Virus record (IMG/VR): IMGVR_UViG_2636416161_000013
Coordinates: 1 to 7,963 of that record
Origin: a virus
Taxonomy: Duplodnaviria > Heunggongvirae > Uroviricota > Caudoviricetes
DNA length: 7,963 bases
Reading direction: 5' to 3' (one strand)
Shown here: positions 1 to 7,963 of the stretch, piece by piece
How the letters are laid out: each line of letters starts with the position of its first letter
Position numbering within the stretch: the stretch's first letter is position 1
Program-made: the position numbers and the translations under genes
Notes under the pieces: model-generated
Told to the model about the DNA's origin: nothing
The model's input: the letters and a program-made list of their open reading frames with translations, nothing else
Database searches by the model: none

Positions 1-680
1 GCCACAGGAACCGAACGGGATTTTCCGTTTTTGGTGTTAAAGAACGTCACCCGGTTGCCAACGATATGCTCTCCACGTAGTTCCGATGCTTCACTCCATC
101 GGGCACCAGTAGAAAGACACAGAATGGCAACACGACGCGCATCACCCTCCAGTCGCTCAAGAAGCCGTTCAATCTCATCATCAGAAAGAAAGGCCATCTC
201 TGTGTTCTGAACTTTCAGTTTTCGTATACCGCGTACAGGGTTCGCGTTGTGAAAGACCTCAGCTTCAATCAGCACCGTGAACATGGTAGACAGAACGCAC
301 AAGTCACGATTAATGCTGGATGGCATTAAGCCGGCCTGTAATTTCTCTGACCGATACTCAAGCATAAATTTTTGCGTCATCTGGCTGGCACGCGGATCTC
401 CCATTTCACGAATCACTTTCTCCATCCGGATCCTGTAGGTATCACCGTAAGCCTGGTTACGGCCATCAAGCATCCACCATATATCAAGCAGCTCTGATAA
501 TCTCCGTCGATCAGCAGGTTTAGCCAGCCATGGGTTGTTATGGAAATTCTGTAAAATATGTTCTTTGAAGGCCTCCGCACTCCCTTTCCTGACAAAAATT
601 TTACGTATCCGTTTGCCGTACGCCCCTTGGGGCCTGATATCGAGCAGCCATCGCCCATCATCCATCTTTCTGATCGACAT
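1..680 (-). CDS. Tyrosine recombinase / phage integrase, P2/186-like class; N-terminal 226 codons only, C-terminal catalytic end lies beyond the left window edge
   Basis: Minus-strand frame with ATG at 680-678 and no in-frame stop down to position 3; not in the supplied ORF track because it runs off the edge. Translation MSIRKMDDGRWLLDIRPQGAYGKRIRKIF...VAILCLSTGARWSEASELRGEHIVGNRVTFFNTKNGKSRSVPV shows an arm-binding-type N-terminus and the conserved LSTGARxSEA box carrying the first catalytic Arg of tyrosine recombinases. Strong SD AAGGAGG lies 10 nt upstream, inside the 3' end of the primase gene; primase stop TAA (685-683) is 2 nt from this ATG. Confidence 0.8.
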   Translation of the reverse strand, partial: MSIRKMDDGRWLLDIRPQGAYGKRIRKIFVRKGSAEAFKEHILQNFHNNPWLAKPADRRRLSELLDIWWMLDGRNQAYGDTYRIRMEKVIREMGDPRASQMTQKFMLEYRSEKLQAGLMPSSINRDLCVLSTMFTVLIEAEVFHNANPVRGIRKLKVQNTEMAFLSDDEIERLLERLEGDARRVAILCLSTGARWSEASELRGEHIVGNRVTFFNTKNGKSRSVPV

Positions 681-682
681 AC

Positions 683-3352
683 TTAAGCCCCCTCCTTGTT
701 ACTAAATATCCAGCATTTCAATACCTCCTTCTCTCTGGCCTCGGCTATTCCCCTCCCGGCGTTCGCCTGTCTGGATACCTCGCTACGGACGGGCTTGTAT
801 CCAATCAGCGATCGAGAACGGCCAGCCTTGAGAAGCTTTATCATTTCGGGATTGGTTTGGATCTTCACGTGGTGAACGGCGGCAACCTGCTCAAGTTGCG
901 GGATACTGACGGCAAACTCATTCTGCCGTCCCTTGCCAAAATGATTTACGCCGTATGCTGTGATGCCGTCCAGATAGTCGAACGCCTCCCAGAACGCCAT
1001 CACTTCCGGCAAGTCATCCATTACCGCTTTAGCCTGCTCCTCTGCCATTCGCTCCAGTTCCAGACATGTGGCATCAAGCCATTCATCCGGGATATCAATA
1101 ACGCATTTCAGCGCCCTGACCAGTGCAATTAGTTGCGCGTGATTTTTGGCAATACGCTGATGGCGAATATTCTCGCAACCGTAAAGGCGGGTTGTTTCAG
1201 AATCCGAGAGTGCCATAAACAGATCCATAATCGCCCGCTCCTGGCTTACTGCCCGATGGATAAAACCTGATACCTGCTCAACGGGGTAAAGCTCCAGCCG
1301 TTTTGCTGCCAGTCGGCTATCTGGTGAGTGGCGTTTTTTATCGGTGTATATACGTACCAGACGCTCGATAATTGCCGATGAGGCGTTTACCGTGGCATTC
1401 TGCGCAATCACGACAGCCCCTTTAAAAACGGGGTCATATGTGGCGTTATCATTAGTTTTAACACCACGTACCCCAATACCACCGCCGTTATAGAGGCTTT
1501 TCAGGTTATCAAAGTCAAACGCACCTCTTTTTTGCGCATTGTCCCCCCGGTCTGCTTCAATCAGAACAACAGGTAATCCGGCGACCTGTCCAAAAGTTCG
1601 CTTCCAGCCTGATTCCGATCCTTTGGTTGGATCAACACCTTCATAGTTGTCACGGCCACACAAACGCCAACAAAAATCAATCAGCGTTGTTTTACCCGTT
1701 CCAGGCTCTCCGGTAATCTCAAGAAAAGGGTAAGACGTGTTTTTCTGCCTGATTTGTTCGCTGAACAACGAACCCAGCCAGAAGGCCAGGGTAATAATTC
1801 CCTTTTCACCAAAAGCCAGCCAGAGATCTTCCACCCAGGATATTGTGAATTTATCCGGTTTTTTATAGTTAATCTGCAATATTGGTTTTTTATTCAATGG
1901 TTTTGCGTTTATGCCATCAATTTCAAAATAATCCTCTTCATTGATTTCGTAGGTTTTACCATTACAAACCGCGACATCATTAAACAGCCACGCGCCAATC
2001 TCTTTGTTGTATCCGATAAAATCCTGACCGATAACATTTTTTATTGCGGGAAGGTCATTTTTTATTAATGCATCAAGGTGCGCAGTCGTTCCGGTATAAA
2101 TACCGCCTTTTGCCACATGCAACAGGCGTTTTTTAAATTCAGATGCGGATGTTAATTGTCCTGATGTAAAGGTGTTTTTCACCGTCGCACCATCCGGGAA
2201 CGTAACACGGAAGTAATACCATGCTTCATCCGTGTCATTGTTTCGAATGTAATAAAGCGGCGCCGGGTTACAGTTTGCGATTTCTTTTACAGCGCCGGAT
2301 TCCTTAAGTGCAATTTTGCGCGCTTCATCTTCGTCAACATTTCGCTCATTTATGACGCGTTCAACAGCCTTCATATGGCGCTCAATATCCAGTTTGAACC
2401 AGAAAACACGGTTATCAAAAGTAAAATGAAATTCCTTTCGCTCACGAAAGGAAAACATTATCAGCGCCTTATCTCTCGGAGATTTTGCCAGCAATAAATC
2501 ACCGTAATAACGGTATCTTTTCACATCATGGCCACGCAGCTTTCCGGCGATGTGTAAATCATTCCAGTCGCGTTTATTACTGTTTTTTCCTGGTAACGCC
2601 GCTGCCGTTCTCCAGCCGTCTTCGGCGCTGCGTTCTGCATGTTTTTTCGCATAACGCTCACCCGCACGCCCGTTATCCAGCGCCCACACGATAACCGGAC
2701 GGGGATTATCCCCGCACAGCTTCGCCAGCTCTTCCAGCGCCTTATCAGGGTAGTTTACGGCAGACATGACAGAAACGGCCGCAATGCCATTCTGGTTAAG
2801 GCTGATGGCATCAAAGATACCCTCACAAATCCAGATTTCTTTGGCCTTGCTTAAATCATCTCCCGGATAAGCCCACCACAACCCCTTGTAGCTGCCGGAA
2901 AAATTCGCCTTGCGCGCGAAGCGTTCCGGTCGGTCTATGATGCGCTCCCACCACACGCCGTCAGCCAGTGTAAAACGCACAGTAGCGGCCTGTTCGCCGC
3001 TTTCCTTGTCCTGGTATCGCTCCTGAGTAAATGCTCCCTTCAGTGGCTCCACAGCAATATTGCGTGCTTCCAGAAGATAAGCTGTCGCCGCTGCGTATGG
3101 ATTGTCTTTCGTGCTGATATAGCGATCTGACCATGATGAAAACACATCCGGGTAAAGTTCTTTGGTCAACAGGTCTGTACCGCATTTATTTTCGCGCCCA
3201 CAGTGCACGATGTACGGCCTTTCAAGGCTGGTAAAGAGCTCCTTCTTTCCACATTGCGGACAAACACCATACCGGAGGTAGTTATTTTCTTCTTTGAAGT
3301 TGTAATCACGGATAAGACGGTTAATAATCTCTTTTCTGGTGTTATGTTTCAT
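683..3352 (-). CDS. P4 alpha-like bifunctional DNA primase / helicase (zinc ribbon, EGYATA/TOPRIM-like primase domain, P-loop NTPase)
   Basis: 889-aa ORF. CPQC...HCGRENKCG zinc-ribbon (about 3179-3262); ICEGIFDAISL primase motif resembling the EGYATA signature (about 2798-2830); Walker A GEPGTGKT verified on the nucleotides at 1688-1711; Walker B-like VVLIEAD (about 1550-1570). SD GGGGG about 8 nt upstream of the ATG at 3352. Confidence 0.9.
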   Translation of the reverse strand: MKHNTRKEIINRLIRDYNFKEENNYLRYGVCPQCGKKELFTSLERPYIVHCGRENKCGTDLLTKELYPDVFSSWSDRYISTKDNPYAAATAYLLEARNIAVEPLKGAFTQERYQDKESGEQAATVRFTLADGVWWERIIDRPERFARKANFSGSYKGLWWAYPGDDLSKAKEIWICEGIFDAISLNQNGIAAVSVMSAVNYPDKALEELAKLCGDNPRPVIVWALDNGRAGERYAKKHAERSAEDGWRTAAALPGKNSNKRDWNDLHIAGKLRGHDVKRYRYYGDLLLAKSPRDKALIMFSFRERKEFHFTFDNRVFWFKLDIERHMKAVERVINERNVDEDEARKIALKESGAVKEIANCNPAPLYYIRNNDTDEAWYYFRVTFPDGATVKNTFTSGQLTSASEFKKRLLHVAKGGIYTGTTAHLDALIKNDLPAIKNVIGQDFIGYNKEIGAWLFNDVAVCNGKTYEINEEDYFEIDGINAKPLNKKPILQINYKKPDKFTISWVEDLWLAFGEKGIITLAFWLGSLFSEQIRQKNTSYPFLEITGEPGTGKTTLIDFCWRLCGRDNYEGVDPTKGSESGWKRTFGQVAGLPVVLIEADRGDNAQKRGAFDFDNLKSLYNGGGIGVRGVKTNDNATYDPVFKGAVVIAQNATVNASSAIIERLVRIYTDKKRHSPDSRLAAKRLELYPVEQVSGFIHRAVSQERAIMDLFMALSDSETTRLYGCENIRHQRIAKNHAQLIALVRALKCVIDIPDEWLDATCLELERMAEEQAKAVMDDLPEVMAFWEAFDYLDGITAYGVNHFGKGRQNEFAVSIPQLEQVAAVHHVKIQTNPEMIKLLKAGRSRSLIGYKPVRSEVSRQANAGRGIAEAREKEVLKCWIFSNKEGA

Positions 3353-3364
3353 ATATAAATCCCC

Positions 3365-3393
3365 CCCACTGCACCTTTTGCAGTGGGTTTTTT
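3365..3393 (+). terminator. Hairpin (9-bp stem CCCACTGCA / TGCAGTGGG, 5-nt loop) followed by TTTTTT on the plus strand; intrinsic-terminator-like in the plus orientation
   Basis: Perfect inverted repeat 3365-3373 / 3379-3387, T-run 3388-3393. In the sense (minus) orientation it is preceded by an A-run and followed by GGGGAUUUAUAU, so it is not a canonical sense terminator; it abuts the primase SD. Confidence 0.5.
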
Positions 3394-3398
3394 ATTAA

Positions 3399-3698
3399 TT
3401 ACTCGTTGCTTATTGCTTTGGCAATCCCGGCGGTTTCGGCGCTATGCCATGAAAAAATTCCGCCGGATGAATGCATACCAGATTTTATTGATTGTAATTC
3501 CCTATAAATAATGTTAGACAGAGATGCAATTTCTTCATTTATAATTTCTGCTGATGCTCTGCCATTTTTATCGTCAAAAACCACAGATATTAAACTGACG
3601 AGATTAATCACATCTGTGAGATCTTCCTTTGCACTTTCTGTAAAAAAGCCAACATATTCTCTATCTAAAAAATTTTCGCTATTCTGACGTTTAGACAT
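3399..3698 (-). CDS. Hypothetical protein, 99 aa, moderately acidic, AT-rich gene
   Basis: ORF with ATG at 3698 and SD GGGGAG 5 nt upstream; stop TAA at 3401-3399. I counted about 15 Asp+Glu against 9 Lys+Arg. Visibly more AT-rich than flanking genes. No motif recognised. Confidence 0.6.
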   Translation of the reverse strand: MSKRQNSENFLDREYVGFFTESAKEDLTDVINLVSLISVVFDDKNGRASAEIINEEIASLSNIIYRELQSIKSGMHSSGGIFSWHSAETAGIAKAISNE

Positions 3699-3765
3699 AA
3701 AAACTCCCCGACCCGTTAAGGCCGAAATATAAATTTAATTCAGTTATCAGTTGGTAATTCGGGAA

Positions 3766-3996
3766 TCAGGCGGAAAGCTGCGTCACCTTCAACGCCCTGA
3801 AATGTGTCATTCCCAGCTCTTCCAGCCCTTCGGCTGCGCGGCGTATGGCTTCGCCCGGTCCCGTTCCGTATACCGTTGCATGTGCATGTGCATGTGCATG
3901 TTTGGTTAACCCACGTTTATTAACGGCATAACCCAACACAAAGAAACGTTTTTCACCACTGCCATTATTTTTACGGGATGTTGAACGGGTTTTCAT
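3766..3996 (-). CDS. Hypothetical protein, 76 aa, containing an internal (His-Ala)4 repeat
   Basis: ATG at 3996 overlaps the stop of the upstream ORF in an ATGA arrangement (translational coupling). Encodes KHAHAHAHAT from a hexanucleotide tandem repeat. No family recognised. Confidence 0.6.
   Translation of the reverse strand: MKTRSTSRKNNGSGEKRFFVLGYAVNKRGLTKHAHAHAHATVYGTGPGEAIRRAAEGLEELGMTHFRALKVTQLSA
3876..3899. repeat. Perfect hexanucleotide tandem repeat (GCATGT)x4 on plus = (CATGCA)x4 in sense, inside the 76-aa CDS
   Basis: Direct reading: gcatgt gcatgt gcatgt gcatgt at 3876-3899; in frame it encodes His-Ala x4. Confidence 0.9.
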
Positions 3997-4181
3997 TTCT
4001 TCACCTTTACCACTGATGCTGTGAGTTCTTCTTCTGGCAACTGATATTTCGGCGCAATTTCTTCCGTATACCTGATAGCGTCCCTTGCCGCTTTTCCTTT
4101 TGATTTATATTTATATGTGGTCCGGTAGTTTTCTTCCTCTCCTGTTACCACATTACGCAATTTAATATGAATCTCGTACAT
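3993..4181 (-). CDS. Hypothetical small protein, 62 aa (MYEIHIKLRN...)
   Basis: I prefer the internal ATG at 4181 over the track start at 4211: it has SD GGAGGGG 5 nt upstream and sits 2 nt after the stop of the preceding ORF, whereas 4211 has no usable SD and overlaps the upstream gene. Lys/Glu-rich; no motif recognised. Confidence 0.55.
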   Translation of the reverse strand: MYEIHIKLRNVVTGEEENYRTTYKYKSKGKAARDAIRYTEEIAPKYQLPEEELTASVVKVKK

Positions 4182-4183
4182 CG

Positions 4184-4366
4184 TTACCCCTCCATGATTT
4201 TTACTGCGCATTTGTGGGTTAATCGCCCCTGTTCATTCGTGCGGCTGTACTCCATGCGGCTGGCAGCACGCAGGGCATCATCACAGGTCTGATATTCCCT
4301 GACATGAAAAAACTGACGAACGTCGCCGCTCTGGCAGTTAATCAGGGTGATAAGGAGCTTAAACAT
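4184..4366 (-). CDS. Hypothetical small protein, 60 aa (MFKLLITLINCQSGD...)
   Basis: I prefer the ATG at 4366 (SD GGGAGG 6 nt upstream) over the track start at 4444, which is a GTG. It overlaps the stop of the upstream ORF as ATGTTTAA. No motif recognised. Confidence 0.55.
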   Translation of the reverse strand: MFKLLITLINCQSGDVRQFFHVREYQTCDDALRAASRMEYSRTNEQGRLTHKCAVKIMEG

Positions 4367-4886
4367 TGCACGCCTCCCGGATACGAATACGGGCAACAAA
4401 GACCAGACGGGATGCCGGAAGCAGGGCGCGCGCTTCGCGCTCACTGGCAGCGGTAACGGTATGAAGGCGAATATTTTTACCGTGGCACTGCATAAAGCGC
4501 CAGATAAAATCAGGGCGTGTTGATATAGCCATTTTGGCGGCTCCTTGATTAAGTTTACGGAGTCTCGCCAGCACGCTGCTAAACATGGTGGCGGGACGTA
4601 ACAGGGTTAGCAGACTGGCAATCAAGGAACCAGCGAGCGCAAAGGCTCCCCCATTACGCCCCGCCATAATACGGGGTAGGGTGGAATTACGGGCACAAAA
4701 AAACCGCATTACGGAAATATAGCGGCTACCCGCTTGATTGTTCAGGCTGCTAAACCCGGCACCCGCTTTATGAGGTGCGGGCAAACGATACGCCATGACA
4801 AAAAAGCGAGTCAAGCAATATTGCAAATTATTTTTGCTCACTTGCGCTGAGTGATTGATTTTAAAGAGTAAAAAAGCCATAATCAT
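4359..4886 (-). CDS. Hypothetical protein, 175 aa from the ATG at 4886, or about 145 aa if translation starts at the ATG at 4796 (MAYRLPAPHKAG...)
   Basis: Long minus-strand ORF whose stop overlaps the next gene start. The first 30 codons are AT-rich with only a weak SD (AGGCAGAA), so the true start is uncertain. No family recognised. Confidence 0.5.
   Translation of the reverse strand: MIMAFLLFKINHSAQVSKNNLQYCLTRFFVMAYRLPAPHKAGAGFSSLNNQAGSRYISVMRFFCARNSTLPRIMAGRNGGAFALAGSLIASLLTLLRPATMFSSVLARLRKLNQGAAKMAISTRPDFIWRFMQCHGKNIRLHTVTAASEREARALLPASRLVFVARIRIREACNV
4855..4883 (+). promoter_or_regulatory. Candidate sigma70-type promoter on the plus strand (TTGATT -17 bp- CATAAT), antisense to the small-ORF operon
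   Basis: -35-like TTGATT at 4855-4860 and -10-like CATAAT at 4878-4883 with a 17-bp spacer; a plus-strand hairpin/T-tract lies about 70-100 bp downstream. Motif match only, in an AT-rich region; weak evidence. Confidence 0.3.
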
Positions 4887-4948
4887 TTCTGCCTATTACT
4901 TCTTATTGCTGACTTTAGGTGCATTAAATGCACATCCTTGACTGGTTG

Positions 4949-4980
4949 GCTCGCTAGCTTCAGCGAGCTTCTTTTTTTTT
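4949..4980 (+). terminator. Rho-independent terminator-like hairpin on the plus strand (7-bp GC-rich stem GCTCGCT / AGCGAGC, 6-nt loop, then TTCTTTTTTTTT)
   Basis: Inverted repeat 4949-4955 / 4962-4968 followed by a T-tract at 4969-4980, nine of them consecutive. In the minus orientation the hairpin is preceded by an A-run and followed by non-U sequence, so it is oriented against the genes. Confidence 0.6.
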
Positions 4981-5080
4981 GCTCTGCTGCCAGTCCTTGG
5001 CCTCCTTCCCCCACATGTAGCAATACGTTCAGATCTGTAAGTTTTGCCACCCAGTGATGGACGCAATAAACCACCAACGC

Positions 5081-5401
5081 TTATTCAACTCTGGCGCTAC
5101 CGGATTCTCTCTCCCTTTTCTTTTTGGCGTTTTCGTATGGGTTATTCACTTTGGCAATAACTGGCGGATTACGTAGCCACCACAAAACATCACTTAACAG
5201 CCAGGTACATGAGCAACGCCCCAAAGAGTGACGAGGAGGAAAAGCACCGATCTTCTCCAGTTCCCAGCGGCGGGAGCGTGAAAGCGTGGTCATTTTTTTA
5301 CACTTCTCTTCCCTGATGCGTTCTTCGCAGTCAAAGCCATACTCGGCGAGTATGGTGCGGCGCTGTTCTGGAGTTGGTGGAATGAATGCGGATTGAGTCA
5401 T
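5081..5401 (-). CDS. alpA: AlpA-family (prophage CP4-57 regulatory / P4 Vis-like) helix-turn-helix transcriptional regulator, 106 aa with an N-terminal extension
   Basis: Translation contains MTTLSRSRRWELEKIGAFPPRHSLGRCSCTWLLSDVLWWL, matching the AlpA-type HTH pattern (SRST-like turn, G.FP, LG, W, Wl) as I recall it. ATG at 5401 with SD GGGGGA 4 nt upstream; an internal ATG at 5293 would give the about 70-aa core only. Confidence 0.8.
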   Translation of the reverse strand: MTQSAFIPPTPEQRRTILAEYGFDCEERIREEKCKKMTTLSRSRRWELEKIGAFPPRHSLGRCSCTWLLSDVLWWLRNPPVIAKVNNPYENAKKKRERESGSARVE

Positions 5402-5496
5402 ATTTCCCCCTATGTTTCTGAACTTTCGGGGGAGATTTTTGTTTTACGGAGTTTTGAAAGCAAGTATTAAAGGTCTTATTAAGATGCTTGCTGGTC

Positions 5497-6549
5497 TTAC
5501 TGAGATGATGCTTTAATCCATCTTGATATAGTACTTTTATCAAAGCGCATATTGAGTCCTGCCTCTCTTGCTTCCGCGGTCAATATATCAGCAAGTTTTA
5601 CCGGATTGTTTTCGAGTTCTTTATAATGAATAACAAGCATCGCACGAAAAAAATCCTTCATTGTTTTAGATAATCGTTCTATATTGTTTTTATTGGTGCA
5701 TATGTCTTTCTCTCCATCCTCAGAACTTAATATATTGTTACCCGCACACAAATATAAAGTATCTGCCAATGGATTAACATAATCTTTTCTTAACTCGCTA
5801 TTGGAGTTTGTAGCATTTTGTATTTTTAAAAAATCATTCTTTAAGATATATAAATCACCAATATCAAAAGAAACATCCTCAGTAACAATTAGTCCTATAT
5901 GTATATCAACGTCAGAAGCAATTATAATATTGCTATTAATTATTCGGTTGGCTTTAAACTTCTTATTAAAATCATAGTTGGCAAAAAAACTTCCCCCCAA
6001 AGCGAAAATGCCGCCTATTTCAACAAAATACTTATGGTATTTTTCTTGAATACCTTTAAATACTGGTGGCACAACTGCCACAGCTCTTTCATCCGTTGCT
6101 ATTCGATATACACTATATATGTGATAATTTTCCCCATAATATACCCCCCTGTTATAATAATTTAACAAAGCAAATGCAGTATCAATTGCTATGTCACCAA
6201 ATTTGGGCGCTACATATGAATGACTTAGAGATTCGCACATTGAATCAAATATAATTCTCGACTTGGTTTTTATATAATTAAAACCATGGTGTTCTGCCGC
6301 CCTTTCTGAAATGGCATCAAGATCAGATAACCGTGATTTACACGGTTCTGAATCCATAAACTTACGCAGACAATCGAAATTAACCACATCTTTTTCATCT
6401 GGGATATTTAATACTCCATATGCAGATTCAATTTTTATACAAATACGAATGCAGCCTGTCACAGCCCAATGAATAAGATCGTCAATATCGCAGTCTAATA
6501 ACTTTGCCGCGCGCTCAATAGGATAGTAATCTCTTAGTGGTAACGTCAT
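5497..6549 (-). CDS. Hypothetical protein, 350 aa, AT-rich gene immediately downstream of the integrase; function unknown
   Basis: ORF starts 16 bp after the integrase stop on the same strand with a weak SD. Asn/Ile/Tyr/Asp-rich product. N-terminal YYPIERAAKLLDCDIDDLIHWAVTG and C-terminal KSTISRWIK segments look HTH-like but match no motif I can name; no P-loop or other catalytic signature seen. Confidence 0.75.
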   Translation of the reverse strand: MTLPLRDYYPIERAAKLLDCDIDDLIHWAVTGCIRICIKIESAYGVLNIPDEKDVVNFDCLRKFMDSEPCKSRLSDLDAISERAAEHHGFNYIKTKSRIIFDSMCESLSHSYVAPKFGDIAIDTAFALLNYYNRGVYYGENYHIYSVYRIATDERAVAVVPPVFKGIQEKYHKYFVEIGGIFALGGSFFANYDFNKKFKANRIINSNIIIASDVDIHIGLIVTEDVSFDIGDLYILKNDFLKIQNATNSNSELRKDYVNPLADTLYLCAGNNILSSEDGEKDICTNKNNIERLSKTMKDFFRAMLVIHYKELENNPVKLADILTAEAREAGLNMRFDKSTISRWIKASSQ

Positions 6550-6565
6550 TCTTTTCGCTCACATA

Positions 6566-7768
6566 TTATTTATCTTTAACCATTTTTTCTAAACATTCAA
6601 GCCAGTCATTTAGAGCCTTTAATTTAAATGGGATATACTGGCTAAGATTATAGTTAAATTCTGCGGAGCCTGCATTATATACGTGACCTAATAATGACTC
6701 GACAATATGAGGCATTACCCCCATGTTGTTTAATCCAGTTGAAAATGTCCGTCTTAAATCGTGTAGTGTCCATTTTTCATTATGCCCGAATATTTTATAC
6801 ATTCTGCGACCTTTCAGAGAAACAGCTCTATGCGTTCTCTCCTCACCCAAAAGTAAGCCCGTCCTCCCGGTTTCCTGTTTTAGCTCTTTTAACCAGTCTC
6901 TTATGCCTTCGGGAATTGGCCGAATAATCTTTTTATTACTTTTACTGTTATTTCTTGGAACAATCCAAACCCATTCATTAAAATCCCACTCAATCCAATG
7001 AGAACGGCGAATCTCTACAGTTCTAGCCCCAAAGACAATAAGCAACTTTATTAATCTAGAAAAATAAATATCCCGATGTTTCTCCTTTGCAAAATACCAA
7101 AGATCTGATAGTTCGGCATCACTCAAAACACGGTCGCGCTGTCCGGCAGATTCCCCTACATCGGTTAACGTTAAATGAACCAGGGCATCACTGATGGCAT
7201 AACGCCGAACATTGCAAAACCGCAATGCCTGCTTGGAGAGCTGAAACATACGCCCCGCCGTTTTTGAACTTATAGCGCGAATCTCATCAAAACATTTTAC
7301 CCAATGGCGAGTATCGCACCGTGATAACGGATAATGGCCTATTCTGGGGTAGACATGTTTGCAGAATTGCGCCCTTATCAATTCCTCATCTTTGCGCTTA
7401 TGTCTTGCATAATTGACCAACCAATATTCCAACGCATCTCGAACAGTAACAGGAGCACGGGATTCTTCAGTAAAAAGTTGGAGTTCAATTTTTGGATCAA
7501 GACCATTAGCCAACCATTGACGGCAACGCTCACGCCACATCCTGGCATCTTTCAGACTAATATCAGGGTAATTCCCTAGAGTAAGACGAATAACTGAACT
7601 CTCACGCCCTCCAAGGCGATATGAAAAAACCCAGCTCACATGCCCTTTAGTTGATAACCTGACCCCTAACCCCTCTCCGTCAGCAAGCATTTCAACACGA
7701 TCCCTATGCGTTCCTTGCAGCGCCTTTAGTTTCCTGTCGCTGAGCTTATTCGTTCCAGACATCATCAC
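6566..7768 (-). CDS. int: Site-specific tyrosine integrase, P4 / CP4-57 family (tRNA-island type)
   Basis: 400-aa ORF. N-terminal arm-binding-like region LSDRKLKAL...GLGVRLSTKGHVSWVFSYRLGG...LGNYP.ISLKDAR and C-terminal catalytic region HDLRRTFST...LLGHVYN...Y. The track start at 7768 is a GTG; the first ATGs are at 7765 and 7762. Confidence 0.9.
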   Translation of the reverse strand: MMMSGTNKLSDRKLKALQGTHRDRVEMLADGEGLGVRLSTKGHVSWVFSYRLGGRESSVIRLTLGNYPDISLKDARMWRERCRQWLANGLDPKIELQLFTEESRAPVTVRDALEYWLVNYARHKRKDEELIRAQFCKHVYPRIGHYPLSRCDTRHWVKCFDEIRAISSKTAGRMFQLSKQALRFCNVRRYAISDALVHLTLTDVGESAGQRDRVLSDAELSDLWYFAKEKHRDIYFSRLIKLLIVFGARTVEIRRSHWIEWDFNEWVWIVPRNNSKSNKKIIRPIPEGIRDWLKELKQETGRTGLLLGEERTHRAVSLKGRRMYKIFGHNEKWTLHDLRRTFSTGLNNMGVMPHIVESLLGHVYNAGSAEFNYNLSQYIPFKLKALNDWLECLEKMVKDK

Positions 7769-7777
7769 CGTTCCGAT

Positions 7778-7800
7778 ATTGATACACGCATTGATACACG
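7778..7800. repeat. Two tandem direct copies of ATTGATACACG (7778-7788 and 7790-7800, 12-bp period) 10-30 bp upstream of the integrase start
   Basis: Read directly from the sequence; the position in the int 5' region suggests a protein-binding (operator or arm-type) site. Confidence 0.7.
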
Positions 7801-7810
7801 TGAAATATTA

Positions 7811-7889
7811 ATATCCAGAAAAAATGAAATCGAGCATGAACACAAAATCACTACAACATAATGATTTTGATTGATTTTTTATATCCAGA
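7811..7889. repeat. Direct repeat ATATCCAGA at 7811-7819 and 7881-7889 in the AT-rich region upstream of int
   Basis: Two exact 9-bp copies 70 bp apart; a 10-bp AT palindrome ATATTAATAT (7805-7814) overlaps the first copy. Confidence 0.5.
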
Positions 7890-7963
7890 GGGTAAACACC
7901 AGAAAAGTCAGGAACATAAAAAACATTACTTCTACAGTATGTTTCATATCTCTAACCATATGA

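What the first reader, a model, noticed from the sequence alone, without database searches (positions are those of the whole stretch)
1..680. Second tyrosine recombinase translationally coupled to the primase-helicase gene
Seen: a tyrosine-recombinase ORF starts 2 nt after the primase stop, with its SD (AAGGAGG) embedded in the primase 3' end, so it belongs to the same operon as the replication gene. It is separate from, and of a different class than, the P4-type integrase at 6566-7768. Two integrase-class recombinases about 6 kb apart on one strand is unusual for a small satellite or island backbone. Inference: it may act as a multimer-resolution or inversion recombinase for the replicon, as a second integration function, or mark the junction with a second tandemly integrated element, although there is no room for an att site between the two genes.
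Basis: partly seen in the sequence, partly recalled or inferred. Interest (0 to 1): 0.6.

Follow-up and report, generated by a model that had tools for sequence, protein, structure and literature searches.

The report
Orphan helper-type integrase in a phage satellite

Summary
On the minus strand the primase gene stops at 685-683 and a second tyrosine-recombinase ORF starts at 680, with AAGGAGG at 697-691. The ORF runs off the window. In a copy identical to the window except for 9 bases it is an intact 333-aa P2-family integrase ("int2") followed by a strong terminator.

It is not a junction with a second element. It lies in the middle of a ~13-kb P2-dependent satellite whose insertion at hpt is explained by the other, P4-type integrase, which has its own core and arm repeats.

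Int2 follows the primase in satellites from Escherichia, Yersinia and Enterobacter. One Salmonella relative lacks it.

The central ~750 bp of int2 is the only segment swapped between otherwise collinear satellites. Three of four E. coli alleles are 81-89% identical in protein to integrases of P2-like phages.

The window's copy carries a conversion patch of at least 293 bp identical to a prophage integrase. Selection is purifying (dN/dS about 0.07-0.09). No cognate att site occurs in the satellite, and no inversion is seen.

Satellites with a ppa-site allele co-occur with ppa-site P2-like prophages (4 of 7 genomes against 0.6%).

Best reading, inferred only: an orphan, helper-matched integrase that acts in trans on helper att sites. 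The protein is ordinary; the context appears undescribed.

The parts
1..680 (-). 5' 680 nt (226 codons) of int2, a P2-family tyrosine integrase. The gene continues beyond window position 1. It is 333 aa in L008, which is identical to the window except for 9 bases.
1..293 (-). Stretch of int2 (nt 388-680 of the gene) that is 100% identical to the integrase gene of a P2-like prophage at serS/dmsA in UTI89. This is a gene-conversion tract that runs to the window edge.
62..245 (.). The only 9 differences between the window and its closest copy L008 in 7963 nt. At all 9 positions the window has the phage base.
678..697 (-). Coupling junction: Shine-Dalgarno AAGGAGG (697-691), primase stop TAA (685-683), int2 start ATG (680-678).
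683..3352 (-). Toprim primase-helicase (889 aa), the upstream gene of the same transcription unit. It is about 50% identical to the replicases of a subset of true P2-like phages.
4584..4778 (-). C4-type antisense (P4 CI-like immunity) RNA at 4584-4671 and an isrK-like RNA at 4697-4778, upstream in the same orientation. They imply P4-style control of the operon that ends with int2.
6566..7768 (-). P4-type integrase (Arm-DNA-bind_3 plus Phage_integrase), the enzyme that accounts for the element's insertion.
7778..7799 (-). Direct repeat GTGTATCAAT-N2-GTGTATCAAT, also present at the far end of the element. These are probably arm-type sites of the P4-type integrase.
7924..7947 (-). attL core ATGAAACATACTGTAGAAGTAATG, repeated (22 of 24 bases) at the start of hpt at the other end of the element.

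Best explanation
Int2 is a catalytically intact P2-family integrase that has been detached from any attachment site of its own. It is installed as the last gene of the replication (primase) operon of a P2-dependent satellite.

Shown: the element encodes a P4-type integrase with its own att system, AlpA, a C4/CI-type immunity RNA, a toprim primase with a GGTTACA-iteron origin, a P2-type cos, an Ogr/Delta activator and a P2-family capsid homologue.

[quoted passage not shown] Its core-binding and catalytic domains therefore match those of particular P2-like phages. For the window allele that phage inserts at the serS terminator.

Inferred: because the satellite has no cognate attP, the only substrates available to Int2 are the att sites of a P2-like (pro)phage and its bacterial attB. 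Int2 is made only when the satellite's immunity is lifted and the primase operon is read through.

Most likely (inferred): together with the helper's Cox it then excises the helper prophage. From my own knowledge, not checked with tools, P2 prophages excise poorly on derepression because Int is limiting. Excision would raise the supply of helper late-gene products or allow co-release of helper.

The direction of the effect on the helper, promoting excision or instead blocking or forcing integration, is not established.
For: The gene is intact. It is 333 aa with the catalytic residues R194, K217, H268, R271, H294 and Y303, and it matches the P2 integrase structure 5c6k at E=4.6e-95.

It shares an operon with the primase and is followed by a terminator. 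A C4 immunity RNA lies upstream.

The arrangement is conserved in about 64 complete E. coli genomes, in Escherichia sp., in Yersinia (77% primase identity), in a metagenomic element (59%) and in Enterobacter (55%).

Between collinear satellites (92-96% identical) the only non-homologous segment is the int2 centre. The alleles are 51-58% identical to each other.

Three of four alleles have close phage counterparts. The window allele is 94% identical in protein (aa 43-309) to the serS/dmsA prophage integrase. The L005 allele is 86-89% identical to a ppa-site prophage integrase. The L004 allele is 81% identical to Xuanwuvirus integrases.

The window has a 293-nt exact conversion tract, and its 9 clustered SNPs are the only differences from L008 in 7963 nt.

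Selection is purifying: dN/dS 0.066 and 0.089.

Neither phage's att core or arms occur in the satellite, and no P2-type or 186-type arm pair occurs in the window-type element.

The helper type is P2-like: the cos matches the portal-adjacent region of P2-like prophages in roughly 800 genomes.

Co-occurrence is specific to the att group. 4 of 7 genomes with the L005-allele satellite carry a ppa-site P2-like prophage, against 31 of 5419 others (Fisher p=5e-8; 4e-6 after removing a clonal pair) and about 3 of 57 satellites with other alleles (p=0.002). In PEC240 the co-resident prophage integrase is only 75% identical to int2, so this is not a trivial recent copy. Roughly 8 of 22 window-allele-family satellites share a genome with a serS-type integrase, against 5% background.
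Against: There is no experimental or direct evidence of activity or of target sites.

The first 42 aa of the window allele, the arm-binding domain, are only 55% identical to the serS-phage integrase. They carry W rather than Y at one of three positions proposed to discriminate arm specificity. Binding to the helper's arm sites is therefore not assured.

Classical P4 does not need helper excision (my own knowledge).

A Salmonella satellite with a 61%-identical primase lacks int2, so the gene is not essential to the lifestyle.

The L003 allele has no close phage counterpart.

Co-occurrence and allele similarity could both follow simply from sharing cells with P2-like phages and recombining with them. 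The counts are small, partly clonal, and partly derived from cross-referencing hit lists.
Confidence: 0.4

Rival explanations
1. Anti-helper interference. Int2 acts on the helper's att sites or on the helper integrase. It would keep the helper prophage in the chromosome, force an incoming helper genome to integrate, or poison helper integrase complexes. Helper capsids would then be filled with satellite DNA.
For: This rests on the same evidence as the best explanation for helper-directed action: no own att site, phage-matched core-binding and catalytic domains, and co-occurrence. The satellite-specific N-terminal 42 aa and C-terminal tail could produce a protein that binds helper core sites but does not assemble productive arm-bridged complexes.
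Against: All catalytic residues are retained, and selection across the whole enzyme is strongly purifying. A mere blocker would not need this. The L005 allele resembles its phage counterpart over the N-terminal domain too.
Confidence: 0.2
2. Passenger kept intact by gene conversion. Int2 is a captured phage gene with no role for the satellite. It is carried along by its position in the primase operon and repeatedly repaired or overwritten by recombination with integrases of co-resident P2-like prophages.
For: There is a fresh conversion tract in the window and a mosaic structure. A related Salmonella satellite lacks the gene. No target site was found.
Against: The ORF is intact in every element inspected, across 55-100% primase identity and at least 7 alleles. 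dN/dS is 0.07-0.09 at dS 0.4-0.7. Alleles L003 and L004 have no near-identical donor in 5426 E. coli genomes yet are intact. Tight translational coupling is preserved in the Escherichia and Yersinia elements. A 1-kb useless gene in a size-constrained ~13-kb packaged element would be expected to decay or be lost.
Confidence: 0.17
3. Cis-acting recombinase of the satellite. It would either resolve replicon multimers (Cre/Xer/ResD-like) or provide a second integration system for the satellite.
For: It sits in the replication operon next to the putative origin. P4-type elements can replicate as plasmids (PMC8628076).
Against: Alleles 51-58% identical sit in backbones that are otherwise collinear at 92-96%. 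No other segment co-varies with them. The flanking 250 bp and the iterons are conserved irrespective of allele, and the iterons occur without int2 in Salmonella. There are no P2-type or 186-type arm pairs and no phage core in the element. The chromosomal site follows the P4-type integrase module, whose core and arms are identified. The protein is a heterobivalent P2-type integrase, not a Xer/Cre type.
Confidence: 0.12
4. Invertase for the 240-bp segment flanked by 31-bp perfect inverted repeats just downstream of int2, acting as a promoter or origin switch.
For: There is a perfect 31-nt inverted repeat 250 bp downstream of a tyrosine recombinase gene.
Against: The orientation is the same in 11 of 11 elements, including diverged ones. 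The segment is a GGTTACA-iteron palindrome that is also present after the primase in an element lacking int2. It is conserved across int2 alleles.
Confidence: 0.03
5. Int2 belongs to a neighbouring prophage or marks the junction of two tandem elements.
For: An earlier survey of P4-like elements explained rare 'integrase next to alpha' cases in this way (PMC8628076).
Against: Int2 is internal. Satellite genes (origin, cos, Ogr/Delta, capsid homologue, MazEF) follow it, and the att repeats of the P4-type integrase bracket the whole ~13 kb. The 2-nt junction with the primase is conserved in the Escherichia and Yersinia elements.
Confidence: 0.01

Closest known systems
Bacteriophage P2 integrase (structure 5c6k) and the integrases of P2-like prophages, in particular the serS/dmsA-site prophage of UTI89 and phage vB_EcoM-569R5
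   Same: It has the same fold and domain order: N-terminal arm-binding domain, Int_N core-binding domain and catalytic domain. All catalytic residues are present. It is 51% identical to P2 Int. Residues 43-309 are 94% identical to the serS-site prophage integrase, and 293 nt are identical in the window.
   Different: It is not next to a C repressor/cox switch and is not followed by attP. The phage gene's 3' end, which carries the arm-type repeats, is replaced by a satellite-specific tail, and the first 42 aa differ. It is expressed from a satellite primase operon.
Satellite phage P4 and P4-like elements
   Same: It shares a P4-type integrase, AlpA, a C4/CI-type immunity RNA, a primase operon followed by an iteron region, an Ogr/Delta activator, a P2-type cos and dependence on P2-like helpers.
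   Different: P4 has one integrase. Here a second, helper-type integrase ends the primase operon. The primase is a toprim enzyme related to those of some P2-like phages, with no hit to the D5-type alpha family. No Sid or Psu was detected, and a P2-family capsid homologue is present. The detection pipelines assume a single integrase (PMC10085698).
Plasmid and phage multimer-resolution tyrosine recombinases (Cre/loxP, XerCD/dif, F ResD)
   Same: It is a tyrosine recombinase encoded next to replication functions.
   Different: Those enzymes lack an arm-binding domain and act on a fixed nearby site. Int2 matches Xer proteins only at E 1e-8 to 1e-12, against 1e-95 for P2 Int. It has no co-varying site.
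Satellites that borrow helper recombination factors, for example the Vibrio PLE integrase using the ICP1 protein PexA as its directionality factor (my own knowledge, not checked with tools)
   Same: Site-specific recombination is a point of contact between satellite and helper.
   Different: The logic would be reversed here. The satellite carries the helper's integrase type, rather than the helper supplying a cofactor for the satellite's integrase.

Membership tests
Tyrosine recombinase superfamily (Pfam PF00589) | Catalytic residues R...K...HxxR...H/W...Y | tested here: met
   R194, K217, H268, R271, H294 and Y303 are invariant in five aligned integrases and align to P2 Int 5c6k. The window itself reaches only residue 226 (R194 and K217). 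The rest was read in L008, which is identical to the window except for 9 bases.
P2/186/HP1-type heterobivalent phage integrases | Int_N (PF24624) core-binding domain and overall homology to P2 Int | tested here: met
   Int_N E=7e-29. 5c6k E=4.6e-95, HP1 Int 1aih E=7.5e-46. 51% identity to P2 Int.
P2/186/HP1-type heterobivalent phage integrases | N-terminal arm-binding domain of P2 type (Y, D, R at the three proposed discriminator positions; PMC3448106) | tested here: inconclusive
   The window allele has W, D, R. The serS phage has Y, D, R.
P2/186/HP1-type heterobivalent phage integrases | A cognate attP (core flanked by arm-type direct repeats, consensus tgTGGaCa or tgccGCCActt) next to the 3' end of the gene | tested here: not met
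   There is no serS core at up to 3 mismatches, no ppa-phage junction sequence, and no P2-type or 186-type arm pair in the window or L008. The satellite tail replaces the arm-bearing 3' end of the phage gene.
Xer/Cre-type resolvases | Two-domain enzyme without an arm-binding domain, acting on a dif/lox-like site on the same replicon | tested here: not met
   The domain architecture and best matches are P2-type. No site co-varies with the allele.
Tyrosine-recombinase invertible switches (Fim type) | IR-flanked segment found in both orientations | tested here: not met
   A 31-nt inverted repeat exists, but the orientation is identical in 11 of 11 elements. The segment is an iteron palindrome that also occurs without int2.
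P4-like satellites (host element) | P4-type integrase, AlpA, C4/CI immunity RNA, Delta/Ogr and a P2-type cos | tested here: met
P4-like satellites (host element) | Alpha primase of the D5/PF03288 type, plus Sid and Psu | tested here: not met
   The primase hits only Toprim families and phrog_1139. No gene in the loci carries a Psu family. A P2-family capsid homologue is present instead. Sid was not searched with a dedicated profile.

The most novel reading that the evidence does not exclude
Int2 is a swappable helper-specificity cassette. By carrying the integrase type of the P2-like prophage it lives with, under its own immunity control, the satellite can excise, or otherwise command, a helper prophage that cannot excise efficiently on its own. 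Allele exchange with phage integrases would then retune the satellite to new helpers. This would be a new layer of satellite-helper piracy that operates through site-specific recombination.
Probability: 0.3. Interest if true: 0.8.

Novelty: new variant of a known kind. Interest (0 to 1): 0.62.

Why it matters
Phage satellites are thought to carry one integrase for their own insertion, and the current detection pipelines discard extra ones. Here a second integrase of the helper's type is a conserved operon member. It is under purifying selection, lacks its own att site, and is being actively exchanged with helper-phage genes.

If it acts on the helper's att sites, satellites can control helper prophage excision or integration. 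That step limits P2-type phage induction. The int2 allele would then be a determinant of which helpers a satellite can exploit.

This is directly testable with a knockout and junction PCR.

The case is also an unusually clean natural example of gene conversion between a satellite and its helper: 9 clustered changes in 7963 nt.

Tried and rejected
1. Second-element junction: rejected from the element boundaries.

2. GGTTACA iterons as Int2 arm sites: rejected. They are conserved across alleles and are present after the primase in a Salmonella element without int2, so they are read as the primase's origin.

3. Invertible switch: no orientation polymorphism.

4. Search for the serS-phage core and arms, and for the ppa-phage junction, in the satellites: only chance matches of 13 nt or less.

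5. P2-type arm consensus pairs: one pair (cGTGGACAatatGTGGACA) was found. It goes with the argW-type P4 integrase module whatever the int2 allele, and it is absent from the window. No 186-type pairs were found.

6. An early impression of co-occurrence drawn from 'places_in_record' was discarded, because second places could be second satellites. It was redone with int2-only and phage-specific queries.

7. The search for related loci in genome contigs with the single primase returned only one locus. Distant contexts came instead from the search for homologous proteins plus look-up of encoding contigs.

8. One literature search was wasted on over-general terms.

9. Early Python calls failed because several loci are stored in each file.

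10. Not attempted: structure prediction (a solved homologue at E=1e-95 makes it unnecessary), a full phylogeny of integrases, and a check of the donor prophage in the window's own source genome.

Full report
**Observation**

Read on the minus strand, the 889-aa toprim primase gene (3352-683) ends with TAA at 685-683. Two bases later an ATG at 680 opens a reading frame that stays open for 226 codons to the edge of the window. AAGGAGG lies at 697-691, inside the primase 3' end.

Pfam places the product in the P2-type integrases: Int_N PF24624 at E=7e-29, plus the beginning of the Phage_integrase catalytic domain. The integrase at 6566-7768 is of the P4/CP4-57 type, with Arm-DNA-bind_3.

**The complete gene**

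The exact primase protein occurs on many public contigs. One of them, L008 (an E. coli assembly), equals the window over all 7963 nt except for 9 mismatches.

There the second integrase gene, here called int2, is a complete 333-codon ORF. It aligns to the solved P2 integrase (5c6k) at E=4.6e-95. It keeps the catalytic residues R194, K217, H268, R271, H294 and Y303.

A strong intrinsic terminator follows 23 nt after its stop (dG -23.7 kcal/mol, z=-5.1). No promoter-like site separates it from the primase. Int2 is thus the last gene of the primase transcription unit and not a pseudogene.

**What the element is**

The surrounding ~13 kb, in order, is:
- P4-type integrase
- a 350-aa ORF with no family match
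- AlpA
- an Icd-like region that contains a C4-type antisense RNA and an isrK-like RNA
- small ORFs
- primase
- int2
- terminator
- a palindrome of GGTTACA iterons bounded by a perfect 31-nt inverted repeat
- a ~165-bp sequence that matches, at about 82%, the region next to the portal gene of P2-like prophages in roughly 800 E. coli genomes, which I read as a P2-type cos
- an Ogr/Delta gene
- a 236-aa protein
- a P2-family major-capsid homologue
- MazEF

This is a P4-like satellite of P2-like phages, though not a canonical one. The primase is a toprim enzyme about 50% identical to the replicases of genuine P2-like phages in Providencia and Salmonella. No Psu was detected, and Sid was not searched with a dedicated profile.

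**Int2 is internal, and the other integrase explains the insertion**

In L008 the element lies between gcd and hpt. A 24-nt core is repeated at the start of hpt and at window 7924-7947. GTGTATCAAT direct repeats lie just inside both ends, at 7778-7799 in the window. These are the att core and probable arm sites of the P4-type integrase.

The same Icd-to-MazEF body, with identical primase and int2, also occurs at argW tRNA-Arg behind a different P4-type integrase module (L012 and L001). The chromosomal site therefore follows the first integrase and not int2. Int2 is not at a junction between two elements.

**Conservation**

About 64 of 5426 complete E. coli genomes carry this primase. In all 60 top-ranked hits an integrase of about 333 aa follows it, with a 2-nt gap or an ATGA overlap.

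The arrangement recurs in several more distant elements:
- an Escherichia sp.
- Yersinia enterocolitica, 77% primase identity
- a metagenomic element, 59%
- an Enterobacter element, 55%, with a ~490-bp spacer

A Salmonella satellite with a 61%-identical primase lacks int2. It still has the GGTTACA iteron palindrome after the primase. The iterons therefore belong to the primase, as a probable origin analogous to P4 ori/crr (the P4 comparison is from my own knowledge). They are not Int2 sites.

**Int2 is a swapped cassette related to helper-phage integrases**

Four E. coli alleles are only 51-58% identical in protein. The first 25-50 nt, the last ~100 nt and the downstream 250 bp plus iterons are conserved.

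Whole-element comparison shows that between collinear satellites (92-96% identity) the only non-homologous stretch is ~720-780 bp inside int2.

The alleles compare with known phage integrases as follows:

| int2 allele | Closest phage or prophage integrase | Identity |
|---|---|---|
| Window / L001 | P2-like prophage between serS and dmsA, in about 290 genomes including UTI89; phage vB_EcoM-569R5 | ~90.5% nt; 94% aa over residues 43-309 |
| L005 | P2-like prophages next to ppa | 87% nt; 86-89% aa |
| L004 | Xuanwuvirus (Peduoviridae) integrases | 81% aa |
| L003 | No close counterpart | best 57% aa |

dN/dS between satellite and phage copies is 0.066 and 0.089, at dS 0.42 and 0.67.

**A fresh conversion event in this very window**

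The 9 mismatches between the window and L008 all fall at window 62-245. At each one the window carries the base of the UTI89 prophage integrase. The window and that prophage gene are identical for 293 nt, up to the window edge, whereas L008's longest exact match to the phage gene is 101 nt.

Nine clustered changes against none in the remaining ~7780 nt is the signature of a recent gene-conversion patch from a P2-like phage. The satellite and such phages therefore meet in the same cell and recombine.

**No attachment site for Int2**

The serS-phage att core is AAAGCGCCTGCGGGCGCTTT. Its arm-type repeats (GTGTCCAT-like, fitting the P2-type consensus tgTGGaCa given in PMC3448106) lie in the last codons of the phage int gene and next to hok.

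In the satellite that 3' end is replaced by a different tail. Neither the core (up to 3 mismatches), nor the arms, nor the ppa-phage junction occurs anywhere in the elements. No P2-type or 186-type arm pair occurs in the window or L008.

One P2-like arm pair exists in argW-type elements. It accompanies that P4-type integrase module whatever the int2 allele.

The IR-flanked segment has the same orientation in 11 of 11 elements.

**Association with matching helpers**

Of 7 complete genomes with the L005-allele satellite, 4 also carry a genuine Cox-C-Int region of a ppa-site P2-like prophage. The figure is 31 of the other 5419 genomes, and about 3 of 57 genomes with satellites of other alleles. 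Fisher p values are 5e-8, 4e-6 after removing a clonal pair, and 0.002 against other alleles.

In PEC240 the resident prophage integrase is only 75% identical to the satellite's Int2. The match is therefore at the level of the att-site group and is not a trivial recent copy.

For the window-allele family, about 8 of 22 genomes also hold a serS-type integrase, against 5% background. Not every second locus was inspected.

These counts are small and partly clonal. They could reflect shared ecology plus recombination opportunity rather than function.

**Interpretation**

Shown:
- Int2 is an intact, selected, phage-type integrase.
- It lies in the satellite's replication operon.
- It has no att site of its own.
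- It is the sole hypervariable locus of the element.
- It is exchanging sequence with integrases of the helper phage family.

Inferred: its substrates are the att sites of P2-like (pro)phages. Its expression is tied to satellite activation, because it lies downstream of a C4/CI-type immunity RNA. The mechanism of P4 immunity is from my own knowledge.

The mechanism I consider most likely is supply of integrase in trans, so that the derepressed helper prophage can excise with its own Cox. From my own knowledge, not checked with tools, P2 prophages are excision-limited because Int is not adequately expressed on derepression.

An anti-helper role, a neutral passenger kept intact by conversion, and a cis role on the satellite are ranked below this, for the reasons given under the rivals.

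Weak points:
- The arm-binding N-terminus of the window allele diverges from the phage's: 55% identity over 42 aa, and W for Y at one proposed discriminator position.
- A Salmonella relative does without the gene.
- Nothing here demonstrates activity.

**Novelty**

The protein is an ordinary member of a well-known family. The context is not ordinary.

In the literature searched I found no description of a satellite-borne, helper-type orphan integrase. A survey of P4-like elements noted rare 'integrase next to alpha' cases and attributed them to neighbouring elements (PMC8628076). SatelliteFinder's post-processing assumes one integrase per satellite (PMC10085698).

I rate it a new variant of a known kind, of moderate to high interest. 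It is clean, conserved and directly testable.

Noticed in passing
L008:13931-14232 (outside the window, about 260 bp downstream of int2); equivalent L001:11119-11420: A perfect 31-nt inverted repeat encloses 240 bp packed with GGTTACA/TGTAACC iterons in inverted arrays. A similar iteron palindrome follows the primase in a Salmonella satellite that has no int2. It is probably the origin bound by the toprim primase.
   Followed up: partly
L001:10727-10896 (outside the window): A ~165-bp non-coding stretch is about 82% identical to unannotated DNA next to the portal gene of P2-like prophages in roughly 800 E. coli genomes. I read it as a P2-type cos site, which identifies P2-like phages as helpers.
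   Followed up: partly
L008:15478-17459 (outside the window): The satellite encodes a 423-aa P2-family major-capsid homologue. The match covers residues 119-422, so it has an N-terminal extension of about 118 aa. A 236-aa protein with no family match precedes it. No Psu was detected. This may be a satellite of P2-like phages that builds its own capsid.
   Followed up: no
window 4584-4671 and 4697-4778, minus strand: Rfam hits above gathering score to C4 antisense RNA (74.7 bits) and isrK (52.1 bits), inside the ORF annotated elsewhere as Icd-like. This fits a P4-type RNA immunity region upstream of the primase operon.
   Followed up: no
window 5497-6549, minus strand: A 350-aa ORF lies between the P4-type integrase and AlpA. 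It has very low GC (about 0.30-0.35 against about 0.5 elsewhere) and no Pfam or PHROG match. It is present only in the hpt-site version of the element and is a candidate accessory or defence cargo.
   Followed up: no
window 7778-7799 and 7924-7947; L008:18273-18296 and 18358-18381: The att system of the P4-type integrase. A 24-nt core overlaps the first codons of hpt, so the element supplies or duplicates the hpt start. GTGTATCAAT direct repeats lie inside both ends.
   Followed up: partly
L008-L011, L013 compared with L012 and L001: The same satellite body (identical primase and int2) is joined to two different P4-type integrase modules and sits at two chromosomal sites (gcd|hpt and argW). 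This is modular exchange of the primary integrase.
   Followed up: partly
L022:990-1034 and 14136-14211 (Enterobacter sp.): A related satellite is flanked by a 45-bp direct repeat of the 3' part of tRNA-Met. It lies immediately next to the gpD-ogr end of a P2-like prophage, so helper and satellite sit in tandem at this tRNA-Met locus.
   Followed up: partly
L001:18181-18199, L003:16084-16102, L025:11620-11638: A direct repeat cGTGGACAatatGTGGACA matches the P2-type arm-site consensus. It lies about 50 bp downstream of the argW-type P4-family integrase gene in three satellites that have three different int2 alleles. It is absent from the window-type element and its meaning is unknown.
   Followed up: partly
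window 3877-3901: A perfect hexamer tandem repeat (TGCATG) x 4.2 lies inside a small ORF and encodes an HAHAHAHA stretch. It may be prone to slippage.
   Followed up: no
L019 (Providencia) and L020 (Salmonella): Homologues of the satellite's primase at about 50% identity are the replication genes of complete P2-like prophages (int-C | cox...primase | ogr, portal, terminase). Several modules of this satellite family (primase, int2, capsid, ogr, cos) therefore look derived from P2-like phages.
   Followed up: partly
NZ_CP122685.1 (ETEC4067), NZ_CP122823.1 (ETEC1732) and others: Some genomes carry two satellites of this family with different int2 alleles.
   Followed up: no

Follow-up and report, generated by a model that had tools for sequence, protein, structure and literature searches.

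A probable two-module phage satellite at the 5' end of hpt in Escherichia coli, combining P4-like and PICI-like features

Overall organization of the island

The window (the whole 7,963-nt stretch analysed here) is probably part of an integrative E. coli phage satellite 12.95 kb in length, which appears to be built from two modules and has P2-like phages as its likely helpers. Comparison with the flanks in E. coli NCTC9082, whose locus is 99.9% identical to the window and provided the flanking DNA and RefSeq annotation, showed that the window covers most of this island (the right-hand 60%). Module 1 (window ~5025–7923) would be an integration module comprising int1, orf350, and alpA and targeting the first 8 codons of hpt. 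Module 2, running leftwards from window 5024 to ~5 kb past the window's left end, would be a reduced P2-phage-like backbone in a P4-style layout—namely, promoter, isrK-like leader, C4/CI RNA, icd-like ORF, three small ORFs, orf99, primase-helicase, int2, and then, all left of the window, an iteron origin, P2-type cos, the zinc-finger gene ogr/delta, an ORF for a helical protein of 236 aa, a capsid gene homologous to P2 gpN, and a MazEF-like pair. Since the origin, cos, ogr/delta gene, and gpN homologue adjoin the window, the assignment to an integrative satellite with PICI-like and P4-related traits, proposed in an earlier note made from the window alone and also in line with the att repeats described below, is well supported.

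Both the ORF listing and the RefSeq annotation gave ten minus-strand CDS in the window, arranged as int1, orf350, alpA, 'Icd-like', three small ORFs, orf99, primase, and int2 (Table 1). Annotation and domain matches thus reproduced the one-strand order of int, cargo slot, alpA, small ORFs, primase, and second recombinase claimed in that note, as well as its ~3-kb spacing between int and primase (int1 stop to primase start, ~3.2 kb). The mosaic composition it described was also borne out: GC content was not uniform, because the values in 300-nt windows spanned 0.29 to 0.55. The AT-rich orf350 (GC 33.7%, GC3 25.9%) and orf99 (35.7%, 28.0%) were set among genes mostly of 48–54% GC (alpA, primase, int2, orf76, and orf60, 48–51%), and intermediate values, which the note had not mentioned, were found for int1 (42.2%), orf62 (39.7%), and a 37–42% stretch within the primase gene (window 1650–2250).

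Table 1. Positions of the features in the window
Feature	Position	Strand	Basis or remark
int2, P2-type tyrosine recombinase, 5' two thirds (226 codons)	1–680	-	Int_N 8e-29; Phage_integrase 3e-18
Primase-helicase, 889 aa, predicted replication initiator	683–3352	-	Toprim_2 6.5e-13
orf99, AT-rich, fast-evolving backbone gene	3399–3698	-	directly upstream of primase
orf76, small conserved ORF	3766–3996	-	
orf62, 62 aa	3993–4181	-	RefSeq
orf60, 60 aa	4184–4366	-	RefSeq
Probable true Icd-like ORF, 57 aa	4359–4532	-	ATG at 4532 preceded by AAGGAG
'Icd-like' ORF as annotated, 175 aa	4359–4886	-	RefSeq/ORF listing
C4/CI-type antisense (immunity) RNA	4584–4671	-	Rfam RF01695
isrK-like leader with a1/b1-type target sequences	4697–4814	-	RF01394
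Swappable integration module: int1, orf350, alpA, attR-proximal arm	5025–7923	-	replaced in L019
alpA, AlpA/Vis-type excisionase-regulator, 106 aa	5081–5401	-	PF05930; phrog_2790
orf350, AT-rich hypervariable gene in int-alpA slot	5497–6549	-	
int1, P4-type tyrosine integrase with arm-binding domain	6566–7768	-	Arm-DNA-bind_3 6.8e-20; Phage_integrase 3.2e-16
Two direct ATTGATACAC repeats	7778–7799	+	candidate arm-type Int1 binding sites
attR core CATTACTTCTACAGTATGTTTCAT	7924–7947	+	the 8 codons with which hpt originally began, now displaced

Integration site and the swappable module

The flanks, checked for a prophage or plasmid context, contained chromosomal hpt and gcd bracketing the island, with neither a full prophage nor a plasmid. 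In NCTC9082 the insertion point falls in hpt, within its first 8 codons, and not in a tRNA gene; the tRNA association that the earlier note named for many islands with this gene order does not apply here. Comparison of attL, attR, and the empty hpt–gcd site of strain NT1F34 defined two 24-nt copies, 12.95 kb apart, the first 13 nt of which form an identical core; attL is CATTACTTCTACATAATGTTTCAT (L001 14972–14995), and the right end of the island falls at about window 7923. With the insertion, the island provides hpt with substitute codons and a different upstream sequence. Among 5,426 complete E. coli genomes, the island was found in approximately 40, in each case between hpt and gcd.

The integrase Int1, whose gene adjoins attR, is 22% identical to P4 Int (E 1e-16), and its specificity appears to be the hpt 5' end. 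The ATTGATACAC pair is matched by another pair near attL (L001 15059 and 15071), and no further copy, one mismatch allowed, was present in the island and its flanks (L001 14900–28200). AlpA matched Phage_AlpA (PF05930; 3.3e-7, with 30.5 bits where the cutoff is 21) and phrog_2790 (4.6e-30), and is 32% identical to P4 orf88 (E 3e-10). In a relative at a different locus (L019), the backbone is 91–96% identical leftwards from window 5024, and another int (420 aa) and alpA (73 aa) beside a tRNA gene stand in place of window 5025–7923. As these alignments indicate, int1, orf350, and alpA travel as one swappable module, in which orf350 is an allele of a hypervariable family, its segment being replaced between islands otherwise 92–100% identical.

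The AT-rich genes orf350 and orf99

The earlier note had proposed that cargo was acquired at two points, that is, a conserved backbone with two unrelated foreign genes (e.g., defence genes or morons). Such an origin would accord with the marked AT-richness of orf350 and orf99 (GC3 26–28%) and with their lack of any known family (Pfam, PHROG, NCBIfam), and the int-to-regulator (here int–alpA) and regulator-to-primase intervals are recognised accessory slots in PICIs (PMC10085698). The slot of orf350 is moreover occupied by different proteins from island to island: a 352-aa variant, a phrog_7144 protein of 309 aa, and DUF6387. Neither gene, however, had a match in PADLOC. The orf350 protein has a MerR/Xis-like winged helix at its N-terminus, a middle part that varies, and a conserved C-terminal helical domain, and its variants are homologous to one another, with conserved N- and C-termini and the same position. 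The occupant in cfPICIs shares the N-terminal domain as well (hhalign 96%). Every occupant of the slot has a GC content of 34–38%, and low GC therefore characterizes the slot or the family and is not a sign of recent foreign insertion.

As for orf99, each relative examined has a homologous allele directly upstream of its primase, even where the integration module and att site have changed, and its position is the same in L002, L006, L017, L018, and L019. Its homologues in E. coli and Salmonella form 62 clusters of 56–99% identity, and DNA identity is 58–77% across the gene versus ~90–97% in its flanks. Never absent or swapped in these relatives, orf99 appears to be a fast-evolving backbone gene and not acquired cargo. 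We thus regard two foreign insertions as unlikely; what stands of the claim is that the int1–orf350–alpA module can be exchanged, orf350 being a position-keeping family allele instead of a random insert.

RNA immunity module and small ORFs

The C4 model RF01695 matched over its full length (1–87) with 74.7 bits (gathering score 45), and the CI region of P4 gave 74.9 bits with the same model. The isrK model RF01394 scored 52.1 bits (gathering score 50) at the leader, where RF03163 reached 29.5 bits, below its own gathering score, and a promoter scan placed a sigma-70-like candidate (TTGACT-18-TATCGT, 4814–4785) just upstream of it. The Rfam models detected the isrK–C4 pair also in L012 and L019 and, at the corresponding place, in P4. 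This RNA module had been missed in the earlier note.

The module appears to sit inside an over-called 'Icd-like' ORF. The NCBIfam phage_ICD_like domain spans just aa 127–168 of the 175-aa annotated product, an internal ATG has a Shine–Dalgarno sequence, and the Icd-like genes of cfPICIs at the hpt–gcd site are short (67–95 aa); the ORF starting at 4532 is probably the true one.

The small genes orf62 and orf60 stand where P4 has epsilon, orf151, and orf106, and are annotated in all relatives; they had no matches in Pfam, PHROG, or NCBIfam and no similarity to these three P4 genes. Within orf76, a (TGCATG)4 hexanucleotide repeat at 3877–3901 (TRF period 6, 4.2 copies, 100% match) encodes (HA)n, and relatives have two HA units fewer.

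Primase-helicase and second integrase

The primase-helicase matched phrog_1139 DNA primase (2.8e-302), and its translation contains the Walker A motif GEPGTGKT. Its nearest phage relatives are Peduoviridae primases (ESSI2_ev239, 51%; RSY1, 44%; Dobby, 42%), and similarity to P4 alpha was marginal (E 0.002–0.02). Its stop and the start of int2 are 2 nt apart; the full int2 product has 333 aa, and the gene ends 321 nt past the window's left edge. Int2 is 87.5% identical in amino acid sequence to Int of the P2-like prophage vB_EcoM-569R5 and 55% to P2 Int. Its segment is the most variable among close relatives, being swapped in islands otherwise 92–100% identical; in L002 and L005, window 1–631 is replaced, the alleles being 53% identical in amino acid sequence and the alternative one 81% identical to Xuanwuvirus-type P2-like integrases. 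The alleles track different P2-like phages. No attP-like sequence for int2 was found. The variability of window 1–631 was likewise absent from the earlier note.

Origin, cos region, and capsid gene beyond the window

GGTTACA occurs 18 times across 48 kb, and 13 of these copies fall within L001 19136–19407, forming an iteron cluster that lies 3' of the replication genes and is bracketed by a 42-nt inverted repeat. The cos region (L001 18729–18895) shows 81% identity to its counterpart in P2-like prophages, which is intergenic and adjoins the portal gene, and in it GGTGACGGGGGAACAGCAC matches the P2 cohesive end at 14 of 19 positions; on these two similarities it is a candidate cohesive end. Of the 5,426 E. 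coli genomes, 1,173 contain this cos type. In NCTC9082 it occurs once, and therefore no resident helper was evident there.

No sid, psu, or delta homologue was detected within the window by Pfam and PHROG scans and comparison with P4, as the earlier note had stated, but delta-like and capsid-related genes lie just outside. The ogr/delta gene is 1.5 kb past the left end (Ogr_Delta domain, 3.7e-11). The capsid homologue matched Phage_cap_P2 (3e-73) and, from gpN residue 32 onward, P2 gpN (7jw1; 1.6e-56); it is 33–40% identical to gpN, 186 T, and PSP3 N, and has its own 118-aa N-terminus. The structure prediction for its 236-aa partner, orf236, had a pLDDT of 58, and no P2-type TGT-N12-ACA late-promoter dyad was present upstream of the orf236–capsid operon.

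Relationship to known satellites

The island appears to mix P4-like and PICI-like modules. P4 has the same one-strand order (orf88(alpA), cI, eps, orf151, orf106, alpha, crr/att, int), with the isrK-like leader and C4/CI RNA, small ORFs, primase-helicase, and integrase, and likewise encodes a P4-type Int with an arm-binding domain and an Ogr/Delta-type zinc-finger activator. The assertion that int and alpha are arranged otherwise in P4 was accordingly half right: in P4, too, an integrase gene comes after alpha on that strand, just where int2 stands in the island, but it is P4-type whereas int2 is P2-type, and the active integrase of the island lies upstream of alpA together with orf350. P4-like satellites, which use P2-like Peduoviridae helpers, resemble the island in size (~11–13 kb) and in having a cos homologous to that of P2-like phages. 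In contrast to P4, the island shows no DNA similarity to it, lacks sid, psu, epsilon/ash, cII, gop, and beta, has a primase of the Peduoviridae phrog_1139 family instead of alpha, carries the gpN homologue and its 236-aa partner, and resides in hpt, not a tRNA gene.

Gram-negative PICIs and cfPICIs of Enterobacteriaceae share the order int, accessory slot, alpA, Icd-like, primase (PMC6092414, PMC10085698), an origin 3' of the replication genes, and a comparable size (12–15 kb). The cfPICIs at the identical hpt–gcd site have related int and alpA (65–70% nucleotide identity to the island's) with an AT-rich variable gene between them. The island differs in its P2-type cos, ogr, and second integrase, in a capsid gene that is P2-family and not HK97-type, and in the absence of rpp, portal, prohead protease, head-tail connectors, HNH, and terL, as well as of any terS detectable by Pfam/PHROG.

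That the island is simply an ordinary P4-like, PICI, or cfPICI member could be argued from int, alpA, primase, and the delta-like gene, core markers common to P4-like elements and PICIs, from the Type C PICI score that int, alpA, and primase sets receive in SatelliteFinder (PMC10085698), and from the att site shared with cfPICIs. Of the 7 core genes of P4-like satellites, however, no more than 4 are present, and the core components listed for the four satellite families include neither a P2-family capsid homologue nor a helper-type second integrase (PMC10085698). We judge this account quite unlikely. The individual definitions were also rejected: P4-like types A–C tolerate at most two missing core genes (PMC10085698), and more are missing here, with sid, psu, and epsilon absent; a Type A PICI, by the lack of a terS detectable with the general Pfam/PHROG profiles on annotated CDS; and a cfPICI, by the lack of portal, protease, head-tail connector, and terL.

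A decaying P2-like prophage remnant, now an immobile cryptic island, is very unlikely: the Peduoviridae affinities of primase, int2, capsid, ogr, and cos, the absence of portal, terminase, tail, and lysis genes from the island (NCTC9082 RefSeq annotation), and colinearity of primase, ogr, (scaffold position), and capsid with ESSI2_ev239 minus portal and terL would fit it, but every copy examined has its ORFs intact and annotated, the backbone is found with two different integration modules, each at its own chromosomal site, the att repeats are clean and the empty site perfect, the integrase is non-P2 and accompanied by alpA and a P4-type CI RNA, exactly the cis sites a satellite requires (ori and cos) are kept, and the divergence of the capsid protein with its own N-terminus points to long independent evolution, not recent decay.

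Proposed working of the satellite

For the two-module satellite, we infer from sequence helper dependence, induction, capsid redirection, and any roles of orf350, orf99, and int2. In the quiescent state, the C4/CI RNA would hold the replication operon off. A P2-like helper would elicit AlpA/Int1-dependent excision, whereupon the primase-helicase would fire the downstream iteron origin, and the Ogr/Delta-like protein and the helper's Ogr would cross-activate late genes. The gpN homologue and its partner might then assemble or remodel capsids of a size to fit 13 kb, and the helper terminase would cut the island at cos and package its DNA.

SaPIbov5 Ccm is reported to be a satellite-encoded paralogue of the helper major capsid protein that redirects capsid size (PMC5052747, PMC8569155). 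The island, too, has a gene for a diverged homologue of the major capsid protein of its presumed helper and would likewise be a cos-type satellite using the helper terminase. The island protein, of putative function, differs in its phage lineage (P2-family fold, Gram-negative host), in the N-terminal region that replaces the gpN propeptide, and in its pairing with the helical 236-aa ORF. The immI region of phage P1 (c4-icd-ant) and Salmonella isrK loci appear to have the same isrK-like leader, C4 RNA, and short icd-like ORF; the island differs in having no ant gene and a satellite replication operon downstream.

Gene content and boundaries of the island

The gene set of the window was compiled from a six-frame ORF listing, domain scans, and the RefSeq annotation of the corresponding locus of E. 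coli NCTC9082 (L001), from which the window differs at 10 of 7,963 nt, and the three sources were all concordant. As summarized in the table below, the window carries 10 genes, all on the minus strand, and the stop codon of the primase gene is separated from the start of the second integrase gene, int2, by only 2 nt. The two ORFs lacking a family assignment and rich in AT, orf350 (GC 33.7%, GC3 25.9%) and orf99 (GC 35.7%, GC3 28.0%), were followed by int1 (42.2%) and orf62 (39.7%) with intermediate GC contents, and all the other genes ranged from 48 to 54%. The one-strand order of integrase, orf350, alpA, small ORFs, primase, and second integrase, as well as the mosaic composition described in the earlier note, were thus confirmed.

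Features of the island; positions refer to the window or, where marked L001, to the NCTC9082 locus
Feature	Position	Strand	Basis
int1	6566-7768	minus	Arm-DNA-bind_3 + Phage_integrase
orf350	5497-6549	minus	no family
alpA	5081-5401	minus	PF05930 above cutoff; phrog_2790, 5e-30
isrK-type leader RNA	4697-4778		RF01394, 52.1 bits (gathering score 50)
C4 antisense RNA	4584-4671		RF01695, full length, 74.7 bits (gathering score 45)
Icd-like ORF	4359-4886	minus	NCBIfam Icd-like domain, aa 127-168 only
Three small ORFs	3766-4366	minus	no family
Repeat in orf76	3877-3901		perfect (TGCATG)4.2
orf99	3399-3698	minus	no family
Hairpin	3365-3387		9 bp, GC-rich
Primase-helicase (889 aa)	683-3352	minus	Toprim_2; phrog_1139, 3e-302; Walker A
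int2	start at 680, runs out of window	minus	Int_N + Phage_integrase
attR	7924-7947		CATTACTTCTACAGTATGTTTCAT; empty-site/junction alignment
attL	L001 14972-14995		CATTACTTCTACATAATGTTTCAT; empty-site/junction alignment
Toxin-antitoxin pair	L001 15258-15850	opposite to island genes	MazE/AbrB-like + PemK/MazF-like
Ogr/Delta protein (60 aa)	L001 18324-18506		Ogr_Delta, 3.7e-11
cos candidate (171 nt)	L001 18729-18895		similarity to P2-like prophages
Origin region (324 nt)	L001 19110-19433		GGTTACA iterons

To define the boundaries, the locus was read with 20 kb of flank and the empty hpt-gcd site was aligned against both junctions. The ~12.95-kb element was located in the interval from hpt to gcd, two genes that are neighbours in most E. 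coli. Since the att 24-mer is the reverse complement of hpt codons 1-8, the integration takes place in the 5' end of hpt. The tRNA association that the earlier note mentions for many islands with this gene order does not apply here: a tRNA gene was ruled out as the integration target, as none occurs in the window and the att site falls in hpt. ATTGATACAC was found twice per arm, with no further copy in the island; these pairs are candidate arm-type sites, in the pattern expected of an integrase having an arm-binding domain. The island was carried by ~40 of 5,426 complete E. coli genomes, and satellites were the only occupants of the hpt site among the loci inspected.

Across window 7924-7963 and L001 14459-15257, the island was found to substitute hpt codons 1-8 (T4Y) and the entire region upstream of the gene: hpt now lies downstream of island DNA carrying the arm-type repeats, and its original start and promoter are orphaned beside gcd. 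This rewriting of the hpt start and promoter may bring a physiological cost or benefit to the host. Inside the island beside attL, the MazEF-like toxin-antitoxin pair was observed; because the pair is kept in the copy at another att site (L019, described below), it belongs to the backbone.

RNA immunity module

A C4 antisense RNA and an isrK-type leader, the components of P4-type immunity, were both identified in the window. P4 matched the same two Rfam models at the corresponding position, with 74.9 and 60.8 bits, and the related loci L012 and L019 also matched both of them. In the RefSeq annotation, the two RNAs lie inside a "host cell division inhibitor Icd-like protein" of 173-175 aa, although the Icd-like domain is confined to the last ~50 residues of the 175-aa ORF. 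An internal ATG at 4532, preceded by an AAGGAG Shine-Dalgarno sequence, gives a 57-aa protein. The long Icd-like CDS is thus probably an over-call across two non-coding RNAs, of which the last ~57 codons look like a real gene. The old "cI" ORF of P4 is an over-call of the same kind.

Predicted origin, candidate cos, and late genes beyond the window

Much of the interest of the element, namely its cos candidate, ori, ogr, and capsid paralogue, lies outside the 7,963-nt window. The origin region, flanked by a 42-nt inverted repeat, contains 13 of the 18 GGTTACA copies present in 48 kb, surrounding an AT-rich core, and on this arrangement is predicted to be a typical iteron origin placed 3' of the replication genes.

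The attempt to locate cos by the P2/P4 cohesive-end sequence failed (GGCGAGGCGGGGAAAGCAC was not found in the 48 kb with up to three mismatches), and a site was instead found via its similarity to P2-like prophages. The cos candidate is 81% identical to their portal-side non-coding region, with blocks of perfect identity in the alignment. In UTI89, the matching cos-type sequence lies ~290 nt beyond a portal gene whose prophage also has gpO-scaffold and terL genes, and the cos of P2 is likewise located beside the portal gene. Within the candidate, GGTGACGGGGGAACAGCAC is identical by eye at 14 of 19 positions to what we take to be the P2/P4 cohesive end. This cos type was present in 1,173 of the 5,426 E. 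coli genomes, implying that potential helpers are common; NCTC9082 carries no second copy, and thus a resident helper is not evident there.

The Ogr/Delta protein of the island has a single domain as in Ogr, not the double domain of Delta, and a divergent 77-aa ORF, also outside the window, is a regulator candidate. Overlapping the stop codon of orf236, which encodes a helical 236-aa protein with a poor predicted structure (pLDDT 58), is the gene for a 423-aa capsid homologue (Phage_cap_P2, 3e-73). The homologue showed 33-40% identity to the capsid proteins of P2, 186, and PSP3, and it aligned with the P2 major capsid protein gpN in the P4 procapsid structure 7jw1 (1.6e-56) from gpN residue 32 onward. 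As this residue is presumably the start of mature gpN, the island protein appears to have its own 118-aa N-terminus replacing the gpN propeptide. Meanwhile, no portal, terminase, tail, or lysis genes were found across the 12.95-kb island. The P2-type late-promoter dyad TGT-N12-ACA was absent from the late-gene region, and its overall count was at chance level.

The octamer CGTAATAC occurs nine times in the 48 kb against 1.25 expected, and seven of the copies cluster within 1 kb (L001 17926-18963) near orf77, ogr, cos, and the orf236 promoter. A possible role is that of an operator bound by the product of the divergent 77-aa ORF or by the Ogr-like protein.

Affinities to P2-like phages

The best phage relatives of the primase were all from Peduoviridae, namely ESSI2_ev239 (51%, full length), Ralstonia RSY1 (44%), and Pseudomonas Dobby (42%), and BLASTP against P4 alpha gave short motif-level matches only (E 0.002 and 0.02). 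A search of genome contigs with the primase returned one close relative only. In ESSI2_ev239, the order of primase, ogr-like regulator, scaffold, and capsid becomes colinear with the island once portal and terL are removed, which suggests that the island backbone descends from a reduced P2-like genome. The main rival explanation, that the element is a decaying remnant of a P2-like prophage, was nonetheless considered improbable: its ORFs are intact in all copies, the predicted ori and the cos candidate are retained, two att sites are used with two integration modules, and the capsid gene is deeply diverged. A satellite of P2-like phages is the reading that we prefer.

Int2, the P2-type integrase, is 87.5% identical to the integrase of the vB_EcoM-569R5 prophage and 55% identical to P2 Int, and judged by eye it looks catalytically intact. 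The N-terminal two thirds of the gene (window 1-631) is replaced in relatives, the alleles sharing 53% protein identity, and the alternative allele is 81% identical to the integrases of another P2-like lineage (Xuanwuvirus and related phages). Because the breakpoints lie inside the gene (~codons 17 and 257), these integrases are mosaics. The tracking of helper lineages by the int2 alleles suggests that int2 may use, or interfere with, the att sites of helpers, or that the island and its helpers simply recombine recurrently. No cognate attP for int2 was found: the island shares no similarity with the sequence 3' of int in the closest phage. Of the 10 positions at which the window and NCTC9082 differ, nine are located at 62-245, within int2.

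Relation to known satellite families

P4-like satellites have been defined by a core set of seven genes (SatelliteFinder, Moura de Sousa & Rocha; PMC10085698). In the island, Integrase is represented by Int1 (22% identity to P4 Int, E 1e-16; arm-binding and catalytic domains), AlpA by a PF05930/phrog_2790 protein (32% identity to P4 orf88), and Delta by the protein outside the window (which matches the first half of P4 Delta at 39% identity); the candidate for Alpha is a Toprim and P-loop primase-helicase, whose nearest relatives are Peduoviridae primases. No island protein matched P4 Sid by BLASTP or the Sid family in Pfam and PHROGs, and the same searches gave no match for Psu; for Epsilon/Ash, there was neither a Phage_ASH or Derepression (PF25738) hit nor a BLASTP match to P4 epsilon. 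Both of the latter families do occur in L013, a related island at the hpt site. With at most four of the seven markers, the island is not filed as P4-like. The two elements nevertheless follow the same plan of gene order on one strand, which in P4 reads orf88 (alpA/vis), "cI", epsilon, orf151, orf106, alpha, crr/attP, and int, and the CI-type immunity RNA downstream of alpA, a P4 trait outside the formal marker set, is shared. On the other hand, sid, psu, epsilon, cII, gop, and beta of P4 have no counterpart in the island, and there is no DNA similarity.

The core order of phage-inducible chromosomal islands (PICIs), i.e., int, an alpA/merR/stl regulator, and a primase-replicase, was found in the island, whose Phage_cap_P2 homologue is a candidate for the capsid morphogenesis gene of the PICI core set. 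As for terS and rpp, no terminase-family hit was obtained among the annotated CDS (Pfam, PHROGs), rpp being excluded solely by this lack of hits. PICIs are described as ~12-15 kb in size, free of phage structural genes, and inserted at att sites never used by prophages (Fillol-Salom 2018); the 12.95 kb of the island fits this size, whereas its major capsid homologue breaks the rule on structural genes. The set of the capsid-forming PICIs (cfPICIs), comprising portal, prohead protease, head-tail adaptor/connector, terS, and terL, was entirely missing from the 12.95 kb, and is complete in the cfPICIs occupying the same hpt site. Judged by gene content, the island is thus not a cfPICI and fits the PICI definition only in its generic int, alpA, and primase component. 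PmCI172, a PICI that likewise encodes a capsid homologue, was rejected as the closest analogue, since its helper is Mu-like and not P2-like.

Each class of component, including the satellite itself, cos piracy, a capsid paralogue, a CI RNA, and modular integration modules, is already known, and their combination is outside the four catalogued satellite families. In the open-access subset of the literature, we found no description of satellites at the hpt/gcd site or of satellites bearing a P2 capsid. Marker-based definitions (four families, two or fewer core genes missing) would probably leave the island unclassified, and if so, the catalogues of E. coli satellites undercount this type.

Modular organization and the question of cargo

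In an alignment with three close relatives, the window was 92-100% identical outside the int2 segment and a second replaced segment at 5440-6491, that of orf350. The latter is replaced in strain E9 by a homologue with 27% identity (E 1e-33), in which the first ~55 and last ~65 residues are conserved. A profile search of 1.84 billion representatives yielded 254 relatives of orf350, many of them matching at the two ends only, and no Pfam domain was found among them. The two homologues with readable context both lay between an hpt/gcd-site integrase and alpA, one of them in a more P4-like island with its own P2-family capsid homologue; likewise, the cfPICIs at the hpt site have related int and alpA, and the gene in the slot between is AT-rich and shares the N-terminal domain of orf350. 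Meanwhile, orf99 forms 62 allele clusters (56-99% identity) in the lowest-conserved stretch of the backbone (58-77% DNA identity), and every copy examined had its homologue immediately upstream of the primase gene. The proposal of the earlier note that cargo had been acquired at these two points held in part. The intervals correspond to PICI accessory slots; however, position and homology in the relatives make orf350 a hypervariable, position-keeping family tied to the int1-alpA module, and orf99, homologous and in place in all copies, is a core, fast-evolving gene of the backbone.

The same backbone was found in L019 (one assembly), which is 91-96% identical from window 5024 leftwards, has another integrase, a short alpA, and no orf350, and adjoins a tRNA gene by mlaA/yfdC. 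Together with the slot comparisons, this arrangement indicated that int1-orf350-alpA is a swappable integration module, and the island thus provides a natural example of satellites built from exchangeable modules, with one backbone carrying different integration modules.

The same integration module also serves cfPICIs. In L007 and L008 (E. coli CFS3292 and AST240), the hpt-gcd site is filled by cfPICI-type islands carrying HK97 capsid, protease, portal, HNH, terS, and terL. As int and alpA there share 65-70% identity with the genes of the island, one att site and integration module is common to two very different satellite types. A third island type was observed beside gcd in L012-L014 (NCBI GCA_008464345.1 and others), having an orf350 homologue together with the P4 markers Phage_ASH, Derepression, DUF5375, an alpha-type primase, and a double Ogr_Delta, as well as its own Phage_cap_P2 homologue (330 aa). 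The latter is only 23% identical to that of the island, implying that capsid paralogues recur in P2-associated satellites.

Proposed life cycle

Based on these results, we consider it likely that the element is a satellite island of P2-like phages operating as follows. Int1 would keep the island in hpt. There, the C4/CI RNA would be cut out of the early transcript's leader and would repress the operon running from icd to the primase gene, like its counterparts in P4 and P1. Upon an inducing signal supplied by a P2-like helper, AlpA would promote Int1-dependent excision, and the primase-helicase would initiate replication at the iteron origin. The late genes would then be cross-activated by the Ogr/Delta-like protein and the helper's Ogr. 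The gpN paralogue and its partner orf236 would form or reshape heads suited to 13 kb, a Ccm-like head strategy instead of the Sid of P4, and the helper terminase would package the island from its own cos.

To our knowledge, P4 is the sole worked-out model of a satellite exploiting P2-type phages. An element that shares the regulatory layout of P4 and has a P2-type cos, yet encodes a capsid paralogue where P4 has Sid/Psu, would add a second and independent way of hijacking capsids within one helper family. A more specific reading, which we put forward only tentatively and regard as rather doubtful, is that the island represents an undescribed lineage of Peduoviridae satellites, consisting of a reduced P2-like genome on a PICI/P4-type int-alpA-CI RNA front end and differing from P4 in three respects. 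First, head size would be redirected not by Sid/Psu but by the gpN paralogue, with its 118-aa scaffold-like N-terminal extension, and the helical partner. Second, a helper-type integrase would be kept, with its alleles repeatedly exchanged with different P2-like phages, which could enable the island to use the att sites of the helper or to interfere with them. Third, by analogy with the diversification of Stl in SaPIs, the AT-rich hypervariable orf350 and orf99 would be determinants of helper specificity or helper sensing, orf350 comprising a MerR/Xis-like DNA-binding head and a variable sensor body.

Other features

A PADLOC search with the ORFs lacking a family gave no defence match besides a JetC hit to orf236 (coiled-coil type, E 0.0015), which was regarded as compositional. 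Between orf99 and the start of the primase gene lies the GC-rich hairpin, with a T-run after it on the geneless plus strand and an A-run before it on the coding strand. The primase gene shows an internal dip in GC to 37-42% (window 1650-2250), and its identity to relatives is 75-84% in the 3' half (window 700-1900) versus 94-97% in the 5' half, which suggests that the gene itself is mosaic. The hexanucleotide repeat in orf76 encodes (HA)n, and since the relatives are two HA units shorter, its copy number varies in frame.

Follow-up and report, generated by a model that had tools for sequence, protein, structure and literature searches.

A putative P4/P1-type antisense-RNA immunity locus and an orphan small-gene cassette in a P4-related phage satellite of Escherichia coli

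Gene layout and host element

The window (the whole 7,963-nt stretch of DNA that was analyzed, from IMG/VR record IMGVR_UViG_2636416161_000013) had a 100% identical match in E. coli NCTC9082, and the full region was carried by 66 of 5,426 complete E. coli genomes. A chain of small minus-strand ORFs lies between an alpA homologue and a primase gene (Table 1). A first-pass annotation, made from the sequence without database searches, had described four of these ORFs as a tightly overlapping operon of small protein genes, and the four ORFs, their three junctions, and their Shine-Dalgarno sites were found exactly where it had placed them. ORF1 and ORF2 overlap at ATGTTTAA (4366-4359), ORF2 and ORF3 meet at TAACGATG (4186-4179), and ORF3 and ORF4 share ATGA (3996-3993); the Shine-Dalgarno sites of the internal starts are GGGAGG, GGAGGGG, and AAGGTGA, and the three junctions are conserved in most related elements. 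The C4-Icd unit described below occurs in roughly 660 E. coli genomes. The description as four ordinary protein genes could not be kept, since the 5′ two-thirds of ORF1 corresponds to a promoter-like site and putative RNAs. Nor does the operon end at position 3766, as ORF5 follows before the primase.

Table 1. Features of the alpA-to-primase region, in window coordinates
Feature	Position	Strand	Description
ORF1 (eta-like ORF)	4886-4359	minus	175 aa (175 codons), alternative 145 aa from ATG 4796; in frame with the kil/icd-like gene; spans the promoter-like site, seqA/isrK, and C4/CI
Sigma-70 promoter-like site	4814-4785	minus	TTGACT-18 nt-TATCGT; consensus scan
Putative isrK/seqA-like leader RNA	4778-4697	minus	RF01394, 52.1 bits against a gathering score of 50 (marginal)
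Target a1	4754-4747	minus	TTTAGCAG; within the leader
Target b1	4739-4733	minus	AATCAAG; within the leader
Putative C4/CI-type antisense RNA	4671-4584	minus	RF01695, 74.7 bits against a gathering score of 45, E value 1e-13
C4 loop b′	4628-4620	minus	TCCTTGATT
C4 single-stranded a′	4613-4607	minus	CTGCTAA
Downstream target a2	4583-4576	minus	TTTAGCAG
Downstream target b2	4550-4541	minus	AATCAAGGAG
kil/icd-like gene	4532-4359	minus	57 aa (MAISTRPDFIWRF...); last 57 codons of the long ORF
ORF2	4366-4184	minus	60 aa; start overlaps the kil/eta stop at ATGTTTAA
ORF3	4181-3993	minus	62-aa orphan; predicted beta-beta-alpha-beta
ORF4	3996-3766	minus	76 aa; predicted beta-beta-alpha-beta
ORF5	3698-3399	minus	99 aa; between ORF4 and the primase, last small gene

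The marker set of de Sousa et al. for P4-like satellites comprises integrase, psu, delta, sid, alpA, PF10554, and PF03288. Integrase and alpA are present within the window, and ogr/delta lies outside it, elsewhere in the element. Pfam searches gave no match to PF10554 or PF03288 among the window proteins, and no gene is named psu or sid in the element's annotation, from which alone these two were read. The adjacent primase is ∼888 aa long and belongs to Toprim_2 and phrog_1139. In P4, the gene order is alpA (ORF88), eta/kil with the CI RNA, epsilon, orf151, cnr, and alpha. The shared parts follow the same order in the window, which bears out the earlier placement of the small ORFs in a P4-like regulatory slot.

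RNA elements inside the long reading frame

The promoter-like site agrees with the consensus at 9 of 12 positions, with a weak −10 hexamer (TATCGT). Its sequence does not vary among relatives in E. coli and hardly differs in Yersinia, and the site stops 7 nt before the isrK match begins. Lying inside the long ORF, it is a candidate counterpart of the constitutive P4 promoter PLE. The isrK match, which was also found in P4, L002, L004, and L005, includes a hairpin followed by U7 (about 4724-4697), and a c4-a1b1 match (RF03163) reached 29.5 bits, below its gathering score. The C4/CI-type match is full length (model positions 1 to 87 of 87), and the C4 region is 79 to 81% identical at the nucleotide level to c4 of P1 and P7. 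Both the outer stem of C4 and the target complementarities were recovered independently by a repeat search. Judged from its sequence, the region is a P4/P1-type antisense-RNA immunity locus.

Ten related elements carried five b-types and two a-types of the pairing sequences. Across these elements, b1, b′, and b2 showed exact three-way covariation over the five b-types (AATCAAG/CTTGATT, GTTAGAG/CTCTAAC, GTAGAAG/CTTCTAC, GACAAAG/CTTTGTC, and AATTGG/CCAATT), as did a1, a′, and a2 over the two a-types. The a-types and b-types assort independently among these ten near-identical satellites, and duplex energies were better for cognate than for non-cognate partners in nearly every pairing. Heteroimmune variants are known, from P1 against P7, to arise through such joint change of the antisense RNA and its target sites.

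Within the terminal part of ORF1, NF033153 (phage_ICD_like) matched amino acids 127 to 168 of the long ORF, equivalent to amino acids 9 to 50 of the 57-aa Kil/Icd-like product, with 51.4 bits against a cutoff of 25; the same model matches Icd of P7 and the last 65 codons (kil) of P4 eta. This part had a dN/dS of 0.10 to 0.17 in comparison with Yersinia, and by such measures only the last 57 codons of ORF1 behave as protein. The terminal product is Icd/Kil-like by family, and a small cell-killing gene is predicted. Its Shine-Dalgarno sequence (AAGGAG), 8 nt upstream of ATG 4532, is contained in b2. The first-pass annotation had assigned none of the products to a family; ORF1 can now be read as a putative immunity locus with an Icd/Kil-like gene, while ORF2 to ORF4 still have no known family.

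Over the first 118 codons of ORF1, dN/dS ranged from 0.54 to 2.1 (about 1), indicating no amino acid constraint. The ORF1 frame contains 0 stops, compared with 5 to 12 in the other two frames, and when the observed substitutions were repositioned 20,000 times, under a null that ignores RNA-structure constraints, all six homologues were stop-free in only 1.6% of repositionings (P of about 0.016). An open frame kept without amino acid constraint fits P4 eta/kil, where translation through the region matters and not the peptide. A published account (PMC10111431) summarizes eta and kil of P4 as nested genes, with Eta translated and with CI and seqA in the same account, and states that translation of eta overrides immunity. 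A reading of the long ORF as simply spurious was abandoned because this eta/kil precedent is published and the frame is kept open.

It is very improbable that ORF1 encodes a genuine 175-aa or 145-aa protein acting through its amino acid sequence (an Ash/Bro-type repressor, for example) and that the RNA matches are incidental. PGAP/RefSeq calls a 173-aa "Icd-like protein" at ORF1, with the RNA annotation absent, and PHROG families labeled transcriptional repressor or regulator align to amino acids 12 to 173; however, what protein families match in the 5′ stretch is the translated RNA gene. Every intact homologue keeps the frame open, and Eta is described as a translated protein in PMC10111431, but the ratio near 1 over the first 118 codons does not suit a protein read-out, and variation in ORF1 clusters in the a and b specificity patches, covarying as RNA pairs and not as protein. 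In L005, a −1/+1 indel pair within the C4 gene rewrites ∼10 codons. The ORF also encloses the promoter-like site, and ATG 4796, which the first-pass annotation had listed as an alternative start, falls between the −35 and −10 hexamers of that site.

The beginning of the frame differs from that of P4. There the eta start ATGATGATG overlaps the ORF88 stop, whereas at this locus no such coupling links ORF1 to the alpA homologue; the alpA stop lies at 5081 and the first in-frame ORF1 start at 4886, leaving a 195-nt gap with a hairpin inside (4948-4969) and a palindrome at 4920-4932. An in-frame TAG (4895-4893) precedes the ORF1 start. No P2-type late-promoter motif (TGT-N12-ACA) was found upstream of the eta-like ORF.

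The ORF2 to ORF5 cassette

ORF2 to ORF5 together had dN/dS values of 0.08 to 0.6 (ORF2, 0.33 to 0.45; ORF3, 0.25 to 0.5; ORF4, about 0.1; ORF5, 0.15 to 0.6). The first-pass annotation had held that a ratio near 1 would speak against a coding module; such a ratio was found over the 5′ 118 codons of ORF1, whereas ORF2 to ORF4 appear to be under coding selection. The lengths, start sites, and Shine-Dalgarno sequences of ORF2 to ORF4 are conserved in relatives. Comparison of synteny, which had also been suggested, showed that the order ORF2 to ORF5 is kept in the distant satellites L018 and L019 (HMM E values, 1e-14 to 3e-37), both of which have a C4 RNA upstream of the cassette. Homologues of ORF2 occupy the same slot (E values, 5e-19 in L018 and 7e-15 in L019), and homologues of ORF5 were identified in both (E values, 3e-37 in L019 and 1e-18 in L018). 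These comparisons mark ORF2 to ORF4 as genuine genes, conserved but without a known family.

That ORF2 to ORF4 are instead chance ORFs in a transcribed spacer, and not genes, is scarcely credible. They are very short, match no library family, and returned few homologues in word-indexed searches (9 to 14 close clusters each, in E. coli and Yersinia only), but their dN/dS is 0.08 to 0.5 with dS up to >1, their lengths and start signals are conserved, profiles match syntenic genes of distant satellites with E values of 1e-14 to 1e-25, and AF2 models are confident. As far as sequence evidence can show, the chance-ORF reading is already refuted.

Searches of ORF2 to ORF5 against NCBIfam, Pfam, PHROGs, and PADLOC returned sub-threshold noise alone (CSD, CATSPERG_C, and CotG), and nothing meaningful was found for the small ORFs among PDB sequence profiles, where the best match was a designed repeat protein. 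In these profile searches ORF2 to ORF4 therefore remained without a known family, in agreement with the earlier reading. A profile of ORF4 run against 1.84 billion cluster representatives gave 15 matches, none with an annotated family. Structure matches were generic, those in BFVD being all uncharacterized with E values of 7e-3 or worse, and ORF2 to ORF4 matched no solved structure or defense family. The AF2 models of ORF3 and ORF4 are confident and predict a beta-beta-alpha-beta arrangement. This is a very common fold, seen in T7 Gp2, AcrIC8, AcrIE2, eL20/LX, PurS, and ClpS at 9 to 19% identity, and functional inference from sharing it is not justified.

Alignment of ORF2 with ORF3 by hhalign scored 20.9, a score reached by none of 150 shuffles (8.6 ± 1.9), which supports the two being distant tandem paralogues. 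The broader proposal that all four products are detectable paralogues was rejected, as only the ORF2/ORF3 pair was supported; Icd against ORF4 gave a weak hint of paralogy (2 of 60 shuffles), and the remaining pairs were at background. ORF2 is mostly deleted in the Yersinia element and is fused to ORF3 in L013. The most conserved small protein is ORF4, with the pattern GYAVNKRGLTK ... THFxALKV, in which gene a (CATGCA)x4 repeat at 3900-3877 encodes HAHAHAHA.

In P4, epsilon is a small early protein encoded in the same slot after kil/eta, with its gene overlapping the eta/kil stop by 8 nt; the overlap of ORF2 is also 8 nt. ORF2 to ORF4 occupy the place of epsilon and orf151 and ORF5 that of cnr, yet homologues of epsilon, orf151, and Cnr are absent here, and ORF2 to ORF5 are unrelated orphan families. 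No sequence similarity links epsilon to ORF2, ORF3, ORF4, or ORF5: the epsilon family (PF25738) gave no Pfam match to any of them at E values up to 0.1 but recognized the positive controls, P4 epsilon (170 bits) and its counterpart in L018 (57.9 bits). ORF5 was rejected as a diverged epsilon (hhalign probability, 0.2%) and as a diverged Cnr (DUF5375, PF17345; no Pfam match; hhalign probability, 0.1%), P4 ORF106 scoring 211 bits as the positive control for Cnr. ORF4 is not simply an epsilon replacement, because L018 carries both an ORF4-like and an epsilon-like gene.

By analogy with P4 epsilon and Kil, ORF2 to ORF4 may tentatively be viewed as protein-binding modulators of helper-phage or host proteins at satellite activation. 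Some other role altogether is possible, if somewhat unlikely. A rather unlikely role is to assist replication or the adjacent primase as accessory factors (a loader, an origin-binding protein, or copy-number control, like P4 Cnr), in place of helper or host modulators. Although cnr lies in this region of P4, ORF2 to ORF4 resemble neither Cnr (DUF5375) nor any replication family. The cassette is always directly upstream of a large primase gene (about 888 aa) and travels with it in distant satellites, but ORF2 is dispensable in Yersinia, an ORF4-like gene also adjoins a different, 712-aa DUF927 primase, and the ORF3 helix is near-neutral between alleles though the neighboring primases, compared by length alone, keep 888 to 890 aa.

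An anti-defense role for ORF2 to ORF4 is quite improbable, and a toxin-antitoxin or other addiction or defense module made of the small ORFs is highly improbable. Pairing as toxin and antitoxin had been raised in the first-pass annotation and gained no support, as PADLOC, Pfam, and NCBIfam gave no matches to such families. A coupled chain of three or four similarly folded proteins is not a toxin-antitoxin layout; the satellite gene cluster of NCTC9082 has a MazEF pair at its far end, and hok is present in related elements. The fixed position between the immunity RNA and the primase is an early-operon slot and not one of the known defense hotspots of P4-like elements.

Proposed immunity circuit and its relatives

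The region is best explained as an early ("left") operon under immunity control, carried by a P4-related phage satellite that is integrated in E. coli. The circuit proposed for it would involve promoter use, RNA processing, termination, coupling, and anti-termination, and builds on the RNA matches, the covarying complementarity, the Icd-like homology, selection on ORF2 to ORF5, the unconstrained open frame, and the synteny with P4. From a constitutive promoter within the long ORF, at about 4814-4785, an isrK/seqA-like leader with a1/b1 and the terminator hairpin would be produced, and processing of read-through transcripts would yield the C4/CI-type antisense RNA as a stable species of about 88 nt. 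Loop b′ and tail a′ of C4 would pair upstream with a1/b1 and downstream with a2/b2, and translation of the 57-aa Kil/Icd-like gene would be blocked because b2 covers its Shine-Dalgarno sequence. By analogy with P1 and P4, C4 pairing would also lead to premature termination.

In the resident state, ORF2, ORF3, ORF4, ORF5, and the primase would thereby be kept silent. The junctions ATGTTTAA, TAACGATG, and ATGA would couple translation along the chain, and therefore control at one repressed ribosome-binding site would reach the genes behind it, as in the P1 immI operon; we infer that the tight junctions are better explained by such coupling. On transcripts starting upstream, the whole 175-codon frame would be translated across the RNA targets, overriding immunity as for P4 eta, and the ORF2 to ORF4 products would be made only once immunity is lifted. 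Control of ORF2 to ORF5 by this RNA switch is most likely. The probability that the immunity module is what it is taken for here and works by this logic, and that ORF2 to ORF5 are real, immunity-controlled early genes, is put at roughly 0.8 for both together; this figure does not extend to any particular function of ORF2 to ORF4.

A close parallel is P4, in which an AlpA-like gene is followed by the same succession of parts (C4 lies at 8420-8507, isrK at 8615-8692), the primase closes the operon, and the Icd-like domain is likewise C-terminal, forming the last 65 codons of eta. The element differs from P4 in its primase, whose family (Toprim_2) is distinct from that of the P4 alpha marker used for P4-like satellites, and in the P2-type capsid gene that it carries in NCTC9082. 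P2-like prophages were found in the same genomes as these satellites. With immI of P1 and P7 the window has in common the RNA family, the logic of the a1/b1 and a2/b2 targets, and an Icd-like gene immediately following the RNA (the P7 record is annotated in the order c4, icd, and ant). Unlike immI, the window has no ant/kilA downstream and no C1 operator context, and its isrK-type leader, with the terminator hairpin, follows the P4 pattern.

In Salmonella Gifsy-1, a short terminated sRNA, isrK, and a read-through mRNA share one promoter, a small upstream ORF is coupled (ATGA) to the next gene, and IsrK activates translation of orf45-anrP (PMC4825925). The leader in the window likewise matches RF01394, as in Gifsy-1 isrK-orf45-anrP. 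The downstream genes are unrelated, however, and the C4-type RNA in the window is expected to repress, whereas IsrK activates.

The antisense-RNA immunity switch of P4-type satellites is well known, and the window contains a further instance of it, with the ORF2 to ORF5 orphan cassette. The ten satellites are a clear natural example of diversification of RNA immunity among competing satellites, and the open frame at dN/dS of about 1 is comparative support for the P4 eta model. What Pfam Phage_ASH and several PHROG "repressor" families mostly represent is the CI/C4 RNA gene in translated form, and surveys that use such families as an "epsilon" marker actually detect the immunity RNA locus. An unlikely further possibility is that Kil/Icd, ORF2, ORF3, and ORF4 form a battery of beta-beta-alpha-beta mini-proteins, released together by the switch and inhibiting helper-phage or host targets in place of epsilon; such a battery may have been built partly through the tandem duplication of ORF2 and ORF3. 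If this were true, it would represent a new route of helper derepression or an anti-defense function, and the near-neutral face of the ORF3 helix would mark an interface that co-evolves with its target. ORF2 to ORF5 represent a conserved, uncharacterized early cassette in a satellite lineage without a recognizable epsilon, and the cassette is a place to look for sensing or manipulation of the helper phage by these elements.

An RNA immunity locus within ORF1

Re-reading of the sequence placed the four minus-strand small ORFs between alpA and the primase gene (ORF1 to ORF4), their junctions, and the Shine-Dalgarno sites of the internal starts (GGGAGG, GGAGGGG, and AAGGTGA) where the first-pass annotation had them. 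ORF5 is part of one unit with these four. The earlier statement that no product could be assigned to a known family held for ORF2 to ORF4 but not for ORF1, within which Rfam identified a full-length C4 antisense RNA, an isrK-type leader, and a sub-threshold c4-a1b1 match. The C4 stretch shared 79 to 81% identity with the phage P1 and P7 c4 region. The protein-family match in the 175-aa product was confined to aa 127 to 168, which aligned to NF033153, a family of Icd-like inhibitors of cell division (51 bits versus a cut-off of 25). A σ70 promoter-like site lies upstream of the isrK match, ending 7 nt short of it, and the alternative ATG of ORF1 falls between the two hexamers of this site. ORF1 is an immunity switch corresponding to P4 eta, and its last 57 codons correspond to kil/icd. 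Of the features that define the C4/CI RNA, isrK/seqA, and Icd/Kil families, the module carries all those that can be judged from sequence.

Features of the early operon and its surroundings (window coordinates)
Feature	Position	Strand	Details
350-aa ORF	5497-6549		between integrase and alpA
A9-hairpin-T9 element	4948-4969		between alpA stop and ORF1 start
13-bp palindrome	4920-4932		TGCATTTAATGCA
ORF1	4886-4359	-	175 aa, or 145 aa from ATG 4796
σ70 promoter-like site	4814-4785		TTGACT-18-TATCGT
c4-a1b1 match	4791-4739		inside ORF1; sub-threshold
isrK-type leader	4778-4697		inside ORF1; RF01394, 52.1 bits (gathering score 50)
a1	4754-4747		TTTAGCAG
b1	4739-4733		AATCAAG
C4 antisense RNA	4671-4584		inside ORF1; RF01695, 74.7 bits (gathering score 45)
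b' (C4 loop)	4628-4620		TCCTTGATT; complementary to b1 and b2
a' (C4 tail)	4613-4607		CTGCTAA; complementary to a1 and a2
a2	4583-4576		TTTAGCAG
b2	4550-4541		AATCAAGGAG; includes Shine-Dalgarno sequence of Icd-like gene
kil/icd-like gene	4532-4359	-	57 aa from ATG 4532; AAGGAG 8 nt upstream
ORF1/ORF2 junction	4366-4359		ATGTTTAA
ORF2	4366-4184	-	60 aa; dN/dS 0.33-0.45
ORF2/ORF3 junction	4186-4179		TAACGATG
ORF3	4181-3993	-	62 aa; dN/dS 0.25-0.5 (strands 0.14; helix, aa 31-52, 0.8-0.9)
ORF3/ORF4 junction	3996-3993		ATGA
ORF4	3996-3766	-	76 aa; dN/dS 0.08-0.14 against Yersinia
(CATGCA)x4 repeat	3877-3900		encodes HAHAHAHA in ORF4
ORF5	3698-3399	-	99 aa; between ORF4 and primase gene; dN/dS 0.15-0.6
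GC-rich hairpin	3365-3387		CCCACTGCA...TGCAGTGGG; between ORF5 stop and primase start
Primase gene	3352-683		889 aa

The gene order of P4 (L017) is the same: ORF88/alpA, a long "cI" ORF with isrK (8615-8692) and C4 (8420-8507, P4 coordinates), its Icd-like end (last 65 codons, 73.9 bits), epsilon with an 8-nt overlap of its stop, then orf151, cnr, and alpha. The eta-type coupling to alpA is absent here, as 195 nt separate the alpA stop from the downstream start of ORF1, with the A9-hairpin-T9 element between; the module would work like P4 eta/kil but without this coupling. On the plus strand, the A9-hairpin-T9 element reads as a strong intrinsic terminator, and the 13-bp palindrome adjoins it in the same interval.

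The first 118 codons of ORF1, which lie upstream of ATG 4532, gave pairwise dN/dS of 0.54 to 2.1 (median about 0.9), which argues that this 5' part is without amino-acid constraint; its variation was concentrated in the a/b patches, the RNA's target and pairing segments. The Icd-like part gave 0.10 to 0.17 against Yersinia. No intact homologue has a stop codon in the ORF1 frame, the other two frames having 5 to 12, and all six homologues were stop-free in only 1.6% of 20000 random repositionings of the observed substitutions. An open frame without amino-acid constraint would be explained by analogy with P4 eta/kil. According to the summary of experimental work in PMC10111431 (which cites Forti et al. 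1999 and Sabbattini et al. 1995), the P4 ORF historically annotated "cI" is the nested gene pair eta/kil, and a constitutive promoter that lies within eta produces a transcript that is terminated via CI-seqA pairing and processed into CI RNA. The same source describes Kil as a truncated form that kills cells, and full-length Eta as translated solely from an upstream late promoter, such translation preventing termination. PMC4825925 describes IsrK as structurally homologous to P4 seqA.

PF10554 (Phage_ASH) matches aa 22 to 85 of the P4 "cI ORF" (L017 8168-8584), a stretch that takes in the CI/C4 RNA gene and adjacent downstream sequence, and PHROG "transcriptional repressor" families match the corresponding stretch of the window (4584-4886). 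PGAP called a 173-aa Icd-like protein here and annotated no RNA. PGAP, Phage_ASH, and several PHROG "repressor" families describe the translation of an RNA gene. One published satellite survey took Phage_ASH as its "epsilon" marker, the true epsilon being PF25738. In three other E. coli satellites (L008, L009, and L010), two or three "ash family"/Icd-like units stand in tandem, followed by a string of small ORFs, a DUF4222 gene, and a primase; one Icd-like unit of L009 is annotated as frameshifted. Rfam identified two, two, and one C4 RNAs in the three satellites, respectively.

The ORF2-ORF5 cassette

Coding selection indicates that ORF2 to ORF5 are real genes, and most elements keep their lengths, starts, and junctions. 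ORF2 is mostly deleted in the Yersinia element (L002, about 5739-5830), and in strain CFSAN027346 (L013 1684-2058) a 1-nt insertion fuses it with ORF3 into a PGAP-annotated 124-aa protein; it therefore seems dispensable or tolerant of fusion. The ORF4 repeat is an in-frame length polymorphism in or beside the loop that joins the first and second predicted strands, with two (72 aa) or three (74 aa, P0024) copies in relatives; on the plus strand it scores as a terminator-like hairpin. The hairpin between ORF5 and the primase, kept in most relatives, is terminator-like on the plus strand only.

Word-indexed searches returned only 9 to 14 close clusters per small protein, and a profile of ORF4, run against 1.84 billion cluster representatives, gave 15 relatives. 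Profiles built from the small-ORF alignments located the cassette in more distant satellites, in every case with a C4 RNA upstream of it and a primase of about 888 aa downstream. L019 has homologues of ORF2, ORF3, ORF4, and ORF5 in the same order (E values, 7e-15, 3e-14, 1e-25, and 3e-37). L018 has those of ORF2, ORF4, and ORF5 (5e-19, 5e-14, and 1e-18), with a DUF4222 gene replacing ORF3 and an epsilon-like gene (PF25738) after ORF5. In L008, an ORF4-like gene (8e-5) directly follows an Icd-like gene.

Each of the ORF2 and ORF3 profiles matched homologues of the other, and their hhalign score of 20.9 (column shuffles, 8.6 ± 1.9) was reached by 0 of 150 shuffles, which indicates distant tandem paralogues. 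AlphaFold2 modelled ORF3 (pLDDT 87.6) and ORF4 (pLDDT 78) each as a beta-beta-alpha-beta domain; structural neighbours gave no functional information, those in BFVD being only uncharacterised small phage proteins. ORF2 to ORF5 matched no epsilon, Cnr, toxin-antitoxin, or defence models and no solved structures. The cassette occupies the slot of P4 epsilon, orf151, and cnr, with ORF5 at the position of cnr. ORF4 is not simply an epsilon substitute, because it co-occurs with an epsilon-like gene in L018. The immunity module belongs to a well-studied kind; ORF2 to ORF5 are uncharacterised, lineage-restricted families. Overall, the first-pass observation was confirmed in part, and its reading as an uncharacterised regulatory or interference module was supported in part. 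With low confidence, ORF2 to ORF4 are proposed to be small proteins that bind and modulate helper or host proteins and that are produced once immunity is lifted, to which we give a probability of roughly 0.35. Some other role is somewhat unlikely, a function as replication accessories unlikely, and anti-defence improbable.

Genomic setting

The window is 100% identical to the E. coli NCTC9082 chromosome, in an island adjoining gcd, and 66 complete E. coli genomes out of 5426 carry the full region. The NCTC9082 order is integrase, 350-aa gene, AlpA, immunity/small-ORF region, primase, second integrase-like gene, ogr/delta, a pair of hypothetical genes (77 and 236 aa), P2-family capsid gene, and a terminal MazEF pair adjoining hpt. 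The 350-aa ORF had no match in Pfam, NCBIfam, PHROGs, or PADLOC. Among the genes of the element are one for a P2-family major capsid protein with a neighbour of 236 to 295 aa, ogr/delta, and the second integrase-like gene right after the primase (L001 4595-7207, 8380-9381); relatives carry hok. The capsid pair lies beyond the primase and ogr/delta here but between alpA and the immunity region, upstream of C4, in L002, L004, L005, and L019. The element looks like a member of a capsid-encoding, P4-related satellite lineage.

Proposed regulation and immunity types

In the resident state, the internal promoter would make the leader, and read-through with processing would yield the C4-type RNA. Its pairing with a1/b1 and a2/b2 would occlude the kil/icd ribosome-binding site and, by analogy with P1 immI and P4, also cause premature termination. 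The overlapping or abutting starts and stops would make ORF2, ORF3, and ORF4 each dependent on translation of the preceding gene, so that a single RNA-controlled ribosome-binding site would gate the early operon to ORF4, perhaps to ORF5 and the primase. On transcripts from further upstream, translation of the eta-like frame across the targets would override immunity.

The a/b pairings were also recovered by an unprompted repeat finder. In an alignment of ten related elements, drawn from E. coli and from Yersinia enterocolitica, b1, b', and b2 varied jointly as exact reverse complements, giving five types (b1/b2 core with b' loop core: AATCAAG/CTTGATT, GTTAGAG/CTCTAAC, GTAGAAG/CTTCTAC, GACAAAG/CTTTGTC, and AATTGG/CCAATT). 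Joint variation of a1, a', and a2 gave two (TTTAGCAG/CTGCTAA and TTTGACAG/CTGTCAA). The a types assort independently of the b types (L012, for example, combines a-type 1 with b-type 2), which suggests that near-identical satellites exchange immunity determinants in a modular way. In nearly all pairings, cognate duplexes had greater stability than non-cognate ones. Covariation and duplex stability together provide strong comparative evidence that the C4-type RNA is functional and that it base-pairs with both pairs of targets; they also show that the related elements have diversified into several immunity types. The way these types are spread over near-identical satellites offers a clear natural illustration of RNA-based immunity diversifying.

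Follow-up and report, generated by a model that had tools for sequence, protein, structure and literature searches.

Hexanucleotide variable-number tandem repeats (VNTRs) have been described in E. coli, in which the changes occur by whole units, and longer arrays are less stable and change at higher rates (PMC3777172). The satellite P4 is the closest described system for the surrounding genes. The left operon of P4 (NC_001609) contains ORF88/vis, the CI RNA with icd, epsilon, ORF151, ORF106 and alpha. The Rfam profiles C4 and isrK detect the P4 CI RNA and its target in satellites (PMC10111431).

In this analysis, a window of 7,963 nt (the whole stretch of DNA that was analysed) was investigated. 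Its - strand carries a 76-aa ORF, here called the HA gene, in which a perfect hexanucleotide array is translated as four His-Ala pairs.

Genomic context and coding status of the HA gene

Comparative genome analysis showed that the window was 99.9% identical to E. coli NCTC9082, and that the repeat region was 100% identical to that of strain DLI.6n. In both strains, the island site was located between hpt and gcd. The order along the - strand was integrase, 350-aa gene, AlpA-like regulator, isrK-type RNA, C4/CI RNA, Icd-like domain, three small ORFs (60, 62, and 76 aa), 99-aa ORF, and primase. The features of the window were as follows:

6566-7768, - strand: integrase
5497-6549, - strand: 350-aa gene between the integrase gene and the AlpA-like gene (no match in Pfam, NCBIfam, PHROGs, or PADLOC)
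5081-5401, - strand: AlpA-like regulator
4697..4778, - strand: isrK-type RNA (RF01394; 52.1 bits against a gathering score of 50)
4584..4671, - strand: C4/CI-type antisense immunity RNA (RF01695; 74.7 bits against a gathering score of 45, E 1.2e-13)
4383..4508, - strand: Icd-like domain (NF033153), residues 127-168 of ORF 4359-4886 (NCBIfam E 8e-14)
4184..4366, - strand: 60-aa ORF of the same operon, first of the small ORFs that follow the Icd-like gene (ORF list)
4001..4007, - strand: Shine-Dalgarno-like AAGGTGA, ending 4 nt 5' of the ATG at 3996, with its core GGTG 5 nt 5' (direct reading)
3993..4181, - strand: 62-aa ORF directly upstream of the HA ORF (ORF list, sequence)
3766..3996, - strand: 76-aa ORF carrying the tract, stop codon included in the coordinates (ORF list; RefSeq hypothetical protein WP_032235517.1)
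3877..3901, - strand, units running from 3900 to 3877: hexanucleotide array (CATGCA)x4 (Tandem Repeats Finder, sequence, shuffle control, gene extraction)
3399..3698, - strand: 99-aa ORF between the HA gene and the primase (ORF list)
683..3352, - strand: 889-aa Toprim primase (P4 alpha-like), the last large gene of the operon (Pfam Toprim_2; phrog_1139 E 2.8e-302)

The set of genes that marks a P4-like satellite, namely an integrase, an AlpA-like regulator, the C4/CI RNA with an Icd-like domain, and a Toprim alpha-type primase, was found complete and in P4 order. Gene order places the HA gene in the early/replication operon of a P4-like satellite, with the CI-RNA/Icd immunity region on one side and the primase on the other. 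Of the P4 capsid-size and late-control genes (Sid, Psu and Delta), an ogr/Delta-like gene was annotated outside the window, sid and psu were not annotated, and a P2-family major capsid gene (PF05125) was present instead.

A complete P4-type immunity region was observed at 4584-4778 on the - strand, consisting of the isrK-type RNA and the C4/CI antisense RNA, followed by the Icd-like domain. By analogy with P4, the isrK-type RNA would be the kind of target region with which the CI RNA pairs (PMC10111431). In ORF 4359-4886 (- strand, 175 aa), the similarity to Icd was limited to the last ~42 residues; the RefSeq 'Icd-like protein' CDS spans both RNA genes, and so is probably over-extended at its 5' end.

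Several other features of the island were observed. At 5440-6464 of the window, comparison with loci L001, L025, and L041 showed that the 350-aa gene was replaced by a non-alignable 346-aa gene in near-identical islands of the DLI.6n type. This position looks like a variable cargo slot, by analogy with those holding anti-phage systems in P4-like satellites (PMC9122126). A tandem 12-mer, ATTGATACACGC followed by ATTGATACACGT, was found at 7778-7801, 10 nt upstream of the start codon of the integrase gene (7768). P4 has tandem 12-nt attP arm repeats of another sequence in the equivalent place with respect to its int gene, and the 12-mers of the window are therefore probably arm-type integrase binding sites. 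A second integrase-like gene (333 aa, Int_N and Phage_integrase) was located at window positions 1-680 on the - strand and ran past the window (7979-8980 of L001); it starts two bases after the primase stop and was kept in all relatives of the island, including that of Yersinia. Outside the window, the ogr/Delta-like zinc-finger gene and the P2-family major capsid gene (PF05125, 423 aa) were found at 4193-6806 of L001 and 13491-16103 of L040. The capsid gene adjoined a 236-aa gene of no assigned function, and a PemK/MazF toxin-antitoxin pair was located at the far end of the island. In the related islands L031 and L037, a capsid-like gene was located between alpA and the immunity region instead.

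The distant homologues of the HA gene were located directly upstream of a gene of the P4-epsilon family ('Derepression', PF25738; E 2e-26 for the adjoining gene) and a Toprim primase. The gene order was kept with the Yersinia homologue, whose neighbours are as in E. coli, and in metagenomic elements. The HA protein itself had no Pfam match to the P4 epsilon/Derepression family (PF25738). The 99-aa ORF was considered as a diverged P4 epsilon and rejected, with no similarity to the PF25738 family or to P4 epsilon; this ORF, in the epsilon slot of the distant relatives, may be a non-homologous replacement. The 60-, 62-, and 76-aa ORFs showed by eye a common strand-turn-strand-helix-strand pattern that would suggest tandem paralogues, and this relationship found no support in an hhalign comparison (probability below 1%).

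The HA gene was extracted from 23 related loci, which gave 19 distinct alleles. The pN/pS in the sense frame was 0.22, and the 50 variable sites were distributed 12/13/25 over codon positions 1/2/3. The TGA of the upstream 62-aa ORF (3995-3993) overlaps the ATG of the HA ORF (3996-3994) as ATGA, an arrangement that would be typical of translational coupling. Judged from the pN/pS, the Shine-Dalgarno-like site, the ATGA overlap and the homologues, ORF 3766..3996 is a real protein-coding gene, and the placing of the tract in frame within a genuine gene by the initial annotation was upheld. On the + strand, a 52-aa ORF (3751-3909, '...CMCMCMCMFG') overlaps the tract, and the pN/pS of its frame was 1.40. 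A second antisense frame with a pN/pS of 0.23 was rejected as coding, as it contains a stop and no ORF of at least 40 aa; its low value is the mirror effect expected from the wobble position that it has in common with the sense frame.

Word-indexed protein search revealed 14 clusters, nearly all from E. coli or Shigella, with one from Yersinia enterocolitica (63% identity). An exhaustive HMMER scan of 1.84 billion representatives gave only 15 hits, among them full-length relatives at 35-53% identity; the long repetitive proteins P0022 and P0023 from this search were set aside as spurious. The 76-aa protein had no match in Pfam, NCBIfam, PHROGs, or PADLOC, and tblastn against 50,697 phage records, including P4, gave no match. 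In a profile search of PDB sequences, Photorhabdus beta-propeller lectins matched weakly over the whole sequence (E 2.4e-4) but with no single stretch passing, and these matches were judged spurious. No earlier description of the HA locus or of its protein family was found in the literature. The HA gene is a conserved, uncharacterised gene in the early operon of P4-like satellites.

Frameshifted or truncated versions of the HA gene were present in a few E. coli contigs (P0012, P0013, P0014, and P0020). One broken version reads the repeat in another frame ('...TCTC...'), and one is located on a 5.19-Mb contig. They suggest that some lineages can do without the gene, unless the broken versions are sequencing errors.

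Copy number and dynamics of the hexanucleotide tract

Tandem Repeats Finder showed a perfect period-6 tract of 25 nt at 3877-3901 (4.2 copies, 100% matches). Direct reading of the + strand gave T(GCATGT)x4 for 3877-3901, with (GCATGT)x4 itself at 3878-3901; base 3901 brings the periodic tract to 25 nt. On the coding strand, (CATGCA)x4 is translated as HAHAHAHA, residues 33-40 of the protein. The repeat and its translation were therefore as first described, and only the coordinates given for them (3876-3899) were off by 1-2 nt, which is immaterial. When the window was shuffled 2000 times with its dinucleotide counts preserved, the longest perfect period-6 tract was most often 12 nt and never exceeded 17 nt, compared with the 25 nt observed. 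The four-unit array is thus beyond chance, as bacterial VNTRs with their perfect head-to-tail short units are, while an array of two units (12 nt) is just of chance length; two units are also the usual state of the HA gene in other genomes.

The copy number was compared among homologous loci. The HA locus was found in 66 of 5426 complete E. coli genomes by a 125-nt query centred on the tract. Among the 60 carriers listed, DLI.6n and NCTC9082 had four units (125-nt span) and all 58 others had two (112-113 nt); the identity bands left no room for three- or five-unit alleles in the other six carriers. In a set of 22 loci from species-representative genomes, JGI/ENA metagenomes, and IMG/VR, two units were found in 21 and four units in one. 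The scan of species-representative genomes gave one locus only, and so little cross-species information. The IMG/VR scan for alleles of at least three units found none.

In the protein collection, a 74-aa allele (P0002) had three units. A 78-aa allele (P0026), within the 90% cluster of the window's protein, had five units and was present in 12 contigs; the seven five-unit loci that were fetched came from seven separate samples (ENA and Logan assemblies). No member of this cluster was longer than 78 aa. The four-unit allele was indexed in 236 blocks of the sequence collection. The DNA of the three-, four-, and five-unit alleles was a perfect (CATGCA)n, and all changes were exact whole units. 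The copy number thus differs from strain to strain in whole units, at two, three, four, or five, as in VNTRs. The two-unit state was kept across all diverged lineages. At five loci the sequence was CATGCACACGCA, in which a synonymous change breaks up the DNA repeat and HAHA is kept, and YAHA was found at one locus (L012).

Two pairs of islands differed by a single unit. L001 (four units) and L025 (five units) were identical over 10,673 nt but for one 6-nt gap, and L003 (four units) and L027 (five units) were identical over 6,234 nt but for one 6-nt gap. Between the L001/L025 and L003/L027 backgrounds there were 42-52 mismatches per ~5 kb, and their cargo genes were unrelated. When the extra units were removed, the 219-nt gene was identical in the two-unit allele (K_EC180, L032), the four-unit allele, and the five-unit allele. 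The three-unit allele with its extra unit removed was identical to the two-unit alleles of another haplotype, and its island had a different integrase and a different site. The array therefore changed faster than its flanks and probably in recurrent, independent events, as VNTRs do, in two 4/5-unit pairs and in a three-unit allele on a third haplotype. The proposal that the length could vary without a frameshift was thus borne out by the four length classes and the two near-identical pairs; an identical copy number in all homologues and a non-coding ORF, either of which would have spoken against it, were both contradicted.

A change of one unit, free of point substitutions over 6-10 kb, is characteristic of slipped-strand mispairing at a VNTR and agrees with the behaviour of the E. 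coli 6-bp VNTRs (PMC3777172), and the two 4/5-unit pairs point to recurrent slippage. From these sequences, the expanded array has undergone two or more one-unit changes, or a single one and then a short recombination patch. The 551 nt around the repeat were identical in both 4/5-unit backgrounds, which is compatible with one mutation and a recombination patch.

The tract is quite probably a low-copy, in-frame hexanucleotide VNTR in a real gene for a small basic protein, driven by slippage and nearly neutral. The starting state would be the usual two-unit CATGCA CATGCA (HAHA), which is no longer than a chance repeat. On one haplotype the array would have expanded to four units, the state of the window. 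An array of four units would be long enough for further gain or loss of single units by slipped-strand mispairing in replication, giving alleles of four and five units. On a separate haplotype, two units would have become three. The protein would tolerate these changes, as the 6-nt unit always keeps the frame and the period of the dipeptide is that of a beta strand, such that the in/out pattern of the side chains would be kept and the surplus would bulge into the beta1-beta2 hairpin loop. With a frame-keeping unit and a strand-matched dipeptide, the length variation is therefore most likely, as we assume, a nearly neutral mutational by-product and not a device. The four-unit allele is common in its lineage (the 236 blocks), which also fits a mild advantage or hitch-hiking.

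Predicted structure and explanations for the length variation

The HA protein is small and basic (pI 10.7). AlphaFold models, built on a shallow 10-sequence alignment, predicted a single compact beta-beta-alpha-beta domain. The two-unit model (pLDDT 85) had a disordered, basic tail (1-15), beta1 (16-25), a turn (26-30), beta2 (31-40), a helix (43-56), and beta3 (60-70), with HAHA (residues 33-36) inside beta2 at pLDDT 96. The four-unit model had a disordered basic N-terminal tail of ~15 residues, beta1 (16-26), a loop (27-34), beta2 (35-44), a helix (47-60), and beta3 (63-74); its beta2 consisted of the last three units and TVYG. The beta1-beta2 loop grew from 26-30 in the two-unit model to 27-34 in the four-unit model, and the pLDDT there dropped to 71-78. 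The suggestion that the tract is a linker was not supported by these models, in which HAHA lies within beta2 of a compact domain and the extra units lie in the beta1-beta2 loop.

In the family alignment, tract positions 2 and 4 were mostly small or hydrophobic (A/V/I and A/T/V/I/Y), and the His positions were polar and variable (H, S or G at the first; H, K, R, L, E or N at the second). This fits a predicted beta2 with its Ala side toward the core and its His side exposed. Because the dipeptide repeat and the beta strand have the same period, added units could be absorbed by register sliding and a larger hairpin loop. The Foldseek matches in BFVD were all to small phage proteins that are uncharacterised, and none reached E <= 0.001. 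The fold matches were generic for a small fold, with ribosomal eL20/LX on top. Ribosomal eL20/LX, T7 Gp2, and AcrIE2, all small beta-beta-alpha-beta proteins, resembled the HA protein in fold only (7-19% identity, no shared motif found), and this resemblance is not evidence of shared function. Our best guess is that the HA protein would be a small accessory factor in the early programme of the satellite, binding nucleic acid or protein.

Other explanations of the length variation were weighed against a nearly neutral VNTR. Under adaptive tuning, the beta1-beta2 hairpin would contact a helper-phage or host target, and the number of units would retune affinity or specificity, kept by selection in an arms-race-like manner. 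The tract is at solvent-facing, variable hairpin positions according to the alignment and the AlphaFold models, relatives carry the P4 epsilon (helper derepression) family in the slot immediately downstream of the HA gene, and the expanded allele persists in many contigs. However, two units were kept in almost every lineage and host, the most diverged alleles included, the expansions were limited to two haplotypes, and the protein has generic fold matches and no known partner. Adaptive tuning is considered unlikely. Metal binding had been proposed in the initial annotation. Under this explanation, the HxHxHxH strand/loop would form a Ni/Zn/Cu site, and more units would give more or tighter binding. 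Four His alternating with Ala would fall on one face of an extended segment. The (HX)n loops of CDF/ZIP transporters bind metal. The histidine-rich protein Hpn of H. pylori binds Ni2+ (PMC5312948). On the other hand, the tract of the usual allele contains just two His, L012 has YAHA, and the homologues at 35-53% identity have HALA, SAKT, SAKA, GERV, GVHI, GIHY or GINY at this position. The His of the motif were thus not conserved across the family, as they would be in a family of histidine-rich proteins; no conserved Cys, His or Asp partners were found elsewhere in the HA protein, nor any match to a metal-binding family. Metal binding as the explanation is very doubtful, and any binding by the four-unit allele would be an incidental gain. 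Since the His are few in the common allele and not conserved in homologues, a conserved metal-binding role for the HA family is unlikely on the aligned sequences. The His-Ala array could also be seen as a 'length dial' on an exposed hairpin, whose slippage variants alter helper/host engagement or give a Ni/Zn-dependent interaction at four or more His and are kept by selection in particular hosts; we regard this as quite unlikely.

The tract could instead act as DNA or RNA, as a Z-DNA-prone run, an RNA hairpin or pause site, or part of an opposite-strand gene. No other perfectly alternating purine-pyrimidine run in the window was as long as the tract (25 nt; maximum 22 and mean 13 in the shuffles), and by this alternation it was the most Z-DNA-prone stretch of the window, which follows from the repeat unit's own sequence. 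In addition, the + strand scan flagged the tract as terminator-like, and the 52-aa + strand ORF overlaps it. However, the RNA fold of the region was no more stable than shuffles (z = 0.29), the terminator-like flag was a by-product of the TGCA/CATG palindromes in the unit with G-T pairs allowed, and the + strand frame, with its pN/pS of 1.40, was not conserved as coding. Most genomes carry only 12 nt of the tract, and so are without such an element. A role at the DNA or RNA level is highly improbable. The reading that the differences in unit number are assembly or sequencing errors is effectively refuted. Several variant loci did come from automated short-read assemblies (Logan), but a tract of 24-30 nt is far below read length, the four-unit allele is present in two finished chromosomes (NCTC9082 and DLI.6n) as well as in the 236 blocks, the five-unit loci came from separate samples, and every change was an exact whole unit.

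Comparison with described systems

The tract could be used as a marker to sub-type the satellite lineage associated with gcd. It also offers a natural illustration of a threshold effect, in which a chance-length two-unit repeat is stable species-wide and its four-unit derivative varies between otherwise identical islands. The comparison also brings to notice a conserved family of small basic proteins beside the helper-derepression slot of P4-like satellites. If the length changes were functional, a satellite would here be adjusting an interaction surface through slippage, which would be rare.

Compared with the left operon of P4, the island had an AlpA-like gene, a C4/CI RNA with an isrK-type target, an Icd-like domain, small ORFs, and a Toprim primase in the same order and on the same strand. 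However, P4 had no match to the HA protein, and the 99-aa ORF in the epsilon slot of the island was unlike epsilon. The island also has a second integrase-like gene and a P2-family capsid gene of its own, whereas P4 encodes no capsid protein.

The HA tract shares alternating His-X with Hpn (PMC5312948) and with the (HX)n loops of CDF/ZIP transporters, as the expanded alleles have four or five His; however, it is located in a beta hairpin of a folded 60-residue domain and not in a long disordered His-rich tail or loop. Like phase-variable contingency loci, it shows a repeat-mediated, reversible, high-frequency type of length change in a gene of an accessory element. Unlike them, its unit is a multiple of three inside the frame and its array is short, and it adds or removes His-Ala pairs and provides no on/off switch. 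Neither the frame shift nor the change of promoter spacing that defines contingency loci was found, and all alleles of two to five units keep the full frame.

A close likeness was to the hexanucleotide VNTRs used for MLVA of E. coli (TR3, TR4, TR7, and O157-10; PMC3777172), in which a 6-bp unit also lies in an ORF of the chromosome or of a mobile element. In these loci, insertions and deletions of whole units are ascribed to slipped-strand mispairing, and the flanks can be identical (PMC3777172). With 2-5 units, and mostly two, the HA tract is much less variable than typing loci of at least 10 units. The repeat had been called unusual, but variable 6-bp repeats are well-known polymorphisms of E. 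coli (PMC3777172), and the HA locus joins the many small coding VNTRs already described in this species.

Follow-up and report, generated by a model that had tools for sequence, protein, structure and literature searches.

Why would an element whose annotated genes all lie on the minus strand carry, in the gap between two of them, a strong predicted transcription terminator that faces the other way? The question was raised by a stretch of 7963 bp, called the window below, which corresponds to a P4-like satellite with an integrase, orf350, alpA, immunity RNAs and a primase. An identical sequence makes up a chromosomal island adjoining gcd in E. coli NCTC9082. On the minus strand, the integrase gene (6566–7768) is followed by orf350, whose product of 350 aa has no assigned function, then by alpA (5081–5401), by a run of small ORFs and by the gene for a Toprim primase-helicase of 889 aa, which resembles the P4 alpha protein only remotely. 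AlpA, the homologue of P4 Vis, was recognized by the Pfam model Phage_AlpA (E 3e-7) and showed 32% identity to Vis (E 9e-12). The alpA stop codon is at 5081–5083 and the next start codon, the ATG of an ORF resembling P4 eta, is at 4886, which leaves a spacer of 194 nt, as an earlier note on this DNA had reported. No minus-strand terminator was found between positions 5080 and 4815, from alpA to the eta-like start, so that read-through from alpA is plausible. The Ogr/Delta-type late promoter motif (TGT-N12-ACA), searched near alpA, was absent.

The terminator signal itself is clear. A GC-rich stem-loop with a stem of 8–9 bp, GGCTCGCT-AGCTTC-AGCGAGCT, occupies positions 4948–4969 of the plus strand, and the T-tract TCT9 follows at 4970–4980 (T4970, C4971, T4972–4980). 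The energy of the stem was −12.3 kcal/mol, and −13.3 kcal/mol in the commonest variant among the relatives. With a GC-rich stem-loop directly before a U-tract, the segment 4948–4980 has the sequence hallmark of an intrinsic terminator on the plus strand. When strict criteria were applied (8 bp or more, with 5 or more G-C pairs, and 7 or more T in 9), only two sites were found in the window, at 3365 and 4948, both on the plus strand, compared with a mean of 0.01 in 300 dinucleotide shuffles of the window. The earlier note had described the second of these as a strong terminator-like hairpin with a T-tract, oriented against every gene, and the description is accurate on both counts. On the minus strand, the hairpin at 4948–4969 is followed by AACCAGUC, with no U-tract, so that for transcription of the genes it does not qualify as an intrinsic terminator. 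The site at 3365 belongs to a second candidate antisense unit, which lies across the primase start at approximately 3335–3393 and has its plus-strand terminator at 3365–3387.

Upstream of the hairpin, the plus strand carries a −35-like hexamer, TTGATT, at 4855–4860 and a −10-like hexamer, CATAAT, at 4878–4883. The first lies opposite codons 9–11 of the eta-like ORF and the second overlaps its ATGATTATG start codons. The pair, with a spacing of 17 bp, matches the consensus at 9 of 12 positions and ends 65 nt before the terminator hairpin. It had been noticed before and, as described below, its hexamers are conserved, but its score is at chance level: 13 promoter-like sites of such score were observed in the window, compared with 15.8 expected in shuffled sequence. 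By itself, the promoter match is not above chance.

The RNA predicted from these signals would be 82–90 nt long (4891–4980, plus strand), with a 5' end placed at G4891 and a 3' end in the T-tract. It would consist of a U-rich 5' segment, an internal stem-loop at 4919–4933 and the terminator. The internal stem-loop is a perfect 6-bp palindrome, GTGCAT-TAA-ATGCAC; five of its pairs are invariant, 8 of 15 sequences lack the apical one, and the segment differs in the relative L016. Outside the terminator, the fold of the whole RNA was unremarkable (z = −1.35). No Rfam family matched the segment 4855–4980 on either strand at E ≤ 1. No conserved plus-strand ORF was found between the promoter and the terminator. 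A frame of nine codons from the ATG at 4928, with the putative product MHILDWLAR, was rejected because L016 lacks it and in L021 it is shifted; the previous statement that this interval holds no meaningful plus-strand ORF is confirmed.

What surrounds the candidate unit is better defined. P4 is the textbook example of an immunity exerted by a small RNA that acts by premature termination. The candidate stands in the context of a P4-type RNA immunity module, in which a CI/C4 RNA and a seqA/isrK leader are located downstream of a constitutive promoter. In the window, this PLE-like promoter, TTGACT-18-TATCGT, is at 4814–4785 on the minus strand, with a transcription start at about 4778; it stops 7 nt short of the 5' end of isrK, which the isrK model places at 4778. 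The seqA/isrK-like leader with its own terminator (4697–4778, minus strand) matched Rfam RF01394 with 52.1 bits (gathering threshold 50), and a c4-a1b1 match of 29.5 bits was seen at the same leader. The C4/CI-type immunity RNA (4584–4671, minus strand) matched RF01695 with 74.7 bits (gathering threshold 45, E 1e-13), and the c4 segment showed 81% DNA identity to the c4 region of phage P1, to which the c4 module is more similar in its DNA than to that of P4. The geometry is that of P4, in which PLE is at 8728–8699, the isrK-type leader starts at 8692 and the CI RNA is at 8507–8420. In its structure, the isrK RNA is homologous to P4 seqA; the P4 CI RNA pairs with seqA and seqC, leading to early termination (PMC4825925).

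The ORF that begins in front of this module had been taken for an ordinary small gene, the first of the small ORFs after alpA. It is rather a long frame of the P4 eta type, with 175 codons (4359–4886, minus strand), which encloses the immunity promoter, the seqA/isrK leader and the CI/C4 RNA, and whose C-terminal part is an Icd/Kil domain. The NCBIfam Icd-like domain covers residues 127–168 only. The true Icd/Kil-like protein is most likely the product of 4359–4532, a protein of 57 aa starting at ATG 4532 with the SD sequence AAGGAG, which holds the entire Icd-like domain. P4 Eta is built in the same way, its Icd-like domain occupying residues 147–194 of 200 and its frame (8168–8812) enclosing PLE, seqA and CI. 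A BLASTP comparison of the eta-like ORF with P4 Eta gave no match, and the common Icd domain was visible by HMM only. Among 25 relatives, the variable sites at the three codon positions numbered 20, 23 and 21 in the 5' 117 codons, compared with 6, 8 and 16 in the Icd core. The 5' 117 codons therefore show no coding-type substitution pattern, yet they are kept open: the frame is uninterrupted in 24 of 25 distinct variants. This, together with the precedent of P4 eta, led us to reject the view of the 175-codon ORF as a product of annotation only. The frame is annotated by PGAP as an "Icd-like protein" of 173–175 aa and the RNAs of the region are left unannotated, so that its real content is hidden in the genome records of satellite islands.

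In P4, the constitutive promoter is internal to eta and the short form of the protein is Kil, whereas full-length Eta can be translated only from the upstream late promoter, and its translation prevents termination, according to those passages of PMC10111431 that summarise Forti 1999. By this precedent, the eta-like frame of the window would be translated only from transcripts reading in from upstream. Its translation from read-through transcripts is putative, given that its SD sequence is only a weak AGG at 4892–4894.

The position of the predicted RNA relative to these elements constrains what it could do. Its 5' end, at about 4890–4891, is 4–5 nt upstream of the eta-like AUG, which leaves the start codon uncovered, and its 3' end is 100 nt before the alpA stop codon, so that there is no overlap with the alpA coding region. 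The start sites at about 4891 on the plus strand and about 4778 on the minus strand are divergent and 113 bp apart. As the immunity transcript starts inside the ORF, the putative RNA is divergent from the main immunity transcript and not complementary to it. The suggestion of an RNA antisense to the ribosome binding site and leader of the small ORF consequently has to be narrowed: it would apply to the leader of a read-through transcript and to the weak SD, which the predicted RNA covers in the type A relatives described below (in type B, the SD lies just outside), but the AUG is not covered and the normal transcript starts at about 4778.

For comparison, related loci from E. coli genomes, viral contigs and metagenome contigs were collected by anchoring on the promoter of the opposite strand (ATGACAAAAAAGCGAGTCAA), so that the set was not selected for the motifs of the candidate itself. 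It comprised 30 loci with 24 distinct sequences, all of them close relatives from Escherichia with at least 85% identity. The set is shallow, as a primase-based scan of the genomes of the species yielded one locus only and an alpA-based scan of viral sequences yielded four, all of them already in the set. TTGAT(T/A), the 17-bp spacing and CATAAT were kept in 24 of 24 distinct sequences, the sole change being a T to A in the −35 hexamer of L021, towards the consensus. Over the 24 sequences, 1 of 12 hexamer positions varied compared with 9 of 17 spacer positions (Fisher p = 0.02), the differences falling in two or three haplotype blocks, so that the variable sites represent few independent events. 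For the −10 hexamer there is a second explanation of conservation, since CATAAT also makes up the ATGATTATG start codons.

The window's RNA body was present in 16 distinct sequences, which we call type A. Eight pairs of their terminator stem are invariant and three loop positions vary, a pattern compatible with selection on the stem; as the stem never varies, there is no compensatory covariation. The basal pair is a G·U on the plus strand and would be a C·A on the minus strand. The T run is 6–9 long among the type A relatives, and this length polymorphism implies that no conserved ORF crosses the tract on either strand. A bridging ORF from alpA to the eta-like start was rejected on similar observations: it is open only in the haplotype of the window, and among the relatives the frame is open for 19–89 codons, its start codons vary and it shifts with the length of the T run. 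In L016, one of the 16 and denoted type A', the middle of the body is replaced and both ends are kept. The type A unit was found at 60 places in 57 of 5426 complete E. coli genomes, always in the same context, which led to the rejection of a dispersed, REP-like repeat. Among the type A carriers listed, we recognised none that is well studied.

Another six distinct sequences, type B, have the promoter in common with type A, and the homology ends at about 4891, the predicted +1. Approximately 60 nt downstream, they carry a plus-strand terminator unlike that of type A, CGGCCCG...CGGGCCG followed by TTTTCTTTT, which abuts the stop codon of a different upstream gene, a P2-family capsid gene. In this hairpin, plus-strand pairing is intact in 48 of 48 stem cells; two pairs vary, as GU/AU and CG/UG, and on the minus strand they would be C·A and A·C mismatches. 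Rfam searches of the type B and A' loci (E ≤ 0.1) gave nothing at the candidate and only C4, isrK and c4-a1b1 elsewhere. The bodies of types A and B are otherwise unrelated and have in common a U-rich 5' motif of 13 nt, UUCUUAUUGYUGR. The earlier note had pointed to the conservation of the hexamers and of the hairpin, and to covariation, as checks on its proposal. Conservation was found, for the hexamers with their 17-bp spacing in all 24 sequences and for the terminators in types A and B, and covariation is absent from the invariant type A stem; the variable pairs of type B fit the plus strand only.

A promoter and terminator unit is the best reading of these comparative data, and to that extent the proposal of a plus-strand RNA of about 90 nt stands, as a prediction. 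The reading that we favour, with a confidence of about one half, is that the unit would be a plus-strand gene for a cis-antisense RNA of the sar/OOP kind, acting on alpA read-through transcripts. We observe the features of the sequence, the way in which they are conserved and a context of the P4 type; from these we infer the production of the RNA, the position of its ends and its action. We propose that a sigma-70-type promoter at 4855–4883 would start a plus-strand RNA near G4891 and that the terminator at 4948–4980 would release it after 82–90 nt, stopping the antisense transcript before it enters alpA, orf350 and int. The unit would be placed back-to-back with the constitutive immunity promoter and would fill the 194-nt gap between alpA and the eta-like frame. 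The RNA would work in cis on transcripts reading through from alpA, from which alone, by the P4 precedent, the eta-like frame could be translated in full. Such translation would suppress the early termination, dependent on CI/C4, by which the replication genes are held off. The RNA may pair with the 5' leader immediately ahead of the eta-like AUG and occlude the region where the ribosome lands, it may trigger cleavage of the duplex, or its transcription may lead to a head-on collision of polymerases. By any of these three routes, leaky transcription from upstream would be prevented from switching on the replication operon. A role in cis needs no specific RNA sequence and thus fits a promoter and a terminator that are kept while the body is swapped.

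It is also conceivable, although we consider it unlikely, that the hairpin and T-tract are only an insulator, which would block stray plus-strand transcription into alpA, orf350 and int, the RNA itself being without function. The hexamers would then be conserved as start codons or as the upstream region of the immunity promoter. The overlap of the −10 hexamer with the ATGATTATG start codons, the promoter score at chance level and the lack of conservation of the RNA body between types A and B all agree with an insulator, and the second plus-strand terminator at 3365–3387 suggests a general habit of blocking antisense transcription. However, a terminator is selectable only where transcription arrives. 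The −35 hexamer and the 17-bp spacing are moreover kept where the codons are otherwise unconstrained, and the terminator is located 60–90 nt from the same −10 in both lineages. An insulator differs from the favoured cis-antisense gene only in denying a regulatory effect to the RNA or to its transcription.

The predicted RNA, with a single-stranded U-rich stretch at its 5' end and a terminator with a long U tail, has the typical layout of a trans-acting sRNA of the Hfq type, in which the segment UUCUUAUUGYUGR would be the seed for mRNAs of the host or of a helper phage. The presence of this 13-nt motif in otherwise unrelated bodies is in line with such a function. When the translation-initiation regions of 42 genes from P2 and 9 from the island were scanned for duplexes, none was better than with shuffled RNAs (best values of −20 to −22 kcal/mol compared with a null median of −20 to −22), and the seed varies (GCUGAC, GUUGGU, GUGGUU), which makes a trans-acting sRNA improbable. 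We give similarly little credit to a function of the hairpin on the minus strand, as a processing or stabilising element in the alpA 3' UTR or in a read-through transcript, or to a DNA palindrome next to an incidental T-run. The minus-strand RNA does fold the same hairpin, with 8 bp and a tetraloop in the window variant, and the region is transcribed on that strand if alpA reads through. Nevertheless, the minus strand has no U-tract, the basal G·U of type A and both variable pairs of type B are mismatches there, and the T-tract of 6–9 is found in every variant and also behind the unrelated hairpin of type B. Finally, the unit could in principle be a relic without function, left by a recombination junction or by a divergent gene that was once present. 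In favour of a relic, a plus-strand ylcI diverges from the immunity side in related PICI-type elements (ylcI/ynfO in some related satellites), and the alpA-eta gap is an insertion site, occupied in type B by the capsid gene, but it is hardly to be expected given the lack of sequence similarity to the ylcI promoter region, the intact stems in 22 of 22 variants despite frequent changes in loops, body and flanks, and the presence of two independent terminators, which drift would hardly explain.

The cis-antisense RNA that we favour can be compared with known systems. The sar RNA of phage P22 (immI), 68–69 nt long, belongs to a phage immunity operon. Its promoter lies within the beginning of the gene that it targets, and transcription runs backwards over the intercistronic region as far as an intrinsic terminator near the upstream gene; the RNA covers the RBS and the start of ant, the antirepressor gene. 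Judged by its layout, the candidate appears closest to sar. Its putative promoter is similarly located in the first 11 codons of the eta-like ORF, the RNA would extend across the spacer, and the type B terminator touches the upstream stop codon. In contrast to sar, which covers the start codon, the predicted RNA starts 4–5 nt upstream of the AUG, and its target would be an eta-like "translate-to-antiterminate" ORF and not an antirepressor gene. There is no sequence or Rfam relationship between the two. The OOP RNA of phage lambda, 77 nt long, is a cis-antisense RNA transcribed from a promoter of its own up to an intrinsic terminator; it is convergent with cII and causes RNase III-dependent decay (PMC5415839). 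Like OOP, the candidate would be short and would converge with a regulatory gene located upstream, here alpA instead of cII. The two are not homologous, and OOP overlaps the 3' coding end of cII, whereas the candidate would overlap only the alpA 3' UTR or read-through transcript.

With P4 immunity itself, as far as it is described in the relevant parts of PMC10111431 and PMC4825925, the window has in common the C4/CI RNA and the isrK/seqA leader after a constitutive promoter, in a long frame downstream of alpA/vis. The difference lies at the junction. In P4, the vis stop and the eta start overlap (GCATGATGATG), which couples the translation of eta to that of vis, and the distance from the vis stop to PLE is 35 nt, whereas the window has its 194-nt spacer. 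No counterpart of the plus-strand unit was found in P4, where no plus-strand terminator exists between vis and PLE, and a vis-eta insertion was absent in the rows sampled across 1027 E. coli loci covering most of the P4 vis-CI query. The candidate unit is not part of canonical P4 immunity. As vis and eta of P4 are adjacent without a spacer, it sits exactly where the coupling was lost.

The island and prophage sRNAs of pathogenic E. coli (Esr41, AgvB, AsxR, the Pas RNAs and STnc100) resemble the candidate in being short, ended by a terminator and borne by mobile elements. Identity with Esr41, AgvB, AsxR or STnc100 was rejected, as no Rfam match to them was found in the window at E ≤ 1; Esr41 lies on SpLE1, and the Pas RNAs were reported from Stx-type phages, a context unlike that of the candidate. 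The candidate would be an additional case of a known kind of antisense RNA, unannotated in RefSeq and without an Rfam family.

A more far-reaching interpretation can be put forward tentatively, as a possibility that we do not expect to hold in full. These satellites may have swapped the vis-eta coupling of P4 for an RNA gate, in which the antisense RNA would decide whether upstream transcripts (alpA/late) translate the eta-like frame and override the CI/C4-dependent termination. The RNA body would be a swappable cassette, represented by types A, A' and B, and, together with the second antisense unit, small RNAs would control the switch from lysogeny to replication almost entirely. If the favoured reading is true, the vis-eta junction would offer a natural experiment on the gating of the P4-type override, and the well-defined circuit of CI and seqA would have a third RNA player beside them. 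The candidate may be an extra brake on the switch of the satellite to replication.

A second strong terminator-like hairpin, CCCACTGCA-CCTTT-TGCAGTGGG followed by T6, was present on the plus strand at 3365–3393. In the window, it lies inside the 46-nt gap that separates the primase gene and orf99, with a promoter-like site (TTGTAA-17-AATAAT, plus strand, 3300–3328) approximately 35 nt upstream. The plus-strand segment 3300–3398 is on the opposite strand to the primase start (3352), and the primase SD is located directly 3' of the hairpin when read on the minus strand, so the hairpin may act on either strand. From this layout, the 3300–3398 unit would be predicted to produce an RNA of approximately 60 nt, antisense to the RBS and start of the primase gene. 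Three different stem sequences were observed among relatives, with compensating changes: the arms are CCCCACCGT/ACGGTGGGG in the related locus L021 and CCCCCTGTA/TACAGGGGG in L006.

The main candidate, the plus-strand unit between alpA and the eta-like frame, is flanked by two hypervariable patches, and close relatives show at least seven alleles of each. The hexamer patch at 4838–4843 (alleles CTCACT, CGATGT, CGCGAT and TGCGAT, among others) marks the midpoint between two back-to-back -35 elements. The heptamer patch at 4995–5001 (TCCTTGG, CGCCCGA, TACCCGG and TGATCGG, among others) is found shortly beyond the terminator of the candidate. No co-variation between the alleles of the two patches was seen among the close relatives. 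Within the immunity module, variability peaked in the C4 loop (4619–4627, the CAATCAAGG region) and in the stretch 4533–4583 containing the Icd SD and the presumed a2/b2 target, where 23 of the 51 positions were variable. Judged on sequence, this is the pattern that would be expected of co-varying immunity specificities (compare P1 versus P7).

PGAP labels the whole eta-like frame (4359–4886 on the minus strand of the window; 6060–6581 in the related locus L001) as a "host cell division inhibitor Icd-like protein" of 173–175 aa, and annotates neither the C4 RNA nor the isrK RNA there. The Icd-like domain is limited to the last ~50 residues of the product; the identical annotation is found in hundreds of E. 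coli records. More distant c4/isrK modules, arranged in tandem, occur in E. coli PICI-type elements (L033–L036), with two C4 and two isrK copies in L033. Ahead of these modules are a divergent ylcI/ynfO gene and a short Icd-like ORF, the end of which overlaps the long Icd-like ORF by 8 nt, a P4-like coupling.

In orf76 (3766–3996, minus strand), the hexanucleotide repeat TGCATG × 3.5 at 3877–3898 encodes HAHAHAHA within the 76-aa ORF; slippage could lengthen or shorten it without shifting the reading frame. Between the integrase and alpA, a 350-aa ORF (5497–6549, minus strand) had no Pfam or NCBIfam match. Since relatives carry different proteins at this place (differing WP accessions), the position may be a variable cargo slot. 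In type B relatives, which share the candidate promoter and have a different RNA body (L008, at 1680–2732; L012; L020; L041/L042), the interval from alpA to the eta-like start holds a major capsid gene of the P2 family plus one further ORF. The alpA–eta gap is thus an insertion site in the satellite family, some members of which encode their own capsid protein.

Follow-up and report, generated by a model that had tools for sequence, protein, structure and literature searches.

What is the function of the AT-rich gene that separates the integrase and alpA genes of a P4-like satellite? For Gram-negative satellites (PICIs, cf-PICIs and P4-like elements) there is as yet no settled account of how the helper phage is sensed and AlpA turned on. 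AlpA activates the PICI cycle in Gram-negative PICIs, which are reported to use this activator and to have no known repressor; the founding paper called a global repressor "unclear" and described work on the phage inducer as ongoing (PMC6092414). The 7,963-nucleotide stretch of DNA analysed here (the window) is part of a P4-like satellite of E. coli, about 12-13 kb long and flanked by hpt and gcd, which carries ogr/delta, a Toprim primase gene and an RNA immunity region (C4/isrK). The first gene of its int-X transcription unit (6566-7768, minus strand) encodes a P4-type tyrosine integrase with matches to Pfam PF13356 (Arm-DNA-bind_3, E 6.8e-20), PF00589 (Phage_integrase, E 3.2e-16) and PHROG 1, and its RefSeq annotation agrees. 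The gene that we call X follows (5497-6549, minus strand), a 350-aa ORF with a GC content of 33.7%. The original prediction had placed an ORF of about one-third GC 16 bp past the integrase stop codon, on the same strand and ahead of alpA, and it was right on each count: int, X and alpA all lie on one strand, and 16 nt separate the int stop codon from the X start. Neither a promoter nor a terminator was called at the int-X junction. The alpA gene (5081-5401, minus strand) encodes a long-form protein of 106 aa with a conserved N-terminal extension (PF05930, E 3.3e-7; PHROG 2790, E 4.6e-30).

Downstream of X the order is an AlpA/Vis-like gene, isrK and C4-type RNAs, an Icd-like gene, small ORFs and the Toprim primase, a gene order like that of the P4 left operon (PLL - vis - CI RNA - ... 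- alpha); ogr/delta is placed elsewhere in the element. Unlike P4, the element carries a P2-family capsid gene, and psu and sid are not annotated in it. A tblastn search of INPHARED (50,697 GenBank phage records) returned no X homologue. X itself is a genuine gene under purifying selection, with an overall dN/dS of 0.34 against a 75%-identical allele; the ratio is 0.02-0.07 in the N-terminal domain, which is the most constrained portion of the protein, and 0.17-0.52 in the middle.

The X family and the int-alpA slot

A profile seeded by the window protein matched 23 cluster representatives at E<=1e-30, and an exhaustive profile search extended the family to about 254 clusters in Enterobacterales at E<=1e-3. 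No published account of it was found in literature searches, and X constitutes a previously undescribed protein family. The order int-X-alpA holds in 16 of the 16 distinct members whose context was inspected, none of which has X outside that context; these come from E. coli, Salmonella, Klebsiella, Serratia and Pectobacterium and from several integration sites. At least five satellite backbones carry X (Toprim-primase, D5-primase, RepA/AAA_25-helicase, cfPICI-like and P2-capsid), a P4-type integrase is linked to it every time, and in many elements X starts only 3-21 nt past int. The window protein bears the hallmarks of the family, namely a full-length profile match and placement with a P4-type int on one side and a long-form alpA on the other. 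Two motifs are invariant or nearly so across the family, LPLRxYYPxxRAAxLLxC in the N-terminal region and DLYIxKxDFL. Low GC is likewise common to every member (0.33-0.38), including the X of a Serratia locus whose own GC is 0.52. Because AT-richness is a trait of the whole family, it is no indicator of recent acquisition into the window's element, and a recent gain of X read from its low GC was ruled out.

X is not universal among AlpA-type satellites, in some of which the slot is empty or otherwise filled. It is empty in EcCICFT073, the prototype PICI, and in sister satellites that share the chromosomal site of the window's element it is taken by a protein unrelated to X, either a DUF6387 member or one of 249 aa. 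The Pfam match to DUF6387 (PF19924) falls only on the L009 protein (E 2.3e-29), and hhalign ruled out a distant kinship of X with either occupant (probability 0.5% for the DUF6387 protein). In EcCIMP1, too, a small gene whose function is unknown separates int from alpA (PMC11773190); judged by its description alone, at about 10% of the size of UvrB, EcCIMP1_002 is unlikely to be an X homologue (PMC11773190). The idea of a variable slot is partly right as far as these empty and unrelated states go; X itself is always found as int-X-alpA where inspected.

Could X be accessory cargo, that is, an anti-phage defence, abortive-infection or helper-interference gene whose HTH parts act in autoregulation or in the sensing of nucleic acids? 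The original prediction leaned towards horizontally acquired cargo of this kind, and the changing occupants of the slot, the small EcCIMP1 gene, the AT-richness and fast-evolving middle of X and the location of the main defence hotspot of P4-like satellites next to int (bioRxiv 10.64898/2026.02.27.708500) would all suit it. We nevertheless consider it unlikely. Defence genes typically change contexts, whereas the int-X-alpA synteny is strict in the contexts inspected; low GC characterises the family as a whole and does not mark a recent gain; PADLOC, PHROG, Pfam and phage genomes gave no match, and no catalytic residues are conserved; and the palindromes described below lie downstream of X, before alpA, and not in X's own promoter. 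A regulator that gates alpA is the most likely reading when set against defence cargo, and X offers a correction to the default view of an AT-rich, unknown neighbour of int as a defence gene.

Domain organization of X

X is laid out as an N-terminal winged helix of the MerR/Xis/AlpA type, a fast-evolving centre and a C-terminal three-helix module. Mean identities across the family are 54%, 14% and 28% in the N-terminal, middle and C-terminal parts, respectively. The conserved N-terminal winged helix (residues 1-48; 6406-6549, minus strand) carries the motif LPLRxYYPxxRAAxLLxCxxxDLxHWAxxGxI. The centre is an alpha/beta domain closed by the motif FDIxDLYIxKxDFLxI ... ELxKxY (residues 226-258; 5776-5874, minus strand; pLDDT ~90), whose mean identity is 36% versus 14% for the remaining middle and in which K237, D239 and F240 are invariant or nearly so. 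The C-terminal HTH-like module (residues 292-350; 5500-5676, minus strand) is of the type that we designate A, with the motif ERxSK...NPxKLAxxLTAEAxxxG...FDKSTISRWIK and AF2 helices at residues 295-308, 316-329 and 338-348; its inter-helix loop is unusually long for an HTH, and Pfam support from HTH_32/LacI is at trace level. The AF2 model was built on 23 sequences; an input of four sequences gave a pLDDT of 32. Both termini had been described beforehand as HTH-like, one of them through KSTISRWIK, and the predicted winged helix and three-helix module bear this out. The product had also been said to lack a recognisable catalytic motif, and indeed no catalytic-type residues are conserved across the family, the invariant positions being those of the N-terminal domain together with G180 and D239/F240. 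The Rx4H spacing in RAAEHH, raised at the same time, is not conserved and was discarded.

Sequence databases say little about what X is. Across Pfam, PADLOC, PHROGs and NCBIfam the only match of full-length X was a sub-threshold one to an ACT domain (E 0.01), PADLOC-DB v2 gave 0 families at E<=1, and neither Pfam nor PADLOC assigned the protein to a family. PDB sequence searches returned noise only, whether the query was the full profile or either terminal domain on its own. Full X has no match to Pfam MerR (PF13411 / PF00376); isolated N-terminal domains matched MerR_1 in 3 of 22 cases (best E 0.032) and MerR in 1 of 22 (E 0.057), far under gathering scores. Predicted structure is more informative for the N-terminal domain, which superposes on Pukovnik Xis and on an AlpA-family excisionase and has a winged-helix fold of both MerR and excisionase type; for the central domain no matching structure was found. 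X thereby shares the fold of its N-terminal domain with the AlpA/Vis/Xis proteins (PF05930, PF12728; MerR-superfamily winged helix), from which it differs in its length of 350 aa versus roughly 60-110 aa and in its additional central and C-terminal domains.

This fold raises the possibility that X serves as a recombination directionality factor or an integrase accessory, in which the Xis/AlpA-like domain would act on the att arms or on Int and steer excision versus integration while the other domains modulate. The superposition itself, the close placement of X behind a P4-type integrase and the concentration of constraint in the N-terminal domain speak for such a role. Tyrosine-integrase directionality factors are usually small, however, whereas X has two further domains, and an AlpA/Vis-type protein, the usual directionality factor or activator in such elements, is already encoded next to X. 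X has no PF05930 match, and hhalign of the X family against the neighbouring AlpA (probability 0.1%) shows no sequence relationship. The allele-specific palindromes lie directly before alpA, about 2.3 kb off the attachment site on the int side. Direct repeats are present upstream of int, and X-less elements, EcCICFT073 included, have them just as well; these repeats vary with integrase type and were rejected as X-specific targets of the N-terminal domain. On balance we regard a directionality factor as improbable.

Palindromes and promoter elements between X and alpA

If X is instead a regulator of alpA, where would it bind? Two 9-bp palindromes lie 21 bp apart in the window, and we infer that they occupy one face of the DNA. 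The proximal palindrome CTTAATAAG (4-1-4; 5475-5483, centre 5479), a candidate X operator, is located at about -51 to -52 of the predicted alpA start; the distal palindrome CTCAGTAAG (5496-5504, centre 5500), at about -72 to -73, overlaps the X stop codon and is degenerate, with 7 of 9 positions kept. The spacing is the same as in the perfect pairs of L002, L004-6, L016, L018 and L021. Palindromes occur in the spacers 24 times versus 7.4 +/- 2.6 in shuffles, and pairs 20-22 bp apart are present at 8 of 13 loci versus 0.11 in shuffles. CTTAWTAAG occurs in exact form once in the window and once in the whole element of ~13 kb (chance expectation 0.14), and it is found at an equal relative position in all type-A alleles, which come from E. 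coli, Salmonella, Serratia and Pectobacterium. Similarly, each palindrome type is confined to the X-alpA interval of its own element (chance 0.05-0.17).

Palindrome sequence tracks the C-terminal module of X; it tracks neither AlpA nor the N-terminal and middle regions of X. The type A module is accompanied by CTTAWTAAG in four genera, the ISKDTITNWLK module by CTAAWTTAG, the type B module by GGAAWTTCC and the type C module by AAGTTAGSYTAACTT. A natural swap is provided by P0156, P0159 and P0166, which are 92-98% identical over residues 1-190 and only 17-23% identical in the C-terminal module; their palindromes change in step. Since an identical AlpA (WP_000194274.1) stands behind differing palindromes in NCTC9082 and E9, AlpA was ruled out as the protein that these sites serve. 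The C-terminal module is the putative reader of the palindromes, although, since the two are physically adjacent, they could occur together in part because single recombination events passed them on jointly. Alleles differ over a divergent block that runs from the 3' end of int through X to ~35 bp short of the alpA ATG. Between the window and the L003 allele, the C-terminal module and spacer share 97-100% nucleotide identity and the middle 58-71%, a pattern indicating that module and downstream spacer are swapped between alleles as one cassette.

Closer to alpA lies a weak, sigma-70-like core promoter candidate (5435-5463, minus strand), with a -35 element TTGCTT (5458-5463), a 17-nt spacer and a -10 element AAAAAT (5435-5440). 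Its agreement with the consensus extends to 7 of 12 positions, and a consensus scan did not pick it up; an xAxAAT element no more than ~3 nt upstream of a C-rich tract is present at 12 of 13 loci. The palindromes are fixed relative to this -10-like element while the X stop codon shifts. A candidate hairpin (5405-5433, minus strand), in which TCCCCC (5428-5433) would pair across a 17-nt loop with GGGGGA (5405-5410), would cover the alpA Shine-Dalgarno sequence. It appears in both the minimum-free-energy and the centroid fold of the spacer, and among 12 elements it has five consensus pairs, two of them compensatory (CCCCC/GGGGG versus CCUCC/GGAGG), and some broken pairs; covariation thus gives moderate support to this candidate masking structure.

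In several alleles the two palindromes and their flanks form perfect inverted repeats of 12-15 nt, one of which shows a compensatory change (GCTT/AAGC versus GCCT/AGGC), features that fit an RNA hairpin as well as they fit paired operators. The repeats might then be hairpins at the end of the int-X mRNA (terminator or stabiliser), with X otherwise DNA-independent or non-specific, for example an adaptor for Int, AlpA or a host factor acting through its CbpM/MerR-like domain, a reading that we find the least probable of all because every arm is itself palindromic, which a hairpin does not need, the window and L018 retain one exact palindrome while their hairpin is degenerate or overlaps coding sequence, no U-tract follows, the spacer gave no intrinsic-terminator call, and the constant 21-bp spacing is tied to the alpA -10-like element and not to the X stop codon.

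A candidate gate on alpA expression

We propose, at about even odds, that X is a sequence-specific DNA-binding regulator within an int-X-alpA integration and regulation module found in a subset of Enterobacterales satellites. In the integrated state X would be co-produced with Int, its C-terminal module would bind the palindromes at 5475-5483 and 5496-5504 upstream of the weak alpA promoter, and bound X would decide whether alpA, the satellite activator gene, is transcribed. With the sites located ahead of a core promoter that is weak, activation or anti-activation is somewhat likelier than steric repression. The invariant N-terminal domain would touch a conserved partner, DNA or protein, and the hairpin masking the alpA ribosome-binding site would stop read-through int-X transcripts from yielding AlpA. 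The divergent middle may be a specificity or sensor part that touches a helper-phage or host factor; a sensor role is conjecture because no known structure matches the central domain. This proposal develops the fallback of the original prediction, a novel regulator or recombination directionality factor, which is favoured by the two DNA-binding-type termini and by the allele-specific paired palindromes before alpA. Conserved, unannotated, furnished with allele-specific candidate sites and fast-diversifying at its centre, X is a concrete candidate for the alpA control step. Were it merely an accessory modulator, it would still be a new protein family worth naming, of specialist interest.

A bolder and rather doubtful version casts X as the switch through which a large subset of AlpA-type Enterobacterales satellites sense the helper, and as a Gram-negative functional counterpart of the SaPI Stl protein. 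Here X would sit on paired operators before alpA through its exchangeable DNA-reading module, and its hypervariable centre would bind a helper protein. Each X allele would then set which phages induce the satellite, and X would be the missing link from helper infection to alpA activation in X-bearing elements. It would not be a general induction mechanism, because alpA of EcCICFT073 is helper-inducible (PMC6092414) and yet the slot in that element is empty. Like the Stl/Rpr proteins of SaPIs and Gram-positive PICIs, X is satellite-encoded, lies beside int, combines a DNA-binding domain with a highly divergent, allele-specific region, exists as many alleles in islands that otherwise resemble each other and is proposed to couple the island cycle to the helper (for Stl, see PMC6092414). 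Unlike them, it is transcribed on the same strand as alpA and not divergently from the operon that it would control, has two DNA-binding-type modules, and has its candidate sites (about -52/-73) upstream of the -35-like hexamer, with no promoter overlap; a sequence or fold relationship between Stl/Rpr and X was not found.

MerR proteins act at a dyad within an over-long (19-20 bp) spacer between the -35 and -10 elements. X differs in that the candidate alpA promoter, at its inferred position, has a spacer of 17-18 and palindromes upstream of it, that the palindromes track the C-terminal module and not the MerR-like N-terminal domain, and that a matching effector domain is absent.

Finally, X offers an example of modular evolution in which a DNA-reading module appears to be exchanged along with its sites. 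The closest likeness is to the lambdoid immunity cassettes, in which repressor and operators are exchanged together, as a DNA-binding module and its adjacent cognate candidate sites seem to be swapped as a block here between elements that are nearly identical elsewhere; in contrast to those cassettes, only the C-terminal module of X travels with the sites, the elements are satellites, and the immunity of the window's element appears to be RNA-based (C4/isrK).

The gene between int and alpA and its protein family

What is the gene that separates int from alpA in the window? X, as we call it, is a 350-codon open reading frame on the minus strand (5497-6549). As predicted, the ORF call places it 16 nt past the stop codon of the tyrosine integrase gene (int, 6566-7768, GTG start at 7768), on the same minus strand and 95 nt before alpA, an AlpA-family gene (5081-5401, also minus). 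Measured against the 75%-identical allele of strain A36, dN/dS is 0.02-0.07 over codons 1-60 (dS 0.4-0.6) and 0.17-0.52 over codons 61-300, and codons 301-354 plus the downstream spacer are 97-100% identical in nucleotide sequence. This dN/dS pattern and the near-identical 3' block show a genuine gene, mosaic in structure and maintained by selection.

The AlphaFold2 model of X (23 homologues, pLDDT 76.6, pTM 0.68) is usable and contains a strand-helix-helix-hairpin unit (residues 8-48), a helical region (52-134), an alpha/beta domain (136-250), a disordered linker (272-292), and a three-helix unit (295-348). Mean identity of 39 homologues to the window protein is 54% in the N-terminal domain, 14% in the middle, 36% in the central 'DLYIxKxDFLxI' motif, 9% in the linker, and 28% in the C-terminal module. 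With the exception of G180 and D239/F240, the invariant residues are all N-terminal, and the conserved residues include no catalytic signature, in agreement with the original prediction.

X matches nothing meaningful in Pfam, PADLOC, PHROGs, or NCBIfam, has no tblastn match in 50,697 phage records, and retrieves only three proteins in a word-indexed protein search. When a small profile was run in an exhaustive HMM search, it returned 254 cluster representatives at E<=1e-3 (23 at E<=1e-30). A further search, its profile built from 41 sequences, found members in E. coli, Salmonella, Klebsiella, Serratia, and Pectobacterium; each is annotated 'hypothetical' and none has a Pfam domain. X is without known relatives, yet it is no orphan; its DNA is present in 30 of 5,426 complete E. 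coli genomes. We found no description of the family in the literature, and neither the cf-PICI paper nor the EcCIMP1 paper (PMC11773190) treats it. The family is thus undescribed, and its domains are arranged in a new way for what would be a familiar job, that of a mobile-element regulator. The family is not universal among AlpA-type islands and is of real interest to phage-satellite researchers.

Paired palindromes and the C-terminal module of X

The X-alpA spacers of 13 elements contain 24 short palindromes (4-1-4 or 5-5), versus 7.4 +/- 2.6 in shuffled sequences. In 8 of the 13, representing about five independent allele groups, palindromes are paired 20-22 bp apart (0.11 expected), and each type is unique to the spacer within 7-13 kb of its own element (expectation 0.05-0.17). 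The window has an exact palindrome, CTTAATAAG, centered at 5479, and a degenerate one, CTCAGTAAG, centered at 5500 and overlapping the X stop codon; the centers are exactly 21 bp apart. In 12 of 13 loci a conserved xAxAAT element precedes a C-rich tract by no more than about 3 nt; the window's copy is a -10-like AAAAAT (5435-5440) with TTGCTT 17 nt upstream. If xAxAAT is the -10 element, then the palindrome centers fall at about -52 and -73, both in the window and in L002, L004-L006, L016, and L018; in L010 the exact palindrome is at about -51, and the copies further upstream are all degenerate. This geometry is kept while the X stop codon shifts relative to the sites. The candidate alpA promoter matches only 7 of 12 consensus positions and is not called by a consensus scan. 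The inverted repeats might instead be transcript-end hairpins to which the function of X is unrelated, as their long perfect stems and one compensatory change would allow, but each arm is itself palindromic, the 21 bp spacing is constant, and the repeats keep a set distance from alpA.

We favor the reading that the palindromes are sites for X itself. The type A module, '...F[DS]KxT[IV]SRW[IM]K', occurs with CTTAWTAAG (E. coli, Salmonella, Serratia, Pectobacterium); the 'ISKDTITNWLK' module occurs with CTAAWTTAG (E. coli); type B, 'PSGKxVQxWV', with GGAAWTTCC (Pectobacterium, Klebsiella); and type C, 'N[YF]xxWAxxI...FW', with AAGTTAGSYTAACTT (gcd-site locus L021, Pectobacterium). In L007 the module is distantly type C-like, and the spacer has a plain 10-nt inverted repeat instead. 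The Pectobacterium X-family proteins P0156, P0159, and P0166 share 92-98% identity in residues 1-190 but only 17-23% in the last 75 residues; the palindromes downstream are of type A, C, and B, respectively, and AlpA is essentially unchanged. Likewise, the identical AlpA (WP_000194274.1) lies behind different palindromes in E. coli NCTC9082 and E9. These natural module swaps, together with the same AlpA behind different palindromes, indicate that the palindromes belong with the X C-terminal module and not with AlpA, Int, or the N-terminal and middle regions of X. Module and palindromes are adjacent, so one exchange could carry both; however, the motif persists in different genera although the spacer around it has diverged, which argues against co-inheritance alone.

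A proposed role in alpA expression

The gene, its selection, its N-terminal fold, its fixed position, and the co-variation of site and module are established for X. We propose that X would be made together with Int in the integrated state and that its C-terminal module would bind the paired palindromes, by which X would decide whether alpA is transcribed. The divergent center could give specificity, perhaps via a helper or host factor, and the invariant N-terminal winged helix could touch a conserved partner. Sites placed ahead of a weak core promoter suggest activation or anti-activation over steric repression. An activator that was always on would destabilize the island, however, so X is expected to depend on some signal. 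The 'novel regulator' put forward as an alternative in the original prediction is supported. A recombination directionality factor would suit a protein with an Xis-like fold that shares an operon with int, but fits poorly with the size of X, the AlpA already present, and the location of the sites.

The C-rich tract precedes the alpA Shine-Dalgarno sequence by 12-17 nt and can base-pair with it. In the window, TCCCCC (5428-5433) and GGGGGA (5405-5410) could form a masking hairpin on the minus strand with a 17-nt loop, and this pairing is present in the minimum-free-energy and centroid folds. RNAalifold of 12 elements gives five pairs, two of them compensatory (CCCCC/GGGGG versus CCUCC/GGAGG), with several broken. 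Terminator prediction gives none in the X-alpA spacer. Were the alpA promoter to fire at or after the C-rich tract, the masking arm would be present only on int-X read-through transcripts, from which the hairpin might block AlpA translation. The proposed masking resembles the fold-back inhibition known from IS10.

The int-X-alpA order and the host satellite

Among the related satellites compared, those at hpt-gcd always have one gene between int and alpA. In the primase/P2-capsid type it is an X allele of 346-354 aa; the A36 (L003) allele is 66% identical to the window protein and the remaining four are 24-29% identical. Despite this divergence, most of these elements share about 93-95% identity in the int and alpA DNA on either side. 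The block that differs begins in the last ~30 bp of int, spans X, and stops ~35 bp short of the alpA start codon. Distant members, traced to contigs in Serratia, Pectobacterium, Salmonella, and Klebsiella, are all int-X-alpA, in islands carrying D5-type primases, RepA/AAA_25 helicases, or HK97 capsid-portal-terminase modules. The order holds in 16 of 16 distinct members examined, none of which has another genomic context. In some cfPICI-like elements at hpt-gcd the slot holds a DUF6387 protein or one of 249 aa, neither related to X by hhalign, and EcCICFT073, the experimentally studied prototype PICI, has only a 365 bp int-alpA gap with no X remnant and a short, 62-aa alpA product. The predicted variable slot thus stands insofar as other elements leave it empty or fill it otherwise, but not for X members.

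X has 33.7% GC (GC3 25.9%), whereas the primase has 47.8%, alpA 49.5%, and int 42.2%, and the sliding GC profile falls to 0.29-0.35 over it; it is indeed more AT-rich than the primase. However, GC is 0.33-0.38 in every family member irrespective of host or neighbors, even in a Serratia locus of 0.52 GC, so low GC is a family trait and no evidence of recent gain by the window's element. The original reading of X as defense or interference cargo, which AT-richness, a fast-evolving middle, and a slot variable or empty elsewhere would favor, is unsupported given strict synteny, zero defense-profile matches, and absent catalytic residues. In P4 the main defense hotspot lies between int and psu-delta-sid (bioRxiv 10.64898/2026.02.27.708500), an arrangement differing from that of the window's element. 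A second AT-rich gene (3399-3698, minus strand, 99 aa, 35.7% GC, GC3 28%), just upstream of the primase, has no match in Pfam, PADLOC, or PHROG.

All X-, DUF6387-, and 249-aa-bearing islands encode a long AlpA (94-106 aa) whose residues 1-35 form a conserved extension, FxPPxPEQRRxxLxEYGFxxxxRIREexC (alpA 5081-5401 in the window), absent from the EcCICFT073 AlpA. The Rfam 'int-alpA RNA' motif (RF02996, 54-66 bits) occurs in L007 (11352-11418, minus), L010 (9918-9983, plus), and L013 (9916-9984, plus), where it occupies the conserved 91-93 nt int-X spacer of cfPICI-like and D5-primase islands; in these the motif therefore lies between int and X, not immediately before alpA. It is absent from the window, and the int-X spacer of this element and its close relatives is 3-21 nt. 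Just upstream of the int GTG is a perfect direct repeat of 12-bp period, GCGTGTATCAAT x2 (7778-7800, minus strand). An equivalent pair lies ~20-50 nt upstream of int in every related island, including EcCICFT073 and X-less islands, and differs by integrase type (GTGTATCAAT, GTGTATCACT, TGTATAAACA, GTGGGGTAA, GTGTAGTTAAT); their probable role is as arm-type or autoregulatory sites of the integrase.

At 99.9% identity, the window has a counterpart in E. coli NCTC9082, where it makes up most of a ~12 kb island between hpt and gcd, ordered MazEF-like pair, P2-family major capsid gene, ogr/delta, 889-aa Toprim primase, four small ORFs, 'Icd-like' gene, alpA, X, int. No tRNA gene was found in the window. 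RNA-based immunity regions with C4/isrK-type RNAs are known from P4 and P1. Rfam detects a C4 antisense RNA (4584-4671, minus, 74.7 bits, E 1.1e-12) and an isrK RNA (4697-4778, minus, 52.1 bits), which together with the gene content identify the element as a P4-like phage satellite. Both lie inside the RefSeq 175-aa 'Icd-like protein' ORF (4359-4886), so this seems to be a P4/P1-type RNA immunity region, and the 5' end of the long ORF is probably over-called.

The capsid gene is preceded by a hypothetical protein of 236-291 aa (L001, the NCTC9082 island, 7894-9875; L003 10963-12901; L006 1-1476; L021 6564-8554). The pair lies at the far island end in NCTC9082 and directly after alpA in other strains, and has the look of a capsid module that can move, carried by a P4-like satellite without annotated psu or sid. 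The hpt-proximal end holds the MazE/MazF-type toxin-antitoxin pair in NCTC9082 (L001 7258-7850) and DLI.6n and an annotated Hok/Gef gene instead in A36; it may be at this end that the element in fact varies or carries cargo. Finally, we note a perfect hexamer repeat, TGCATG x4.2 (3877-3901), within a 76-aa ORF (3766-3996, minus strand), which encodes a HAHAHAHA stretch and is possibly slippage-prone.
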